DNA of 63,535 nucleotides, filler included. It is 7 parts of 7 records of this genome, joined end to end, with 100 filler letters (N's around TTAATTAATTAA, not from the genome) between each part and the next. Parts side by side here need not be neighbours in the genome. Positions count along the whole stretch, not along the records: positions 56,123 to 59,151 come from SRR20825010_2024; 6 more parts are not named here. One strand, 5' to 3'. The number at the start of each line of letters is the position of its first letter. Positions within the stretch are counted from its first letter, which is position 1. This document shows, one piece after another, positions 1 through 63,535 of the stretch. Position numbers and translations under genes: made by a program. A model generated the notes under the pieces. That model saw nothing but the letters and a program-made list of their open reading frames with translations. It did not search any database and was not told where the DNA came from.

Positions 1-2
1 TC

Positions 3-1145
3 AACATGGTGGCCTGCCAGGTGGCGCACTCGCTCTTCAATGTGCCGTCGCGTATCGCCCGGATCAGGCAGCAGGATTACTTGCAGCCTCTCTGGGCTGA
101 CCTGTTCAGCCGCGAGAACATGCCGATTGATCACATCATTTCGCCGGAACGCGAAGTGGCCAAGGCTATCGGGCGGCGACTTCAGGTACCGGGGGCGTTC
201 GACGTCCTGCCGATGGCCGACGGGATGGTGCGGGTTGTCGGCGTGCGCTGCGACGAGGAATGCCCGATCGTCAACACGCCGCTGCGCCAGCTCACCAGCC
301 TGTTCTCGGATCTCAGCATTGTCGTTGTCGGTATCATCCGTGACGACCGGGGCATCGTGCCGAAGCCGGACGATCACATGCTGCCGGGAGACGATGTCTA
401 TTTCGTCTGTGATGTGGACCATCTGTCGCGCGCCATGGCTGCGTTCGGACATGAAGAAGAAGAGGGCCGGAGCGTTATTATCGCGGGCGGCGGCAATATC
501 GGCCTGATGCTCGCCGAAGAGATCGAGTCCAAGCATTCCGGCGTCAGCGTCAAGGTCATCGAATATGACCGGGAGCGGGCCAAGCTCGTGGCCCAGACGC
601 TCGATCATACCATGGTGCTGAACGGCGATGCTCTGGACACGGAAGTGCTGGAGGAGGCGAACGTTTCCAAGACGGAAACCTTCGTAGCTGTCTCCAACGA
701 CGATGAAGTGAATATCATTGGCTCGCTTCTGGCCAAGAGGGCGGGGGCCGACCGGACGGTCGCCCTGATCAACAAGGGGACTTATGCCTCGCTGATTTCG
801 ACCCTTGGCGTGGATGCCGTGGTGAATCCGCGCGCCATTACGGTTTCGACCATATTGCAGCATGTCCGCCGAGGGCGCATTCGCGGTGTTTATTCCCTGC
901 GCGCCGATTTCGGTGAGGTGATCGAAGCGGAGGCGTTGGAAACATCGTCTCTCGTCGGCCACCCGTTGCGCGATGCGAAACTGCCGTCGGGTGTCATCAT
1001 CGGGGCGATCTATCGAGGGGACAAGGTCCTCGTGCCGCGCGGCGATACCGTAATTCAGGCAAACGACCGGGTGATCCTGTTCGCGACCTACGAGGTGGTG
1101 AAAAAGGTCGAGAAGCTGTTCGCGGTCCGGCTGGATTTCTTCTAG
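3..1145 (+). CDS. trkA: Trk system potassium uptake protein TrkA (5'-truncated at window start)
   Basis: RCK_N/RCK_C repeats: 'IIAGGGNIG' Rossmann motif, 'VLNGDALD', 'AVSNDDEVNI', C-terminal 'VPRGDTVIQANDRV'; sits upstream of hfq-hflX as is usual in alphaproteobacteria. Confidence 0.93.
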   Translation, partial: NMVACQVAHSLFNVPSRIARIRQQDYLQPLWADLFSRENMPIDHIISPEREVAKAIGRRLQVPGAFDVLPMADGMVRVVGVRCDEECPIVNTPLRQLTSLFSDLSIVVVGIIRDDRGIVPKPDDHMLPGDDVYFVCDVDHLSRAMAAFGHEEEEGRSVIIAGGGNIGLMLAEEIESKHSGVSVKVIEYDRERAKLVAQTLDHTMVLNGDALDTEVLEEANVSKTETFVAVSNDDEVNIIGSLLAKRAGADRTVALINKGTYASLISTLGVDAVVNPRAITVSTILQHVRRGRIRGVYSLRADFGEVIEAEALETSSLVGHPLRDAKLPSGVIIGAIYRGDKVLVPRGDTVIQANDRVILFATYEVVKKVEKLFAVRLDFF

Positions 1146-1154
1146 GCCGATGAC

Positions 1155-1808
1155 ATGAGAGAAATATCGAAGCCAAGCGCGATCCTGTTCGACTGGGACA
1201 GCACGCTCGTCGATAACTGGCCGGGCGTGACGGTCGCCATGAATGCGGCGCTGACCGCGTTTGAGCTGGCCGTCTGGACCGAGGCGGAAATGCGAGCCCG
1301 TGCTAAGCGTTCCATGCGGGAGAGTTTTCCGGAAATTTTCGGTCCGGGTTGGGAAAAGGCCCGCGATATTTTCTATGAGACCTTCGAGGCGAGGCATCTT
1401 GAGGGGCTTCGCGCGTTACCCGGTGCGGAAGAGCTGCTAATAGAGCTTCGGGACCGCTCGATCGTGCTCGGGGTAGTGAGCAACAAGAACGGGAATTTTC
1501 TTCGGGCCGAGGCGGAATGTCTCGGCTGGACCGGCCACTTTCATCGCATTGTTGGCGCGACGGATGCGGTGAAGGACAAACCCGCCCGTGATCCGGTCGA
1601 TCTCGTGCTCGCGGAATCGGGGCATGAAGCCGGTGATCGGGTTTGGTTTGTTGGAGACTCCCTGGTGGATCTGCAATGCGGTCTGGCCAGCGGCTGTGTT
1701 CCGGTTCTTGTCGGGGAAGACCCTATTTCCGAGGCTGATCTGGTAAAATGGCCTCCGGCATTCCATTTCGCGGATTGCCACGAAATGCGACGGACGCTGA
1801 CCGATTGA
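1155..1808 (+). CDS. HAD-superfamily hydrolase (phosphoglycolate phosphatase-like)
   Basis: Motif I 'LFDWDSTLVD', motif II 'VSNK', motif III 'KP', motif IV 'VGDSLVD'. Confidence 0.88.
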   Translation: MREISKPSAILFDWDSTLVDNWPGVTVAMNAALTAFELAVWTEAEMRARAKRSMRESFPEIFGPGWEKARDIFYETFEARHLEGLRALPGAEELLIELRDRSIVLGVVSNKNGNFLRAEAECLGWTGHFHRIVGATDAVKDKPARDPVDLVLAESGHEAGDRVWFVGDSLVDLQCGLASGCVPVLVGEDPISEADLVKWPPAFHFADCHEMRRTLTD

Positions 1809-1923
1809 GTCGGACGGAGAAATAGTTATATAAAGGAGATGCTCATTTCGCATTTGCGAGATGAGGGCGGTGCCAGGCTTTTTAAGGCATGCGCTGAAAC
1901 GCAACGAACAAAAGGTCCGTGCA

Positions 1924-2184
1924 ATGGCCAACGAAAAGAATCAAAACGTTCAGGAAGTGTTCCTTAACGCGATCCGGAAGAACAAGACTGCGGTTACAAT
2001 TTTTCTTATCAACGGTGTGAAACTCCAGGGCATCGTCACATGGTTTGACAATTTCTCCCTGCTGTTGCGCCGTGACGCTCATTCGCAGTTGGTCTACAAG
2101 CACGCGATCTCGACGATTATGCCGTCTCAGCCGGTTCAATTGTTTGAGCCGACACGGGAAGAAGGTGCTCTTGATCCTGAATGA
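1924..2184 (+). CDS. hfq: RNA chaperone Hfq
   Basis: '[10 protein letters not shown]…[10 protein letters not shown]…FDNF…[13 protein letters not shown]' Sm1/Sm2 motifs; start taken at ATG 1924; ATGA overlap with hflX. Confidence 0.97.
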
Positions 2185-3491
2185 CCGGAGCGTGCATGGG
2201 TAGCACGCCGGGCACGAGCAGCGGACTGGCTCTCGTTGTCCATCCCTTCGAAAAACAGAGAGCGGGTGAGCCTGCGGCACTGCGAGACCCGGAGGGGCGT
2301 CTTGCGGAAGCCGTTGGGCTGACTGCAGCCATTGAGCTCGACGTGGTTCACGCCGAGACCGTTTCGCTGTCCAAAGTCCGGCCTGCGACCTATCTGGGTG
2401 GCGGGGCCGTTGAACGGTTGGCGGGAACGGTCAAGGGGCTGGAAGTCGATGTCGTTATCGTCGATGCCTCGCTCTCTCCGGTGCAGCAACGCAATCTCGA
2501 GAAGGAGCTTGAGTGTAAGGTCATTGACCGTACCGCTCTGATCCTTGAGATCTTTGGTGCCAGGGCCCGGACTCATGAAGGCCGTCTTCAGGTCGAGCTG
2601 GCGGCTTTGACGTTCCAGCGCAGCCGCCTGGTCCGGTCATGGACACATCTTGAGCGCCAGCGTGGCGGATTTGGCTTTGTCGGCGGTCCCGGTGAAAGCC
2701 AGCTCGAGATCGACAGACGCCTGATCCTCGAGCGGATTTCCAGGATCCGTAATGAGCTTGAAGACGTAAAACGGACGCGGGAGCTGCATCGCGAGTCCCG
2801 GCGCAAGGTACCGTATCCGATCGTCGCGCTGGTTGGCTATACCAACGCCGGAAAATCGACACTTTTCAACCGGTTGACCGAGTCCGAAGTGTTTGCCAAG
2901 GATCTGCTCTTCGCGACCCTTGATCCGACCATGCGCCGGGTGGAACTGCCATCCGGGCGAACGGTGATCCTGTCCGATACCGTGGGCTTCATTTCAGACC
3001 TGCCGACACATCTGGTCGCGGCTTTCAGGGCCACGCTCGAGGAAGTCCGCGAGGCGGATATTCTCCTGCATGTCCGTGACTTCTCGCACCCCGACAGCGA
3101 TGCGCAGCGGGATGACGTTTTGTCCGTCCTGCGTGATCTGGGGCTTGAAGAACAGAAACTCGAAGACCAAACGGTCGAAATTCTGAACAAGATCGACCTG
3201 ATGGAAGATCCCGCAAGTCTCGATAGCGCGTCCGGGAAAATGCACCGGATCGCGGTTTCCGCGCTCACGGGGGAGGGCTGCAAGAATGTCCTTTCCGTGC
3301 TCGATGAAATGATCGGCGCGGCTGACGTCACACGGACTTTCGAGCTCGATGTTACCGACGGGGCCGCGCTTGCGTGGTTGTATGAGCACGGTCAGGTCAT
3401 GGAGCGGCAGGACGGGGAAACCGACATTTTGATGAAGGTACGCCTGGCTCCCGTGGATGCGGAACGTTTTGACGCCAGGTTCAATGTCTGA
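2181..3491 (+). CDS. hflX: Ribosome-splitting GTPase HflX
   Basis: 'GYTNAGKS' P-loop, 'LFATLDPT', 'DTVGFI', 'NKID', '[12 protein letters not shown]'; directly after hfq. Confidence 0.96.
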
Positions 3492-3596
3492 ACACGATAT
3501 GCTAATGGTGATTTAGATCACTTCCAGAACAGGGCGTATACGGGTAGATATCCAGACCCGCCTTGCATCGTCCGATGCGTCAGTTCAAAGGATCGC

Positions 3597-4421
3597 ATGA
3601 CCAATATCCCAGACCCCGCCGCAGTCATCGAAATCATGCGTGAAACGGCGGATGCCGTAATTCTCCCCCGTTTCCGTTCTCTTCAGTCCGGTGAAATCCA
3701 GGAAAAAACCGGACCGGATGATCTGGTGACCATCGCGGATATCGAGTCCGAACGCCGTATGACCCCGTTACTGCGTGAGCTGTTGCCTGGCTCAAGCGTG
3801 GTTGGCGAGGAAGCTGTTGCCGATGATATTTCCGTTCTCGGCAATCTCACGGCGGAGGCTCCTGCCTGGATCATCGATCCGGTTGACGGGACGCGCAACT
3901 TCACCAAGGGAAGCCGCAATTTTTGCGTGATGGTGGGGCTGGTTTACCGGCGCCAGCCGGTCCTTGGCTTTATCCTCGATCCGCTGGGCGAGCGTTGCGC
4001 GTTTGCCGTTCGTGGTGAGGGGGCCTGGATGCGGGATTATGATGATCGTGATTCTGCATTATCCGTTCTGGCGCCGAAGCCAAGCGAGGAAATGCGGGGG
4101 GCTCTGAACTTTCGTTTCCTGTCATCGCCTTTGAAGGAGGAGATGAAGGAGCGGGCCAAGACCGGAGTGAGTGATCATTTCCGGCTAGGCTGTGCCGGCC
4201 ACGAATATCTCACGTTGCTGACAGGCGATGCGCATTTCGCCATGTATCCGAAGAATATGCCGTGGGATCATGTGGCGGGCGCTCTTCTGCACCAGGAAGC
4301 GGGCGGTTTTCACGCCCGCTTCAACAAGCGCCCATATTATCCGGATCAGCTTGACGGCGGTCTGCTGATCGCGCCGGACGAAGCATCCTGGGACGAGCTC
4401 AGGGAAAAGCTCTGGCCGTAA
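3597..4421 (+). CDS. Inositol monophosphatase family protein
   Basis: 'DLVTIADIESE', 'GEE', 'WIIDPVDGTRNF', 'PWDHVAG' motifs. Confidence 0.9.
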   Translation: MTNIPDPAAVIEIMRETADAVILPRFRSLQSGEIQEKTGPDDLVTIADIESERRMTPLLRELLPGSSVVGEEAVADDISVLGNLTAEAPAWIIDPVDGTRNFTKGSRNFCVMVGLVYRRQPVLGFILDPLGERCAFAVRGEGAWMRDYDDRDSALSVLAPKPSEEMRGALNFRFLSSPLKEEMKERAKTGVSDHFRLGCAGHEYLTLLTGDAHFAMYPKNMPWDHVAGALLHQEAGGFHARFNKRPYYPDQLDGGLLIAPDEASWDELREKLWP

Positions 4422-4452
4422 CCCCTAAGGCAGAAGCCTCTGAGACGGTTGC

Positions 4453-5418
4453 CTAGGCCGCGCTCTTGTAGGTAAGCCCGCGGCCTTCTTCCAGGCCCAG
4501 CATCAGGTTCATGTTCTGAACCGCCGCGCCCGAAGCGCCCTTGCCCAGATTGTCGAGTGTCGCCGCCAGCACGCATTGTCCGTTCTTCTCATTCGCGAAA
4601 ACGTAAAAGCGGATTGTGTTGGTGCCGTTCTGCTCTTCCGGATCCAGGCGGGGAAGGGAGGCTGCTTCATCCAGAGGCGCCACATCGGCGAAGAGATGTC
4701 CGCTGTAATGGTCGCTGAGGCATTCGTGAATCCGCGCCGCGCCGATGCCATCCTTGAGGGCCCAGAGATGCAGCGGCACATAGACCGCCATGCCCTTGTA
4801 ATACCGTCCGACGCTCGGCTGGAAGATCGGCGCGTGCTCCAGCATGGAATATTGCTGCATCTCCGGCAGATGTTTGTGCTGCAGGTTGAGGCCATAGGCA
4901 AACACGTTCGCGGAAAGATGATCCGCTGCCGAAGTGTCTTCCATGGACTGGATCAACGCCTTGCCGCCGCCGGAATAACCCGAAACGGCATTCACAGTGA
5001 CCGGATAATCGGCCGGAAGCAGGGCGTTCTCGACCAGTGGGCGGATCAGACCGATGGCGCCGGTCGGATAGCAGCCTGGATTGCTGACAAAGCGGGCATG
5101 GCGCACGGCCTCTTCCTGGCCGGAGCTCAGTTCCGGAAAGCCGTATACCCAGTCATTATCCACCCGGTATGCCGTTGAGGCGTCGATGACCTTCGCATCC
5201 GGATTTTCGATCAGTGACACAGCTTCGATGGACGCGGCATCCGGCAGGCAGAGGATGGAGAGATCCGCTTCATTCAGCGCACGGCGTCGGGCTTCGGTAT
5301 CCTTGCGTTCGTCCGCGCCGAGACTGATCAGGGAGACATCGTCCCGTCCCGCCAGTCGCTCGCGGATCTGCAGGCCCGTGGTCCCGGCTTCACCGTCGAT
5401 GAAAATGCTTACCGCCAT
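4453..5418 (-). CDS. argC: N-acetyl-gamma-glutamyl-phosphate reductase (type 2)
   Basis: 'IFIDGEAGTTGLQI', 'IDASTAYR', catalytic 'NPGCYPTG', 'SGYSGGGK', 'DNLGKGASGAAVQNMN'. Confidence 0.95.
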   Translation of the reverse strand: MAVSIFIDGEAGTTGLQIRERLAGRDDVSLISLGADERKDTEARRRALNEADLSILCLPDAASIEAVSLIENPDAKVIDASTAYRVDNDWVYGFPELSSGQEEAVRHARFVSNPGCYPTGAIGLIRPLVENALLPADYPVTVNAVSGYSGGGKALIQSMEDTSAADHLSANVFAYGLNLQHKHLPEMQQYSMLEHAPIFQPSVGRYYKGMAVYVPLHLWALKDGIGAARIHECLSDHYSGHLFADVAPLDEAASLPRLDPEEQNGTNTIRFYVFANEKNGQCVLAATLDNLGKGASGAAVQNMNLMLGLEEGRGLTYKSAA

Positions 5419-5454
5419 AGCGGATCTCCTCGTTGCGCGGCCCTGTTGCCGCGC

Positions 5455-6204
5455 TTATTTCCGCACAATATTGAATGGAGAGAAGGCTTGGCAACCCGCC
5501 ATGATTTCAATCCGGTTGATATTCACATTCGCCGGGCGCGACGCGGCCCAGAAAATGGCGTCGGCGATGTCGTCGGCCGTGAGCGGATCGGTGCCGTCAT
5601 AAAAATTGTCGGCCTTGTCGTTATCCCCCTTGAAGCGGACGGCGGAGAACTCGGTATTGGCAAGACCCGGTTCGATATCCGTTGCCCGGATGTTCTTGCC
5701 GACAAGGTCCGCGCGCAAGTTCAGCGTGAACTGTTTCACGAAGGCTTTGGTGGCGCCGTAGACGTTACCGCCCGGATAGGGCCAGCTGCCGGCGACGGAG
5801 CCGAGATTGATGACATGGCCGCTGCCAGCGGAAACCATGTGGGGAAGCATGGCGCGGGTGGTGTAGAGCAAGCCCTTGATGTTGGTATCGACCATGGTCT
5901 CCCAATCCTCGATCGCAACCTCGTCGGCGCCTTCCAGACCCAGGGCGAGACCGGCATTGTTCACCAGCACGTCGACCGGCTTGAAGCTCTCCGGAATGCT
6001 GGCGATGCAAGCATCGACGGCGGCCTTGTCCTGCACGTCGAGTGTCACTGCATGGCATGGTGTCGGCAGCTCACCCTGTAGTTTCTCAAGGCGTTCTGTG
6101 CGACGGCCGGTGATGATGGTCTGCCAGCCTTCGGCGGCAAACCGGCGTGCGGTCGCTTCGCCGAATCCGGAGGTCGCGCCAGTGATGAAAACGGTCTTGG
6201 TCAT
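5455..6204 (-). CDS. Short-chain dehydrogenase, YdfG/3-hydroxy acid dehydrogenase-like
   Basis: 'TGATSGFG', 'NNAGLALG', catalytic 'YGATK', 'IEPGL..TEFS.VRF'. Confidence 0.9.
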   Translation of the reverse strand: MTKTVFITGATSGFGEATARRFAAEGWQTIITGRRTERLEKLQGELPTPCHAVTLDVQDKAAVDACIASIPESFKPVDVLVNNAGLALGLEGADEVAIEDWETMVDTNIKGLLYTTRAMLPHMVSAGSGHVINLGSVAGSWPYPGGNVYGATKAFVKQFTLNLRADLVGKNIRATDIEPGLANTEFSAVRFKGDNDKADNFYDGTDPLTADDIADAIFWAASRPANVNINRIEIMAGCQAFSPFNIVRK

Positions 6205-6265
6205 GCCTTTTCTCCTTCGATAAAAGACAGTTAAAACAAAAATTTATGTCTTTTTGTTGATGTGA

Positions 6266-7129
6266 TCAGGCTTTGTCGAACTGTTTGGCGCGTTGCCAGA
6301 GGTCTTCCAGTTCACTCAAATCCGCCTGATCCGGGGAGCGTCCCGTTTCATCATGCAGCATTGTCTCGACAGCCCGGAACCGGGTCTCGAATTTCCGGTT
6401 GCAGCGCCTGAGGGCACTCTCCGGGTCGATATCGAGTTTGCGGGCAAGATTGACGCAAACGAACAGAAGGTCGCCGATTTCATCCTCGATCCGGTCGGGG
6501 TCACGCTCGGCCGGATGATCCTTCAATTCTGCGCGGACTTCGGCGATCTCTTCTTCCAGCTTGTCGAACACCTGATCCGCCTCCGGCCAGTCGAACCCGA
6601 CGCGGCCGGCGCGCTTTTGCAGTTTCACCGCTCGCATCAGGGCGGGGAAGGCCGAAGACACATCATCCAGAGCGCTTGGCCGCACATCACTCTTGGCGGC
6701 TTTACGGGCGCGCTCTTCGGCTTTTTGCGCTTCCCAGTTCCGCGTCTGGGCGTCGGCATTGGCAACATTCTCTGACGCAAAAACATGCGGATGCCGCCGG
6801 ATCATCTTTTCGGTGATGGCATGCGCCACGCTGTCGAAATCGAAATGCCCCGCTTCCTGACCGATTTGCGTGTGATAGATCACCTGAAGCAGCAGGTCGC
6901 CGAGTTCTTCCTCGAGATGGGGCATATCCCCTTCGGTGATCGCATCCGCAACCTCGTAGGCTTCCTCGATGGTGTAGGGCGCGATCGTCTCGAAACTTTG
7001 CTCGATATCCCACGGGCATCCGCCATCCGGATCGCGCAGGCTCGCCATGACCTGACGCAGCCTCTCAATGGGAGGCAAGTCGGAGGCGGGGATGGGTTTT
7101 GCCGCTGAATTCTTGATCTTTTCTGTCAT
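6266..7129 (-). CDS. mazG: Nucleoside triphosphate pyrophosphohydrolase MazG
   Basis: 'LRDPDGGCPWDIEQ', 'EEAYEVADAI', 'EELGDLLLQV', 'RRHPHVF', second domain 'GFDW…EIGDLLF'. Confidence 0.96.
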   Translation of the reverse strand: MTEKIKNSAAKPIPASDLPPIERLRQVMASLRDPDGGCPWDIEQSFETIAPYTIEEAYEVADAITEGDMPHLEEELGDLLLQVIYHTQIGQEAGHFDFDSVAHAITEKMIRRHPHVFASENVANADAQTRNWEAQKAEERARKAAKSDVRPSALDDVSSAFPALMRAVKLQKRAGRVGFDWPEADQVFDKLEEEIAEVRAELKDHPAERDPDRIEDEIGDLLFVCVNLARKLDIDPESALRRCNRKFETRFRAVETMLHDETGRSPDQADLSELEDLWQRAKQFDKA

Positions 7130-7239
7130 GATGGCGAAACCATAATCGTTGCCTCGATATGGTTAAAGGCCGAAGCGTTTCACTGGTGTCATTTCATTCG
7201 GCCGGGCTGTCTGAATTCTCGCTCCAGCAAGCAGAGGCC

Positions 7240-7266
7240 TTGACCTGACAGGATTAAGTCAGATCA
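7240..7266 (+). promoter_or_regulatory. Candidate operator overlapping the promoter of the MFS gene
   Basis: Imperfect inverted repeat TGACCTGAC-N8-GTCAGATCA overlapping a TTGACC -35-like hexamer, ending 35 bp before ATG 7302. Confidence 0.35.
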
Positions 7267-7301
7267 TGGGCCGTCTTTAATCATTCCAGAATCCCAATCA
7301 A

Positions 7302-8453
7302 ATGATAACGATCCAATCGGGGCGGTTGCTGTCCTGGGCGCTGACCGCCGGGATTATGGTGATTGGCTCGAACTCGTTTGTGCTGAGCCCGATCCTCGGT
7401 GATGTCGCACGCGACATGGAAGTTCATCCGGCAATAGTGGCGCGGGCAATCTCTGCGTTTGGCGCCGCGACGGCGATCTCGTCACTCATCTATGCGCGCT
7501 ATGGCGGCGGAGTATCCGTCCGGCGGGTGCTTTCGATGGGTGCGGCGGTGATGGCGCTGTGTTTCATCGTCAGTGCCATCAGCGAGACCTGGCATGTATT
7601 GGCTGTGGCGCAGGGAGTGGTCGGCCTGGCTGTTGGACAGATGTTGCCGACGATCTATGCGGCAGCAACAGCAAGCGCACCGGAAGGGCAGGGAGGCCAA
7701 ATTCTCGGCAGGGTGATTCGCGGCTGGGCGATCGCGCTCGTTCTCGGGGTGCCATTCTCGGCATTTGTCTCGGATCTCGCGGGGTGGCGGGCGGTTTATT
7801 ACGTGCTTGCCGGATTTGCCGGGATCACGGCGGTCGCCTTTACCCGTATACCACTGGGCGCGGAACAGGCGGCTGACAGGGTGGCGATCAGCGTGAAGCA
7901 GGCGCTCGTCCGGCCAGGGGCTGTGCCTCTGCTTGTCATCTGCCTGCTCTATATGACCGCGTTTTACGGTCTCTATCCGTTTCTGGGCGTCCGGCTTGGC
8001 GAAACGTTCGGGGCAAGCGCGACGATGTCCGGCTTCGTCGTCCTTGCGTACGGCGCCGGGTTCGGGATTGCCAGTACCTGCATGTCCTGGGTGGATCGTG
8101 CGGGGCCGGCGCGTGTATTTCCAGGTATTCTCGGCTTTCTCTGTCTCGTCTATGTGGCGCTTGTGCCGGCCACGACGAACTATCCCGGCGCACTTGCCGC
8201 AGGTTTTGTCTGGGGCATGGCAAACCATATCGGCGTGAACCTGATCATCCTGTTCTTGTCGCGGCGGGGAGATGACGCACGGCCGGTTCTGATGGGGCTG
8301 CACACCACAATCACCTACGGCGCAATCTTCCTTGGCCCGTTCGTGTGCGGCATGCTCTATGCCACGAACGGCTTTCCCGCCGCGTCTTTTGCGGCCGCGG
8401 GCTTGCTGGCCGGTGCCGGGCTGGTGGCGTGGACGAAGCGGCACCTGATGTAG
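7302..8453 (+). CDS. MFS transporter (putative efflux)
   Basis: About 12 hydrophobic segments; 'ALVLGVPFSAFVSDLAGWRAVY' MFS motif. Confidence 0.85.
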   Translation: MITIQSGRLLSWALTAGIMVIGSNSFVLSPILGDVARDMEVHPAIVARAISAFGAATAISSLIYARYGGGVSVRRVLSMGAAVMALCFIVSAISETWHVLAVAQGVVGLAVGQMLPTIYAAATASAPEGQGGQILGRVIRGWAIALVLGVPFSAFVSDLAGWRAVYYVLAGFAGITAVAFTRIPLGAEQAADRVAISVKQALVRPGAVPLLVICLLYMTAFYGLYPFLGVRLGETFGASATMSGFVVLAYGAGFGIASTCMSWVDRAGPARVFPGILGFLCLVYVALVPATTNYPGALAAGFVWGMANHIGVNLIILFLSRRGDDARPVLMGLHTTITYGAIFLGPFVCGMLYATNGFPAASFAAAGLLAGAGLVAWTKRHLM

Positions 8454-8525
8454 GATGTTTATGCGATTTGATGGACGATCAGTGGAGAGTTTGAACGCAC
8501 GGTGAGCGGTCGGCAGGATTCTGAA

Positions 8526-8610
8526 TGGTGGCCCCGGAGGGACTCGAACCCTCACGTCCTAAGACTCGCGATTTTAAGTCGCGTGCGTCTACCAGTTCCG
8601 CCACGGGGCC
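8526..8610 (-). tRNA. tRNA-Leu (anticodon TAA)
   Basis: Reverse complement: acceptor GGCCCCG/CGGGGCC-A-CCA, D arm GCGGAACTGGTAGACGC, anticodon arm CGCGA-CT-TAA-AA-TCGCG, long variable arm GTC-TTAG-GAC, T loop GGTTCGAGTCC. Confidence 0.97.
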
Positions 8611-8750
8611 CGCCGCTTGCCAGACGCGGGATACCTACATTAAGGCGCTCGCCACGCCAAGCGGTTCTGAACAAGTATCAGGAGGTGCGGGATGGAAGCA
8701 GCTGGAGCCAAGAGTTGGTTTTCTGCCATATGAAACGATCGGTAAGTCGC

Positions 8751-9323
8751 ATGATGTTACGTCCCGCTCCGGGCCGTACTCGGGCCAGAAGCGTTTTGGC
8801 AAGAGCGGCCTTGGTGTGTTTCTGTTTGTTGTCGATAAGGGCCGAAGCGCAAAACCATTCTTCATTCGCTTTCATGCCAAGCCAGATTCAAGGCGTCTGG
8901 GTGATTGAGGAGGTCGATTTCTCCGGCATAACCGCCGTCACACCAGAGCAGGCCGAACCTTTCATCGGCGGCCGTATCGAGATCACGAATTCCCATCTGG
9001 ATGTTTTAGGCTACCGATGCCGCGTTGACCGCTACGCGGCGGAATTGATCGATAATACAGCTGGCTATTTCGGAGAGCGCTGGTTGTTCTCGAACGACCT
9101 CAAGTCCGAGGACCTTCGCAAGGCTCCGGATTTTTATCCCGACTGGCTGAAAGTTGAGTTGACCTGCGCTGATGAAAGCAGGCCATCGATCGACGAAAAG
9201 GATGCGCTTTTCTTCTGCACTGCCGGGGACCCGATGGACGGAAAGGCTTTCGATTATTTCGGCGGCGAGTTTCTGGTCACCAGTTGTGACGGCCCGAATT
9301 ATATTATGCGAAGAGTCGAATAG
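8751..9323 (+). CDS. Hypothetical exported protein
   Basis: Signal-peptide-like 'RAALVCFCLLSIRAEA'; mature part beta-rich with 4 Cys; start uncertain (8730 or 8751). Confidence 0.6.
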   Translation: MMLRPAPGRTRARSVLARAALVCFCLLSIRAEAQNHSSFAFMPSQIQGVWVIEEVDFSGITAVTPEQAEPFIGGRIEITNSHLDVLGYRCRVDRYAAELIDNTAGYFGERWLFSNDLKSEDLRKAPDFYPDWLKVELTCADESRPSIDEKDALFFCTAGDPMDGKAFDYFGGEFLVTSCDGPNYIMRRVE

Positions 9324-9555
9324 ACTGCCGAATCGCCCGATCCCTGGACACGCGATGACAAAGCATTTGGATCTGACCCTTTTGCTTGGGGGCGCTGCCC
9401 GGTGATGCTTGATGGCGGGAATTATGCCTTGCCTATGCGGAATATATTTTCCTAACTACTCGGCGCCTTAATCATTCTGCGAGCAACGACTCACGGAACC
9501 AAGCGCTGCCTCTTTGGAGGGCGCAAAAACAAATACGACTTAGGGAGTCGAAACT

Positions 9556-10548
9556 ATGAAACGCACTTTGCTTGGCGCCGTTGCGGCGTTGGCTCTTTCT
9601 TCCAGTCTTGCCGTTGCGGACTATCCCGAGCGGGAAGTGCTCGGTGTCGTGATGTGGGGCGCCGGTGGCGCGACCGATACCGTGGCCCGTGCCGTTAATC
9701 CGGCGGCTGAGGAAGCGCTTGGAAAGCCGATTGTTGTGCTGAACAAGTCCGGCGGCGCCGGCGCGATCTCGACCGCTTTCGTGAATGCGGCTCCGGCCGA
9801 CGGGTACACATTCCTTTATGGGGCCGAGAATCCGCAATTGCATCCGGTGATGGGTGTTTCCAGCCTCGACTATTCCTCTTTTTATCCGGTCAATATTCTG
9901 GGCCGTGGCGTTGCTGTGATCGCCGTTCCGTCGGATTCCAAATACAAGACGATGGCGGACCTGCTGGCTGATATCAAAGCCAATCCCGGTGCCGTTAAAA
10001 TGGGATCGACCGGTCCCGGCGGTTTGCCGAGCACGATCAGTGCCTTGATCGCGAACGCTGCCGATTTCGAGGTCACCGCCATTCCGTTCGGCGGTGAGGG
10101 ACCGGGCCTGACCGCCATGCTCGGCGGAGAGGTCGATTTCATGCCGTCCGGCATTTCCGCCGCGGCCGAGCAGATCAAGGCCGGCAAGATGCGGGCGCTG
10201 GCCGTGGTGAATCCGTCATCGGTAGACACGCTGCCGAACGTACCGCCGATCACCGACGCTATTCCCGGAATGGATAAATTCCTGCCGTGGGGGCCGTTCT
10301 ACGGGGTCTTCGTGCGCAAGGATGCGCCGGACGACGTGAAGGCCGTTCTCGAGAGTGCCTTCAAGAAAGCCGCCGAGAGTGAGCAGTTCACCACGCTGAT
10401 GGCCAATCGGGGCAATGTGATGATGAATATCTCCGGCAGTGAGGCGGAGGCGTTCCTGAAGAAGTGGCAGCAGGTCACTGTCTGGGCACTGCAGGATACG
10501 GGCGCGGCAAAGGTCGACCCGGCTTCTCTCGGTATCAAGCGGCCGTAA
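9556..10548 (+). CDS. tctC: Tripartite tricarboxylate transporter substrate-binding protein (TctC/Bug family)
   Basis: Signal peptide; 'YPER…WGAGGATDTVAR', 'NKSGGAGAI', 'APADGYT', 'PFGGEGPGLTAMLGGEVD'. Confidence 0.92.
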   Translation: MKRTLLGAVAALALSSSLAVADYPEREVLGVVMWGAGGATDTVARAVNPAAEEALGKPIVVLNKSGGAGAISTAFVNAAPADGYTFLYGAENPQLHPVMGVSSLDYSSFYPVNILGRGVAVIAVPSDSKYKTMADLLADIKANPGAVKMGSTGPGGLPSTISALIANAADFEVTAIPFGGEGPGLTAMLGGEVDFMPSGISAAAEQIKAGKMRALAVVNPSSVDTLPNVPPITDAIPGMDKFLPWGPFYGVFVRKDAPDDVKAVLESAFKKAAESEQFTTLMANRGNVMMNISGSEAEAFLKKWQQVTVWALQDTGAAKVDPASLGIKRP

Positions 10549-10555
10549 ATGGCAT

Positions 10556-10587
10556 GCCCAGGGGCTGTCTTCGGACGCCCCCTGGGC
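10556..10587 (+). other. GC-rich intergenic stem-loop after tctC (likely mRNA stabiliser or partial terminator)
   Basis: GCCCAGGGG…GTC-TTCG-GAC…CCCCTGGGC with a cUUCGg tetraloop and no U-tract. Confidence 0.55.
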
Positions 10588-10602
10588 TGCTATTGATCAT
10601 CG

Positions 10603-11097
10603 ATGATGCTTCATAAAACGAAGGGATCGGGCGAGGCCCTGTTCTCGCTCATCCTGGTTCTGTTCAGTGCCGCCGCATTCTGGCAATCCTATGGTATCTC
10701 AGGTTTCGGCGGCCTGACGACAGCGGGCATGTTCCCCATGCTTGCCTCCGCGACCATGCTGGCTGCGGCATCCTTTGTCCTGTCCGGGGCTGTGCGGAGC
10801 TTGTCCGAAAGCGATACTGACGACAGGCCGGTGACGGCGCATGCCGGCCCGGTGTTCTCGCGCGAGCTGCTGATTATCGTCGCGATGGTCGCCGCCTATG
10901 TCGCCGCGATGCCCTATATCGGCTTCGTGCTGTCTTCGGCCCTGTTCCTGTTCGCGGCGTTCTCTTATCTCTGGCGCAAGGGTCTGTTTCTCTCGCTGCT
11001 GATCACGGGTGTTTCGATTGCCGTGATCTACGTTGTTTTTCGCCTTGGCTTCCAGGTTGTCCTGCCATCGGGCACGTGGCTGCGGGGAGTTTTCTGA
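10603..11097 (+). CDS. tctB: TTT small permease TctB
   Basis: Four to five TM segments, 'GMFP', 'PYIGFVLSS', C-terminal 'VFRLGFQVVLPSG'; lies between tctC and tctA. Confidence 0.88.
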   Translation: MMLHKTKGSGEALFSLILVLFSAAAFWQSYGISGFGGLTTAGMFPMLASATMLAAASFVLSGAVRSLSESDTDDRPVTAHAGPVFSRELLIIVAMVAAYVAAMPYIGFVLSSALFLFAAFSYLWRKGLFLSLLITGVSIAVIYVVFRLGFQVVLPSGTWLRGVF

Positions 11098-11098
11098 G

Positions 11099-12592
11099 AT
11101 GCCTGAGATACTTTCCAACTTGTCGATCTCATGGTTCGATCCCTGGCTGATGCTGCTGACGGCTGCGGGAACCATGGCGGGGATCTATGTCGGGGCGATC
11201 CCCGGCCTCTCCGTCACCATGGCAACCTCCATTCTGATTTCCTTCACTTTTAAATGGCCGGTGAATGATGCCCTGGCGCTGATTGCCGGTGTCTTTGTCG
11301 GCGGCGTTTATGGCGGCGCGCGCACGGCCATCCTGCTCAACATACCGGGCGCGCCGAGCGCAGTGGCAACGGCAATCGAGGGCTACCCGATGGCCCAGCG
11401 CGGAGAGGCCGGACAGGCGATCGGGCTGACGACGGTCATGTCTGTCATTGGCGGACTTGTGGGGATTTTGGCGCTTGCCATTTTCGCTCCGGCCATCGCG
11501 AACTTCGCCCTGATGTTCCAGTCACGGGATTATTTACTGCTGGGCCTGATCGGTATTTTGCTCGTCGGGGCCCTTTCCGGCGAAAGCTTTGCCAAAGGCG
11601 TTTTCGCGGGCGCTCTTGGCGTGCTGATCGGAATGGTCGGACTGGATCCGATGACGGCCGAGCAGAGGCTTACTTTTGGCTCGATACAGTTGATGGGCGG
11701 CATTCCCTATGTTGCCGCCATGATCGGCTTTTTCGGTGTGGCCGAAGCGCTGGTGCAGCTCCACAATCTCTCGTTGCCGCCGATCCGGCAGAAAATCGGC
11801 AGCGTTATTCCGGGGCTGGCCGACATACGGCGTTATCTCGGTCTCGCGCTGCGCTCCTCCGGCATCGGAACAATCATCGGCGCCCTGCCGGGAACCGGCG
11901 GCGATATCGCTGCATTGCTGGCCTATGATCACGCCAAGAGATCGACGAAGAAGCCGGAAGTTCCGTTCGGCAAGGGGGCTAAGGAAGGGCTGGTGGCGCC
12001 GGAGACCGCGAATAACGCGGCGGTCGGCGGCGCATTCATCCCGATGCTGACACTCGGTATTCCGGGGGATGCGGTGACCGCGGTCATTATCGGAGCGCTG
12101 TTCATTCACGGCCTCAAACCGGGACCGTTACTTCTGATCGAAACGCCGCACCTGTTCTGGTTCATCGTCGGCAATCTGACGCTGGCAAATCTGTTCTTGC
12201 TGATATTCGGGCTGAGCGGCATCCGGGTCTTCACCAAGATTGTCGAATGTCCAAAGGCGATCCTGATACCGCTGATCATCGTGCTCTCTGCGGTTGGCAC
12301 CTATGCCATCCAGAACAATCCGGTCCACATCACCTGGATGCTGGGTTTCGGTGTGGCCGGCTATTTCATGAAAATATTCGGCTTTCAGGTCGGCCCGGTG
12401 ATTCTGGGAGTGATCCTGGGGCCGATGCTGGACAGTAATTACCGGCGGGCGATGATTGGCGCGCGCCATGATATCGGCGAGTTCCTGTGGAACTTCGTCG
12501 CTCATCCGATATCGCTCGCATTGACCGTATCGTTTCTGCTGCTGCTGATTTCACAAACGCCTCTCTGGCAGCGCCGGGTGCGGAGCGGTTAG
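11099..12592 (+). CDS. tctA: TTT large permease TctA
   Basis: 'GAIPGLS', 'ILLNIPGAPSAVAT..EGYPMA', 'PETANNA', 'PMLTLGIPGD' TctA motifs. Confidence 0.94.
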   Translation: MPEILSNLSISWFDPWLMLLTAAGTMAGIYVGAIPGLSVTMATSILISFTFKWPVNDALALIAGVFVGGVYGGARTAILLNIPGAPSAVATAIEGYPMAQRGEAGQAIGLTTVMSVIGGLVGILALAIFAPAIANFALMFQSRDYLLLGLIGILLVGALSGESFAKGVFAGALGVLIGMVGLDPMTAEQRLTFGSIQLMGGIPYVAAMIGFFGVAEALVQLHNLSLPPIRQKIGSVIPGLADIRRYLGLALRSSGIGTIIGALPGTGGDIAALLAYDHAKRSTKKPEVPFGKGAKEGLVAPETANNAAVGGAFIPMLTLGIPGDAVTAVIIGALFIHGLKPGPLLLIETPHLFWFIVGNLTLANLFLLIFGLSGIRVFTKIVECPKAILIPLIIVLSAVGTYAIQNNPVHITWMLGFGVAGYFMKIFGFQVGPVILGVILGPMLDSNYRRAMIGARHDIGEFLWNFVAHPISLALTVSFLLLLISQTPLWQRRVRSG

Positions 12593-12616
12593 CCGGAGGG
12601 GTTGAGTAATCCCGGA

Positions 12617-12656
12617 TCTCCGCCGTGCCTGGGCTCTTCTCCCGGCACGGCGGAGA
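12617..12656. terminator. Hairpin between convergent tctA and aminotransferase genes
   Basis: TCTCCGCCGTGCC-N14-GGCACGGCGGAGA, a perfect 13-bp inverted repeat. Confidence 0.65.
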
Positions 12657-12670
12657 CGGTTTAGGCTGCT

Positions 12671-13612
12671 TTATTCGGCGGCCTTGGCGGCGCGCTCGCT
12701 ATAGACCGGCAGACGCCATTCGGGGTGGCTTTCCGTCTTGCCTTCACAGACATCGAAATAGGTCTGCTGCAGCTTTTTGGTGATCGGTCCGATACCGCCT
12801 TTGCCAACGGGGAGGCGATCGATGGACAGAATCGGGGTGACTTCCCAGGCGGTGCCGCAGAAGAAGGCTTCGTCGGCGGCCGCAAGCTCGCTGCGGTCGA
12901 TATCCCGCTCCACGATCTCGTAGCCGGCTTCGCGGGCAAGCTGCAGGGCGGTGTCCCGGGTGATGCTTTCCAGGATGTCGCTGGAGGTGTGCGGGGTGAT
13001 CACCTGATTGCCCCGGACCATGAAGAAGCACATGCCGGGACCTTCAGAGACCTTGCCGCGGCTGTTCAGGAAGAGGGCGGTATCATAGCCGTCGACCGTC
13101 GCCTGCACAGTGGCAAGCCGGCCGTTATTGTAGTTGGCGTTGCACTTGACCCGCATCGGCATGGCATTGTCGGGGATACGCATCCAGGAGCTGACCTGCA
13201 CGTTCACGCCGTTCAGCACATTTTCCGAGCGCGGCCGCTCCAACGCGGTGATGGCGAGGCCGACCGGCCCGCAAGCACCGGGGCCGCCCATGCCGGCGAC
13301 ATAACAGGATGTCATGATGTGCAGGTTGGTGCCCTTGAAGCCATTGGCCTGGATCAGCTCCAGGGTTTTCTGGGCAGCCAGATCCGCCGGGATGGCGCTG
13401 TCAAACCGCATGAAGCGCTGGGAGAAGTCCAGCCGGTCCATATGTTCGGCCATGCGGAACAGGTAGAAGTCTTCATCGTCCGCATTCCAGTAGGCACGCA
13501 GGCCCTCGAAGACCGTGGTGCCGAATTTGAAGGCCGCCGAGGCGACATGCACGGTCGCGTTTTCCCAGGCCACGATTTCGCCGTCAATGACGGCATATTT
13601 CGGCGTCGACAT
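12671..13612 (-). CDS. PLP-dependent fold-type IV aminotransferase (IlvE-like, specificity uncertain)
   Basis: 'VFEGLRAY', 'LFRMAEHMDRL', catalytic Lys in 'RVKCNANY', 'EGPGMCFF', 'ILESITR', 'DEAFFCGTAWEVTPI'. Confidence 0.88.
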   Translation of the reverse strand: MSTPKYAVIDGEIVAWENATVHVASAAFKFGTTVFEGLRAYWNADDEDFYLFRMAEHMDRLDFSQRFMRFDSAIPADLAAQKTLELIQANGFKGTNLHIMTSCYVAGMGGPGACGPVGLAITALERPRSENVLNGVNVQVSSWMRIPDNAMPMRVKCNANYNNGRLATVQATVDGYDTALFLNSRGKVSEGPGMCFFMVRGNQVITPHTSSDILESITRDTALQLAREAGYEIVERDIDRSELAAADEAFFCGTAWEVTPILSIDRLPVGKGGIGPITKKLQQTYFDVCEGKTESHPEWRLPVYSERAAKAAE

Positions 13613-13820
13613 AGCCGTTTTCCTTCCATCCTAAGCGCGAGGTGGGAAGCGGGCCTGCCAAGAGGCGCCATACGCCTATTGGTAGTCAGCTCCCATGAAT
13701 TGTTCTGGTGACAATCGGGCGTTTGTCGTCGTATTCGCCCGGTGCCATATTTCGAACCTAGAACGTTGTCGGGTCCGTCACAAGCGCCCACCGTTCTTCC
13801 GATACAAAGGGAATAGGCGA

Positions 13821-15053
13821 ATGTCAGGTGCCAGCGAAAGCCAGGATTACAACATGCGGCTTGCCTATATCGCGCTGCTCTGCGGCGGGATTATTGGCGC
13901 GCTTTCCTTCGGTATTCGATCCGGTTTCGGTGTTTTCCTGCCACCGATCACGGCAGAGCTTGGTGTCGGCCGTGAGATCTTTGCCTTCTCGCTCGCGCTG
14001 CAGAACCTGATCTGGGGCGCGACCCAGCCTTTCGCCGGCGCCATCGCGGATCGTTACGGACCGTTCCGGGCAATTTGTGGCGGTGCTATCGTCTATGCGG
14101 CCGGTACGGTCCTGATCGCCTTTTCCGCGACGCCGTCGATGCTGCACCTGAGCGCGGGCATCTTGGTCGGGGCTGGTCTCGCTGGTACTTCCTTCGGGAT
14201 TATCCTTGGAGCGGTCGGTCAGCTCTTCCCGCCTGAGCGGCGGTCCTGGGCGCTGGGCGTGACGGGGGCGTCCGGCTCTCTCGGGCAGTTCCTGCTGGTT
14301 CCAGTCACGGGTAGTCTTGTCGCCAGCTTCGGCTGGCAGGACGCGGCGTTGTTCATGGGGCTCGGCTCGTTGGTGATGGTGCCGTTGGCCATTGCCTTCT
14401 GGCCGGTGAAGGGCACCAAGGCGAACCCGCTTCCGTCCGGGCAGAGTCTCGGTCAGGCCCTGCGCGAGGCGTTTGGCTATAAAAGCTTCTGGTTTCTGAC
14501 CAGCGGGTTCTTTGTCTGCGGCTTCCAGGTTGCTTTCATTGCGGTCCATCTGCCGGCTTATGTGACCGATCTCGGGATGCCCGTCACAGTCGGCGCCAGC
14601 GCGCTGGCGCTGGTCGGTCTGTTCAATGTGGTCGGATCCTACAGCGCCGGTGTACTTGGTGGAAAGTTCTCGAAAAAATACCTCCTGAACATACTCTATC
14701 TCGCCCGGGCCGTGGTCATCGTGTTCCTGTTGCTGGTGCCGCCGAGTGAGCTGGTTATCTATGTCTTCGCGTCGGCCATGGGACTGCTCTGGCTCAGCAC
14801 GGTGCCGCTGACGTCAGGGTTGGTCGGGCAGATTTTCGGCATGCGTTATATGAGCATGTTGTTCGGCATCGTTTTCTTCAGCCATCAGATCGGCTCGTTC
14901 CTTGGTGTCTGGCTGGGGGGAATCGTGTTTGACCAGACAGGGTCCTACGACCTGATCTGGTATATGTCGATTGCTCTGGCGCTGTTTGCCGGCTTCATCC
15001 ACTGGCCGATCCGGGAGGAAGCCATCGTGCGGGCGACTGCACCGGCGGAATAA
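13821..15053 (+). CDS. MFS transporter
   Basis: 'GIRSGFGVF', 'QNLIWG..QPFAGAIADRYG', 'GFFVCGFQ', 'FFSHQIGSFLGVWLGG'. Confidence 0.9.
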   Translation: MSGASESQDYNMRLAYIALLCGGIIGALSFGIRSGFGVFLPPITAELGVGREIFAFSLALQNLIWGATQPFAGAIADRYGPFRAICGGAIVYAAGTVLIAFSATPSMLHLSAGILVGAGLAGTSFGIILGAVGQLFPPERRSWALGVTGASGSLGQFLLVPVTGSLVASFGWQDAALFMGLGSLVMVPLAIAFWPVKGTKANPLPSGQSLGQALREAFGYKSFWFLTSGFFVCGFQVAFIAVHLPAYVTDLGMPVTVGASALALVGLFNVVGSYSAGVLGGKFSKKYLLNILYLARAVVIVFLLLVPPSELVIYVFASAMGLLWLSTVPLTSGLVGQIFGMRYMSMLFGIVFFSHQIGSFLGVWLGGIVFDQTGSYDLIWYMSIALALFAGFIHWPIREEAIVRATAPAE

Positions 15054-15082
15054 GGCCGCCCAAGCTGCTTTAGTAGGGGAGG

Positions 15083-16474
15083 TTAGTAATCGCCCAGCAG
15101 CAGTTCGCCTTCAAGGCGCAGCCTGTTTGCCAGTTCAGGGCCGAGCAATAATTCGGTGAGTCGGACCTGGGTGAACAGCTGACGTTCTGCTTCTTCGGGG
15201 GCGAGGGCGGCGTAATCCCGCTTTTTGAGGGCGGCGAGCAGTTTTTTGGACTGCTCCGTTACGCTTTCCTCGAGCTCGGCCAGGCGCCGGTTTACGTCCC
15301 GGTCGAGACCGATTTCATTTGCGAACCTGCTGGCGATCTTCAGTGAGACGATCCGGTCTTCCAGGCCCTTCTGGGCGGTGACCTGATCCCTGGCGCTGTC
15401 GCTGCCGCCGATGCTGTTCATGTTGGCGTTGGTCAGGTTGTCCTGGGCTTCAAGCATTTCGCGGCGGACGAGATCGGCCATTTCGGTTTTTGTCCGTGCC
15501 ACCTGCCGGTTTTGTATGCGGGACCCGGTATTGCCAATGGCACTGGCGGCGCCAACAACCTCTTTTACGGAGGCTTCGGCCTGTAAGGCCATGTTTTTGC
15601 AGCTTGTGGACGCGTAGATTTTTTCCCCGAGTGTCCGGATCTTCTCTTCCGTCTGGCTGACGATGGCCTCGTTCGCAATGTTGGTCACCGCGGAGACATC
15701 GGCCAAAGTGCCCGCTTCCTCCACGCGCTGCATGATTTCGACGATCATCGCCGGATTACGCAGGCGGGCGAGGATAACAAATACAATGAACTCCGCATTG
15801 CTCGGCCTTTGCCGGTGCACGGTGTCCAGAGCGATGCGGATATGTTCAAGGTTGGCGTTGCTGACATGGCTCATGCCTACGGATGGCAGGGCCTTGCGCA
15901 GCTCCATGACCGGAACAGCGACTTCCAGCACGCCCAGGATCTCTTTGAGTGCCGCATAGATAAACGTGTCGCCCAGTTTGGTGATCAGAGCCTGCTTGGC
16001 TGCCTTGTCCTTTTCCGCCATATCGAGAACCCGGTGCAGCTGTCCCGACGCATAGCGCCAGAAGCCGGTACCGAGAATCATCAGCGCCTCTTCATTCTCC
16101 TTTTCGATCCCATCCAGGTCGTTCTGGTATCGCTGGATGCGGGCAGGTTCTGAATTTTCCAGCAGTAATTTGTAACAGGGAACGATAGCGCTGCGCGGTA
16201 TCCGGCCGACGGGTTTGCGCGGCTCGCCAGTGGTGTAAAGAAGATCCGAGAAAGGCTCGGCGAAAAGCCGGACCAGTGTTGCCTGCCGTTGCGGCTTCAG
16301 AATGGCGAGCCTGGGGCGGAGCTGGTCCAGGATCTTGCCGACGGCAGGCGCCTTGCTGGGATCCTGCGCGCGGCGTTCCAGCTTTGCCACCAGTTCGGTC
16401 AGATCTTCTTCCGGAATCTTGAAGAGCTGCCCCTCGAGATTACCGAGAGGAATGTCGTTTGAATCTGAACTCAT
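15083..16474 (-). CDS. Hypothetical protein, 463 aa, predicted all-helical/coiled-coil
   Basis: Long ORF with protein-like composition, 6 bp downstream of the 372-aa gene; no family recognised. Confidence 0.8.
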   Translation of the reverse strand: MSSDSNDIPLGNLEGQLFKIPEEDLTELVAKLERRAQDPSKAPAVGKILDQLRPRLAILKPQRQATLVRLFAEPFSDLLYTTGEPRKPVGRIPRSAIVPCYKLLLENSEPARIQRYQNDLDGIEKENEEALMILGTGFWRYASGQLHRVLDMAEKDKAAKQALITKLGDTFIYAALKEILGVLEVAVPVMELRKALPSVGMSHVSNANLEHIRIALDTVHRQRPSNAEFIVFVILARLRNPAMIVEIMQRVEEAGTLADVSAVTNIANEAIVSQTEEKIRTLGEKIYASTSCKNMALQAEASVKEVVGAASAIGNTGSRIQNRQVARTKTEMADLVRREMLEAQDNLTNANMNSIGGSDSARDQVTAQKGLEDRIVSLKIASRFANEIGLDRDVNRRLAELEESVTEQSKKLLAALKKRDYAALAPEEAERQLFTQVRLTELLLGPELANRLRLEGELLLGDY

Positions 16475-16480
16475 ACCTGT

Positions 16481-17599
16481 CTAACCGAGACTCCGTGTCA
16501 GGACCTGCTCCTGCCGTAACATTCTTTCAAGGGAGATGTCGCTTTGGCTCCTCTGTTCGTTCCGCGCGGCAAGCAGGCTGAGCCGCTTGGCGAATTCCAT
16601 CCAGCGAGGGTGGCTGTTCGGCGAGACTTCGTCACGGGGCATCAACGGTAATCCGGACAGGATTGTTCCAACGGTCTCAAGGCGCTGGTCATGATCCCCT
16701 CTCAGCGCATTTTCCCACATCGCGAAGATGACAGACCAGCCATCCTCCAGCCAGGGAATGCGTGCACTCAGCATCTCCAGAACTGTTTTGGCCTGTGCCC
16801 AGTTTTTGAGAGAGGATCGTGGGTCGTGTGCGTAGGCATCGGCATCCTGAAAGGCGTTATTCCAGTTCTGGAGCGTCTCTTCGAGGACATCGACAATAAG
16901 ATTTGCCGGATGATCTTCCGGAATTTCTCCGGTGCGCAGCCAATCGGCGAAGGATTTCTGAAAGTGGCCTGCTTCGTCCAGAACCCTGCGATAGCGTCCG
17001 CGCGGCCGGTGATCCAGAACGCCAAGTGCCTCGAGCAGGTCTCCCCATTCCGTGAGAATGCGGGAGAGAGTCATGGGATCGATGTTTTCCGTGCGGGCGA
17101 CACGTCCCAGCAGGTTTTGGACTTTATGCTGACCGGCTGGTGTGACCAGCTCGGCAAGGCCGATATCCAAGTCTGTATCCAGGAAGGATTTCACCAGATG
17201 CTGGGTCAGGGCAAGGCTGATCCGGATCTGGTCTTCCGTGATCTTGCTGCTTGACTGAATGGCGGCTTCTGCCGCGTCGTCCCCGGCCAGCCCCGTTGCC
17301 GTGGCGCCAAGTACGGCTTCCCTTACCGTATCCGGCGTGACGGTATCTATGGCATTTATATGTTCATGCAGAACCCGGTCAAACACCGTCAGCTTGAAAG
17401 TCTCTGGAACCGCGCTCCAGCCGATGACATAAACGCCGCGCCCGCCGGAAAGGCCGGAAATCACCAGTTCCAATCGCCCGCGTTCGCCATTTCGGACCCG
17501 CGCCATAGCCACGCTGGGCGTTGTAAAGGGCACGGCTACGCCGCGCTCTGCGAAATTAATGGGCCAGAAATGGGTCGCTGTCGTCGCGCCGTTCGCCAT
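16481..17599 (-). CDS. Hypothetical protein, 372 aa
   Basis: Long ORF; N-terminal 'FAERGVAVPFTTP…GGRGVYV' beta-rich segment followed by a helical body; no function recognised. Confidence 0.8.
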   Translation of the reverse strand: MANGATTATHFWPINFAERGVAVPFTTPSVAMARVRNGERGRLELVISGLSGGRGVYVIGWSAVPETFKLTVFDRVLHEHINAIDTVTPDTVREAVLGATATGLAGDDAAEAAIQSSSKITEDQIRISLALTQHLVKSFLDTDLDIGLAELVTPAGQHKVQNLLGRVARTENIDPMTLSRILTEWGDLLEALGVLDHRPRGRYRRVLDEAGHFQKSFADWLRTGEIPEDHPANLIVDVLEETLQNWNNAFQDADAYAHDPRSSLKNWAQAKTVLEMLSARIPWLEDGWSVIFAMWENALRGDHDQRLETVGTILSGLPLMPRDEVSPNSHPRWMEFAKRLSLLAARNEQRSQSDISLERMLRQEQVLTRSLG

Positions 17600-17721
17600 G
17601 CTTCTCTGCGGTTCCGTTACTCAGCCCATCGGTCGCACCCGAAGTGCGAGCGCTACTTTTGTCCGATATAAGTTTGATTTTCAATGAAACTTCTCGGCTT
17701 TTTTAAATAAAACCAAAGAGT

Positions 17722-18912
17722 TTACAGGTCTTCTGTGCCTTGCGACTTACTGCTCACCGTGGAATCGATATTGGTCAGCATATCATTGAGCTGTTCAAAC
17801 ATGAGGGCACCTCTGGTGCCTTCCCTCAGGCATCTCTCGAATATGTTGCGGGTGTGCATCAGAGCGGTGCAGCAATAGCCGAGGAGCCAATATCGATAGT
17901 GCGATGTGATCAGGAAATTTCGAAAGGCTACCGGGTCTCCATCATTGATGAATTTTTCATAACATGCGTCGAAATCTTTAAATATCTGGTTAATATTGGA
18001 GAGCAAGTTGAGCGTTTTTTTCAGCACCTGTTGTTTGAACATATTCTGTTGTTGAAGGAAGGCGCGGTGCTCACGATGGTCGATCGGTTTCGAGTTTTCC
18101 GACTTCAGCCAACGAATAACTTCGGCAATCAGAGGTTTGTTGATCTCAAATTGATACTGATAAAATGAAACGCCTTTCCAGGCGCTGAATACATTCGACA
18201 CTTCGCTGCTGTCGATCTTGAACGCCTGGATGAACAGGGCGGCTTCGGGAATGGTCGGATCCCAGATCGCATCAATGAAGCGTTGAGTCTTGGAGACTTC
18301 ATTGGCATCGGCGCCAAGAGCCTTGTTGACGATCGGCCGGACCTTGTTCCGGATCACTGACTTGATGTTGTCCTCTTCCCCGTCTTCCATCACCAGATAA
18401 TCCGGGCTGCATTTGATTTTGTTTCGTTCGAACGCTGTTTTCAGCAGGAACGGATCCAGTGAGGGGAGATCATCGATCATTTTAAGAAAGTTGAAATCGC
18501 TCTGCATTGCTTCGGTCATGCCGTCATGAGCGATGCCCACATAGCGCTGTAGCAGCGTCTCGGCGTCTTTCTGGCGCAGATAGACGGCATATCCACCCTC
18601 GCGGGGGGCTTCCTCGTCATTGGGGATATAAAGCGCGGTCTCGACCGGGCGATCGTTGGATAGGGAAGCGCTTTTGTCCGAAAAATTGAGCGAAGAGGAA
18701 TCGGATACCTCGACCTTGAAATTCGGGTACTTGAAAATGATGACGCGGTTGAGGCTGGGGATTTTGAACAGCGGCTCCTTGACGCTTTGATTCTGCGTCA
18801 GTCCGAGGATGTTCCAGGTAACACTGGGCGGGCCATAAAGGATCTGATCCAGGATGGGAGAAAGCTTGCGCTTTTTCTGCGGCTTTTTGTTCGTCTGGTC
18901 CTGCAAGAGCAT
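17722..18912 (-). CDS. Hypothetical protein, 396 aa
   Basis: Long AT-rich ORF with 'LPSLDPFLL' and 'WKGVSFYQY' motifs; RBS-like AAGGA upstream; no function recognised. Confidence 0.82.
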   Translation of the reverse strand: MLLQDQTNKKPQKKRKLSPILDQILYGPPSVTWNILGLTQNQSVKEPLFKIPSLNRVIIFKYPNFKVEVSDSSSLNFSDKSASLSNDRPVETALYIPNDEEAPREGGYAVYLRQKDAETLLQRYVGIAHDGMTEAMQSDFNFLKMIDDLPSLDPFLLKTAFERNKIKCSPDYLVMEDGEEDNIKSVIRNKVRPIVNKALGADANEVSKTQRFIDAIWDPTIPEAALFIQAFKIDSSEVSNVFSAWKGVSFYQYQFEINKPLIAEVIRWLKSENSKPIDHREHRAFLQQQNMFKQQVLKKTLNLLSNINQIFKDFDACYEKFINDGDPVAFRNFLITSHYRYWLLGYCCTALMHTRNIFERCLREGTRGALMFEQLNDMLTNIDSTVSSKSQGTEDL

Positions 18913-19038
18913 CGCGTATCCTTGGTGATCCTGGAGCCGTCAGCGGCTCCATCCGCCCGCTCTGATTGTGCCGGATCGTGCGGTCTGAATCCAGTTCCAG
19001 CAGCGCTTGAAGAGAGGGCAGCTTATCCAACCCCGCGT

Positions 19039-19635
19039 TTATTTTGAGGGGCCGCCCAGAATGCGAAAACGTTTGAGATAGGCCTGCTTAGCGGCTGTTG
19101 GCGAAGTCGGCTCGATCACGACATCAAGCCCGGCTTTCGGTTTCCCAAAAATTTTGTTCGCTTCGGTGAGAGAGAAGCCGGCAAGCTGGGTGGCTTCAAG
19201 ATAAGCGGCGATTTTGTCGGCACGTTTGATTTTCTTGACGATGTCGGCCGGTAAGGCGGCGGGGAGACCGAAGCGGAGATGGACCGCTTCTTCGAGCCGC
19301 TTCTCGACACTTTTGTAATCCGAGCCGATGATCGCCTTGAACGGTGTGATCATGTCGCCGATGACATACTCGGCCGCATCATGCAGCAGTGCCGCGAGAC
19401 GCCACTTCAGGGCAAGATCCGGATAGAGCCTGTACACGAGATTTTCCACCAGAATGGAATGCTCGGCGACGGAATAGGGCCAGCGGCCTTCTGTTTGCCC
19501 GTTCCAGCGCGCGACCCGGGAAAGGCCGTGGGCGATATCCTCGATTTCGACATCGAGGGGGGACGGGTCGAGAAGATCGAGCCTGCGCCCGCTCAGCATA
19601 CGCTGCCATGCGCGCGGCGGCGGTGTGGATTTCAC
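19039..19635 (-). CDS. HD-domain hydrolase, YfbR-like 5'-deoxynucleotidase family
   Basis: 'RWNGQT', 'YSVAEHS', 'LLHDAAEYVIGDMITPFK', 'KRADKIAAYLEA'; GTG start overlapping the upstream stop. Confidence 0.9.
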   Translation of the reverse strand: MKSTPPPRAWQRMLSGRRLDLLDPSPLDVEIEDIAHGLSRVARWNGQTEGRWPYSVAEHSILVENLVYRLYPDLALKWRLAALLHDAAEYVIGDMITPFKAIIGSDYKSVEKRLEEAVHLRFGLPAALPADIVKKIKRADKIAAYLEATQLAGFSLTEANKIFGKPKAGLDVVIEPTSPTAAKQAYLKRFRILGGPSK

Positions 19636-20030
19636 GTAGACTTTCCTTTTCCAGAGGACCTTTTGCCAGACGATCGGCCGGCAGAGCTCCGCACAGAAGT
19701 TCTGCCTGTGGACTGGCGCCGCCTGAGATAGACGAGAAGGGCGAACCCGATCAAGGGGGGCACTGAGCAGGCGAGTGCCCGGTTGGCGATCATGATGCTG
19801 TGGGATTGAAAGCGTTCGAGCCGCATGATGTTCAGGCAGCGTTCCCGGGCTTCAGGATCGCGGTAGGCGGCGTTGCAGCTCTGCTCGCGGGCACTATAGG
19901 TGCGCTCGACGGGGCTAAGGTCTGCTTCCCAGCTATTGAGGAAATATGCTCCAAGCGGGAGCATCCAGATAAGCGAAACCAGAACCCACAGGAGAGAAAT
20001 TAGTTTTGTTTTCGGCGATGTTTGGCGCAT
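19632..20030 (-). CDS. Hypothetical two-TM membrane protein
   Basis: Two hydrophobic helices flanking a loop with C-x10-C; basic Ser/Gly tail; GTGA overlap with the HD gene. Confidence 0.65.
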   Translation of the reverse strand: MRQTSPKTKLISLLWVLVSLIWMLPLGAYFLNSWEADLSPVERTYSAREQSCNAAYRDPEARERCLNIMRLERFQSHSIMIANRALACSVPPLIGFALLVYLRRRQSTGRTSVRSSAGRSSGKRSSGKGKST

Positions 20031-20153
20031 ATTGCACTTTCAAAACGTCTAAAATGATTAATATCAAACCAGTAAAAGATATTCTTCATAGATTGCTTTT
20101 GTTCTGATATCTTTCGTGTGACTACATCGCTGACTACGGTGGGGGCTTTACCT

Positions 20154-20567
20154 GTGCATTTGAAGGCTTTTTCTAAAATCGCTTTTGCTGTTGCGGCGAT
20201 GACCATGTGTGTCTCCACCCTGTCGGACACGGCACGCGCCTACGATCCGCGGGCAATGACCGGGCCGGGATTTGTCGCGCTGACATCTGGCCGGATGATT
20301 TCCGGATGGCTGACCAAGGGAAACCGCGTCTTTTACTTCACCCTCGAAAAGGGGAAGGTTTATTCGATGCGGGTGCCTGCGCAGAATGGCTTTCCGGAAG
20401 TGCATGAGACCGGAACGGTCCGGCCGACCAAGGAACATTATTGCCTGACGCCTTATGGCGGCGATGCGGAGAGGTGCCTTCGGGTCCGGTTGCTGGAAGA
20501 CAATGAGTTCGAAAGCACGGACGATTCCGGGAACCGGATTGCCCGCTGGTGGTTGGCACAACAGTAA
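20154..20567 (+). CDS. Hypothetical exported small beta-rich protein
   Basis: Signal-peptide-like N-terminus ending 'TARA'; C-x10-C pair 'HYCLTPYGGDAERCLRV'; start uncertain (20118 or 20154). Confidence 0.6.
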   Translation: MHLKAFSKIAFAVAAMTMCVSTLSDTARAYDPRAMTGPGFVALTSGRMISGWLTKGNRVFYFTLEKGKVYSMRVPAQNGFPEVHETGTVRPTKEHYCLTPYGGDAERCLRVRLLEDNEFESTDDSGNRIARWWLAQQ

Positions 20568-20657
20568 TCCCGTTTCGGACGAGAGGGCGCGCTTGACCTC
20601 TCGTCCCGTGGGTTCCAGTTTGCTGGCAATAGTCAGTCTTTCCGCCTGGAATCTAAA

Positions 20658-21884
20658 ATGACCGCCGAAATGCACGCCGCGCCGCCGGAAGGCGGATCAC
20701 TCGCCGATTTCAAGGTGATTGGCCTGATCGGTGTCGCGCATTTTTTCAGCCATCTCTTCATTCTGCTTCTGCCGCCGCTGTTTCTGACGCTTCGCGAAGA
20801 GTTCGACGTCAGCTTTCTTGAGCTTGGCCTGATCATGACCGTGTTCAGCGGAGCCACGGCCAGCACACAGCTTCCGTTCGGCTATCTGGTGGATAAGTTC
20901 GGAGCGCGCTGGATTCTGATAGGCGGCCTTGCTGCCGAATCCCTGGCTTTTGTTATGATCGGGTTCGGGGATGGTTTCTGGGGCTTGCTGGCGATGATGG
21001 CGATCGCCGGCATCGCGAACGGTGTCTACCATCCGGCGGATTACGCGATCCTGTCAGCCTCGGTTTCAGGGCCGCGCATGGGGCGGGCTTTCAGCCTGCA
21101 TACCTTCGCCGGTTTTGCCGGTTTTGCCGTCGCGCCTCCGCTGATCATCTTTCTGAGCGATGCCATCGGCTGGCGAATGGCTCTTGTCGGGGTTGGCCTT
21201 GCCGGCTTCGCGACCGCAGCCATTCTGTTGGTGTTCGCCAGTAGTTTGCACAACAAGCAGAAGCCAGCGGCAGAGCAGGCAAAGCCGGTTGATACTTCCA
21301 GCCGGGCGCTACTGTTCTCATTTCCGATCCTGATGTGTCTCGGCTTCTACATCATGACGGCGCTTGGCTCGGGCGGGCTTAACAACTTCCTGGTTTCGGC
21401 CCTCAACCTGTTGCACGGCACGGCCCTTCCGATCGCGACCGGAGCGCTGACAGGGTATCTCGTCGGCACCACTGTAGGGATCCTTTTCGGCGGCTATCTG
21501 GCGGACAAGACCTCCAACCACAATGTGATCGCGGCCTTCTGCTTCCTGGCGACGGCGGTGATGATTTCCATTGTCGCGCTTGTCGACATGCCCGAGCCGC
21601 TGCTGCTGGCATCGCTAACCCTGCAGGGCATTCTGCACGGCATGATCATGCCGTCGCGTGACATGATCGTACGCTCGGTCACGCCAGACGGGCAGTACGG
21701 CAAGGTTTTCGGGTTTGTTACCACCGGTTTCAGCATCGGCGGGATCGTTGCACCGATGATCTTCGGTTTCATTCTGGATAACGATCAGCCAGCACTGGTG
21801 TTCTACGCCATCGCCGGGTTCATGTTCCTCTCGATGTTCACCGTGTTCACGTCGGCTCGCTGGCGGGGACTTCGCTCGGCGTAG
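20658..21884 (+). CDS. MFS transporter (Fsr-like)
   Basis: 'AHFFSH', 'QLPFGYLVDKFG', 'GIANGVYHPA', 'GGYLADK'. Confidence 0.88.
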   Translation: MTAEMHAAPPEGGSLADFKVIGLIGVAHFFSHLFILLLPPLFLTLREEFDVSFLELGLIMTVFSGATASTQLPFGYLVDKFGARWILIGGLAAESLAFVMIGFGDGFWGLLAMMAIAGIANGVYHPADYAILSASVSGPRMGRAFSLHTFAGFAGFAVAPPLIIFLSDAIGWRMALVGVGLAGFATAAILLVFASSLHNKQKPAAEQAKPVDTSSRALLFSFPILMCLGFYIMTALGSGGLNNFLVSALNLLHGTALPIATGALTGYLVGTTVGILFGGYLADKTSNHNVIAAFCFLATAVMISIVALVDMPEPLLLASLTLQGILHGMIMPSRDMIVRSVTPDGQYGKVFGFVTTGFSIGGIVAPMIFGFILDNDQPALVFYAIAGFMFLSMFTVFTSARWRGLRSA

Positions 21885-22761
21885 TCTGACGAATCCGGAC
21901 TTCCCGCAGCCAGATATAGAGACCGGCGCCGATAATCAGCGCGGCGCCGATACTGGTCCAGACGTCGGGCAGGCTGTTGAACACGACCCAGCCCAGCAAT
22001 GTGGCCCAGAGCATCTGGATATACTGGAACGGTGCCAGCAGGGACGCGGCCGCGCAGCGGTAGCCATGCACCAGGCAAAACTCGGCCAGCAGGGCGAGCA
22101 GGCCGATCAGGATCAGGATTCCCCAGCTTGAGCCGGAGGCGACTGGCCACGCGCCGGCGAAGGGCAAAAGCGCGGCGGACCCGATCACACCGGTTACGGC
22201 GGTCAGAAACAGGGTGGCGAGGGCCGGGGTCTCTTTGCCTGCATGTCTGGTCATCAGAGAGAAGGCCGAAAAACCGAATGCCGTGCCGAGAACCATGAGA
22301 TGCGCCATGGTCAGCTCTTGCAGGCCTGGCCTCAGAATGATCAGCACGCCCAGAAAGCCGGCTGCAACCGCGCTCCAGCGACGGATGCCGACGCTTTCTT
22401 TCAGAATCAGTGCGGAGAGGCCGACAGTCAGCACCGGCGCCATGAAGCTGATAGCGGCCGCTTCCGCGAGCGGCAGGCTGGCGATGGCGCCGAAGAACAG
22501 GATGGTCGAGATGAACAGGAAACATCCGCGGATGGCCAGAAATCCCAATTTCGAGCCTCCAAGGAAGGTCCGGATGCCGAAAAACGGGATAAGAATTGCC
22601 AGCAACGCCAGATGCGCGGCATAGCGGACGAAAGTGATGTGCTCGATCGCAAATGTCTCGGCGCTATGCTTCACCAGCGCATCCATGCAGGAAAACACGG
22701 TGAACCCGGCAATGATCAGACATATGCCGAGGGCTGGGCGATGATGCTGGACGCCTGACAT
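21847..22761 (-). CDS. DMT/EamA family transporter
   Basis: Ten TM segments; 'LPLAEAAAISFMAP', 'E.VGIRRWSAV..GF.GVLIILRPG', 'ASLLAPFQY'. Confidence 0.9.
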   Translation of the reverse strand: MSGVQHHRPALGICLIIAGFTVFSCMDALVKHSAETFAIEHITFVRYAAHLALLAILIPFFGIRTFLGGSKLGFLAIRGCFLFISTILFFGAIASLPLAEAAAISFMAPVLTVGLSALILKESVGIRRWSAVAAGFLGVLIILRPGLQELTMAHLMVLGTAFGFSAFSLMTRHAGKETPALATLFLTAVTGVIGSAALLPFAGAWPVASGSSWGILILIGLLALLAEFCLVHGYRCAAASLLAPFQYIQMLWATLLGWVVFNSLPDVWTSIGAALIIGAGLYIWLREVRIRQTTPSEVPASEPT

Positions 22762-22790
22762 GGTCGTTTCCGTTTCCCGGTATTCGGCAC

Positions 22791-23708
22791 TTAAAGCTGC
22801 ACGGGATGCTTGGGTTTGATCTTCCGTTCACGAAGCCAAACGTAAACCCCGGCGGCAACGATCAGGGCTGTACCCGCCAGCGTCCATGCGTCCGGCAGGT
22901 CACCGAAAATGAAGTAGCCATAGAGGGTCGCCCAGATGATGACGGTGTACTGGAATGGCGCGAGCAGGGAGGCGCTGGCATACCGGAATCCGAAGATCAG
23001 TATCTGGTGAGAGACGCCACCAATCATGCCGATCACGATCAGCAATATCCATTCCTGGAGAGTCGGTGTTTCCCAATAGAAGCCGATCAGAATACCGGTG
23101 CCGATAAACCCGACCAATGCAGTATGGAACAGCATGGCGACGGGATCTTCCGTCCGGTTCAGCGACCGCGTCAGAAGGCCGAATATGCTGAACATCGTGG
23201 CCATGGCGAGGACCAGAAAGTAAGCCCAGTGAATTTCGGCGAAGCCGGGGCGCAGCACGATCAGGACACCGGCAAACCCGATCCCGACAGCGGACCAGCG
23301 CCGGATTCCAACCTTTTCCCGCAGCACGAAGGCTGAAAGCGCGACGGTGATCAGGGGAGCTACGAAAACAATGGCATTGGCGTCGGTCAGCGGGATCAGC
23401 GAGATCGCGGTGAAGAAACACATGGTGCAGCCGAGCAGCAGAAGCCCGCGGATGGTTACCTTGACTGGGTCCTTCACGTAAAATACACGGCGGACGCCGA
23501 GCAAGGGCAGCATCAGCACCATGGCGGCAAAATGGAAGAAATACCGGCCCCAGATGACCATTTCGACGCGAATGGTCTCGGAGCTGTATTTCGCAAGAGC
23601 ATCCATCGTCGCGAACATGGAAATGGCGACAACAATCAGCCCGATGGCGCGGGCAGGATTACTGAGCCCACCATCATCGGTGGCTCCGGAACTGTTTTCG
23701 TTGTTCAT
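22791..23708 (-). CDS. DMT/EamA family transporter (tandem paralogue)
   Basis: Same motifs as its neighbour: 'EKVGIRRWSAVGIGFAGVLIVLRPG', 'ASASLLAPFQY'. Confidence 0.9.
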   Translation of the reverse strand: MNNENSSGATDDGGLSNPARAIGLIVVAISMFATMDALAKYSSETIRVEMVIWGRYFFHFAAMVLMLPLLGVRRVFYVKDPVKVTIRGLLLLGCTMCFFTAISLIPLTDANAIVFVAPLITVALSAFVLREKVGIRRWSAVGIGFAGVLIVLRPGFAEIHWAYFLVLAMATMFSIFGLLTRSLNRTEDPVAMLFHTALVGFIGTGILIGFYWETPTLQEWILLIVIGMIGGVSHQILIFGFRYASASLLAPFQYTVIIWATLYGYFIFGDLPDAWTLAGTALIVAAGVYVWLRERKIKPKHPVQL

Positions 23709-23803
23709 TGATGGACCTGCATGGAGAGCCGCCGGAAGCGTGCCCGATGCTTATCTGGTCTCGGCAGACCTGGCAATCATTCCCGGTGCGGAGAGCCGCA
23801 AGA

Positions 23804-25024
23804 TCAGCGTGCGATCCTGACGGCCTGACAGAATTGGCGTTTGGCTTTCATGGCGCTGCAGGCCCTGAGGGCGTCGGCCCGGGTCTTGAAAGCTGCGCCG
23901 ACCAGCCGGACGAATGTGCCGCGTCCATCGCCGGCATCAAACTCCACGGTTTTGAAGCTGAGATCCTTCAGCTCGTTCGGATACCGCTTCTCAAGCGCTG
24001 ACCAGCCGCGCCGGGCGCCTTGCATGGTTCTGTAGGATTCCAGGTGGATGCCGTACTTACCATCCGGGCTCGATGCAGCCATCTGGTCCTTCTGGTCATC
24101 CGCTTTGGTGGCGGATTTCGTGTCTGGCTCTGTTGTGGCAGCCACCATCTTGCCATCGGACATATTTTCAAGCTTGCCGACGACCGACTCAAGCCGGGAG
24201 ATAAGCATCAGCAGGCGGCTGTCATCCGCTTCTTCCTGCATCCTGCCGGGCTCTTTGGGAGATTCCATCATTCCCGTCGGCTGCGACACGTCCACATGGC
24301 TGCTTGCTGCAGGAGCGACCATATCTGTCATTCTTGCCGGCTGGTCCACGGTAACGGGCATTTCCGCTGTCCGGTTGTCGGCCAGGGAAACGGACATCAG
24401 TTCCTTGCGTGAATGCGTGTTCGGGAAGGTCCGCTCACGCAGGACATAATTCTGTGCCACCGGAGCATAGTAGAGGCTTGTATCGACGTTCTTGCGCTTG
24501 CAGTCGATCCGGAACGTGGTGAAGGTCCCGGCGGGAACCGTGACGTCTTCCTGACCGGCGACGACACAACGCACTTCGTCTTCCCATCCTGTCGGCACCT
24601 TTTCGCTGCTGCCACGGATCCCGAAGGCGACGATATTGCCTTCTTGAAGCGGGAAGAGGGTGCCGGGATTGCCAATGATATTCTGGCGGCCGCGCCCGAG
24701 TTCCGGGTGCGAGGACCAGGACAGCTGCGGCGTGATCAACTCGTTCGTTGTGGTCCAGATCAGCCCGGAATCGTTGGTCCAGGTGACCCGGTCCGGCGTA
24801 ACACCGACCACCTGCTCCTGCACCACGTTTCCGTCGTCATTGAACACATAGGTATCGCCGGGCTGGTACAGCGGCTGCGAAGCCGGCGGCAACTGGGCAA
24901 GCGGAGCTTTGGCGGGAAGTGTGTCGCTGTCGCTGAAGAGATCCAGATCCGGCATCTCGAAAGAGCAGGCGGAAAGCGCGCCGATCAGGATTACAGGAAC
25001 AAAGCGTCGGAACAGATGCCGCAT
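23804..25024 (-). CDS. Lipoprotein with C-terminal SPOR (peptidoglycan-binding) domain
   Basis: Lipobox 'ALSAC'; central beta domain with 'VTVPAGTF'; C-terminal 'YGIHLESYR…W..L…RL..AAF…A..AC..MK…FC' SPOR pattern; start at ATG 25024. Confidence 0.75.
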   Translation of the reverse strand: MRHLFRRFVPVILIGALSACSFEMPDLDLFSDSDTLPAKAPLAQLPPASQPLYQPGDTYVFNDDGNVVQEQVVGVTPDRVTWTNDSGLIWTTTNELITPQLSWSSHPELGRGRQNIIGNPGTLFPLQEGNIVAFGIRGSSEKVPTGWEDEVRCVVAGQEDVTVPAGTFTTFRIDCKRKNVDTSLYYAPVAQNYVLRERTFPNTHSRKELMSVSLADNRTAEMPVTVDQPARMTDMVAPAASSHVDVSQPTGMMESPKEPGRMQEEADDSRLLMLISRLESVVGKLENMSDGKMVAATTEPDTKSATKADDQKDQMAASSPDGKYGIHLESYRTMQGARRGWSALEKRYPNELKDLSFKTVEFDAGDGRGTFVRLVGAAFKTRADALRACSAMKAKRQFCQAVRIAR

Positions 25025-25165
25025 CGCAATAAAATCACCGCCGGATAAAGGGGATAGCCCCCAAGTCAATAACCTGAAAAATATCCAATATCTTGGCGTT
25101 AGTGTCAACCAAACCCCAATATGCTGTTGCAGTTTCAGGGTGAGTAACGGGGAGTGGGCAGGGCG

Positions 25166-25205
25166 TTGACAGAGGGGATGTTCATCCGCACTCTGGACAT
25201 CCCTC
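25166..25205 (+). promoter_or_regulatory. Candidate sigma70 promoter with operator for the amidohydrolase operon
   Basis: TTGACA (25166), 17-bp spacer, CACTCT; GGATGTTCATCC near-palindrome inside the spacer and a further ACATCCC half-site downstream. Confidence 0.4.
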
Positions 25206-25266
25206 CCGGCAGGCTCCCCGCATCTCCTCAGGGTTCGAGCTGGCCACCACAAAAAGGAATTACAGC

Positions 25267-26895
25267 ATGTCGACGGCGAAAGCTGATCTGGTATTGCGCG
25301 GCGGTAAGGTGTTTCTCGGTCTGGGTGCCGGATTCACCGAATCGGTCGCGATTTGGGGCGGACGCGTTATTGCGCATGGCAGTGATAGCGAGCTCGAATC
25401 ACTGATTGGCACCGACACGCGCGTCATAGAGTTGAACGGCCGGCTGGCCGCGCCGGGACTGAACGATGCGCATCAGCATCTGATGTCCGTCGGTCTCGGG
25501 CTTTCGGAGATCGACTGCAAGAAGGACACCCGTCTGCAGGACATGCTGCAGAAGGTGAAGGAGAAGGCTGCGACAGCCAAGCCGGGCGAATGGATTTTTG
25601 GCCGCGGCTACGACCACTTCGAGCTGGATATGAAGCGCCATCCGTTCCGGGAGGAGCTGGATCAGGTCGCACCGAACAACCCTGTCTATCTGAAGCGCAC
25701 CTGCGGCCATATGGGCGTCGCGAACAGCGTGGCCCTGACCGCTGCCGGTATTGACGAGGGCACGGCCCAGCCGGATGGCGGCCATATCGAGAGCCAGAAC
25801 GGAAAACTGACCGGCCTGCTGCAGGAACGCGCGCAGGAAATGATCACCAAGGTCCTGAGCGATCACACGATCGACGCGCTGGCGGAAGGTGTCCGGGCAG
25901 GACAGCAGCATAATCTCGCGCTCGGCTTCACCAGTGTTACCGATCCCGGGGTTGGTTTGCGTCAGGGCTATGACGAATGGCTGGCTTATCAGCAGCTTCG
26001 CCGCCAGGGCGGTTTCGGCCTGCGAATGCACCTGATGCCACTTGCCGGCGCCAGTGGCTGGCCGGACCGGGCCATGGATCTTGGCCTGATGACAGGAGAC
26101 GGGGACGAATGGCTGCGGGTTGGCCCGATGAAGCTCTTCACCGATGGCAGCGCCGGCGGCAAGACGGCGGCGATGTTCAATCCCTATATCGGAGAGCCGG
26201 AAAATCTCGGCATCATGATCTATGAGGATCAGCAGCTCTTCGATTATGTGAAAGACTATCACGACCGGGGCTATCAGGTTGCCACCCACGCCATCGGCGA
26301 CCGCGCCATCGAGCAGATTCTGACCGCCTATGAGTTGGCCATCGGCAACGATGTCGAGACCCAGAGCAATCGCCGTCACCGGATCGAGCATTGCGGTTTC
26401 CTCAATGCGGACCAGCTTGCCCGGATGCAGCGCATCGGCGTGCTGCCCGCGCCGCAATCGATCTTCATGTACGAGTTCGGCGATCTTTATCTCGACGTGC
26501 TGGGCGAAGAGGTGTCCGCCAAGGCGTATCCGTTCCGTTCCTTCCTCGATGCGGGGCTTTATCCATCGGCCAGCTCGGACGCGCCGGTTTCCAGCACCAA
26601 CCCGTTCCAGAACCTCTATTCGATGATCACCCGCAAGACCAAGCGCGGCACGCTGATCGGCGGTAATGAAGCGCTCACCCTGGAAGAAGCGCTGCATTGC
26701 TACAGCTATTGCGGTGCTTACGGTTCTTTCGAGGAAGGGATCAAGGGCACCCTGAAACAGGGGCAGCTCGGCGATATCACGGTGTTCGACCGGGATCTGT
26801 TCGCTATCGAGCCCGAGGAAATTCTGGAAGCGTCGGCGGATCTGGCCATCGTCGGCGGCGAAATTATGTTTGACCGGCAGGCGGAAGCCGCCTGA
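25267..26895 (+). CDS. Amidohydrolase, YtcJ-like (Amidohydro_3)
   Basis: 'PGLNDAHQH', 'RTCGH', 'KLFTDGS', 'THAIGDRA', 'RHRIEH', 'SSDAPV', 'G.L..GQLGD'. Confidence 0.9.
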   Translation: MSTAKADLVLRGGKVFLGLGAGFTESVAIWGGRVIAHGSDSELESLIGTDTRVIELNGRLAAPGLNDAHQHLMSVGLGLSEIDCKKDTRLQDMLQKVKEKAATAKPGEWIFGRGYDHFELDMKRHPFREELDQVAPNNPVYLKRTCGHMGVANSVALTAAGIDEGTAQPDGGHIESQNGKLTGLLQERAQEMITKVLSDHTIDALAEGVRAGQQHNLALGFTSVTDPGVGLRQGYDEWLAYQQLRRQGGFGLRMHLMPLAGASGWPDRAMDLGLMTGDGDEWLRVGPMKLFTDGSAGGKTAAMFNPYIGEPENLGIMIYEDQQLFDYVKDYHDRGYQVATHAIGDRAIEQILTAYELAIGNDVETQSNRRHRIEHCGFLNADQLARMQRIGVLPAPQSIFMYEFGDLYLDVLGEEVSAKAYPFRSFLDAGLYPSASSDAPVSSTNPFQNLYSMITRKTKRGTLIGGNEALTLEEALHCYSYCGAYGSFEEGIKGTLKQGQLGDITVFDRDLFAIEPEEILEASADLAIVGGEIMFDRQAEAA

Positions 26896-26939
26896 CACCA
26901 AAGACGGGGCCGGAAAGGCCCGCGAAGGAGAACAGGGAT

Positions 26940-28394
26940 ATGTCGAAAACGACTCTTATCAAGAATGCTTCCTGGGTGATCGGCTGGGAGAAGGACAAGA
27001 ACGGCAAGGATGCCGGGCACCGTTTCTTCCGCAACGCCGATGTTGCCTTCAAGGACGGCACCCTCATCCATGTCGGCCCGGGTTATTCCGGCACGGCGGA
27101 CGAGACCATCGACGGCAGCCGTATGATGGTCATGCCGGGCTTCATCAGCATCCATAATCATCCAACCTCGGAGCCCGGAAACAAGGGCCTGAACGAGGAG
27201 CTGGGCAGCCCGAAACTGGGGCAGAGCGGGCTTTACGAGTATATGCCGGTCTTCCGGATCATGCCGGAAGCCGCCCCTTATACCAGCCGCTACGCCATTC
27301 ACGAGATGCTGAAAAGTGGCGTGACCACCTATGCCGATCTGTCCGGCGCCCGGGAGAACTGGGTCGACGAGGTTGCCGATACCGGCATTCGCGGCGTGCT
27401 CTGCCCGATGTACCGTTCGGCCGCCTGGTCCACGAAAAACGGTCACTCGGTCGTCTATGACTGGGATCCGGAGGCGGGTGAGCGCGGCATGGAACGCGCC
27501 ATCGAGATCGTCGAGGAAGCGGACCGTCACCCGTCCGGCCGGATGTCCGGCATGATGGGGCCGTCCCAGATCGATACCTGCACGCCCGAACTGATCCAGG
27601 CCTCTCATGCGGAAGCCAAGAAGCGCGGGATCAAGATGCAGATCCACGCGGCCCAGAGCGTGGTCGAGTTCAACGAGATGACCCAGCGTCACGGCCTGAC
27701 TCCGCTTGAGTGGCTGGACAGCATTGGCGTGCTCGATGAAAGCACCATCATCGGCCACTGCATCTTCCTGAACGATCATCCCTGGCTGCACTGGCCGCAG
27801 GCGGACGACTTCAATCTGCTGGTGAAATCCGGCACTTCTGTCGCCCATTGTCCGACGGTTTTCTGGCGGCGCGGTATCGCCATGAACAATGTCGGCCGCT
27901 ATGTGAAGGCCGGTATCCCGCTCGGGCTCGGCACCGACACCTTCCCGCACAATTTCATCCACGAGATGGAAGTGGCGATGATTGTCGGCCGGATCATGTC
28001 CGGGGACTTTACCAACGCTTCGACGGAAGAGATTTTCGATGCCGGGACCATCGGTGCCGCGAAGACGCTCGGCCGTACCGACATCGGCCGGCTCGAGGTT
28101 GGCTGCAAGGCGGACATGGTGCTGGTCGATCTCGACCATGCCTACATGCAGCCGGTTCGCGACCCGCTGCGCAGCCTGCTCTATTCCGCCGGTGACCGGG
28201 CGGTGAAGCATGTCTATGTCGACGGCACCCAGGTGGTACGCGACGGTGAGGTGATCACCATCGACGTTGCCGAGGCGGCCGCCAAGATGACCGAATATCA
28301 GCAGGTCACCATGTCCAGCGTGCGCCAGCGGGATTGGGCCCAGCGCCCGGTCGAGGAGCTGTCGCCGCTGAGTTATCCGGACGCGGCGAATTGA
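26940..28394 (+). CDS. Amidohydrolase, deaminase/chlorohydrolase (MtaD/AtzA-like) family
   Basis: 'PGFISIHNH', 'QIHAAQS', 'IIGHC', 'AHCP', 'LGTD', 'GRLEVGCKAD'. Confidence 0.88.
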   Translation: MSKTTLIKNASWVIGWEKDKNGKDAGHRFFRNADVAFKDGTLIHVGPGYSGTADETIDGSRMMVMPGFISIHNHPTSEPGNKGLNEELGSPKLGQSGLYEYMPVFRIMPEAAPYTSRYAIHEMLKSGVTTYADLSGARENWVDEVADTGIRGVLCPMYRSAAWSTKNGHSVVYDWDPEAGERGMERAIEIVEEADRHPSGRMSGMMGPSQIDTCTPELIQASHAEAKKRGIKMQIHAAQSVVEFNEMTQRHGLTPLEWLDSIGVLDESTIIGHCIFLNDHPWLHWPQADDFNLLVKSGTSVAHCPTVFWRRGIAMNNVGRYVKAGIPLGLGTDTFPHNFIHEMEVAMIVGRIMSGDFTNASTEEIFDAGTIGAAKTLGRTDIGRLEVGCKADMVLVDLDHAYMQPVRDPLRSLLYSAGDRAVKHVYVDGTQVVRDGEVITIDVAEAAAKMTEYQQVTMSSVRQRDWAQRPVEELSPLSYPDAAN

Positions 28395-28404
28395 GGAACG
28401 GACC

Positions 28405-29850
28405 ATGAGCGAATTTGATCTGGTTATCCGCGGCGGCACGGTCGTCAACGCCTCCGATATTGTGAAGGCCGATGTCGGTGTTCGCGACGGGCGTATCGTT
28501 GCCCTGGGGGAGGCGCTGGGCGCTGGCAAGAAGGAGTTGGATGCATCCGGCAAGCTTGTCATGCCTGGCGGTGTCGACAGCCATTGCCACATCGACCAGC
28601 CCTCCAGCACCGGCGGCCGGAATGCGGAAACTTTCGAGACCGCGACCCGGTCGGCGGCCTGCGGCGGCACCACCTCCGTGGTCTGCTTCGCACCGCAGCA
28701 GAAGGGCGTCGGCCTGGCCGAGGGCGTCGCCGCCTATCACGAGCGGGCGAAATCCGCCTGCATCGATTACAGCTTCCACATCGTCATCAACGATCCGAAC
28801 GACGAGGTCGTCCATGCCGACCTGCCGAAACTGATCGGGGAGGGGCACCGCTCGATCAAGCTGTTCATGACCTATGCCAGCAACCGCGTCGATGACGGGC
28901 AGATCCTGCGCATTCTGGAAGTGGCACGCCGGAACGAGGCGCTGGTCTGCGTGCATGCCGAGAACCATGACGCCATCATGTTCATGACCGAAAAGCTGCT
29001 GGCGGCGGGACATAACGGCACGAAGTACCACGCCTGGTGCAAGCCGGCTCTGGTCGAGCGCGAGGCAACCTACCGGATGATCGCGCTGGCCGAACTGATG
29101 GACCAGCCGATCCAGATCTTCCACGTCACCTGCGGTGAGGCGGCGGAGGAAATCCGCCGGGCGCAGCAGCGCGGCCTGAAGATCTTCGCCGAAACCTGCC
29201 CGCAGTATTTCGTCCTCACCGAGGAGGATCTCGACCGGGACGCGCGGGAAGGGGCGAAATATCTCTGCAGCCCGGCACCGCGCACCAAAGCGGAGCAGGA
29301 GGCGCTCTGGGACTATGTGAAGTCCGGCACGCTCGGCAATGTCACCTCGGATCACGCGCCCTACAATATCGGCGATCCGGACGGCAAGTTCTGGGCTGGT
29401 GACAACGCGCCCTTCAGCAGCATCGCCAACGGCGTGCCGGGCTTGGAAACGCGCATGCCGATCCTGTTCCACGAAGGCGTGGTGAAAGGCCGGATCGACC
29501 TGCAGGAATTCGTCGCCATCACCTCGACCAACGCCGCCAAACTGTTCGGCCTGCATCCGCAGAAAGGTGCCATCGCCGTTGGTGCCGACGCGGATATCGT
29601 GGTCTGGGACGCGGAGAAGAAAACCACCATCAGCCAGGATATCCTGCACCATGCAACGGACTACACACCGTATGAAGGCATGCAAGTAACCGGCTGGCCG
29701 GCGGCCACGGTCGCGCGAGGGGCCGTGGTCTGGAAGGACGGTGAAGACTTCTGTGAGCCGGGCTTTGGCAAGTTCCTCGCGAGGGAACCATACGACTACA
29801 TCAAGCCGCGCGGAGTGTTTCCGACGCCGTTTAATCTCGTGGCGGATTAA
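28405..29850 (+). CDS. hydA: Dihydropyrimidinase / D-hydantoinase
   Basis: 'PGGVDSHCH', 'GGTT', carbamylated-Lys 'SIKLFMTY', 'VHAEN', 'FHVT', 'ETCPQY', 'SDHAP', 'NGVPG.E.R', 'DYTPYEG'. Confidence 0.9.
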   Translation: MSEFDLVIRGGTVVNASDIVKADVGVRDGRIVALGEALGAGKKELDASGKLVMPGGVDSHCHIDQPSSTGGRNAETFETATRSAACGGTTSVVCFAPQQKGVGLAEGVAAYHERAKSACIDYSFHIVINDPNDEVVHADLPKLIGEGHRSIKLFMTYASNRVDDGQILRILEVARRNEALVCVHAENHDAIMFMTEKLLAAGHNGTKYHAWCKPALVEREATYRMIALAELMDQPIQIFHVTCGEAAEEIRRAQQRGLKIFAETCPQYFVLTEEDLDRDAREGAKYLCSPAPRTKAEQEALWDYVKSGTLGNVTSDHAPYNIGDPDGKFWAGDNAPFSSIANGVPGLETRMPILFHEGVVKGRIDLQEFVAITSTNAAKLFGLHPQKGAIAVGADADIVVWDAEKKTTISQDILHHATDYTPYEGMQVTGWPAATVARGAVVWKDGEDFCEPGFGKFLAREPYDYIKPRGVFPTPFNLVAD

Positions 29851-29880
29851 GCCGGGATTCAGTCTGTGACGGTCTGAATC

Positions 29881-29910
29881 AGAAAGAGCGGCCTTGGGCC
29901 GCCCTTTCTT
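29881..29910. terminator. Bidirectional intrinsic terminator
   Basis: AGAAAGAGCGGCC-TTG-GGCCGCCCTTTCTT between convergent hydA and RTX genes. Confidence 0.7.
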
Positions 29911-29933
29911 GGTTTGTCCGTATCGGCCTAAGG

Positions 29934-30191
29934 TCAGACGATGTAGCCGATGGTAAAGGTGCTCTCGTCTACACCGATCAGCGTCAATGTATCGCCATTC
30001 CCAAAATCGAGCAGGGTATTGCCGTTGCCGTCGTCGCTCTTGATTGCATCGAGTGCTGTCTGGTCGGTAATGCCGAAAGAGGCATCGAGCGAGATGCTGT
30101 CCGATCCCGTCCCGAAATCTGAGATCGCATCGGCACCGTCTCCATCCGCGAAGACGAACAGATCATCCCCGCCAGAGCCGAATATTGTGTC
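29934..30191 (-). CDS. C-terminal fragment of an RTX/hemolysin-type Ca-binding, type I-secreted protein (5'-truncated by contig end)
   Basis: Manual translation: DTIFGSGGDDLFVFADGDGADAISDFGTGSDSISL…LDFGNGDTLTLIGV…IGYIV*; absent from the supplied ORF track. Confidence 0.8.
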   Translation of the reverse strand, partial: DTIFGSGGDDLFVFADGDGADAISDFGTGSDSISLDASFGITDQTALDAIKSDDGNGNTLLDFGNGDTLTLIGVDESTFTIGYIV

Positions 30192-30192
30192 G

Positions 30193-30292
30193 NNNNNNNN
30201 NNNNNNNNNNNNNNNNNNNNNNNNNNNNNNNNNNNNTTAATTAATTAANNNNNNNNNNNNNNNNNNNNNNNNNNNNNNNNNNNNNNNNNNNN
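30193..30292. other. Artificial contig spacer
   Basis: 44 N + TTAATTAATTAA (stops in six frames) + 44 N. Confidence 0.99.
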
Positions 30293-30381
30293 CGGCCTCG
30301 ACGACGGGGCGGATGGTCCGGTGGATGCCAGTGCGTCCGGCGGTGGGGCTGCGGGCGCGCATGGCGATGCAGGCAAGGCTG

Positions 30382-31296
30382 ATGACGGCAACCGTCCGAC
30401 CTGACATTCCCTATTTCCCGCCGGAAGGTGGCCGGTTCCGCATGGTGCTGGGGCTGAAGGTGCTGCCCGACGCCGACTGGATCGAGATCGACAGCGCCTT
30501 TGCCCGTGATCTGGCCGAAAAGCGTCGATTGCTCGATAATTCCCCCGATGCCGTGTTCCGGATGATGCCGGGCAGCGAACCTGCACAGCAGGAATTCATC
30601 GACCATCTGACCCGTCATCTGCTGATCCACCATGCCGACCGCTTTACCGGCACGCCTGATCATCTGCATGTCGGCGATACGGGTGTGGATGTGCGGCCCG
30701 ATCCGGCGGCCCCCCTGCGTGCAGCGGCGGCGCTGGTGCAGGAAGACGTTCTGTTGCTGCAACGCGACGCGGATGCCTTTCACCTGGTGGCCGGCCTGCT
30801 TGCGTTCCCCACCCGCTGGTCGCTGGCGGAGAAGATGGGGCAACCGCTGTCGGTGATCCATGCCCCGGTTCCCGGCTATGACACCCATCTGGCGCGGCCG
30901 ATGGACCGGCTGTTCGACAGGCTGGTCCCCGGTCGGTTGCTCTGGCGGACCAACTGGTCGTTGCTGGATGATCCGGCGCTGCACCAGCCCGGCGGGCACG
31001 GGCAGGGCCGTGCAGGGGCCGCCCTGACGCCGGACACGATCGGCGATCATCTCTGGTTCCGGGTGGAGCGCCAGACGCTCAGCCTGCTGCCCGAAACAGC
31101 CACCGCAGTCTTCACCGTGCGCATCCATCAGGCCAGCCTGACCGATCAGGTGAAATCCCCGACGCAGGCGCGTGACCTGCTGTCGGCGATTCAGCAGATG
31201 CCGGACGCGATGCGCCGCTACAAGTCCATGCCCGGGTTCCTGCCCGCGCTGGGACACTGGCTGTCGTCACGGGCCAACAGCGCGCAAACCGGCTGA
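30382..31296 (+). CDS. DUF3445 / heme-dependent oxidative N-demethylase alpha-subunit-like protein
   Basis: 'VQEDVLLL', 'FPTRWSL.EK.G.PL..IHAPVP', 'RTNWS', 'RVERQTL..LP.T..VFT.R'. Confidence 0.85.
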   Translation: MTATVRPDIPYFPPEGGRFRMVLGLKVLPDADWIEIDSAFARDLAEKRRLLDNSPDAVFRMMPGSEPAQQEFIDHLTRHLLIHHADRFTGTPDHLHVGDTGVDVRPDPAAPLRAAAALVQEDVLLLQRDADAFHLVAGLLAFPTRWSLAEKMGQPLSVIHAPVPGYDTHLARPMDRLFDRLVPGRLLWRTNWSLLDDPALHQPGGHGQGRAGAALTPDTIGDHLWFRVERQTLSLLPETATAVFTVRIHQASLTDQVKSPTQARDLLSAIQQMPDAMRRYKSMPGFLPALGHWLSSRANSAQTG

Positions 31297-31341
31297 AATG
31301 AACGGGTCTGCTTGATGCAGCAGGGGGCTGCCGCAAAAGCG

Positions 31342-31371
31342 TTCGACCCGGATTCTGTCATATGCTATCAT
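31342..31371 (+). promoter_or_regulatory. Candidate sigma70 promoter for the cold-shock gene
   Basis: TTCGAC, 18-bp spacer, TG-C-TATCAT extended -10; about 210 nt upstream of the ATG. Confidence 0.45.
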
Positions 31372-31585
31372 CGAAAGCGCGACTGACGCGGACCTGATTT
31401 ACGACAGTCCTCACTCGGGCAGCCAACAGGATCGCGCCGCAAGCGTCTGCGGTCCCGATCCGCTTTCAGATGGTTTTCTGCAACCAGATCATCATCTTCC
31501 GGCGGACGGCCCACAAGACACGGTCGCCATGCATGGGGCTGATCTTGCGGCCGCTCCGAGCTTGTTGCGCCTGGGAGAATCTTTG

Positions 31586-31789
31586 ATGGCGACCGGTACG
31601 GTTAAGTGGTTCAACACCACAAAGGGTTATGGCTTCATTCAGCCTGATGACGGCGGCAAGGATGTCTTTGTCCACGTCACAGCGGTGGAAGCGGCGGGCC
31701 TGCGCGGCCTGAACGATGGCCAGAAGATCAGTTTTGACATCATTCCTGACCGCGGGAAAAGCGCGGCCGGAAATCTCGAACTGCTCTGA
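31586..31789 (+). CDS. Cold-shock protein (CspA family)
   Basis: 'GTVKWFN..KGYGFI' RNP1 and 'DVFVH' RNP2; GGAG RBS. Confidence 0.96.
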   Translation: MATGTVKWFNTTKGYGFIQPDDGGKDVFVHVTAVEAAGLRGLNDGQKISFDIIPDRGKSAAGNLELL

Positions 31790-31822
31790 CGAAAAAGGCT
31801 TCAGATCAGACTGGAACTGCGG

Positions 31823-31852
31823 AATACCCCGGCCTCACCGCCGGGGTATTTT
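31823..31852 (+). terminator. Intrinsic terminator after csp
   Basis: AATACCCCGGC-CTCACC-GCCGGGGTATT followed by TT. Confidence 0.75.
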
Positions 31853-31959
31853 CGTATGGCGTGGCGACGCGGAAGGCGCGCGGGGGAGAGGGCCGGTGTC
31901 GCCATCAGACAACCGAACGGTCCAGCCCGCCAGCTATCGGGCTGGTCAGACCGGAACCG

Positions 31960-32958
31960 TCAGAAATTGCCGCGGATCTGATTGTCCAGATCGTCCTCGA
32001 TGAAATGGCGGACAATCTCGTCGATGGAGGCGTCGGTATGGATGCCGAGAGCCTCCGCACGGGCGCCTTTGGTGCCGGACGGCCAGCCGTTGACGATGGC
32101 CTGGGTTGCGGGGTCCGGTTTGAAGTTGATCGCACCCAGCTTGCGGTTGCCGCGATTGCGGATCACCGCTTCCTGCATTTCCCCGGCCGTGGCGGTAAAT
32201 CCCGACAGCAGCAGCGTGCGCCAGTCGCCCAGCTCCGCGGCGGCGACTTCATGCGCGGTGATGAAGGCATCGACAACGCGGCGCGGGCTCATCATCGCCA
32301 TGGCACTTTCCGGCGACACCGGCACATCCATGTCGACGCCGCAGAGCGGTTCCCGGATCATCGAACTGGCCCATGTCGATGCCGCCCGGTTGGGCTTGCC
32401 CGTGCGGACGGATATGGTGGGCAGCCGCAGTGACCGGGCGTCCAGAAAGCCTTTCCGCGATGCATCGTTCAGCAACTGCTCGCCGCAGGCCTTGGCAACG
32501 CCATAGCTGGTCTGGGGCGTGATCGGGGTTTCGTCGGTCACCGTGTCAGGCAAGCCGGACCCGCCATAGACCGCAACGGAACTGGCAAAGACGACCTTTG
32601 GCGGCTTGGCCAGGCCCCGCGCTGCCTGGATCACGTTGCGGGTGCCATCCAGATTGATCCGCATGCCGAGGTCGTAGTCTTCCTCCGCATGGGCGGAAAC
32701 GATGGCGGCGAGGTGGAAGATGCTGTCTGCATCCGTTCCCACGACCGCAGCCACCTGTGCCGCATCCGTGATGTCGCCCGCAATCGTGGTGACACGGGCA
32801 TCGCCTTCAAAGCCTGCGGCCTCGACGACATCGAACAGGGTAACCGCTGTTACGGGCCGTTCCTGACCTGTCGCATCGGTCAGGCTGCCACGTTCCAGAA
32901 TCTGGCGCGCCAGCCGCTTCCCGATGAACCCGGCACCGCCGGTGATGACAATGCGCAT
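31960..32958 (-). CDS. NAD-dependent epimerase/dehydrogenase, D-erythronate dehydrogenase (DenD)-like
   Basis: 'ITGGAGFIG', 'FHLAAIVSAHAE', 'PQTSYGVAK', 'RLPTI.VR.GKPNRAAS…IREPL'; start uncertain (32958, 32973 or 32988). Confidence 0.82.
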   Translation of the reverse strand: MRIVITGGAGFIGKRLARQILERGSLTDATGQERPVTAVTLFDVVEAAGFEGDARVTTIAGDITDAAQVAAVVGTDADSIFHLAAIVSAHAEEDYDLGMRINLDGTRNVIQAARGLAKPPKVVFASSVAVYGGSGLPDTVTDETPITPQTSYGVAKACGEQLLNDASRKGFLDARSLRLPTISVRTGKPNRAASTWASSMIREPLCGVDMDVPVSPESAMAMMSPRRVVDAFITAHEVAAAELGDWRTLLLSGFTATAGEMQEAVIRNRGNRKLGAINFKPDPATQAIVNGWPSGTKGARAEALGIHTDASIDEIVRHFIEDDLDNQIRGNF

Positions 32959-32989
32959 ACCCGCATCCTTCATGTCAGTTGTCCCCATC

Positions 32990-33436
32990 TCAGTGGCTTT
33001 CGCGCGGAATCGGCGCGCCGGAACCGCCAACCAGGAAGTCCAGGTCACAGCCCTCATGCGCCTGCATCACGTGATCATGGTACAGGCGAACGTACCCCCG
33101 CTCCGTCGGGCGCACCGGCGGTTTCCAGGCGGCGCGGCGGGTGGCCAGTTCCGCATCGCTGACATCCAGATGCAGCCGGCGGTTGGGCACATCCAGTTCG
33201 ATCATGTCGCCGGTCTGCACCAGTGCCAGCGGTCCCCCGGCGGCTGATTCCGGGCTGACGTGCAGAACGACCGCGCCATAGGCGGTGCCGGACATGCGGG
33301 CGTCGGAGATGCGGACCATGTCGGTGATGCCCTTGCGCAGCACCTTGGCGGGCAGGGGGAAATTGCCAACCTCCGGCATGCCGGGATAGCCACGCGGTCC
33401 CGCGCCTTTCAGCACCATGATGCAGGTTTCGTCGAT
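32990..33436 (-). CDS. IlvD/Edd-family sugar-acid dehydratase, C-terminal part (truncated by contig end)
   Basis: 'GPRGYPGMPEVG', 'DMVRISDARMSGTAYG..VLHVSPE', 'Q.HEGCDLDFL…PRESH'. Confidence 0.9.
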   Translation of the reverse strand: MDETCIMVLKGAGPRGYPGMPEVGNFPLPAKVLRKGITDMVRISDARMSGTAYGAVVLHVSPESAAGGPLALVQTGDMIELDVPNRRLHLDVSDAELATRRAAWKPPVRPTERGYVRLYHDHVMQAHEGCDLDFLVGGSGAPIPRESH

Positions 33437-33536
33437 NNNNNNNNNNNNNNNNNNNNNNNNNNNNNNNNNNNNNNNNNNNNTTAATTAATTAANNNNNNNN
33501 NNNNNNNNNNNNNNNNNNNNNNNNNNNNNNNNNNNN
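33437..33536. other. Artificial contig spacer
   Basis: N44-TTAATTAATTAA-N44. Confidence 0.99.
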
Positions 33537-33537
33537 G

Positions 33538-33687
33538 CCCGACGCGTTCTCCGGTCAGGATTATTTCCCGGAAAGCATGGGCCGCAAGACCTTCTACGAT
33601 CCGCCGGAGCGCGGTTTCGAGCGCGACATTCGCAAGCGTCTCGATTTCTGGTCGCGGCTCAGGAAAGAGCGGTCAGGCAAGGGGTAG
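33538..33687 (+). CDS. rarA: Replication-associated recombination protein RarA/MgsA, C-terminal fragment
   Basis: Manual translation PDAFSGQDYFPESMGRKTFYDPPERGFERDIRKRLDFWSRLRKERSGKG*; rarA…crcB-rluC-HAD synteny is common in alphaproteobacteria. Confidence 0.85.
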   Translation, partial: PDAFSGQDYFPESMGRKTFYDPPERGFERDIRKRLDFWSRLRKERSGKG

Positions 33688-33692
33688 GGGCA

Positions 33693-34733
33693 ATGGGCGC
33701 TGGGACGGCTGAAGACAGGCTCAGGGTAGGCATCATGGGAGCCGGGGCCATCGGGCTTTATGTCGGCGGCATGCTCGCCGAAGCGGGCGCTCAGGTGGTG
33801 TTCGCAGCCCGCGGGCGCACACGCGACTCTGTCGCGCGCGGCCTGTCCCTGTCGCGCTACGACGGTTTCAAGGCGGCCTTGAAGCCGGAGCGCTACGAGG
33901 TCGGCGGCGTCGACAGCCTGGGCACCTGCGATGTGGTGCTCTTCTGCACCAAGTCGGCTGACACCGAAGCCGCGGCAGTCGACCTCGCCAGGGTTCTCAA
34001 GGCAGATGCAACAGTCATCAGCCTGCAAAACGGCGTCGGCAATGTCGAGATGCTGAAACGGCTGCTGCCACGGCATCAAGTGGTCGCTGGTACGATTCCG
34101 TTCAACGTTGTGCGCCTGTCGCCCAATGCGGTGCATTGCGCCATGGAGGGTCCGGTTCTGATCGGCCCCTCGGATGCATCCACCAGGCTGTCAGCCCTTG
34201 CGGCAGGCTCCCGCCTGAAACTCCGGATCCATGACAATCTCGACGCCATGCAGTGGGGCAAGCTTCTGCTGAACCTCAACAACGGCCTCAACGTGATCAG
34301 CGGCCTGCCGCTGCGCCGGCAGTTCGAAGATCCCGGTTACCGTAAGGTGCTGGCCATGGCGATGGAGGAACTGCTGGCCGCTCTCGATGCCGCCGGTATA
34401 AGCGTCATTGGCGCAACCCGCACCAGCCCGCGGCTGATCCCGAAAGTCCTGCGCCTGCCGACCTGGCTGTTCCGCCTTGCCGCCCGCCAGCAACTGAGGA
34501 TGGACGATACGGCGCGATCCTCCTCCTGGGATGACCTGAAGGCGGGCAGGGAGCCCGAAACCCGCTTTCTCAATGGCGCCGTCTCATCGCTTGCCGAGGC
34601 ACATGGCCGCACGGCGCCTGTCAACGAACTGATCTGCCGCCTGGTCGGCGAGGCCTTTGCCGCGAAGGCCTCACCCCAAATGCCCGGGGACAAGCTTCTG
34701 GCGCTGGCCCGGAGGGCTTTGGCCGGGCGGTAA
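33693..34733 (+). CDS. panE: 2-dehydropantoate 2-reductase family protein
   Basis: 'GAGAIG', 'CTKS', 'SLQNGV', 'WGKLLLN', 'RSS.WDDL..GR.PE…NG'. Confidence 0.85.
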   Translation: MGAGTAEDRLRVGIMGAGAIGLYVGGMLAEAGAQVVFAARGRTRDSVARGLSLSRYDGFKAALKPERYEVGGVDSLGTCDVVLFCTKSADTEAAAVDLARVLKADATVISLQNGVGNVEMLKRLLPRHQVVAGTIPFNVVRLSPNAVHCAMEGPVLIGPSDASTRLSALAAGSRLKLRIHDNLDAMQWGKLLLNLNNGLNVISGLPLRRQFEDPGYRKVLAMAMEELLAALDAAGISVIGATRTSPRLIPKVLRLPTWLFRLAARQQLRMDDTARSSSWDDLKAGREPETRFLNGAVSSLAEAHGRTAPVNELICRLVGEAFAAKASPQMPGDKLLALARRALAGR

Positions 34734-34755
34734 TGGGCTTTGCGGTTCGCTGCCA

Positions 34756-34769
34756 TTGACTTGCGTCAA
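34756..34769 (+). promoter_or_regulatory. FNR/FnrL/FixK-type binding box
   Basis: TTGAC-TTGC-GTCAA perfect palindrome (consensus TTGAT-N4-ATCAA), centred about 64 bp before the flavodoxin ATG. Confidence 0.65.
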
Positions 34770-34826
34770 TGCCTGTCTCGCCGAAGCGTTGCATTCTGGC
34801 CTTAATCGAACAAGGAGGACGCACCC

Positions 34827-35375
34827 ATGACGGTTCTGGTTCTTTACGCTACCATCGAGGGGCATACCCGCAAGATTGCCGAACGCGCCGCTTCAAAGCT
34901 CGAGGAAGCAGGCCAGATCGTGGTGCTTGGCGATGTCCGCGAACCCGGCTTCGCCGTTCCGGGCCGCTTTGACGGCGTGCTGATCTGCGCGCCCATTCAC
35001 ATCGGGCGTTATCCCACGTCCGTGGCGCAGTTCCTCATCGACTGGAAGGCGGCCCTTGCCGAGGTTCCGACGGCGCTGGTGTCGGTCTCGCTTGGCATTC
35101 GCAGCGGCAGCGCCGAAGACCGCGCGGAGGCGGAGGAATATCCGGCCAAGCTGGAAAGGAAGACCGGATTTCATATCCCCAAGGTCCATCATGCCGCCGG
35201 TGCGCTGAAGTATCTCGAATATGATTTCTTCAAGCGCGCGCTGATGCGTCAGATCGCCGAGAAGGAAGGCGGGCCGGTGGATACCAGCCAGGATCACGAA
35301 TTCACCGACTGGGCGGCGCTCGATGCCTTCGTGCAGGAGTTTGCCGACGACGTGGCGCTGGCGGCAAAGGCCTGA
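34827..35375 (+). CDS. Flavodoxin-domain protein, HemG (protoporphyrinogen oxidase)-like
   Basis: 'LYATIEGHTRKIA', 'APIHIGRY', 'AGALKY..Y.FFKR..MRQI', 'DTSQDHEFTDW'; AAGGAGG RBS. Confidence 0.85.
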   Translation: MTVLVLYATIEGHTRKIAERAASKLEEAGQIVVLGDVREPGFAVPGRFDGVLICAPIHIGRYPTSVAQFLIDWKAALAEVPTALVSVSLGIRSGSAEDRAEAEEYPAKLERKTGFHIPKVHHAAGALKYLEYDFFKRALMRQIAEKEGGPVDTSQDHEFTDWAALDAFVQEFADDVALAAKA

Positions 35376-35462
35376 TTGCCCGCTGACCGGCGGCCGCGGA
35401 TAAGTCGGCCCTGGCGTGCGCGATGGCTTTATCGCGGTGCGGTTTTCCGCTAAGCACCGGGG

Positions 35463-35837
35463 ATGAATGCAATTGCGCTTGTTTTTGTCGGTGGCGGCCT
35501 GGGCGCCGTGTCTCGCCATCTCTCCGGGATGCTGGTGACCCGAGCCGTTGGCCCCGGCTTTCCCTGGGGCACGATGCTGGTCAACATCGCCGGCTCGCTG
35601 GCGATGGGCCTGCTGATTGCCTGGCTGGCCCGCCGCTCATCGGGTGACGCCGACCTGCGGTTGTTGCTGGCAACCGGATTTCTGGGTGGATTTACCACAT
35701 TTTCGGCGTTTTCGCTCGATGCGGTGACGCTTTACGAGCGTGGCGCGTTGACGGCGGCGGCTGCCTATGTGATTGCCAGCGTCACAGTTTCCATTCTGGC
35801 GTTGTTTGGCGGGCTTTGGCTGGCGCGCCAGCTCTAA
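35463..35837 (+). CDS. crcB: Fluoride channel Fluc/CrcB
   Basis: 'GGGLGA..R', 'FPWGT..VN..GS', 'TGFLGGFTTFSAF'. Confidence 0.95.
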   Translation: MNAIALVFVGGGLGAVSRHLSGMLVTRAVGPGFPWGTMLVNIAGSLAMGLLIAWLARRSSGDADLRLLLATGFLGGFTTFSAFSLDAVTLYERGALTAAAAYVIASVTVSILALFGGLWLARQL

Positions 35838-35862
35838 GTCCCGGAACAAAGAGATAATCGAT

Positions 35863-36852
35863 ATGGCGGGCGTACAGCTCATACAGGTTGATCCCGATGA
35901 ATCGGGCATGCGGCTCGATCGCTGGTTCAAGGTTCATTTTCCGGGCCTCGGTTTCGGGCCGTTGCAAAAGCTGCTCCGCTCGGGGCAGATCCGCGTCGAT
36001 GGCGGCCGGGTCAAATCCGACGCACGGGTGCAGGCTGGACAAACCGTGCGCGTCCCGCCTCTGGATGTTGACGAGAAGGCGGCCGGTCCACTGACGGCCA
36101 AGACCATGCGCGGCAGCAATGACCACGAGGTGCTAAGCCAGATGCTGCTGCATGAGGACGCCAAGGTGCTGGTGTTCAACAAGCCCGCGGGCCTTGCCGT
36201 GCAGGGCGGTTCTGGCGTCACCCGCAATGTTGACGAGATGCTTGAGGCCTGGCGAAACAAGAAGGGCGAGAAGCCCCGGCTCGTGCACCGGCTCGACCGC
36301 GATACCGCCGGTGTCCTGGTGGTGGCGCGCACCCGCGGCGCGGCCCAGGCGCTGACTGCCGCGTTCCGCGAGCGCACCACCAAGAAGACCTACTGGGCGC
36401 TGGTCAAGGGCGTGCCGCGCAGCAAGGAAGGCAAGATCTCCACCTGGCTGATCAAGGAAGCCACCGAGGACGGTGACCGGATGCGCATCGCCAAGCACGG
36501 CGAACAGGGCGCCGATCATGCGGTTTCCTACTACCGGGTCATTGACCAGGCAGCGCAGAACCTCGCCTGGCTGGAGTTCGAACCCTATACCGGCCGCACC
36601 CACCAGCTGCGCGTGCACGCGCAGCACATCGGCCACCCGATCATCGGCGATCCGAAATATTTCGAGTTCGACAAGAACTGGGAACTCCCCAGCGGCCTGC
36701 AGAACCGGTTGCACCTTCTGGCGCGCCACATCTCCATTCCCCATCCCGATGGCGGCCGGCTCTCGGTCACTGCACCCTTGCCGCCGCACATGGTGCAAAG
36801 CTGGAACCTGCTCGGCTTCGACGAGGCGAGCGGCGGGGAACCCGAGGAATGA
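35863..36852 (+). CDS. RluA-family (RluC-like) pseudouridine synthase
   Basis: S4 domain 'MRLDRWF…LRSGQIRVDG', 'NKPAGLAVQGG', catalytic 'HRLDRDT', 'TGRTHQLRVH', 'HPIIGD.KY'. Confidence 0.93.
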   Translation: MAGVQLIQVDPDESGMRLDRWFKVHFPGLGFGPLQKLLRSGQIRVDGGRVKSDARVQAGQTVRVPPLDVDEKAAGPLTAKTMRGSNDHEVLSQMLLHEDAKVLVFNKPAGLAVQGGSGVTRNVDEMLEAWRNKKGEKPRLVHRLDRDTAGVLVVARTRGAAQALTAAFRERTTKKTYWALVKGVPRSKEGKISTWLIKEATEDGDRMRIAKHGEQGADHAVSYYRVIDQAAQNLAWLEFEPYTGRTHQLRVHAQHIGHPIIGDPKYFEFDKNWELPSGLQNRLHLLARHISIPHPDGGRLSVTAPLPPHMVQSWNLLGFDEASGGEPEE

Positions 36853-37414
36853 AGCTCGCCCTTTTTGACTGCGACGGCACGATTGTCGACAGCGCCGCGG
36901 TGATCCACACCTGCATGGAGCGCACCTTCGACGATTTCGGCGTGACCCGGCCTGCGCTTGCGCACACCAAGTCGATCATCGGGCTGACGCTGGATATCGC
37001 GATTGCACAGATGCTCGGCCGTCCGGTGGATCCCGAGGTCGCCGCCATGACCGCCCGCTACAAGGAGCATTTCATGCTGCACCGTCAGAACGGCGGTGCG
37101 CTTGAACCCGCCTATGATGGCCTGCTGCCGCTGATTTCGGCGCTTGCCGCGCGCGACGACGTGATCCTCGGTGTGGTCACCGGCAAGTCACGCCGCGGGC
37201 TGGACGCGATCCTCGCCCACCACGGCATCACCAGCCTGTTCTTTACCACCCGCACCGCCGACGATTGCCCATCCAAGCCGCATCCGGCGATGGTGCTGGA
37301 ATGCTGCGCGGAAGCGGGCATCGACCCCGAGCGGACGACGGTGATCGGCGACGCGGTCTACGACATGCAGATGGCGGTCAGCGCCGGCGCCAGGGCGGTC
37401 GGCGTGTCCTGGGG
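36849..37414 (+). CDS. HAD-IA family hydrolase (3'-truncated)
   Basis: 'LFDCDGTIVDS', 'TGKSRRG', 'SKPHP', 'IGDAVYD'. Confidence 0.9.
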
Positions 37415-37514
37415 NNNNNNNNNNNNNNNNNNNNNNNNNNNNNNNNNNNNNNNNNNNNTTAATTAATTAANNNNNNNNNNNNNNNNNNNNNNNNNNNNNN
37501 NNNNNNNNNNNNNN
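37415..37514. other. Artificial contig spacer
   Basis: N44-TTAATTAATTAA-N44. Confidence 0.99.
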
Positions 37515-38033
37515 CTGGCGGTCACCAATGATCAGCTCACGCTGACCACGGCCGATTGGCACCATGGCATCGATAGACTTGTAACCGGTTTGCACAGGCT
37601 CGTTAACTTCACGACGCCAGATAACGCCGGGCGCTACCTTTTCAACCGCGTCGGTCTGTTTGGCATCGACAGGGCCTTTGCCATCGATCGGGTTACCCAG
37701 AGCGTCAACCACACGACCCAGCATTTCGGGGCCAGTGGGGACTTCCAGGATACGACCGGTACAACGAACCTTTTGGCCTTCGGCCAGGCCCAGGTAATCA
37801 CCCAGTACCACGGCGCCGACAGAGTCTTGCTCCAGGTTAAGGGCCATGCCGTAGATGCCGCCCTCAAACTCGATCATCTCGCCGAACATCACGTCGGCCA
37901 GACCATGAATGCGCACAATACCATCGGATACGGAAACCACCGTACCTTCGTTGCGTGCTTCGGTGGAGGTATCAAGTTTCGCGATGCGCGACTTGATAAT
38001 CTCGCTGATTTCGGACGGGTTGAGTTGCTGCAT
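37515..38033 (-). CDS. atpA: F1 ATP synthase alpha subunit (3'-truncated)
   Basis: '[10 protein letters not shown]', 'DGIVRIHGL', '[15 protein letters not shown]'. Confidence 0.97.
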
Positions 38034-38049
38034 CTCTAATCCCTCAAAC

Positions 38050-38586
38050 TCAAGAGTTCAGTTGCTCTGCCAGACGGTTAAGTCGGCCGCGCACACTGCC
38101 ATCAATTACGGTATCGCCGGCTCGCACCAGCACGCCCCCAATCAGTGATTGGTCGACGGAAGTCGTGACATTCACTTCCGTTCCAAGGCGTTTCTTAAGC
38201 GCTGCTACCAGCTTGTCGGTAGCGGCATCGTCCAACTCGAATGCAGAGATCATCTCCACATCGGTGAACTGCTGCTGTTCGGCCAGAAGCTCGTGGAACA
38301 GTTGCAGGATGATTGGCAAAAGCGGCAGACGTTTGTTTTGCGTCAGTTGCGCAACGAAGTTGCGCACGCTTTCGTCCAGCTCATCACCACAGACTTCTGC
38401 AAAGGCAGAAGCCTTGGTGGCGTCATCCAGTTCCGGCTGGTCAAGGTAGGCACGCATGGAGGCATCACCTGCCACTGCTGCTGCCAGGCCCAGCATCTTC
38501 TCCCACTGCTCCAGGGCATCGTGTTCTTTTGCAAACACAAATGCGGCCTTGGCGTAGGGGCGTGCGATGGTGGTCAGTTCAGCCAT
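38050..38586 (-). CDS. atpH: ATP synthase delta subunit
   Basis: '[11 protein letters not shown]', 'LIGG…[13 protein letters not shown]'. Confidence 0.96.
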
Positions 38587-38601
38587 GGGTTACCCGTATT
38601 C

Positions 38602-39072
38602 TCAGAGTTCAGCCGCCAGCTGCTCAAGCAACTGCGTGTGTGCGTCCTGGTTTACTTCGTTGCCCAGTACCTTTTCGGCACCGCTCAACGCCAGTACAGC
38701 CACTTCTTTACGCAATTGCTCGCGAGCCTGATTAACCTCTTGGTCAATCTCAGACTGGGCCTTGGCAATCAGACGCTCACCTTCGGTGCGCGCTGCATCT
38801 TTTGCCTCTTCCACAATCTGATTAGCCCGGCGATTGGCCTGATCAATAATTTCGGCCGCCTTCTCTTTAGATTCTTTGAGATTGGCGGTCGCCTTTTCCT
38901 GCGCCAGTTCCAGATCACGCTCTGCCCGATCCGCGGCACTCAGGCCTTCGGCAATCTTCTGCTTACGCTCATCCAGCGCCCGTGAAATCGGGGGCCAAAC
39001 GAACTTCATGCAGAAGAACACAAACAGGGCAAACCAAATGGCCTGGCCAATTAGTGTCGCATTAATATTCAT
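38602..39072 (-). CDS. atpF: ATP synthase subunit b
   Basis: '[10 protein letters not shown]…CMKFVWPPI…ER..KIAEGL', coiled coil. Confidence 0.96.
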
Positions 39073-39137
39073 GCCAACACCTCAATCCGCGTTGCTTTAG
39101 ATTTCCCTAAATCGGGGCTTAAACGTTAAAGCGCGAT

Positions 39138-39389
<252 letters not shown>

Positions 39390-39416
39390 TTAATTAAAAA
39401 CCGGTTTAAAAAAATC

Positions 39417-40343
<927 letters not shown>

Positions 40344-40769
40344 TCAGTCGTTTTGCCCGTCTTGCCCTGCTGTGCGTCCGTCGAGACGCGCGACCTGAAT
40401 CCAGCCCACGACCTGGGCGATCAGGAAGCCTAACAGCAGAACCATTGCACTTTTCATTTCCCGCGCTTCAGGGACCTTGGAGAATGTTAGCCAGAACAGC
40501 AACAACATGATTGCGATCTTGCCCATCTCGGCCCGCATCGCTGCGGTGGCCATGCGTTTTGGCGCACGGTTGCCCGGGTGCATCCATATCTGGAAGCCGC
40601 CCCAGGCATAAGCGATCAGGCTGATAGTGCCGCCCCAGGCAGCCACCAGACCGGCGAATACGCCAGCCAACCCGGTTACCAGCAGCCCAAACGCCACCAG
40701 CGTGGTTAGTTGAGCGCGCATTAAGCCCCAGAACAATGCTCTGTCGGGCTGAAATTCGTTGCTGGTCAC
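40344..40769 (-). CDS. atpI: ATP synthase protein I
   Basis: Four-TM protein immediately upstream of atpB, 'RAEMGK'; GTG start with GAGG RBS. Confidence 0.8.
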   Translation of the reverse strand: MTSNEFQPDRALFWGLMRAQLTTLVAFGLLVTGLAGVFAGLVAAWGGTISLIAYAWGGFQIWMHPGNRAPKRMATAAMRAEMGKIAIMLLLFWLTFSKVPEAREMKSAMVLLLGFLIAQVVGWIQVARLDGRTAGQDGQND

Positions 40770-41160
40770 CGTGAGCCTCTTGGCTGATGCAAAGTGATGC
40801 CACATCAGGCACTAAGGTCTCGGGCACCCCTGATCTTTAGCGCGGCGAAGTATATGGAGTTGGCACGCAAGTGGCAACCGCCGTGCGCGGATTGTTGGTC
40901 AAACTTCGCGCACTGAGACCGACTTTTCGTAGCGGGATGTGCACAAAACAGGAATGAACCTGATTCATGAAAAATAATGCTCAAAAGCGCTTTTTTTGTA
41001 TACCTGCGTGATGAGGCAACAACGCCTGAGCCACAGACCTCACAGACAGAACAACGCAGATTTTCCGACCGCCAACGAACCGGCAGCGTGACAATGACGC
41101 TACAGCCTGCATGGGGAAACAGCTTGTTGCAATATTCCCGCCGCAGGCAGCGTCATTCGA

Positions 41161-42075
41161 TTACTTGATATGCGCCAGAATACCGTCCAGCTCGTCCAGG
41201 TTGTTGTAGCTGATCACCAGCTTGCCCTTCTTGCCTTGCTGCTGGATCTGCACCGGCGCCCCGAGGCGATCTGACAGGTCACTGATCAACGCCTTCACGT
41301 TGGGATCTTCCTTCGGCGCCACCGGTTTGGCCGGTTTCGCTTTCTCGAAATCCCGGACCAGCTCTTCGGTCTGGCGCACCGACAGCCCCTTGGCGACCAC
41401 GGTGCGAGCGGCTTCGATCTGCTTGTTGCCTGTCAGGGCCAGCAGCGCACGGGCATGGCCCATTTCCAGATCGCCATGTTCAAGCAGCTTTTTGACGTCG
41501 GATTCCAGGCTCATCAGGCGCAGCAGGTTGGTAACCATGGCGCGGGACTTGCCCACCGCATCGGCCACCTGCTGGTGGGTAAGACCAAACTCTTCTTTCA
41601 GGCGACCCAGCGCGATGGCCTCTTCCATGGGATTGAGGTTTTCCCGCTGGATATTCTCGATCAACGCCATGGCGATGGCGGCTTCGTCAGGCACCTCGCG
41701 GATCACCGCCGGAATGGTATCCAGCTCGGCCATCTGCGCGGCGCGCCAACGGCGCTCACCGGCAATGATCTCGTAACGCTTGTCACCCAGAGGGCGCACC
41801 ACAATGGGCTGCATCACACCCTGGGCGCGGATGGACTCGGCCAGCTCTTCCAGCGCATCCGGGGACATGTCCCGGCGCGGCTGATAGCGGCCCCGCTCCA
41901 TGCACTCCACTGGCAGGTGGCGCAATTCGCCATCGCGGGGACGCTGATCGGGCTCACCCGTGGCTTCAGCCTCGTTCTGCAGGCTCACTTCTTCCTGGTG
42001 CCGCTGATAGGACTCATTGCTGCTAAGCAGGGCATCCAGGCCCTTGCTGAGACCGCGTTTACGCTTTGCCGCCAT
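41161..42075 (-). CDS. parB: Chromosome partitioning protein ParB
   Basis: 'KRGLSKGLDALL', 'YQPR', 'IIAGERRWRA', 'ENIQRENL', HTH 'VGKSR..VTN.LRL'. Confidence 0.96.
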   Translation of the reverse strand: MAAKRKRGLSKGLDALLSSNESYQRHQEEVSLQNEAEATGEPDQRPRDGELRHLPVECMERGRYQPRRDMSPDALEELAESIRAQGVMQPIVVRPLGDKRYEIIAGERRWRAAQMAELDTIPAVIREVPDEAAIAMALIENIQRENLNPMEEAIALGRLKEEFGLTHQQVADAVGKSRAMVTNLLRLMSLESDVKKLLEHGDLEMGHARALLALTGNKQIEAARTVVAKGLSVRQTEELVRDFEKAKPAKPVAPKEDPNVKALISDLSDRLGAPVQIQQQGKKGKLVISYNNLDELDGILAHIK

Positions 42076-42088
42076 GATGTTTCGTTCC

Positions 42089-42886
42089 TTATGAAGCTGC
42101 TGCAGGCTGGGCCTTGAGCGCCTGCTCACGACGCAGGATCTCACCGGCCAACGCCAGATAGCTGACCGCACCGCGGGATTTCGGGTCGTAGGTGATCACT
42201 GGCGCACCGTGGCTGGGCGCTTCCGCCAGCCGCACGTTGCGCGGAATGATGGTACGGTAAACCTTGTCGCCGAAGTGGCTGATCAGCTGGTTGGACACAT
42301 CGTTGGACAGGCTGTTGCGCGGGTCATACATGGTGCGCAGCAGGCCGCCAATGTGCAGCTTCGGATTCAGCACCGTGCGGATTTTCTCGATGGTGTTCAT
42401 CAGCGCGGTGAGGCCTTCCAGCGCGTAGTACTCGCACTGGATCGGCACAATCACCGAGTCCGCCGCCGTCAACGCATTGACGGTAAGCATGTTCAGGGAT
42501 GGCGGACAATCAATGAGGATGTAATCGTACTGGTCCCGGATACGCGCCAGCGCATTGCGCAGGCGAAATTCCTTGGCGGTCATGTCCAGCAACTGCACTT
42601 CGGCGGCGGTCAGATCCCCGTTGGCGGCAATCAGGTCAAAACCGGAATCTTCCGGGGTCCCCGTCACCGCTTGCTCGATGGCCACGTCATCGCACAGCAC
42701 ATCGTAAATGGTGTAGTCGGTGTCAAACTTGTCCACGCCGGACCCGGTGGTGGCATTGCCCTGCGGGTCGATATCCACAAGCATGACCTTCTTGCGGGTG
42801 GCCGCCAGCGACGCCGCCAGGTTCACACTGCTGGTGGTCTTGCCCACGCCGCCTTTCTGATTGGCTACGGCAAATACGGTGGTCAC
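42089..42886 (-). CDS. parA: Chromosome partitioning ATPase ParA/Soj
   Basis: Deviant Walker A 'NQKGGVGKTT', 'DPQGNAT', 'IDCPPSL', 'QCEYYALEG', 'IPRNVRLAEAPSHG'. Confidence 0.96.
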   Translation of the reverse strand: MTTVFAVANQKGGVGKTTSSVNLAASLAATRKKVMLVDIDPQGNATTGSGVDKFDTDYTIYDVLCDDVAIEQAVTGTPEDSGFDLIAANGDLTAAEVQLLDMTAKEFRLRNALARIRDQYDYILIDCPPSLNMLTVNALTAADSVIVPIQCEYYALEGLTALMNTIEKIRTVLNPKLHIGGLLRTMYDPRNSLSNDVSNQLISHFGDKVYRTIIPRNVRLAEAPSHGAPVITYDPKSRGAVSYLALAGEILRREQALKAQPAAAS

Positions 42887-42952
42887 TGCGTTCTCCTTGA
42901 TTTTACGCCTGACGCCTGGGGTCGAATGCCTGACGCAGCACCCCGCTCGACA

Positions 42953-43563
42953 TCAGGCCTTGTTCACTACCACCAGGGTGCGGGGCTCATCCAGGCCCGG
43001 CACGGTCAGGGTGTGATGGCGCCCTTGCCACTGCGTCGGCAGGGTGGCCAGCTCTTCTTCCGTGCTGGCCGCTTTCATGGCCAGCAAACGGGTATTGTCG
43101 GTCATTATGGGCGTCATCAACGCCAGCATGTCCGACAAGGAAGCAAAAGCGCGACAAATAATCTGCGATGGGGCTTTACGGTACTGTTCCACGCGACCGT
43201 GCACAACCTCCACGTTATCCAGCCCCAGCTCCCGGCGGGCCTGGCGCACAAAACGGGTTTTCTTGCCGTTGGAATCCAGCAGCACGAATGCCTGCCGGGG
43301 GCGGGCCACCGCGAGAATAATACCGGGGATACCAGCGCCGGTGCCCACATCCAGGGTATCGCCCTCTCCCAGATAGGGCAAAACGGCCAGGGAGTCGAGC
43401 AGGTGACGGGTCACCATCTCCTGCGGATCACGAATGGCGGTGAGGTTATAAGCCTGGTTCCATTTGACCAGCAGGTCCACATAGGCCAGCAACAGGCGCT
43501 GCTGGTCGTCACTCAGGGAAAGGCCCAGGGTATCGATGCCCCGGGCCAGGGTGTCAGCGAGAC

Positions 43564-43567
<4 letters not shown>
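42953..43567 (-). CDS. rsmG: 16S rRNA m7G527 methyltransferase RsmG (GidB)
   Basis: '[12 protein letters not shown]', 'HLLDSL', '[10 protein letters not shown]', 'DSNGKK', 'RAF'. Confidence 0.96.
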
Positions 43568-44641
<1,074 letters not shown>

Positions 44642-44741
44642 NNNNNNNNNNNNNNNNNNNNNNNNNNNNNNNNNNNNNNNNNNNNTTAATTAATTAANNN
44701 NNNNNNNNNNNNNNNNNNNNNNNNNNNNNNNNNNNNNNNNN
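44642..44741. other. Artificial contig spacer
   Basis: N44-TTAATTAATTAA-N44. Confidence 0.99.
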
Positions 44742-44779
44742 CCAGAGGGTCGGGAGTTCGAATCTCTCCGCCCCGACCA
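44742..44779 (+). tRNA. 3' half of a tRNA, most likely tRNA-Pro (anticodon not visible)
   Basis: CCAGA-GGGTC-GGGAG-TTCGAAT-CTCTC-CGCCCCG-A-CCA: anticodon 3' strand, T arm, and acceptor strand ending G72-A73-CCA (C1:G72 plus A73 is typical of bacterial tRNA-Pro). Confidence 0.8.
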
Positions 44780-44816
44780 ATCATCAAAATCCGAAATCCA
44801 GAGTTAGAGCGTCATC

Positions 44817-45287
44817 TCAAGATACGCTTGAGACGCTTTCATCTACTTTGTGGCGTCCCATTAGCTTGAAGACACCACTGGCCTTTAGCACCGGACGATT
44901 GCCCACATATAGCTCCGCCTCGCAAAAGGCGACAGAGCGCGTCGCTTTTGTTACGCGTGCCGTGCCCTCCAGCCATTCGCCTGGTCGTGCCGAAGATAAA
45001 AAGTCAGAATTCATCCGGATGGTCAGCGCCACGGTCTTTGTCGCGCGGAAGACTGCCGTCCCCAATAGGCCGTCAGCAAAAGCCATCAGCATCCCGCCAT
45101 GAGTGATCCCGCGCGAGTTGCAATGGCGCTCTTTAACCCGAACCCCATGCTGAAACCCATCTTCAGTTACGCGATGGTAAAACGGGCCATTGTGGCTGGT
45201 ATAAGGGCCACGCGTTGAAGACAGGGTAAAACCCTCCGGCGGGTTATCGTTCGCGACGGCTTCGGCATCTTGCATTGTATGGGACAT
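44817..45287 (-). CDS. PaaI-family hotdog-fold thioesterase
   Basis: 'HNGPFY', 'HCNSRGITHGGML..FAD', 'DFLSSARPGEW'. Confidence 0.88.
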   Translation of the reverse strand: MSHTMQDAEAVANDNPPEGFTLSSTRGPYTSHNGPFYHRVTEDGFQHGVRVKERHCNSRGITHGGMLMAFADGLLGTAVFRATKTVALTIRMNSDFLSSARPGEWLEGTARVTKATRSVAFCEAELYVGNRPVLKASGVFKLMGRHKVDESVSSVS

Positions 45288-45310
45288 TGGATCTCGTCAC
45301 TGGCGGGTCA

Positions 45311-45351
45311 AAAAACAGAGCGCCCCGCGGGAGATAATCCGCGAAGCGCTC
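45311..45351 (-). terminator. Intrinsic terminator after the double-CSD gene
   Basis: Minus strand GAGCGCTTCGCGG-N8-CCGCGGGGCGCTC-TGTTTTT. Confidence 0.7.
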
Positions 45352-45381
45352 ATTCATTCTAGACGGGAGCAGCAGCCCTTG

Positions 45382-45957
45382 TCAGTCTTGGCCTGCCGCA
45401 TCTTCATCTGTTGTCATTTCGGCGACCATCAGACCTTTAGGTCCTTCGCCAAACCGCACGCGCACTTCCTGTCCCGGCGTCAAGTCATACACACCGAAAC
45501 GGCGCAATGTTTCCATATGCACAAAAATATCCGGTGTGCCCTCGCCGCGTGTCACGAAACCATAGCCGCGTGCGCGATTGAACCACTTGACCACGACAAT
45601 TTCGAATTCACCGATCGGCACAACACCCGTTGAAGGCGAGCGCGGCGCAACGGAGCGAGATCCCTGTGTACCTCCACCGATCGCTGTGGAGTCATCTACG
45701 TCAATAACGCGCACGGCCTGATAGCCACGCGGGCGACGCACCGCCTCGCAAACCACGGTTGCACCTTCGTCAACGCTTTCGCGTCCAAACTGCTTCAAGC
45801 ATGAAGAGTGAATAAGTACATCGTCCCTGCCATCGTCAGGAACGATGAATCCATAGCCCTTGACCGCATCGAACCACTTGACGGTGCCGTTGATCTCAAA
45901 CGCCGTATCAGCAACAGTTCCGGCGGATTCGTCTAAACGTTCTTCCATCCCCACCAC
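45382..45957 (-). CDS. Cold-shock protein with two CSD domains
   Basis: Two copies of 'VKWF….GYGF' with 'DVLIH' and 'DIFVH'; start 45957 (GTG) or 45948 (ATG). Confidence 0.92.
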
Positions 45958-46132
45958 GACATCAGCCTGGCAATCAAATTCCGTATTTCCGCAAACGCTT
46001 CAGTGTCACCTTGGCCTCGTCCGTATTCAGGACTTGATGACAAATTACTACGCTACGCCAACACTCATGATCACCGGAGTTTTTGTCTAGCCCGCAACTT
46101 ACGATGCGTGACCCCCCACTCATAATGAGGGA

Positions 46133-46160
46133 ACTATAACAGCGTAAAACGTTCTTTCAA
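46133..46160 (-). promoter_or_regulatory. Candidate sigma70 promoter for the double-CSD gene
   Basis: Minus strand TTGAAA, 16-bp spacer ending TG-T, then TATAGT (extended -10). Confidence 0.5.
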
Positions 46161-46328
46161 AGTCCCCACGACAATTCAGTGAATACTCGATCCGATTTTG
46201 TCGTTGTTGCGACCGGTTCTGCTTTACGTGGCACATGCGAATAGTGACAATGGTGAGTGATTTGGTTGCGGATTTGCAACGCACCTCATTCCGCCGAGGT
46301 CACCCCACCCGAGAAAGGGCCGTAAAGA

Positions 46329-46799
46329 ATGGCGAAGCTAATCGCCCTAAGTACCGCATTGTTTGCATTCTGGCTCGCTCTGTCGGGGCACTATACCCCG
46401 TTCCTTTTGGCTATGGGCTTAGGCTCCACACTACTTTGCGTCTATATCGCGCAACGAATGGGGTTGATCGATGAAGAAGCTGTGCCTACGCAGGTCAAGC
46501 TCTCGCTCTTCACCTATTGGTTTTGGCTTGTCATAGAGATTGTGAAGTCCAATTGGCAGGTCGGGCGCATGGTTCTTTCGCGAAAAATCGAGCTTAGCCA
46601 ACGCATTGTCCTTGTACCGAGCAGCCAGACAACCGAGATGGGGCGCGTTATTTTCGCCAATTCAATCACGCTGACACCAGGTACAGTCACAATTGAAACA
46701 GCCGAACACGCCATGCTTGTTCATGCGCTGGATGCCTCTTTTGTCCCATCGATGGAAGACATGGATCGCCGCGTCACCGCTGTAGAAGGTGCCCATTAA
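46329..46799 (+). CDS. mrpE: Mrp/Mnh Na+/H+ antiporter subunit E
   Basis: 'FW.ALSG', 'EIVKSN..V', 'FANSITLTPGT', 'VHAL'. Confidence 0.92.
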   Translation: MAKLIALSTALFAFWLALSGHYTPFLLAMGLGSTLLCVYIAQRMGLIDEEAVPTQVKLSLFTYWFWLVIEIVKSNWQVGRMVLSRKIELSQRIVLVPSSQTTEMGRVIFANSITLTPGTVTIETAEHAMLVHALDASFVPSMEDMDRRVTAVEGAH

Positions 46800-47134
46800 T
46801 GGACATGTTCGCACTGCCAACCATCGCCGTTTTCATAGCGATGCTACTTATAATCATTAGAAGTTTTATTGGCCCGAGCCTTTATGATCGCGTTTTGGCC
46901 GTCAATTCCATCGGCACATTGGTCGTCTTGCTGATCGGGCTTCTGGGTTTCCTCACCGGCCGGCCCGATTTTCTCGATATCGCGCTCCTTTATGCCCTGA
47001 CCAATTTTGTTGGCACCATCGCAGTGCTGAAATTTGTGCGTCACCGCTATCTGGGTGCGGCAAATCCGGCCAAGGATATAGCAAAAGACAATTTGCCCGA
47101 TCTGGCTGAACCCAACGGGGAGAACCGGACATGA
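46799..47134 (+). CDS. mrpF: Mrp antiporter subunit F
   Basis: 'GPSLYDRVLA.N', 'DIALLYAL.NF.GT'. Confidence 0.92.
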   Translation: MDMFALPTIAVFIAMLLIIIRSFIGPSLYDRVLAVNSIGTLVVLLIGLLGFLTGRPDFLDIALLYALTNFVGTIAVLKFVRHRYLGAANPAKDIAKDNLPDLAEPNGENRT

Positions 47135-47481
47135 ATATGGACATGATTGTCGATATCGCCAGTTGGGTCTGCTTTGGACTTGGCGGATTTATTCTCGTAG
47201 TCGGCGCATTGGGCTTTCTGCGCATGCCGGATTTCTGGTCACGCATTCATACGGCCGGCATGATCGACACATTGGGCAGCGCCCTCATCCTGCTCGGCAT
47301 GATGCTGCAAGGTGGCTTTACGCTCATCACTTTCAAGCTGGTGATGATCGGATTTTTCATTTTCATCGCGGGGCCGACAGCCACACATGCCATTGCCAAT
47401 GCCGCATGGGTCGCGGGTTTGATGCCGAAAGACCTCAAAAAGGATGACAGCGCTTTGATTGGCCGGAAGAAAACATCATGA
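47131..47481 (+). CDS. mrpG: Mrp antiporter subunit G
   Basis: 'G.LRMPDFWSRIH', 'DTLG', 'PTATHAIA.AA'. Confidence 0.92.
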   Translation: MNMDMIVDIASWVCFGLGGFILVVGALGFLRMPDFWSRIHTAGMIDTLGSALILLGMMLQGGFTLITFKLVMIGFFIFIAGPTATHAIANAAWVAGLMPKDLKKDDSALIGRKKTS

Positions 47482-48038
47482 GCATTATAATTGTTGATCT
47501 CATCCTGTTCAGCTTTCTGGTGCTGACAGCTTTTGCCATCATGCGTCTGCGCAATCTGTTTGCGGTCACCATGTTGTCAGGCCTTTTCAGCCTTCTTGCC
47601 GCGGCTCTTTTCGTGACTATGGATGCTGTGGACGTTGCATTCACCGAAGCTGCCATCGGGGCCGGTATTTCAACAATCCTGATGCTTGGTGCATTGGCGC
47701 TAACGCGGCGTGAAGAAAAACGACCAAGCCACAGCATGGGGATCCCTCTTCTGTGCTGCCTGGTCACGGGTACAGCACTGATCTATGGCACGCTCGACAT
47801 GCCCGATTTTGGCGATCCGGCATCGCCGGTTCAGACACATGTCGGCGGCAGCTACATCGCTTCCACAGAATCCGACATGGGCATTCCCAATATCGTTACG
47901 GCGGTTCTCGCCAGCTATCGTGGCTTTGATACGCTGGGTGAAACAGCCGTTATTTTTGTTGCCGCTATTTCAGTTCTTCTGCTGATCGGCTTCCCGCGCG
48001 GCGGGTCAGTCGGGCGCAAACAGGAAAAGGGTGAATGA
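47478..48038 (+). CDS. DUF4040 / MrpB-related subunit (equivalent of the MrpA C-terminal portion)
   Basis: 'DAVDVAFTEAAIGAG', 'PNIVTAVLASYRGFDTLGE'. Confidence 0.85.
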   Translation: MSIIIVDLILFSFLVLTAFAIMRLRNLFAVTMLSGLFSLLAAALFVTMDAVDVAFTEAAIGAGISTILMLGALALTRREEKRPSHSMGIPLLCCLVTGTALIYGTLDMPDFGDPASPVQTHVGGSYIASTESDMGIPNIVTAVLASYRGFDTLGETAVIFVAAISVLLLIGFPRGGSVGRKQEKGE

Positions 48039-48477
48039 TATGCATCACCATATGATCCTGCGCGTCGTCGCAAAAATGCTTCTGCCCCCCATTTTACTTT
48101 ATGCACTCTATGTTCAGTGGCATGGCGATTACGGTCCGGGCGGCGGATTTCAGGCCGGCGCTATTTTCGCGGTCGGGTTTATTCTATACGCGCTTGTTTA
48201 TGGCGTTGATGCGCTTGTCCGTGTCGTGCCGCCGCGCTTGCTGGTTGCCGGCATGGCAGTCGGTCTGCTGCTCTATGCGGGCACCGGCGTCGTCACTCTC
48301 TTTACCGGCCAGAACTATCTCGACTACTCCAGCCTCGTGCACGATCCCGTACATGCACAGGAATGGGGTATCCTGTTTGTTGAGCTGGGCGTCGGCATCG
48401 CCGTTGCCTGTGCCATGACCGCCATTTTTGTCGCCTTCGCCACACGCGAACCCGATATTGACGACGAGGATTGGTGA
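48031..48477 (+). CDS. mrpB: Mrp antiporter subunit B
   Basis: 'HGDYGPGGGFQAG', 'ELGVG'. Confidence 0.88.
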   Translation: MNDMHHHMILRVVAKMLLPPILLYALYVQWHGDYGPGGGFQAGAIFAVGFILYALVYGVDALVRVVPPRLLVAGMAVGLLLYAGTGVVTLFTGQNYLDYSSLVHDPVHAQEWGILFVELGVGIAVACAMTAIFVAFATREPDIDDEDW

Positions 48478-48478
48478 C

Positions 48479-48907
48479 ATGAACGAATTGCAGACCGAGC
48501 AGCTCGACCAGCTCCTCACATTCATTGCAGGTCACTACAATTACTGGATGGTCATCATTCTTATGATGATCGGCCTCTACATCACCATTTCGCGCGGCAA
48601 TCTTGTGAAGAAGATTGTGGGACTCAACCTGTTCCAGTCCGCTGTCTTCATGCTCTACATCTCGATGGGCAAAGTCGCGGGTGGCACGGCGCCCATCCTT
48701 ACGGGTCGTCCGGGAGAAGTTTATTCAAACCCGCTCCCGCATGTGCTGATCCTGACAGCGATTGTCGTGGGCATTTCCACAACGGCACTCGCTTTAGCGC
48801 TCACCGTGCGCATCCGCGAGAGCTACGGCACAATTGAAGAGGACGAAATCCTGGCAATCGAACGAGATGCGGAAGCGGAAGCCAACTCGGCTGGAGGCGC
48901 AAATTGA
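48479..48907 (+). CDS. mrpC: Mrp antiporter subunit C
   Basis: 'NLVKKIVGL', 'NPLPHVLILTAIVVG', 'YGTIEEDEI'. Confidence 0.93.
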   Translation: MNELQTEQLDQLLTFIAGHYNYWMVIILMMIGLYITISRGNLVKKIVGLNLFQSAVFMLYISMGKVAGGTAPILTGRPGEVYSNPLPHVLILTAIVVGISTTALALALTVRIRESYGTIEEDEILAIERDAEAEANSAGGAN

Positions 48908-50412
48908 TGCCACAAGTGCTTCTCGACCAACTTCCCGCCTTGCAAATTGTCATTCCTCTGGTTGCAGCTCCTTTCTGTGCCTTTATCGGCGGGCGCTATG
49001 GCGCCTGGACATGGGCATTCATTATCACGCTTGTCGCCTTTGCAATCTCGCTCATGTTGTTAGGCATCACGCTTGATGGCACCGTCTTGTCCTATCATAT
49101 GGGCGGATGGGCACCACCGATCGGCATCGAGTATCGCGTCGATACGCTCAATGCGTTTGTTTTGCTCATCGTGTCAGGCGTCGGCGTATTGAGCATGCTC
49201 TATGCGCGCGAAAGCGTGATGCATGAGATCGAGCCCCGCCAGCACGGTCTGTTCTATACAGCCTTCGTCTTCTGCATGACGGGCTTGCTCGGTGTCACCA
49301 TCACAGGTGACGCATTCAACGTTTTCGTCTTTCTGGAAGTGTCGTCGCTCTCCACCTATGCCATCGTGGCGTCTGGCGCCAAGACGAACCGCCGCGCTCT
49401 CACGGCTGCCTATAACTATCTCATCATGGGCACAATCGGCGCGACCTTCTTCGTCATCGGTTTGGGCCTGCTCTATATGATCACTGGCACGCTCAACATG
49501 GCCGATCTGGCACAACGCCTGATCGAGCATGGCGACAGCCGCACGCTGCGCATGGGCTTTGCCTTTATTGTTGTCGGCATCGGGCTCAAGCTTGCCATGT
49601 TCCCGCTGCATCTCTGGTTGCCGAATGCCTATGCCTATGCGCCATCGGCGGTGAGTGCCTTTGTCTCGGCCACCTCCACCAAAGTCGCTGTCTATCTGAT
49701 GCTTCGCTTCCTCTTCACGGTGTTCGGGTTTTCTATCCCGTTCGAAGTGGATGTCATGCATTACATTGTGCTGCCGCTGGCTCTTGTCGGCATTGTTGCC
49801 GGTGCCACGGTTGCCATCTTCCAGTCCGATCTGAAGCGGCTCCTGGCCTATTCCAGCATTTCGCAAATCGGTTATATGCTGGTCGGTGTCACCATGCTCT
49901 CGCATGGCGGTCTCATGGCCACGATCATCCATCTCTTCAATCATGCCGTGTCCAAAGCCGCACTCTTCATGGTTGCAGGTGCCTATGTGCTGCGGTCGGG
50001 TTCCAGTACCATTCGAGATCTGCGTGGCGTGGGGCGCGATATGCCTTTCACAACAGCGGCTTTTGTTGTCGGCGGCCTCAGCCTTGTCGGCGTCCCGCTC
50101 ACAGTCGGGTTCATCAGCAAATGGTATCTCGTGCAGGCCGCGCTGGAACATGGCTGGTGGCCGGTTGCCTTTTTGATTGTGGCCTCCTCCCTCCTCGCCT
50201 TTGCCTATGTCTGGCGCTTCATCGAAGTCGCCTACATGTATCCCGTGCCCGAAGGTGTCAAACGCAAGGAAGCCCCGCTCACCATGCTTGTCCCGCTCTG
50301 GATTTTTGCCGGTATGTCGCTTTTCTTTGGTGTCAATGCTTCCTTCACCAGCGAGGCCGCTTCACGCGCGGCCAGCGGCCTGATCGCCGCTTCAAGCCTG
50401 ATCTGGCAGTGA
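48907..50412 (+). CDS. mrpD: Mrp antiporter subunit D
   Basis: 'GGW.PPIGI', 'TGDAFN.FVFLE', 'GTLNM.DL', 'K.AMFPLH.WLP.AY', 'KRLLAYSS'. Confidence 0.9.
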   Translation: MPQVLLDQLPALQIVIPLVAAPFCAFIGGRYGAWTWAFIITLVAFAISLMLLGITLDGTVLSYHMGGWAPPIGIEYRVDTLNAFVLLIVSGVGVLSMLYARESVMHEIEPRQHGLFYTAFVFCMTGLLGVTITGDAFNVFVFLEVSSLSTYAIVASGAKTNRRALTAAYNYLIMGTIGATFFVIGLGLLYMITGTLNMADLAQRLIEHGDSRTLRMGFAFIVVGIGLKLAMFPLHLWLPNAYAYAPSAVSAFVSATSTKVAVYLMLRFLFTVFGFSIPFEVDVMHYIVLPLALVGIVAGATVAIFQSDLKRLLAYSSISQIGYMLVGVTMLSHGGLMATIIHLFNHAVSKAALFMVAGAYVLRSGSSTIRDLRGVGRDMPFTTAAFVVGGLSLVGVPLTVGFISKWYLVQAALEHGWWPVAFLIVASSLLAFAYVWRFIEVAYMYPVPEGVKRKEAPLTMLVPLWIFAGMSLFFGVNASFTSEAASRAASGLIAASSLIWQ

Positions 50413-50418
50413 GGGCAT

Positions 50419-51909
50419 ATGATGTTGTCAGCTAATTTCACTCTCTACCTAGCCCTGTTCCTGCCGCTCGGGGCAATCGTTCTCATCGGTGCCCTGCGCA
50501 ACTTGCCGGTTGCCCGTGACATTGCTCATGTCGGCACCGCAGTTGTCACTTTCGCGTTGGTTCTGCGTCTGCTCATGGCGATGCTTGCAGGTGAGGTGCC
50601 TCATCTCTTTCTGCTGGAAGTCATGCCGGGCCTGCCGATCAATTTTGCGATCGAACCTCTTGGCATGGTCTTCGCGCTACTTGCCTCGGGCCTCTGGATT
50701 GTTATTTCGATTTATGCCGTCGGCTACATGCGCACCAATGGCGAAGAACATCACACTCGTTTTGCGATGTTCTTTACGCTTGCTGTCGCGGCAGCCCTTG
50801 GCATTGCCTTCTCGGGAAATCTCTTCACGCTCTTTATCTATTACGAGCTGCTCACCCTTTCGACCTATCCGCTTGTTGCCCACAAGGGCACACCAGAGGC
50901 GCGCGCGGGTGCCCGGCTCTATCTGACCATCCTTCTGTCCACCTCCATCGGCTTCTTTCTGGTCGCCATTCTCTGGACATGGAATGTCGCAGGCACGCTA
51001 AATTTCCAACCGGGTGGTATTCTCGAAGGCCAGCTCGATCCGGCCTATACGCCCATCCTGCTCGCCTTCTTTGCCTTCGGCATCGGCAAGGCGGCGCTTA
51101 TGCCGTTCCATCGCTGGCTGCCCGCCGCCATGGTCGCACCCGCCCCCGTCAGCGCATTGCTACACGCCGTTGCCGTGGTCAAAGGCGGCGTCTTCACCAT
51201 GCTCAAGGTGAGCGTCTATATCTTCGGCACCGGTTATCTGTCATCTACCAATGCCTCTGACTGGCTTTGCTGGATTGCCGCCATCTCGATTATCGTTCCG
51301 GCCATCATTGCCATGACCAAGGACGACCTGAAAGCGCGACTGGCCTATTCCACCATCAGTCAGCTTGCCTATGTCACGCTCGGCATTGCGCTTGCCAACC
51401 AGATGGGCGTCATCGGTTCCACCATGCAGATCGTCATGCATGCCATGGCCAAGATCACGCTCTTTATGTGCGCCGGTGCCATTTACATCGCGGCACACAA
51501 AACCAAGGTCAGCGAGATGACGGGACTGGGTCGCCAAATGCCCATTACATTTGCCGCCTTCACGATTGCATCCTTCAGCATTATCGGCCTGCCACCGCTT
51601 GGCGGCGGCTGGAGCAAATGGTTCCTGCTGCAATCGGCTGCCGATGCGCAGCAATGGACTATGATCGTGGTGCTAGGCCTCGGTTCGCTTCTATCCATCG
51701 GCTATCTGATGCCCGTCGCCGCCCGCGCGCTCTTTGTTCCCACGCCGGGCAAAAACGTCATTCCGGGTATCAAGGAAGCGCCTTTGCTGTGTCTGGTTCC
51801 CATCTGCGTCACCACATTGGGCTGTTTCGCATTGTTCTTCTTCGCGAATGATATTTACAGCTTCCTCCTCCATGTCCCCTTACTCGCGCCGGAGGTCGTT
51901 GCCCCGTGA
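50419..51909 (+). CDS. Second MrpD/NuoL-like antiporter subunit
   Basis: 'FIYYELLT', 'GIGKAALMPFHRWLPAAMVAP.PVSALLHAVAVVK.G', 'LKARLAYST'. Confidence 0.88.
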   Translation: MMLSANFTLYLALFLPLGAIVLIGALRNLPVARDIAHVGTAVVTFALVLRLLMAMLAGEVPHLFLLEVMPGLPINFAIEPLGMVFALLASGLWIVISIYAVGYMRTNGEEHHTRFAMFFTLAVAAALGIAFSGNLFTLFIYYELLTLSTYPLVAHKGTPEARAGARLYLTILLSTSIGFFLVAILWTWNVAGTLNFQPGGILEGQLDPAYTPILLAFFAFGIGKAALMPFHRWLPAAMVAPAPVSALLHAVAVVKGGVFTMLKVSVYIFGTGYLSSTNASDWLCWIAAISIIVPAIIAMTKDDLKARLAYSTISQLAYVTLGIALANQMGVIGSTMQIVMHAMAKITLFMCAGAIYIAAHKTKVSEMTGLGRQMPITFAAFTIASFSIIGLPPLGGGWSKWFLLQSAADAQQWTMIVVLGLGSLLSIGYLMPVAARALFVPTPGKNVIPGIKEAPLLCLVPICVTTLGCFALFFFANDIYSFLLHVPLLAPEVVAP

Positions 51910-52193
51910 CCACCTACATCACCAATAAGGTGCTGATCGCCATTGGCCTGATCTGCATTGCACTTTTCGCAGCCGATTTCCTGCGCCACCCGCATGGCAA
52001 ATTTCCACTCGAAAATCTGCCGCTGTTTTATTGTGTCATCGGGTTTGCCGCCTATACCGGTTTGATCTTCGCGGCCAAGGGCTTGCGCTATCTGATCGAA
52101 CGGCCAGAAAATTATTACGGCTCGCAGGCTGTGGATGCAGAACCCATAGATGAACCGGAAGGTGTCATTCACACCGAGGTGCGTCATGACTGA
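51906..52193 (+). CDS. Small two-TM hypothetical protein within the Mrp operon
   Basis: Overlaps both neighbours; 'FY..IGF…AKGLR…RPENYY'. Confidence 0.75.
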   Translation: MTTYITNKVLIAIGLICIALFAADFLRHPHGKFPLENLPLFYCVIGFAAYTGLIFAAKGLRYLIERPENYYGSQAVDAEPIDEPEGVIHTEVRHD

Positions 52194-53880
52194 GATCATT
52201 TTGCCCTCACTGATTTATTTTGCGGCTGCCATTGCTGCGCCGCTCATGCCTTGGCCGCGTCTGCGCAACTGTCTGTTGCTCGGCGTGCCCTTTGCCGGTG
52301 TGGCCTGCTTTGTTGGCGCCAGCTATGGCACCTACAACATCGTTCCTCTCTTCGATATCAATCTGAAGATTTTCCGGCTTGATGCACTTTCCTATATTTT
52401 CGGGCTCATCTTCTCGCTCGCGGCTTTTCTGTCATTGCTCTACGCATGGCATTTGCGTGACCGGCTGGAACAGGCATCATCGCTCATCTATGCCGGTGCC
52501 GCCATCGGTGCTGTCTTTGCAGGTGACCTTGTTACGCTCTTCATCTTCTGGGAAGGCACGGCCATTGCGTCTGTCTTCCTCATCTGGTCGCGGCGCACCG
52601 AGGGCTCCTATTACACAGGCCTTCGCTATGTCACCGCGCAGATCGCATCGGGCCTTCTGTTGCTCATAGGCATTGTGCTTTTCTATCGCGACACGGGATC
52701 GGTGGCCTTCGAGCATATGGAACTCGAAAGCCTCGCCACATGGCTCATCTTCCTCGCCTTCGGCATCAAATGCGCCTTTCCGCTGCTGCATAACTGGCTT
52801 CAGGATTCCTATCCTGCCGCCACGCTCACAGGCACGGTTACGCTGTCAGCTTTCACCACCAAACTCGCGGTCTATGCTTTGGCGCGCGGCTTTGCGGGCA
52901 CCGAATATCTCATCTATATCGGCGCAATAATGACGCTCTTTCCCGTCTTCTTTGCCGCCGTTGAAAACAACCTCCGCCGCGTACTCGCCTATAGTCTCAA
53001 CAACCAGCTCGGCTTCATGGTCGTCGGTGTCGGCATCGGCACACCGCTTGCGCTGGACGGCACGGTGGCCCATGCCTTTGCGCATGTCGTTTACAAAGCG
53101 CTACTCTTTATGAGTGTCGGCGCTGTGCTCTATCGGACAGGCCGCGAAAAAGCCTCCGACCTTGGTGGCCTCTGGCGCTCCATGCCCTTCACCATGGTCT
53201 TCTGCATCATCGGCGCAATGTCCATTTCGGCATTCCCGCTTTTTTCCGGCTTCATTTCCAAAAGCCTCATCATCTCGGCCAGTTCCGACATGGGGCATTT
53301 CTGGGTCTGGGTGGCGTTGGTCGTCGCCTCTGTCGGTGTGCTCGAACATTCGGGCATCAAAATTCCCTATTCGATGTTCTTTGGTCACGACCGTGGTTTG
53401 AAGGTGCGTGAAGCCCCATTGCATATGTTGCTGGCCATGGGTTTTGCCGCTGCCATCTGCGTCGGTGTCGGCATCTGGCCCGAACCGCTTTATGCGCTGC
53501 TGCCTTACCCTGTCGAATACCAGCCCTACACATCCGAACATGTCATCACGCAATTGCAGATGCTGTTCTTTGCCATCCTCGCGTTTGCGTTGCTGATCCG
53601 CTTCAAAATCTATCCGGCGGAATATCGCTCGATCAATCTCGACTTTGACTGGCTTTATCGCCGGCTCATTCCCGCGATTGTCGGCTTTGCAGCCACGCAT
53701 ATCACCCGTTTGTGGCGCGGTTTGGCAGGATTTGCAGGTCGCAGGCTGGATCACACGCTCGCCATTGTCTATCGAGCGCATGGTCCTCAAGGGGCGCTTG
53801 CCCGCACATGGCCGACCGGATCAATGGTTCTCTGGATTGCCATTCTGCTTGGCATTACACTTGGCCTCGCCTACCTATAA
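52186..53880 (+). CDS. Third MrpD/NuoL-like antiporter subunit
   Basis: 'FAGDL.TLF.FWE', 'P.LHNWLQDSYP', 'LSAFTTK', 'RRVLAYS', 'H..YKALLFM', 'PLFSGF.SK'. Confidence 0.88.
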   Translation: MTEIILPSLIYFAAAIAAPLMPWPRLRNCLLLGVPFAGVACFVGASYGTYNIVPLFDINLKIFRLDALSYIFGLIFSLAAFLSLLYAWHLRDRLEQASSLIYAGAAIGAVFAGDLVTLFIFWEGTAIASVFLIWSRRTEGSYYTGLRYVTAQIASGLLLLIGIVLFYRDTGSVAFEHMELESLATWLIFLAFGIKCAFPLLHNWLQDSYPAATLTGTVTLSAFTTKLAVYALARGFAGTEYLIYIGAIMTLFPVFFAAVENNLRRVLAYSLNNQLGFMVVGVGIGTPLALDGTVAHAFAHVVYKALLFMSVGAVLYRTGREKASDLGGLWRSMPFTMVFCIIGAMSISAFPLFSGFISKSLIISASSDMGHFWVWVALVVASVGVLEHSGIKIPYSMFFGHDRGLKVREAPLHMLLAMGFAAAICVGVGIWPEPLYALLPYPVEYQPYTSEHVITQLQMLFFAILAFALLIRFKIYPAEYRSINLDFDWLYRRLIPAIVGFAATHITRLWRGLAGFAGRRLDHTLAIVYRAHGPQGALARTWPTGSMVLWIAILLGITLGLAYL

Positions 53881-53934
53881 GTTCCGGTCTGCCCCCGATC
53901 CCCGACCGGCAGTTGCAATAAGGAGAATCCGCAA

Positions 53935-54561
53935 ATGGAAATGACCGGTGAATATCGTATTCCGGCATCGCGCGAAGCCGTCTGGGACGCGCTGAATGAT
54001 GCGGAGGTTCTCAAGGCCACTATTCCCGGCGCGGAATCAGTGGAAAAGACGTCCGACACCACATTCGAGGCTGTGGCCAAAGCCAAGGTCGGTCCCGTCA
54101 GTGCCCGTTTCAAAGGCAAGGTGACGCTGACCGACATCGACCCGCCGAACGGCTACACGCTCACAGGCGAAGGCAATGGCGGTGCCGCAGGCTTTGCCAA
54201 AGGCGCAGCCAAGGTCAATCTGGCTGATGATAATGGTGTCACAGTTCTCACCTATCATGTGAATGCGCAGATTGGCGGCAAACTCGCCCAGATCGGCCAG
54301 CGTTTCATCGACAGCACGGCGTCCAAACTGGCCGACGAGTTTTTTGGCAATTTTTCTGCAGCACTTGGCGGTTCCAAGGTCGAAGCCGAAGAGTCTCAGG
54401 AAGCCCCCGGTTTCGGCAAATCGCCCGATCACGATGCCATGGCGCCCACAGGCGTGCCGCGTCTGCCCGATGGCGAAGTCGGTCAGGGTTATTCCCCGTG
54501 GATCTGGGGCACAGCACTCATTATCGGCGTTGTGGCTCTCATCCTCATCTTTGGCCGCTGA
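53935..54561 (+). CDS. coxG: CoxG (SRPBCC) protein with C-terminal membrane anchor
   Basis: 'VWDALND.EVL…IPG', 'KVGPV.A.F.G', 'GGAAGFAKG', 'GGKLAQIG.R'; hydrophobic C-terminal helix. Confidence 0.9.
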   Translation: MEMTGEYRIPASREAVWDALNDAEVLKATIPGAESVEKTSDTTFEAVAKAKVGPVSARFKGKVTLTDIDPPNGYTLTGEGNGGAAGFAKGAAKVNLADDNGVTVLTYHVNAQIGGKLAQIGQRFIDSTASKLADEFFGNFSAALGGSKVEAEESQEAPGFGKSPDHDAMAPTGVPRLPDGEVGQGYSPWIWGTALIIGVVALILIFGR

Positions 54562-54632
54562 ATACAGCTTAACTTGACGTCTCCCGCCGAAGCGCGGAGA
54601 CTCGTTGGAAATACTCAAGGGAGATGCGCCAT

Positions 54633-55097
54633 ATGACCGTCGTCAGCATGACCGTCAACGGAAATCCTGTTAGCGCGGATGTCGAAGCGCGCACATTGCT
54701 CGTCAATTATATCCGCGAGGAACTGGGCCTCACCGGCACGCATGTCGGGTGCGACACCAGCCAGTGCGGTGCCTGCGTCGTCCATGTGAATGGCCGAGCG
54801 GTCAAGGCCTGCGCCATGCTGGCGGGGCAAGCCGAAGGTGCCGACATTGTGACAGTCGAAGGGCTGGCCAAGGATGGCGAGCTTCATCCGGTGCAAAAAG
54901 CCTTTCGCGAGCATCATGGCCTGCAATGCGGTTTCTGCACTCCGGGCATGATCATGACCGCGGTCGATCTCATCCGCCGCAAGCCGGAGCTTGACGAACA
55001 CACTGTGCGCGAAGAACTCGAAGGCAATCTCTGCCGCTGCACGGGCTACCACAATATCGTCAAGGCGATCCTCGCCGCATCCGAGGAGATGCGCTGA
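54633..55097 (+). CDS. coxS: CoxS-like (2Fe-2S) subunit of a xanthine-oxidase-family molybdoenzyme
   Basis: '[10 protein letters not shown]…C', 'QCGFCTPG', 'GNLCRCTGY'. Confidence 0.92.
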
Positions 55098-55230
55098 ACC
55101 AATAAATACTGTCTCCCCGGGCTTGTACTTTACTGTCCTGGCCCGGGGTCCAGAGCCAAATACTCCGAATTCGCGACTTCTGAAGTCCGGCACCAGACCG
55201 GTTTAAGAGAATGAAGAGGGAGAACGAGCC

Positions 55231-56022
55231 GTGACAGATAAAGCCATCAATGAAGGCATCGGCCAGCCGGTTCGCCGTAAGGAAGATTTCCGGTTTATCA
55301 CCGGCAACGGCAATTACACCGACGACATCAATCTGCCGCGCCAAACCCACGCTTATTTTCTCCGCTCTCCCCACGCTCACGCAAAGATCAAATCCATCGA
55401 CTTTTCCGATGCGCTGAAGTCTCCCGGCATCATTGCCATTTTCACCGGCAAGGATGTTGCCGCCGACGAATTGGGCGGATTGATTTGCGGCTGGACGGTT
55501 CACTCCAAAGACGGTTCGGAAATGAAAGCGGGCGCGCATCCCATCCTCGCGCTCGACACGGTGCGCTATGTCGGCGACCACATCGCCATGATCGTGGCCG
55601 AGACCCATGCGCAGGCCAAATCCGCCTCCGAGCTTGTGACCGTCGATTTCGAGACATTGCCCGCTTCGGTCTCGCTGTCCACATGCCAGTCGCCCGATGC
55701 CGGTCAGGTCCACGAGATTGCACCGCGCAACACATGCTTCGAGTGGGAGCTTGGCAACAAGCCCGAAACCGAGGCTGCTTTTGCCAAAGCCGACAAGATC
55801 ATCAGCATCGACCTGGTGAACAATCGCCTCATCCCCAATGCCATGGAACCTCGCGCGGCAATCGGTGATTACAACAAGGGCACCGGCAATTACACGCTCT
55901 ACACGACAAGCCAGAACCCGCATGTCGCGCGTCTGGTCCTGTCGGCCTTTGTCGGCGTCGCGCCCGAACACAAGCTGCGCGTCATCGCGCCTGATGTCGG
56001 CGGCGGTTTCGGCTCCAAGATT
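55231..56022 (+). CDS. coxL: CoxL-like molybdopterin large subunit (3'-truncated)
   Basis: 'IGQ..RRKED.RF.TG.G.Y.DD', 'RSPHAHA', 'MEPR', 'PDVGGGFGSK'; active-site loop not in the contig. Confidence 0.88.
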
Positions 56023-56122
56023 NNNNNNNNNNNNNNNNNNNNNNNNNNNNNNNNNNNNNNNNNNNNTTAATTAATTAANNNNNNNNNNNNNNNNNNNNNN
56101 NNNNNNNNNNNNNNNNNNNNNN
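56023..56122. other. Artificial contig spacer
   Basis: N44-TTAATTAATTAA-N44. Confidence 0.99.
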
Positions 56123-56124
56123 AT

Positions 56125-56889
56125 ATCCATGCATTGGAAAAAGAAACCGGAAGCCGATTATTTGATCGGGTGCGCGGGCAATATCAATTGACCGATGCCG
56201 GTGTGGAAATGATGTCGCCAGCCCGGCAGATCATGAACAGCTTTGATACAATTGATGCCAAAGTTTCCGGGCGCGACCAGTCGCCAAGCGGGCTGGTGCG
56301 CATCACAGCGCCGACAAGTTTTTCATACTTCCTGTTGCCTGATTACTTTGCCCGTTTTCATATCGAGTATCCTGACATTCAGCTTGAACTCATGACAAGC
56401 AATCAGGAATTCAACATGACCCAACGCTACGCCGATATTGCCATCCGGGTCGCACAAAACCCGCCGGAACATCTGGTCGGCCACGAAGTCCGCACCTTAA
56501 GCTGGGGCATCTATGGCACCGAAAGTGATACGCCCACTGATGATCTAAATACGTTGTTTGCAAGCACCTTTATTGGTGCTTGTGGAACATTACACAGCCA
56601 TCCGGTTTTTAAATGGCTTGAAACGCGGTGTAGCGAAACAAAGCAGCATCAATGCGATGATCTGGTGGCAATGGCCCATCTGGCACGTGCCGGAAATGGC
56701 TTGGCGTGCTTGCCAACCGATCTTGCCATACCGGGCTTAAAGCTCCTTGCGCCGTTAAACGATATCGCGTCGAACAAATTATGGGTTTTAACCCATCCTG
56801 ATCTTCGCCATATCGAACGGATTAAACAGTCCATGCGATGGATCAGTAAATCGCTTCGATCTGAACCACGCCTTTCACAGGCCGTGTAA
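56125..56889 (+). CDS. LysR-family transcriptional regulator (5'-truncated)
   Basis: End of HTH 'LEKETGSRLFDR…LTDAG', 'SG.VRITAP', 'YPDIQLEL', 'ADIAIR', 'LW.LTHPDLR'. Confidence 0.9.
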   Translation: MHALEKETGSRLFDRVRGQYQLTDAGVEMMSPARQIMNSFDTIDAKVSGRDQSPSGLVRITAPTSFSYFLLPDYFARFHIEYPDIQLELMTSNQEFNMTQRYADIAIRVAQNPPEHLVGHEVRTLSWGIYGTESDTPTDDLNTLFASTFIGACGTLHSHPVFKWLETRCSETKQHQCDDLVAMAHLARAGNGLACLPTDLAIPGLKLLAPLNDIASNKLWVLTHPDLRHIERIKQSMRWISKSLRSEPRLSQAV

Positions 56890-57079
56890 TTCAACGCGAT
56901 GACAACAATATTTATATCGGTCGGGCAATTGTCATCCGGCCTTTTCTGGACAGGAACGACAAGTCGGTTCAATATGTTCGCAAGCAAAAGCAAAGTCATA
57001 GCACCGACTATGACAGGTTTCCGGGACAACAAGATCACGTGACCACGGCGCGGATGCCCAATGGTTCAAGGAGCAACAT

Positions 57080-57652
57080 ATGTCCATACACAAGACGGCC
57101 AAATGTCTGGCAATGATTGCACTGACGGGCGCACTTTCGGCCTGCGCTGTTCAACAAGAAGCCCCGGTCACGGCAACCAATTCCGGTAGCACCATCGTCA
57201 CCCCGTGGGGCGGACCATCCAATGGCACTGCGGCGAAAACCGCAAACACAACAGGCGCCAGCACCACACAGAACGACAATCTGGTGATGATGGAAGACCC
57301 TAATCAAAAGGCGCTTGATCAAATGCAGCAACAGCAGATTGATGAAGCCCGGATCGCGCTTGGCATCCTTGATCGTATGGCGCAACGCTGCGTTCAAAGC
57401 GGGGATGAAGCCGCGTGCAATACGCTTCAAACCAACTGGAGCACCCTTTCCCAACAACTGCACAAAACCCTGTCAATGGTGGCAGGCGATGCCATGATGT
57501 CCCCGATGAGCAGCCCGTCAAACACACCCCCGATGCCGACCAATGGCATGGATGATCCGATGAAATCCGACATGCCTGCACCTGCTGGAAACACGGAAAC
57601 ACCGGAAATGGAAAAACTCATTCCGATGACCCAACCGGGTTCCGATGGTTAA
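57080..57652 (+). CDS. Hypothetical lipoprotein with Met/Pro-rich tail
   Basis: AAGGAG RBS; lipobox 'ALSAC'; Thr-rich linker, helical core with C-x8-C, Met-rich C-terminus. Confidence 0.75.
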   Translation: MSIHKTAKCLAMIALTGALSACAVQQEAPVTATNSGSTIVTPWGGPSNGTAAKTANTTGASTTQNDNLVMMEDPNQKALDQMQQQQIDEARIALGILDRMAQRCVQSGDEAACNTLQTNWSTLSQQLHKTLSMVAGDAMMSPMSSPSNTPPMPTNGMDDPMKSDMPAPAGNTETPEMEKLIPMTQPGSDG

Positions 57653-57667
57653 GCTGAGGAGTTTTAC

Positions 57668-58747
57668 GTGAACGATAAACGTTATCAGGTCTTTATCAGC
57701 TCAACATTTGAAGATCTGCGGGAAGAACGAAGAGCAGTACAAGACGTAGTTATCAACAATTTGGGCTTTCCGGTCCAAATGGAATCATTTCCAGCGGCTG
57801 ACGTGGAACAATTTGAATTCATTAAAAAATTAATTGATCAATGTGATTACTACGTACTGATTATTGCGGGACGTTACGGTTCCCTGGATCAAGATGGCCT
57901 CAGCTATACTCACAAAGAATACCGTTATGCTGTGTCGCAAAAAATACCGGTTTTAGTGATGATTCATGGAGCCAAAGCTTCCATTGCGGCAGGAAAATCA
58001 GAAGAAACTCCTGAAGGAAGACTGAAGCTTGAAGAGTTTATAAAGGAAACCAAAACAAATAGGCTTTGCAAACTTTGGGAAACCATCGGTGATTTGAAAC
58101 TTGCTGTTCGTGAAGCCCTAGACAACGCGAAAGTTACCCAACCTAGAGTCGGATGGGTTAGAGGAGACAACCTTGCAAGCATTGATGCTCTTGCAGAGCT
58201 AAATCATTTGCGCAAAGAGTTAGAAAAATACAAAGAAACTATTGGTGAGTTAGCGGCAGAAATCGATGTTTCCCTTCCCGAAATCCCTGCTCTGACGGAA
58301 ACGATAAGTATTGAACTACTTTCGAATACAACAGGTTGGGGTACAGGCAGTTGCGCAAAGATAAAAACCGACTGGAAGTCTCTCTTCCCAATTTTTCACA
58401 ATAGCTTAGTATGGGAACAAGCCACTTGGGATGATTATCGTTACATCGTTGACCAAAGCGCGACTTGTATTAAATTAGGCTCGAATATCGCAGGGCTATT
58501 GGCAACTATTGATCCCAAGCAAAGATTTAAGGTTAGCGAAGAGACCTATGCCAGTTTGGAAGCATACTACATTGAAGCAGGCTTCATGAATTCGGAAGGT
58601 GCCGATACGCCCTTCACCGAGTTTGCAAAAAAGTTCTCTCGAAGACTGAGAATCTCTGGTGTAACCTCTAATGGATTTGAAGTTACCTCAGGCGAAATTG
58701 CTATTGTAGCTCAAGCACCAAACCTTGACGACGAAATCCCGTTCTAA
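57668..58747 (+). CDS. DUF4062 (TIR/nucleoside-deoxyribosyltransferase-like fold) protein with coiled coil, unknown C-terminal domain and SSB-like tail
   Basis: 'KRYQVFISSTFEDLREER', 'MESFPA', 'IDQCDYYVLIIAGRYGS', 'SYTHKEY.YA', 'PRVGWVRG'; ends NLDDEIPF*; GTG start with GAGGAG RBS. Confidence 0.88.
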   Translation: MNDKRYQVFISSTFEDLREERRAVQDVVINNLGFPVQMESFPAADVEQFEFIKKLIDQCDYYVLIIAGRYGSLDQDGLSYTHKEYRYAVSQKIPVLVMIHGAKASIAAGKSEETPEGRLKLEEFIKETKTNRLCKLWETIGDLKLAVREALDNAKVTQPRVGWVRGDNLASIDALAELNHLRKELEKYKETIGELAAEIDVSLPEIPALTETISIELLSNTTGWGTGSCAKIKTDWKSLFPIFHNSLVWEQATWDDYRYIVDQSATCIKLGSNIAGLLATIDPKQRFKVSEETYASLEAYYIEAGFMNSEGADTPFTEFAKKFSRRLRISGVTSNGFEVTSGEIAIVAQAPNLDDEIPF

Positions 58748-58912
58748 GCTAAATCTATCCAGCGCTTTTTTGTCTGGAGTAACTCACTTTGAGATAGAGC
58801 AAAGAAACCATCCTCCCGCTGATCTATCGTTGGTTCATGACGTCATGGATTACAGTGTTTTACACATACTGCACAGTCCGGCGCCACGGTTTGCATCAAA
58901 CGGAGATCGGTT

Positions 58913-59151
58913 ATGTATCGCGATATTCTTGTTCACATCGACACATCCCCTGCATGTAAAGAACGTCTTTCGGTTGCATTGAAAGTTGCCAAGGCCCAAA
59001 ACGCCCACCTGACCGGCCTGTTTCTTTTGCCCTATCCCGAAATTCCGCGTTTCATGGAAGTCCAGATCACCGAAGAAGTCATGGCGCAGCAACGCGAAGC
59101 CATGGCCGAAACCGCACAATCGGCCCGAACTGATTTCGAAAGCACCTGCAA
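58913..59151 (+). CDS. Universal stress protein (3'-truncated)
   Basis: 'MYRDILVHID…RL.VA..VA….AHLTGL'. Confidence 0.82.
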
Positions 59152-59251
59152 NNNNNNNNNNNNNNNNNNNNNNNNNNNNNNNNNNNNNNNNNNNNTTAAT
59201 TAATTAANNNNNNNNNNNNNNNNNNNNNNNNNNNNNNNNNNNNNNNNNNNN
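59152..59251. other. Artificial contig spacer
   Basis: N44-TTAATTAATTAA-N44. Confidence 0.99.
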
Positions 59252-59530
59252 GGCGGTCTTCCAGCCGTTCTTCTTCCAGCCATGAATCCATTTCGAAATG
59301 CCGTCCTTGACGTATACGCTATCGGTATAAAGCGCCACCGTGCAAGGCTCCCTCAGCACTTTCAGCGCCTCGATCGCCGCCATCAACTCCATGCGGTTGT
59401 TGGTCGTCAGCTTTTCGCCGCCGCACAGATCGCGTTCCTTGTCGCCGTAGCGCAGCACAGCGCCCCAGCCGCCCGGGCCGGGATTGCCCGAGCAGGCCCC
59501 GTCGGTGAAAATCTCAACTTTTTTATTCAA
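59252..59530 (-). CDS. rnhA: Ribonuclease HI (3'-truncated)
   Basis: '[17 protein letters not shown]', 'TTNNRMEL', 'TDS.YV..GI..WI..WK.NGW'; TTG start overlaps the thrB stop. Confidence 0.95.
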
Positions 59531-60495
59531 GCCCGCTCCAGTCCGTATTCGCCGGCAGTTTCGACAGAACGATGAAAGCGCAGATAGCGCAGATATTCGA
59601 GCGGGTCCTTCTTCACGACCATGGCCCCTGCCGGCGTGTTCAGCCAGTCGTAAAGCCGGGTCAGGAAAAACCGGAGCGCCGACCCGCGGCAAAGCAGCGG
59701 CAGCGCCGCGATCTCGTTCTCGCCGAGCGGGCGCACACTCTGATAACCCTCGATCAGCGCCCGCGCCTTGGTGACGTTGAAAGACCCGTCCTTCTCGAAG
59801 CACCAGGCATTGAGGCAGATCGACAGGTCATAGGCGAGGAAATCATTGCAGGCGAAATAGAAATCGATCACGCCGGAAAGCTTGTCGCCGATGAAAAACA
59901 CATTGTCGGGAAACAGATCGGCGTGGATGACGCCCTCCGGCAGATCCACCGGCCAGCGATCCTCAAGGGTGGCAAGCTCCATGGTGATCTCGTTCTCGAG
60001 CCCCGGCTGAACCTCGTCCGCGCGGGTGGCGGATTTATCCCACAGATCGACCCAGCCCTTGAGCGCCAGCGCATTCCTGCGCGACAGTTCGAAATCCTGG
60101 CCGGCGATGTGCATCCGGGCAAGGGCAGCGCCCAGTTCACGGCAATGCGCGGCGGCGGGCTTTCTGAGCCACATGCCTTCCAGAAACGAGATCAGCGCCG
60201 CCGGACGACCGCAGAGCCTGCCATAGGGCGCTCCATCATCGCGGGCGAGCGGCAGCGGGCATGAGAGCCCCCTGTCGGCAAGGTGCTGCATCAGGCCCAG
60301 ATAGAACGGCAGATCGCCCTCGTCCACGCGCTTTTCGTAAAGCGTCAGGATCAGCGGGAACTTCTCGGTGTGAAGCAGGAAATTGGAGTTTTCGACGCCT
60401 TCCGCGATGCCGCGATAGGACAGGAGTTCGCCGACGTCATAGGCTTTCAGAAACTGCCGGAGATCGTCTTCATTGATATCGGTATAGACGGCCAA
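59527..60495 (-). CDS. thrB: Homoserine kinase type II
   Basis: 'MAVYT', '[10 protein letters not shown]', 'LTLYEKR', 'IHADLFPDN', 'IDFYFAC', 'RF.LTRLYDW'. Confidence 0.95.
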
Positions 60496-60499
60496 ATGC

Positions 60500-61495
60500 T
60501 TATCGTCCGTTGACGAAGGCCATGTCCTCGACTGTCAGTTCGACATCGCGGAGCTGGCGGTTGACGAGGAAATGTTCGTTCTCGATCGTGGTTTCGGCGA
60601 GTTCGATCGTGGTGTCGAACCGCGCGCGAAACGCCTCGATGATCTCGTTCACGACGACTTCCGGAGCCGAGGCGCCGGCCGAAATCCCGAGTGTGCGGAT
60701 CGGGCCGATCGCCTCGAAATCGAGTTCGGCGGCGCGCTGGACGAGGATCGCTTCCTTCGCCCCCGCCCTTTTCGCCACTTCCACAAGGCGTCGGGAATTG
60801 GACGAATTCGGCGCGCCGACGATAATGAAGAGATCGCAGCCGGGCGCTGCCGCCGACACCGATTCCTGGCGGTTGGTGGTGGCATAGCAGATCGAATCGG
60901 CCGACGGCGCGGTGAGGTTCGAAAACCGCTCGCGGAGCTTCGCGATCACCTCGGCCGTATCCTGCACCGATAGCGTGGTCTGGGTCACATAGCCGAGATT
61001 GTCCGGGTCGGCGGGCTGGTAGCGCTCGGCGTCCTCCACCGTCTCGACCAGCGACACCGCGCCCTCGGGCAATTGCCCCATCGTGCCGATCACCTCCGGA
61101 TGGCCGGCATGGCCGATCAGCACCACATGGCGGCCGAGCCGCTCATGGCGCATCGCCTGCTTGTGGACCTTGGAAACCAGCGGGCAGGTGGCGTCGAGAT
61201 AGAACAGATTGCGGCTTTCGGCATCGGCCGGCACGGATTTCGGTACGCCATGGGCGGAAAACACCACCGGCTGCTCGCGGTGTTCGGCCGGGATCTCGTC
61301 AAGCTCCTCGACGAACACCGCGCCCCGCGCCTCAAGCCCCTCCACGACGTAGCGATTATGCACGATCTCGTGACGCACATAGACCGGCGCGCCGTAACGC
61401 TTCAGCGCCAGCACGACAATCTGGATCGCCCGGTCGACGCCCGCGCAGAACCCGCGCGGGCCGCACAGGCTGATGGTCAATGGGGTCATGGTCAT
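60500..61495 (-). CDS. ispH: 4-hydroxy-3-methylbut-2-enyl diphosphate reductase
   Basis: '[10 protein letters not shown]', 'VHN', 'SAHG', 'DATCPLV', 'HPEV', 'QTT', 'ICYAT.NRQ', 'NSSNS', 'AGASAP'. Confidence 0.97.
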
Positions 61496-61500
61496 CTCGC

Positions 61501-61980
61501 TCAAATCATCTCGGGCAACTGATACCAATGATGGCGGTCCTTTGTCCAATGTCCGTTTGCGCCCGATGTGGACGGAAGTGCGGCAACCGGTATCCCGTCG
61601 AGTGTGCGGCCCTGCAGCCCGCAGGCAATCTTGCTGTCCGAAAAATAGATGCGCGCGCCGGCAAGACTGGTGAACGCGATCAGTTTCGGGCGGAAATGCC
61701 GCATCTTCTCCTCGAAGGCAGCGATATTGAAGGCCGACATTGTCAGAACCTTGTCCATGCCGCTTTCGCTCTGATTGAGATCGGTGAGCCCGATGCCGAA
61801 ATCAAGGAGCTTGCGGAAATCCTGCGGCGAAACCAGCTCCGGCGTCAGCCCGATATCGTGCAGCGTGCGATAGAACCGGTTGGAGGGATTGGCATAAAAC
61901 GAACCGCTGCGCGCCGAAATGTGGCCCTTTGCCGTGCCGCAGAACACGACATCGAGCCCCGGCGCGAGAAGATCAATCAT
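61501..61980 (-). CDS. mug: Mismatch-specific uracil-DNA glycosylase (MUG/TDG family)
   Basis: '[11 protein letters not shown]', 'YANPSNRFY', 'GIGLTDL', 'LPSTSGAN'; start overlaps the SURF1 stop. Confidence 0.85.
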
Positions 61981-62707
61981 CCCTTCGCCGTCCGCGCCAT
62001 GCCAGCAGGCCGACGATGACCGCAAGCGTCACGGCCAGCCCGTACCAGGTGATCGCATATTGCAGATGATCGTTCGGGAACGAGATCCGGGTCACGCCGC
62101 CGACGGGCAGCCCGCCCGGATTGGGCGCGTCATCGGCGTCGATGAAGAACGGCAGCACCTCATCGGCCGAAAGCCCGGTCGATTGCGCCATCGCATCGAG
62201 GTCCTTCCAGTAGAAGATGTTCTGCGCGATATCGTTCTCGGGGACCGCGAAGGACGGCTTGCCGTCAAGCCGCTCGCGGGCGAGCCCTGTGACGGTAACG
62301 ATGCCGGCCACCTGCCCTTCCGTCCGGGTCGCGGGGTCCTTCATGTCAAACGGGACGAAGCCGCGATTGACGAAGATCGCGCGACCATCCTCAGGCCTGA
62401 GCGGCGTGTAGACGTAATAGCCGGACTGCCCCTCATGAGTCGCAAAGAAATGCCGCTCGCGGTCATGCTCGAACCGGCCCGTCACCGTCATCGGCCGGTA
62501 TTCGAGTTCGCCTGCCGGCAGTTTCTCGACATCGGCAAGCGTAAGCGGCGTTTCCTGAAGTTGCTGATCGACGGAGGCGAGCAAGGCCTCCTTCCAGTGC
62601 AGTCGGCGCACCTGCCAGTTGCCGAGCGAGATCAGGGTGACGAAGGCAAGTGCCGCCAGCGCCAGCCCAACCACCCGCATGACCGGCAGACGTCTAGGCA
62701 TCGTCAT
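61973..62707 (-). CDS. SURF1/Shy1 cytochrome oxidase assembly protein
   Basis: 'LGNWQVRRL.WK', 'GY.VYTP', 'VNRGFVP', 'N.HLQYAITWY.LA'. Confidence 0.93.
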   Translation of the reverse strand: MTMPRRLPVMRVVGLALAALAFVTLISLGNWQVRRLHWKEALLASVDQQLQETPLTLADVEKLPAGELEYRPMTVTGRFEHDRERHFFATHEGQSGYYVYTPLRPEDGRAIFVNRGFVPFDMKDPATRTEGQVAGIVTVTGLARERLDGKPSFAVPENDIAQNIFYWKDLDAMAQSTGLSADEVLPFFIDADDAPNPGGLPVGGVTRISFPNDHLQYAITWYGLAVTLAVIVGLLAWRGRRRDD

Positions 62708-63080
62708 CGCGATTGATCACGCCCTCGGCGGCGGAGTGGCGATATTGCAGCACGATCAGCACGCCCTTGAAGGCGCGCAGGGCGCCAAGCGAAAGCGCGA
62801 CCGCAAGCGGCGCCCAGATGACGATATGAACCCAGAAAGGCGGCGAATAGGTAATCTCGGTCCACAGCACCAGCGCGATCACCAGAAAGCCGACGGCGAG
62901 CATCACGAAGACGGCCGGGCCATCGCCCGAATCGGCGAAGCTATAGCTCAGGCCACAGGATTCGCATTCGGGCTTCAATGTCAGAAAACCGTCGAAAAGC
63001 CGGCCCTGGCCGCAACGCGGGCAGCGCCCCTTGAGGCCGGACAGGATGAGCGGGGCAAGCGGATTTTGATCTGCGGGCAT
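62694..63080 (-). CDS. DUF983 family membrane protein
   Basis: 'RCPRCGQG.LF.GFL…C..CG…ADSGDGPA.F', 'PP.W.H', 'KG.L..LQY'. Confidence 0.9.
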   Translation of the reverse strand: MPADQNPLAPLILSGLKGRCPRCGQGRLFDGFLTLKPECESCGLSYSFADSGDGPAVFVMLAVGFLVIALVLWTEITYSPPFWVHIVIWAPLAVALSLGALRAFKGVLIVLQYRHSAAEGVINRDDDA

Positions 63081-63118
63081 GAACCTCTACGCCTCCCGGC
63101 AAGCCGAGAGGCACCTCT

Positions 63119-63400
63119 TCACTTGATGACGTCGTTCCACGCATCGTGATTGCGCACGCTCATCGCCCGGAAGAACGGGCAGAGCGGAATGATCTTCCAG
63201 CCGCCCCTGCGCGCCTCCTCGACGGCATGTTCGGCAAGCACCTGGCCGACGCCTTTGCCGCGCAAGGCGTCCGGCACCCCGGTGTGGTCGATGATGATCA
63301 GCGTCTCGGAGCTGCGGGAATAGGTCATCTCGGCTTCATGGCCATCGACAACCGTGTAGTAACGTCCACCCGAAGCGTTCTTCTCTTCCTGTACGGACAT
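63119..63400 (-). CDS. GNAT family N-acetyltransferase (YjdJ-like)
   Basis: 'AEMTYS', 'IIDHTGVP..LRGKGVG', 'KIIPLCPF'. Confidence 0.88.
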   Translation of the reverse strand: MSVQEEKNASGGRYYTVVDGHEAEMTYSRSSETLIIIDHTGVPDALRGKGVGQVLAEHAVEEARRGGWKIIPLCPFFRAMSVRNHDAWNDVIK

Positions 63401-63413
63401 GGTGCACCCTTTC

Positions 63414-63451
63414 AAAAAACCGACCGCCGCGTCGTTGGGCGGCGGAAGGTT
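63414..63451 (-). terminator. Intrinsic terminator after cox3
   Basis: Minus strand AACC-TT-CCGCCGC-N8-GCGGCGG-TC-GGTT followed by TTTT. Confidence 0.6.
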
Positions 63452-63460
63452 GCTTCAAAT

Positions 63461-63535
63461 TCAGTGACCGGTTTCAGCCAGCGGCGCGCCCCATCCGCCC
63501 CATATATAGATGGTGAAGAACAGGAACAGCCAGAC
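63461..63535 (-). CDS. ctaE: Cytochrome c oxidase subunit III, C-terminal fragment
   Basis: Manual translation VWLFLFFTIYIWGGWGAPLAETGH*; upstream of DUF983-SURF1 as is typical. Confidence 0.85.
   Translation of the reverse strand, partial: VWLFLFFTIYIWGGWGAPLAETGH

Follow-up and report, generated by a model that had tools for sequence, protein, structure and literature searches.

The window, that is, the whole 63,535-nt stretch of DNA that was analysed, is a series of contigs separated by N...TTAATTAATTAA...N spacers, and the gene described here is located on the contig at positions 56123-59151 only. Genes outside these contig borders are therefore no neighbours of the DUF4062 gene. The GTG start of the gene is supported by its homologues, which start at the equivalent M-x-D-K-R-Y-Q-V-F sequence. 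The gene and its parts are as follows:

57656-57661, plus strand: GAGGAG resembling a Shine-Dalgarno site, located 6 nt upstream of the GTG start, read from the sequence
57668-58747, plus strand: Swarozyc-family DUF4062 coding sequence with an SSB-tip tail (359 aa plus stop, GTG start, open frame)
57674-58135, plus strand: predicted TIR-like (DUF4062 or 'NIR') NADase domain, aa 3-156 (Pfam PF13271, KpSwz match, AF2)
57917-57919, plus strand: GAA codon of E84, predicted to be the catalytic glutamate (alignment to KpSwz E97)
58151-58168, plus strand: G162-W-V-R-G-D167 loop between TIR-like domain and stalk (invariant residues, KpSwz alignment)
58181-58261, plus strand: long helix, aa 172-198, equivalent of the Swarozyc helical stalk (AF2, KpSwz alignment)
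58280-58711, plus strand: sensor (AUX) domain of its own type, aa 205-348 (AF2, weak winged-helix matches, hhalign)
58712-58726, plus strand: short variable linker Q349-A-P-N-L353 (homologue comparison, AF2)
58727-58744, plus strand: C-terminal tip D354-D-E-I-P-F359, the sequence in which the SSB of many alphaproteobacteria ends

The coding sequence has a GC content of about 42%, compared to 55-65% in the flanking genes. The upstream ORF at 57080-57652 was considered as an operon partner and rejected, since it is not kept beside homologues and has a host-like GC content. A scan for promoters and terminators returned counts near the shuffled expectation (4 versus 3.1 and 6 versus 3.0), and a search for an ssb gene across the whole window found none.

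The first-pass annotation had proposed a one-gene system, and this proposal is supported by the gene surroundings: a search of 24 loci revealed no conserved neighbour, with no neighbour family common to more than four of them. In 7 of 23 genome loci, a system recognised by PADLOC (Hachiman, Septu, retron I-C, Ssp or PD-T7-5/PDC-S73) lies at most three ORFs away. Other loci lie among housekeeping genes, including EF-Tu/S10 (L019) and truB/pnp (L017), or adjoin sdhA (L023). Among 400 other genomes belonging to the class, none carried the AUX type of the query, and neither PADLOC (2023) nor NCBIfam has a model for the protein. The gene is rare and patchy in its distribution, has a low GC content and often adjoins defence or mobile genes.

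TIR-like domain, stalk and AUX domain

In sequence, KpSwz, the portal-activated TIR-like NADase of Swarozyc, is closely homologous to the protein (10wc_A; E 7.5e-51 over aa 3-250 with a single sequence, and E 1.3e-70 up to aa 256 with a profile). KpSwz comes from Klebsiella pneumoniae and its structures are available (PDB 10wc, 11cq and 11cv); it hydrolyses NAD+ in an E97-dependent manner, leading to abortive infection, and is triggered by the phage portal, with its AUX domains assembling on the 12-mer portal (bioRxiv 10.64898/2026.05.01.722283). By itself KpSwz is autoinhibited through the AB and AEB interfaces, so that it is activated by a partner gained, not lost, and its W176 is found in an intertwined dimer under the TIR-like domains (bioRxiv 10.64898/2026.05.01.722283). 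The KpSwz hairpin residues contacting the portal are W238 and Y239.

The DUF4062 assignment of the N-terminus made by the first-pass annotation was borne out by Pfam, with PF13271 covering aa 7-88 (E 5.8e-29) and the VFISST, GRYGS and S79-Y-T-H-K-E84-Y motifs all present. In the AF2 model of this domain, strands alternate with helices up to the helix at aa 140-156. No canonical TIR model of Pfam (TIR or TIR_2) matched the protein at E ≤ 0.01. Foldseek, run on a library extending to April 2026 from which KpSwz was not returned, gave a weak match to the RPS4 TIR domain (4c6t_D, E 1.7e-3, TM 0.58 by target), as well as weak matches to the nucleoside-deoxyribosyltransferase-like proteins BcmB, DNPH1 and MilB. 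EF-Tu and other Rossmann-like chains in the whole-model Foldseek list were disregarded, having TM scores of only about 0.2.

A TIR-like effector with a catalytic glutamate at position 84 had also been suggested, in agreement with the residue-for-residue alignment to KpSwz, an NADase that needs E97. E84 pairs with position 84 of the KpSwz chain, where the deposited E97A mutant has Ala (chain number plus 13 gives E97). All 52 aligned homologues have a glutamate at this position, pointing to E84 as the predicted catalytic residue. In the loop that follows the TIR-like domain, G162, W163, R165 and G166 are invariant among aligned homologues, and W163 corresponds to KpSwz W176 by alignment; the loop (aa 162-167) has pLDDT values below 50 in the AF2 monomer model. 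The short coiled coil previously placed at about aa 171-198 appears in AF2 as one long helix (aa 172-198). Based on the homology to KpSwz, the stalk and the GWxRG loop were assigned as the probable route of autoinhibited dimers and higher oligomers. A complex prediction for two full-length copies, made without controls, scored 0.29 versus a mark of 0.32.

The AUX domain (aa ~205-348) is modelled confidently by AF2 both in the full-length protein (pLDDT about 90-98) and alone (pLDDT 89.6, pTM 0.82). It contains an N-terminal β-hairpin, a winged-helix-like core and a terminal β-hairpin. The HMMER alignment to KpSwz ends at about aa 256, early in this domain. Its best VIA-align matches are nearly all winged-helix proteins with weak Z-scores (4.2-5.5), and a weak hhalign match to the KpSwz-type AUX domain (probability 38%, E 3.4e-4) spans 120 colinear columns. 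These weak matches suggest a probable identity for the C-terminal domain that the first-pass annotation had called unrecognised, namely a diverged Swarozyc AUX domain of the winged-helix kind. In the ESM Atlas the AUX part returned unnamed clusters only, all below 0.9, and a word-based search with aa 199-359 alone gave no matches, missing even known full-length homologues. The lineage has an AUX type of its own, and near-identical N-terminal halves are found with different AUX modules (L027 and L029 versus the query type). Homology to KpSwz thus shows a protein with a predicted TIR-like NADase domain containing E84, a GWxRG loop, a helical stalk and an AUX sensor.

The protein might have no role in immunity and instead be a housekeeping replication or repair accessory, using its SSB tip as a member of the SSB network. 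We consider this barely credible: some loci lie among housekeeping genes (L019, L017 and L023), but the gene is rare and patchy (0/400 other genomes of the class), foreign to its flanks in GC content and frequently accompanied by defence and mobile neighbours, it comes with different AUX modules behind N-terminal halves that are nearly identical (L027 and L029), and its product is closely homologous to KpSwz, a proven abortive-infection NADase.

The SSB-like tail and its match to host SSB

SSB recruits replication, recombination and repair enzymes by its C-terminal hexapeptide; the partners of this tip include ExoI, RecQ, PriA, chi, DnaG and others, and phage RecT recombinases recognise the last seven residues of host SSB. 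The conserved SSB-Ct hexapeptide is given as DDDIPF in an excerpt of PMC5872125. The tail reported by the first-pass annotation was read again from the sequence, with codons 58721-58747 encoding N-L-D-D-E-I-P-F-stop. No paper describing this tail was found in our literature search.

The homologue search produced about 1,500 matches. All 120 close homologues (50-60% identity) end in PF, 119 of them in [IVL]PF, and an IPF ending is present in 15 of 15 representatives of the same AUX type that align to the end of the query (39-55% identity). Among genome loci of the query AUX type, the PF ending was found in 26/26; among complete relatives with other AUX types, in 1/51. P358 and F359 are invariant in aligned homologues, and the linker before the tip varies both in sequence and in length (from 0 to about 14 residues). 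Conservation of the tail with divergence of the linker, a pattern proposed earlier as a check, is therefore what the homologues display. Across five whole genomes, the pattern DD[DE]IPF-stop occurred 11 times, and all 11 matches were accounted for by six ssb genes and five DUF4062 genes; the reversed control pattern had no matches in the same genomes. Because the tail is kept in all close homologues and the pattern is limited to ssb and DUF4062 genes in these five genomes, it is not a product of chance. The SSB-like tail defines the whole AUX-type subfamily.

Within the subfamily, several members have weakly acidic tips (PNEIPF, PSEIPF and YHEIPF). In some members the tip comes almost directly after the last β-strand with nearly no linker, and its reach might be limited. 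The homologue on pSymA of Sinorhizobium meliloti KH35c ends with GGNFSRDLDDDIPF. Sporadic acidic tails ending in LPF also occur on otherwise KpSwz-type proteins (L071 and P0355).

A comparison with the tail of the host's own SSB had likewise been proposed, and it revealed a close correspondence. The host SSBs in 24 genomes end with D-D-[DE]-I-P-F, and the residue at position -4 (D or E) is the same in the DUF4062 tail and the host SSB in 23 of these genomes (20/21 plus 3/3). The suffix shared with host SSB has a mean length of 6.8 residues versus 4.6 in shuffled pairings, and none of 20,000 shuffles reached 6.8, these host-matching statistics not being phylogenetically independent. On the family tree, the D/E contrasts amount to one independent contrast on well-supported branches and four on the best tree, numbers insufficient for a sign test. 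When hosts were swapped between near relatives, identity over the last 14 residues went down in eight of ten cases, was tied in two and went up in none. The longest identical suffixes comprise 14 (L009 and L011), 11 (L007), 9 (L001) and 8 (L014) residues, and the long matches take in the linker part GGNFSRDL. One tail departs from its host (L075, GDLIPF versus DDEIPF in SSB).

Synonymous codons differ between tail and ssb (for example, AGA versus CGC for Arg), so that the match is one maintained in the protein and does not stem from a fresh DNA copy. Recent recombination with ssb as the origin of the tail was rejected on the basis of these differing synonymous sites. The tail copy tracks the SSB tail of its particular host.

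These observations bear on a possible function of the tail as an internal latch or assembly peptide, in which the acidic, Phe-ended tip would dock on the AUX or TIR-like domain of its own chain or on a neighbouring subunit, its likeness to SSB being a by-product. The near absence of a linker ahead of the tip in some members would fit such a contact. However, an internal contact would not explain why the tail tracks host SSB for as many as 14 residues, with GGNFSRDL included, the last residues (linker and tip) are not confidently docked in the AF2 models (pLDDT about 57-64), and KpSwz assembles without such a tail. We therefore regard an internal role as quite improbable.

Possible roles of the tail in defence

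Our leading interpretation, to which we assign a probability of roughly 45%, is that the protein is a single-protein Swarozyc/DUF4062 ('NIR') abortive-infection defence whose tail is read in trans by readers of the SSB tip, triggering the NADase. The tail would be bound by proteins having a pocket for the SSB tip, the likeliest being phage replication or recombination proteins that need host SSB, such as RecT. As phage readers of the SSB tip frequently form multimers, one such scaffold could bring together several tail-and-AUX modules, similar to the KpSwz AUX domains on the 12-mer portal. The stalks would then be pulled, freeing the TIR-like domains from autoinhibition, and the resulting depletion of NAD+ would abort the infection. 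The more specific proposal that the tail acts as a molecular bait, by which phage proteins docking on host SSB cluster and activate the NADase, is tentative, and we would put its odds somewhat below even. Candidates for such proteins include RecT-type recombinases, helicase loaders and nucleases.

KpSwz, the only close relative to have been characterised, senses the portal and not replication, via its AUX domain and without a tail; sensing could therefore rest with the AUX domain by itself, leaving the tail with another function. One such function is a tether, with the tail parking the NADase on host readers of the SSB tip at forks or repair sites while the AUX domain senses a separate signal, which might be a DNA structure or a structural protein of the phage, for instance the portal that KpSwz senses. 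This is in line with the AUX domain being probably a divergent form of the Swarozyc one (hhalign E 3.4e-4 and weak winged-helix matches), the KpSwz counterpart of which binds the portal, and a match to the host SSB tail is what co-evolution with host readers would be expected to produce. In addition, Eva01, also a DUF4062 defence protein, is reported to have a preference for DNA with single-stranded overhangs. However, KpSwz functions without a tail, and localisation is therefore not required for the basic mechanism of the family. Overall, a tethering role appears somewhat unlikely.

Alternatively, the tail might serve as a guard by competition: a host reader of the SSB tip would hold the tail and keep the NADase quiet until infection frees it and the enzyme fires, as a result of abundant SSB-coated ssDNA, of a phage SSB or of a phage blocker of the SSB network. 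A tail identical to the tip of the host SSB and tracking its variants is what would be expected for a ligand of host proteins, and other defence systems, Retron-Eco8 (10.1101/2025.11.11.687766) and DARNA (10.64898/2026.02.22.705581), are reported to answer phage SSB or SSB-bound ssDNA. Against this, KpSwz is autoinhibited alone and activated by the gain of a partner and not by its loss, and no host partner is conserved beside the gene. We consider a guard of this kind distinctly unlikely.

DUF4062 NADases have been known as immune effectors only since 2026, and the characterised members sense infection by means of a folded domain binding to a phage protein. In the DUF4062 lineage studied here, an SSB docking hexapeptide is placed invariably on the sensor end and follows the version of the host. 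If the tail is indeed a bait or a tether, it would provide a simple way for phage replication or recombination to lead to cell suicide. Phages would be hard put to escape it, because they must still read the real SSB tip. A bait would represent a bacterial counterpart of the integrated decoys in plant NLR receptors and would imply that short hub peptides, besides folded domains, can act as immune sensors; the LPF tails of L071 and P0355 would in that case represent the same device invented anew each time. Hub-peptide mimicry would, if true, be a sensing principle worth seeking in other defence proteins.

Comparison with known systems

Like Swarozyc, the system consists of a single gene, and its DUF4062 domain, glutamate, GWxRG loop, stalk and the start of the AUX domain are colinear with KpSwz, with R5, E84 and W163 corresponding to KpSwz R18, E97 and W176. 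The two proteins differ past about aa 256, where the AUX domains are remotely similar and the protein studied here has an extra terminal β-hairpin. KpSwz ends with MQLRTVKS plus two residues, in contrast to the acidic IPF tip of our protein.

With SSB, the protein shares the last six residues, which are identical to the tip of alphaproteobacterial host SSBs (8-14 residues in some hosts), and the terminal Pro-Phe is invariant in the DUF4062 subfamily as it is in SSB. However, it has no OB fold of the SSB type (PF00436), as Pfam gives DUF4062 only and other folds are modelled, and the long, disordered Gly/Pro/Gln-rich linker of SSB is replaced by five residues only.

Vulcan, Vesta and Avs2-DUF4062 (bioRxiv 10.64898/2026.09.04.749371) have the same effector domain, the catalytic Glu and NAD+ depletion upon a viral cue. 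They differ in how they sense, which is by HEAT repeats, by a small ligand-binding domain that is paired with a phosphatase, or by STAND NTPases, and no SSB-like tail is mentioned for them (bioRxiv 10.64898/2026.09.04.749371).

Staphylococcal plasmid copies of Evangelion align to aa 5-188 only, with about 33% identity. In the text of the Evangelion report (Eva01; bioRxiv 10.64898/2026.06.25.731849), the AUX region of Eva01 is described as short and unrelated, and the terms SSB and IPF are absent from that text. According to the same report, Eva01 resembles the protein studied here in being a lone DUF4062 protein with a C-terminal auxiliary region and abortive NAD+ depletion. [quoted passage not shown] Both the escapers and the DNA preference match the sensing of replication or recombination that we propose for the tail-bearing protein.

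The DUF4062 gene and its contig

The gene comprises 359 codons in one open frame, which starts with GTG six bases downstream of a GAGGAG hexamer identified by sequence reading and ends in N-L-D-D-E-I-P-F-stop. The coordinates, motifs and domain outline proposed in the first-pass annotation proved correct in frame translation and Pfam analysis (DUF4062 on residues 7-88, E 5.8e-29), and the translation confirmed the ending it had read. Six spacers, each with a central TTAATTAATTAA giving stops in all frames, indicate that the window joins several contigs from a draft or metagenome-assembled genome, and gene order across spacers is therefore not real. The real contig of the DUF4062 gene is 56123-59151 only, and a different contig carries the genes for RNase H, APH and LytB that follow to its right.

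Spacers and features of the contig carrying the DUF4062 gene
30193-30292, 33437-33536, 37415-37514, 44642-44741, 56023-56122, 59152-59251: spacers, 100 bases of N with central TTAATTAATTAA
on contig 56123-59151: LysR-type gene, 3' part
57080-57652, +: Pro/Met-rich ORF of 190 aa, directly upstream of the DUF4062 gene
57668-58747, +: DUF4062 gene
on contig 56123-59151: Usp-type gene, start only

The GC content of the DUF4062 gene is ~42%, compared with 55-65% in the flanking genes. The upstream ORF, with host-like GC, stops 15 nt before the GTG; its product begins like a lipoprotein (...ALTGALSAC...) and continues into a body rich in Pro, Met and Asn. Pfam assigned it to no family, with a sub-threshold IpaC_SipC match only, and it was not found beside homologues of the DUF4062 gene at the 24 loci compared. 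No ssb gene was found within the window.

Conservation of the C-terminal tip and its match to host SSB

All 120 homologues listed out of 1,576 matches (50-60% identity, full coverage) end in PF, including 119 in [IVL]PF and 58 exactly in DDEIPF, and the 0-14 residues preceding the tip differ in length and sequence. Thus, among the listed homologues the tip is kept and the linker before it diverges, the pattern for which the first-pass annotation had proposed to look. In a wider sample of 150 listed representatives of 50%-identity clusters (out of 8,232 matches), IPF is the ending of all 15 that reach the query C-terminus, the most distant of them at 39% identity, and the other 135 include one PF ending, a non-acidic KLPF. 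Among 80 genome loci, three of whose ORFs run off contig ends, 26 encode the subject type of AUX, the C-terminal sensor domain named in the Klebsiella pneumoniae Swarozyc protein KpSwz. These 26 proteins all end in PF, 25 of them in [IVL]PF and one (L020) in TPF, whereas only one of the 51 complete ORFs whose C-terminal half is of another type does so (L071, ...DDEPDTLPF). Two copies (L022, L024) are cut by contig ends, and the Nitratireductor copy at L049 (10001-10327), although 74% identical, ends after 110 aa and may be a pseudogene or contig artefact.

Two loci of the same bacterial group (L027, L029) encode N-terminal halves 54-56% identical to that of the query joined to a KpSwz-type AUX, and sensor halves are therefore exchanged as modules. 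The L071 protein (10001-10960), from a Verrucomicrobia MAG whose SSB ends in ...DIDEDVPF, combines its acidic ending with a KpSwz-type AUX. Among 120 listed proteins around L071, one further acidic tail was found in P0355, which also has a KpSwz-type AUX (...DLSDVDNDLPF). The closest relatives of both proteins lack an acidic LPF ending; each of the two may have gained its SSB-like tip independently, and the tail was probably added more than once.

The ssb gene was located in 25 of 25 genomes carrying a homologue. At position -4, the D/E of the terminal hexapeptide, the tail has the same residue as host SSB in 20 of 21 tail-bearing pairs and in three of three further genome pairs. The comparison with the host's own SSB suggested earlier thus revealed matching tips, with agreement at this position in 23 of 24 genomes, counts that share ancestry. 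The suffix shared by tail and host SSB averages 6.8 residues, versus 4.6 for shuffled host assignments (21 pairs), a mean reached by 0 of 20,000 shuffles. Identity extends over 14 residues in two Rhizobium genomes (GGNFSRDLDDDIPF) and past the six-residue tip in GGGGFDDEIPF (11), SDLDDEIPF (9) and DFDDEIPF (8). The matching residues are encoded by different codons, including AGA versus CGC for Arg; the likeness is therefore maintained at the protein level, and the 3' end of ssb is ruled out as a recently copied source of the tail.

In a tree computed with the tail removed, host and protein alike show four changes between D and E; well-supported branches hold one contrast only, which is not enough for a test. 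When hosts were swapped between near relatives, identity over the last 14 residues was lower in eight of ten comparisons, tied in two and higher in none (five lower and one tied in a non-overlapping subset of six). Across five whole genomes, DD[DE]IPF-stop occurs 11 times, in six ssb and five DUF4062 genes and nothing else, and the reversed control pattern does not occur. Several host genomes encode a second, shorter SSB paralogue (L086, L098, L099, L105; G004, G013, G018), probably carried by a mobile element, whose tails differ in the residues before the tip (...KFIDDDDIPF, ...ELVDRDDEIPF) and are identical across three loci. DUF4062 tails are more like chromosomal SSB than like these paralogues. 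Conservation and host matching of the C-terminal peptide are solid; its role is what we infer.

Genomic neighbourhood and distribution

The commonest neighbour family is shared by at most four of 24 loci, and the DUF4062 gene is therefore a one-gene system. Pfam was applied to 133 neighbouring ORFs at 23 genome loci (up to three per side; L011 left out), and PADLOC to the 69 of them without a clear housekeeping match and to five ORFs of one plasmid locus. A recognised defence system lies within three ORFs at seven of the 23 loci.

Defence systems within three ORFs of the DUF4062 gene
L005: Hachiman
L010, L012: retron type I-C
L013, L025: Septu or PDC-M01
L075: Ssp
L004: PD-T7-5 with PDC-S73
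L010 2825-4651, -, L012 11129-12847, -: RT fused to Toprim (PADLOC RT-Toprim_I-C, E ~1e-209)

In two Rhodobacterales genomes (L010, L012), the retron-type RT-Toprim gene lies directly downstream of the DUF4062 gene with integrases or IS66 nearby, an arrangement resembling a small defence island shared by the two. DUF4062 genes commonly have integrases, IS66 elements and resolvases close by; other copies stand alone amid housekeeping genes (EF-Tu/S10, truB/pnp, beside sdhA).

Searched with the subject AUX profile, a sample of 400 other genomes of the same class gave no match. The plasmid collection yielded one full-length copy, on the conjugative megaplasmid pSymA of Sinorhizobium meliloti KH35c (L123, record 313223-314326, 49% identity), which ends in GGNFSRDLDDDIPF, also given as GSTGGNFSRDLDDDIPF, and has ORFs of IetA-like AAA ATPase and subtilase-like type at its flanks. 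A further 198 records, all staphylococcal and of the Evangelion type, match in the N-terminal domain only (~33% identity). In the phage collection, residues 3-205 have matches in two Acinetobacter phage records (25.7% identity), and none of its records contained a full-length copy.

Relation to Swarozyc and possible role of the tail

A role of DUF4062 as a TIR-like NADase that defends against phages is described in three preprints from 2026, on Swarozyc/KpSwz (10.64898/2026.05.01.722283), Evangelion/Eva01 (10.64898/2026.06.25.731849) and NIR/Vulcan/Vesta (10.64898/2026.09.04.749371). The KpSwz chain (PDB 10wc, 11cq, 11cv) matches the subject protein over residues 3-250 (E 7.5e-51) and its 52-homologue profile over residues 3-256 (E 1.3e-70). 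With the offset of 13 between chain and published numbering, the alignment equates E84 with the catalytic E97 (Ala in the deposited E97A mutant), R5 with R18 and W163 with W176, all three invariant in 52 of 52 aligned homologues. KpSwz is reported to remain autoinhibited in intertwined dimers and larger oligomers and to be switched on by up to 13 AUX domains assembling round the 12-mer portal of phage Bas14, leading to NAD+ hydrolysis and then aborted infection (10.64898/2026.05.01.722283). This homology supports similar effector chemistry, an autoinhibited oligomer and activation by sensor-end clustering as predicted properties of the subject protein. A non-immune role is very improbable for this homologue of defence NADases, and use of the tail as an internal latch is improbable, if less so.

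An AlphaFold2 model built on the 52-homologue alignment (mean pLDDT 82) contains an alternating strand-helix domain up to ~aa 156, a poorly modelled GWVRGD loop, a single long helix (172-198) equivalent to the Swarozyc stalk, and a confident C-terminal domain (pLDDT 89.6 and pTM 0.82 when modelled by itself). The nearest structural matches of this domain are almost all winged-helix proteins (MarR, PadR, ORC/Cdc6 WH, WRN RQC), with weak Z-scores of 4.2-5.5. Past ~aa 256 the subject and KpSwz are no longer aligned by HMMER, and a profile-profile comparison of subject-type (21 sequences) and KpSwz-type AUX (31) gave a probability of 38% (E 3.4e-4, 120 colinear columns). These data hint at a diverged Swarozyc AUX with a beta-hairpin added at its end, followed by a short linker and the tip.

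The tip equals the host SSB tip, follows host variants and always occupies the sensor half's free C-terminal end, three observations that suggest recognition by pockets which bind genuine SSB tips too. Where such pockets belong to host SSB partners, the tail could be a tether while AUX senses something else, which we consider unlikely though the strongest of the alternatives; that a host reader holds the NADase off until infection frees the tail is more doubtful still. Phage RecT recombinases reportedly recognise the seven C-terminal residues of host SSB and are host-limited as a result (10.1101/2020.04.14.041095; a related 2026 tool paper is PMC13490951), and escapers of Eva01 map to phage recombination proteins (10.64898/2026.06.25.731849). 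Together with the SSB-tip identity, these precedents lead us to favour, tentatively and at roughly 45%, a bait read by SSB-docking multimeric phage proteins. Such proteins would gather several tails and bring AUX domains and stalks together, and this clustering would release the NADase.

The main text of the three preprints, supplements aside, mentions neither SSB nor IPF, although a tested homologue could belong to this lineage; the five proteins tested for Swarozyc are reported to have similar AUX domains (10.64898/2026.05.01.722283). A literature search found no SSB-like tail on a defence protein, and SSB-Ct combined with defense system returned one unrelated review. Genuine and intact, the gene belongs to a type of defence that is already known, though described very recently. 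In contrast to KpSwz, which ends in ...WKLSPKGMELMMQLRTVKS plus two residues and lacks IPF, its lineage is distinct in bearing a host-matched SSB docking peptide at the sensor end, and this SSB-like tip is the new element relative to the KpSwz homology.
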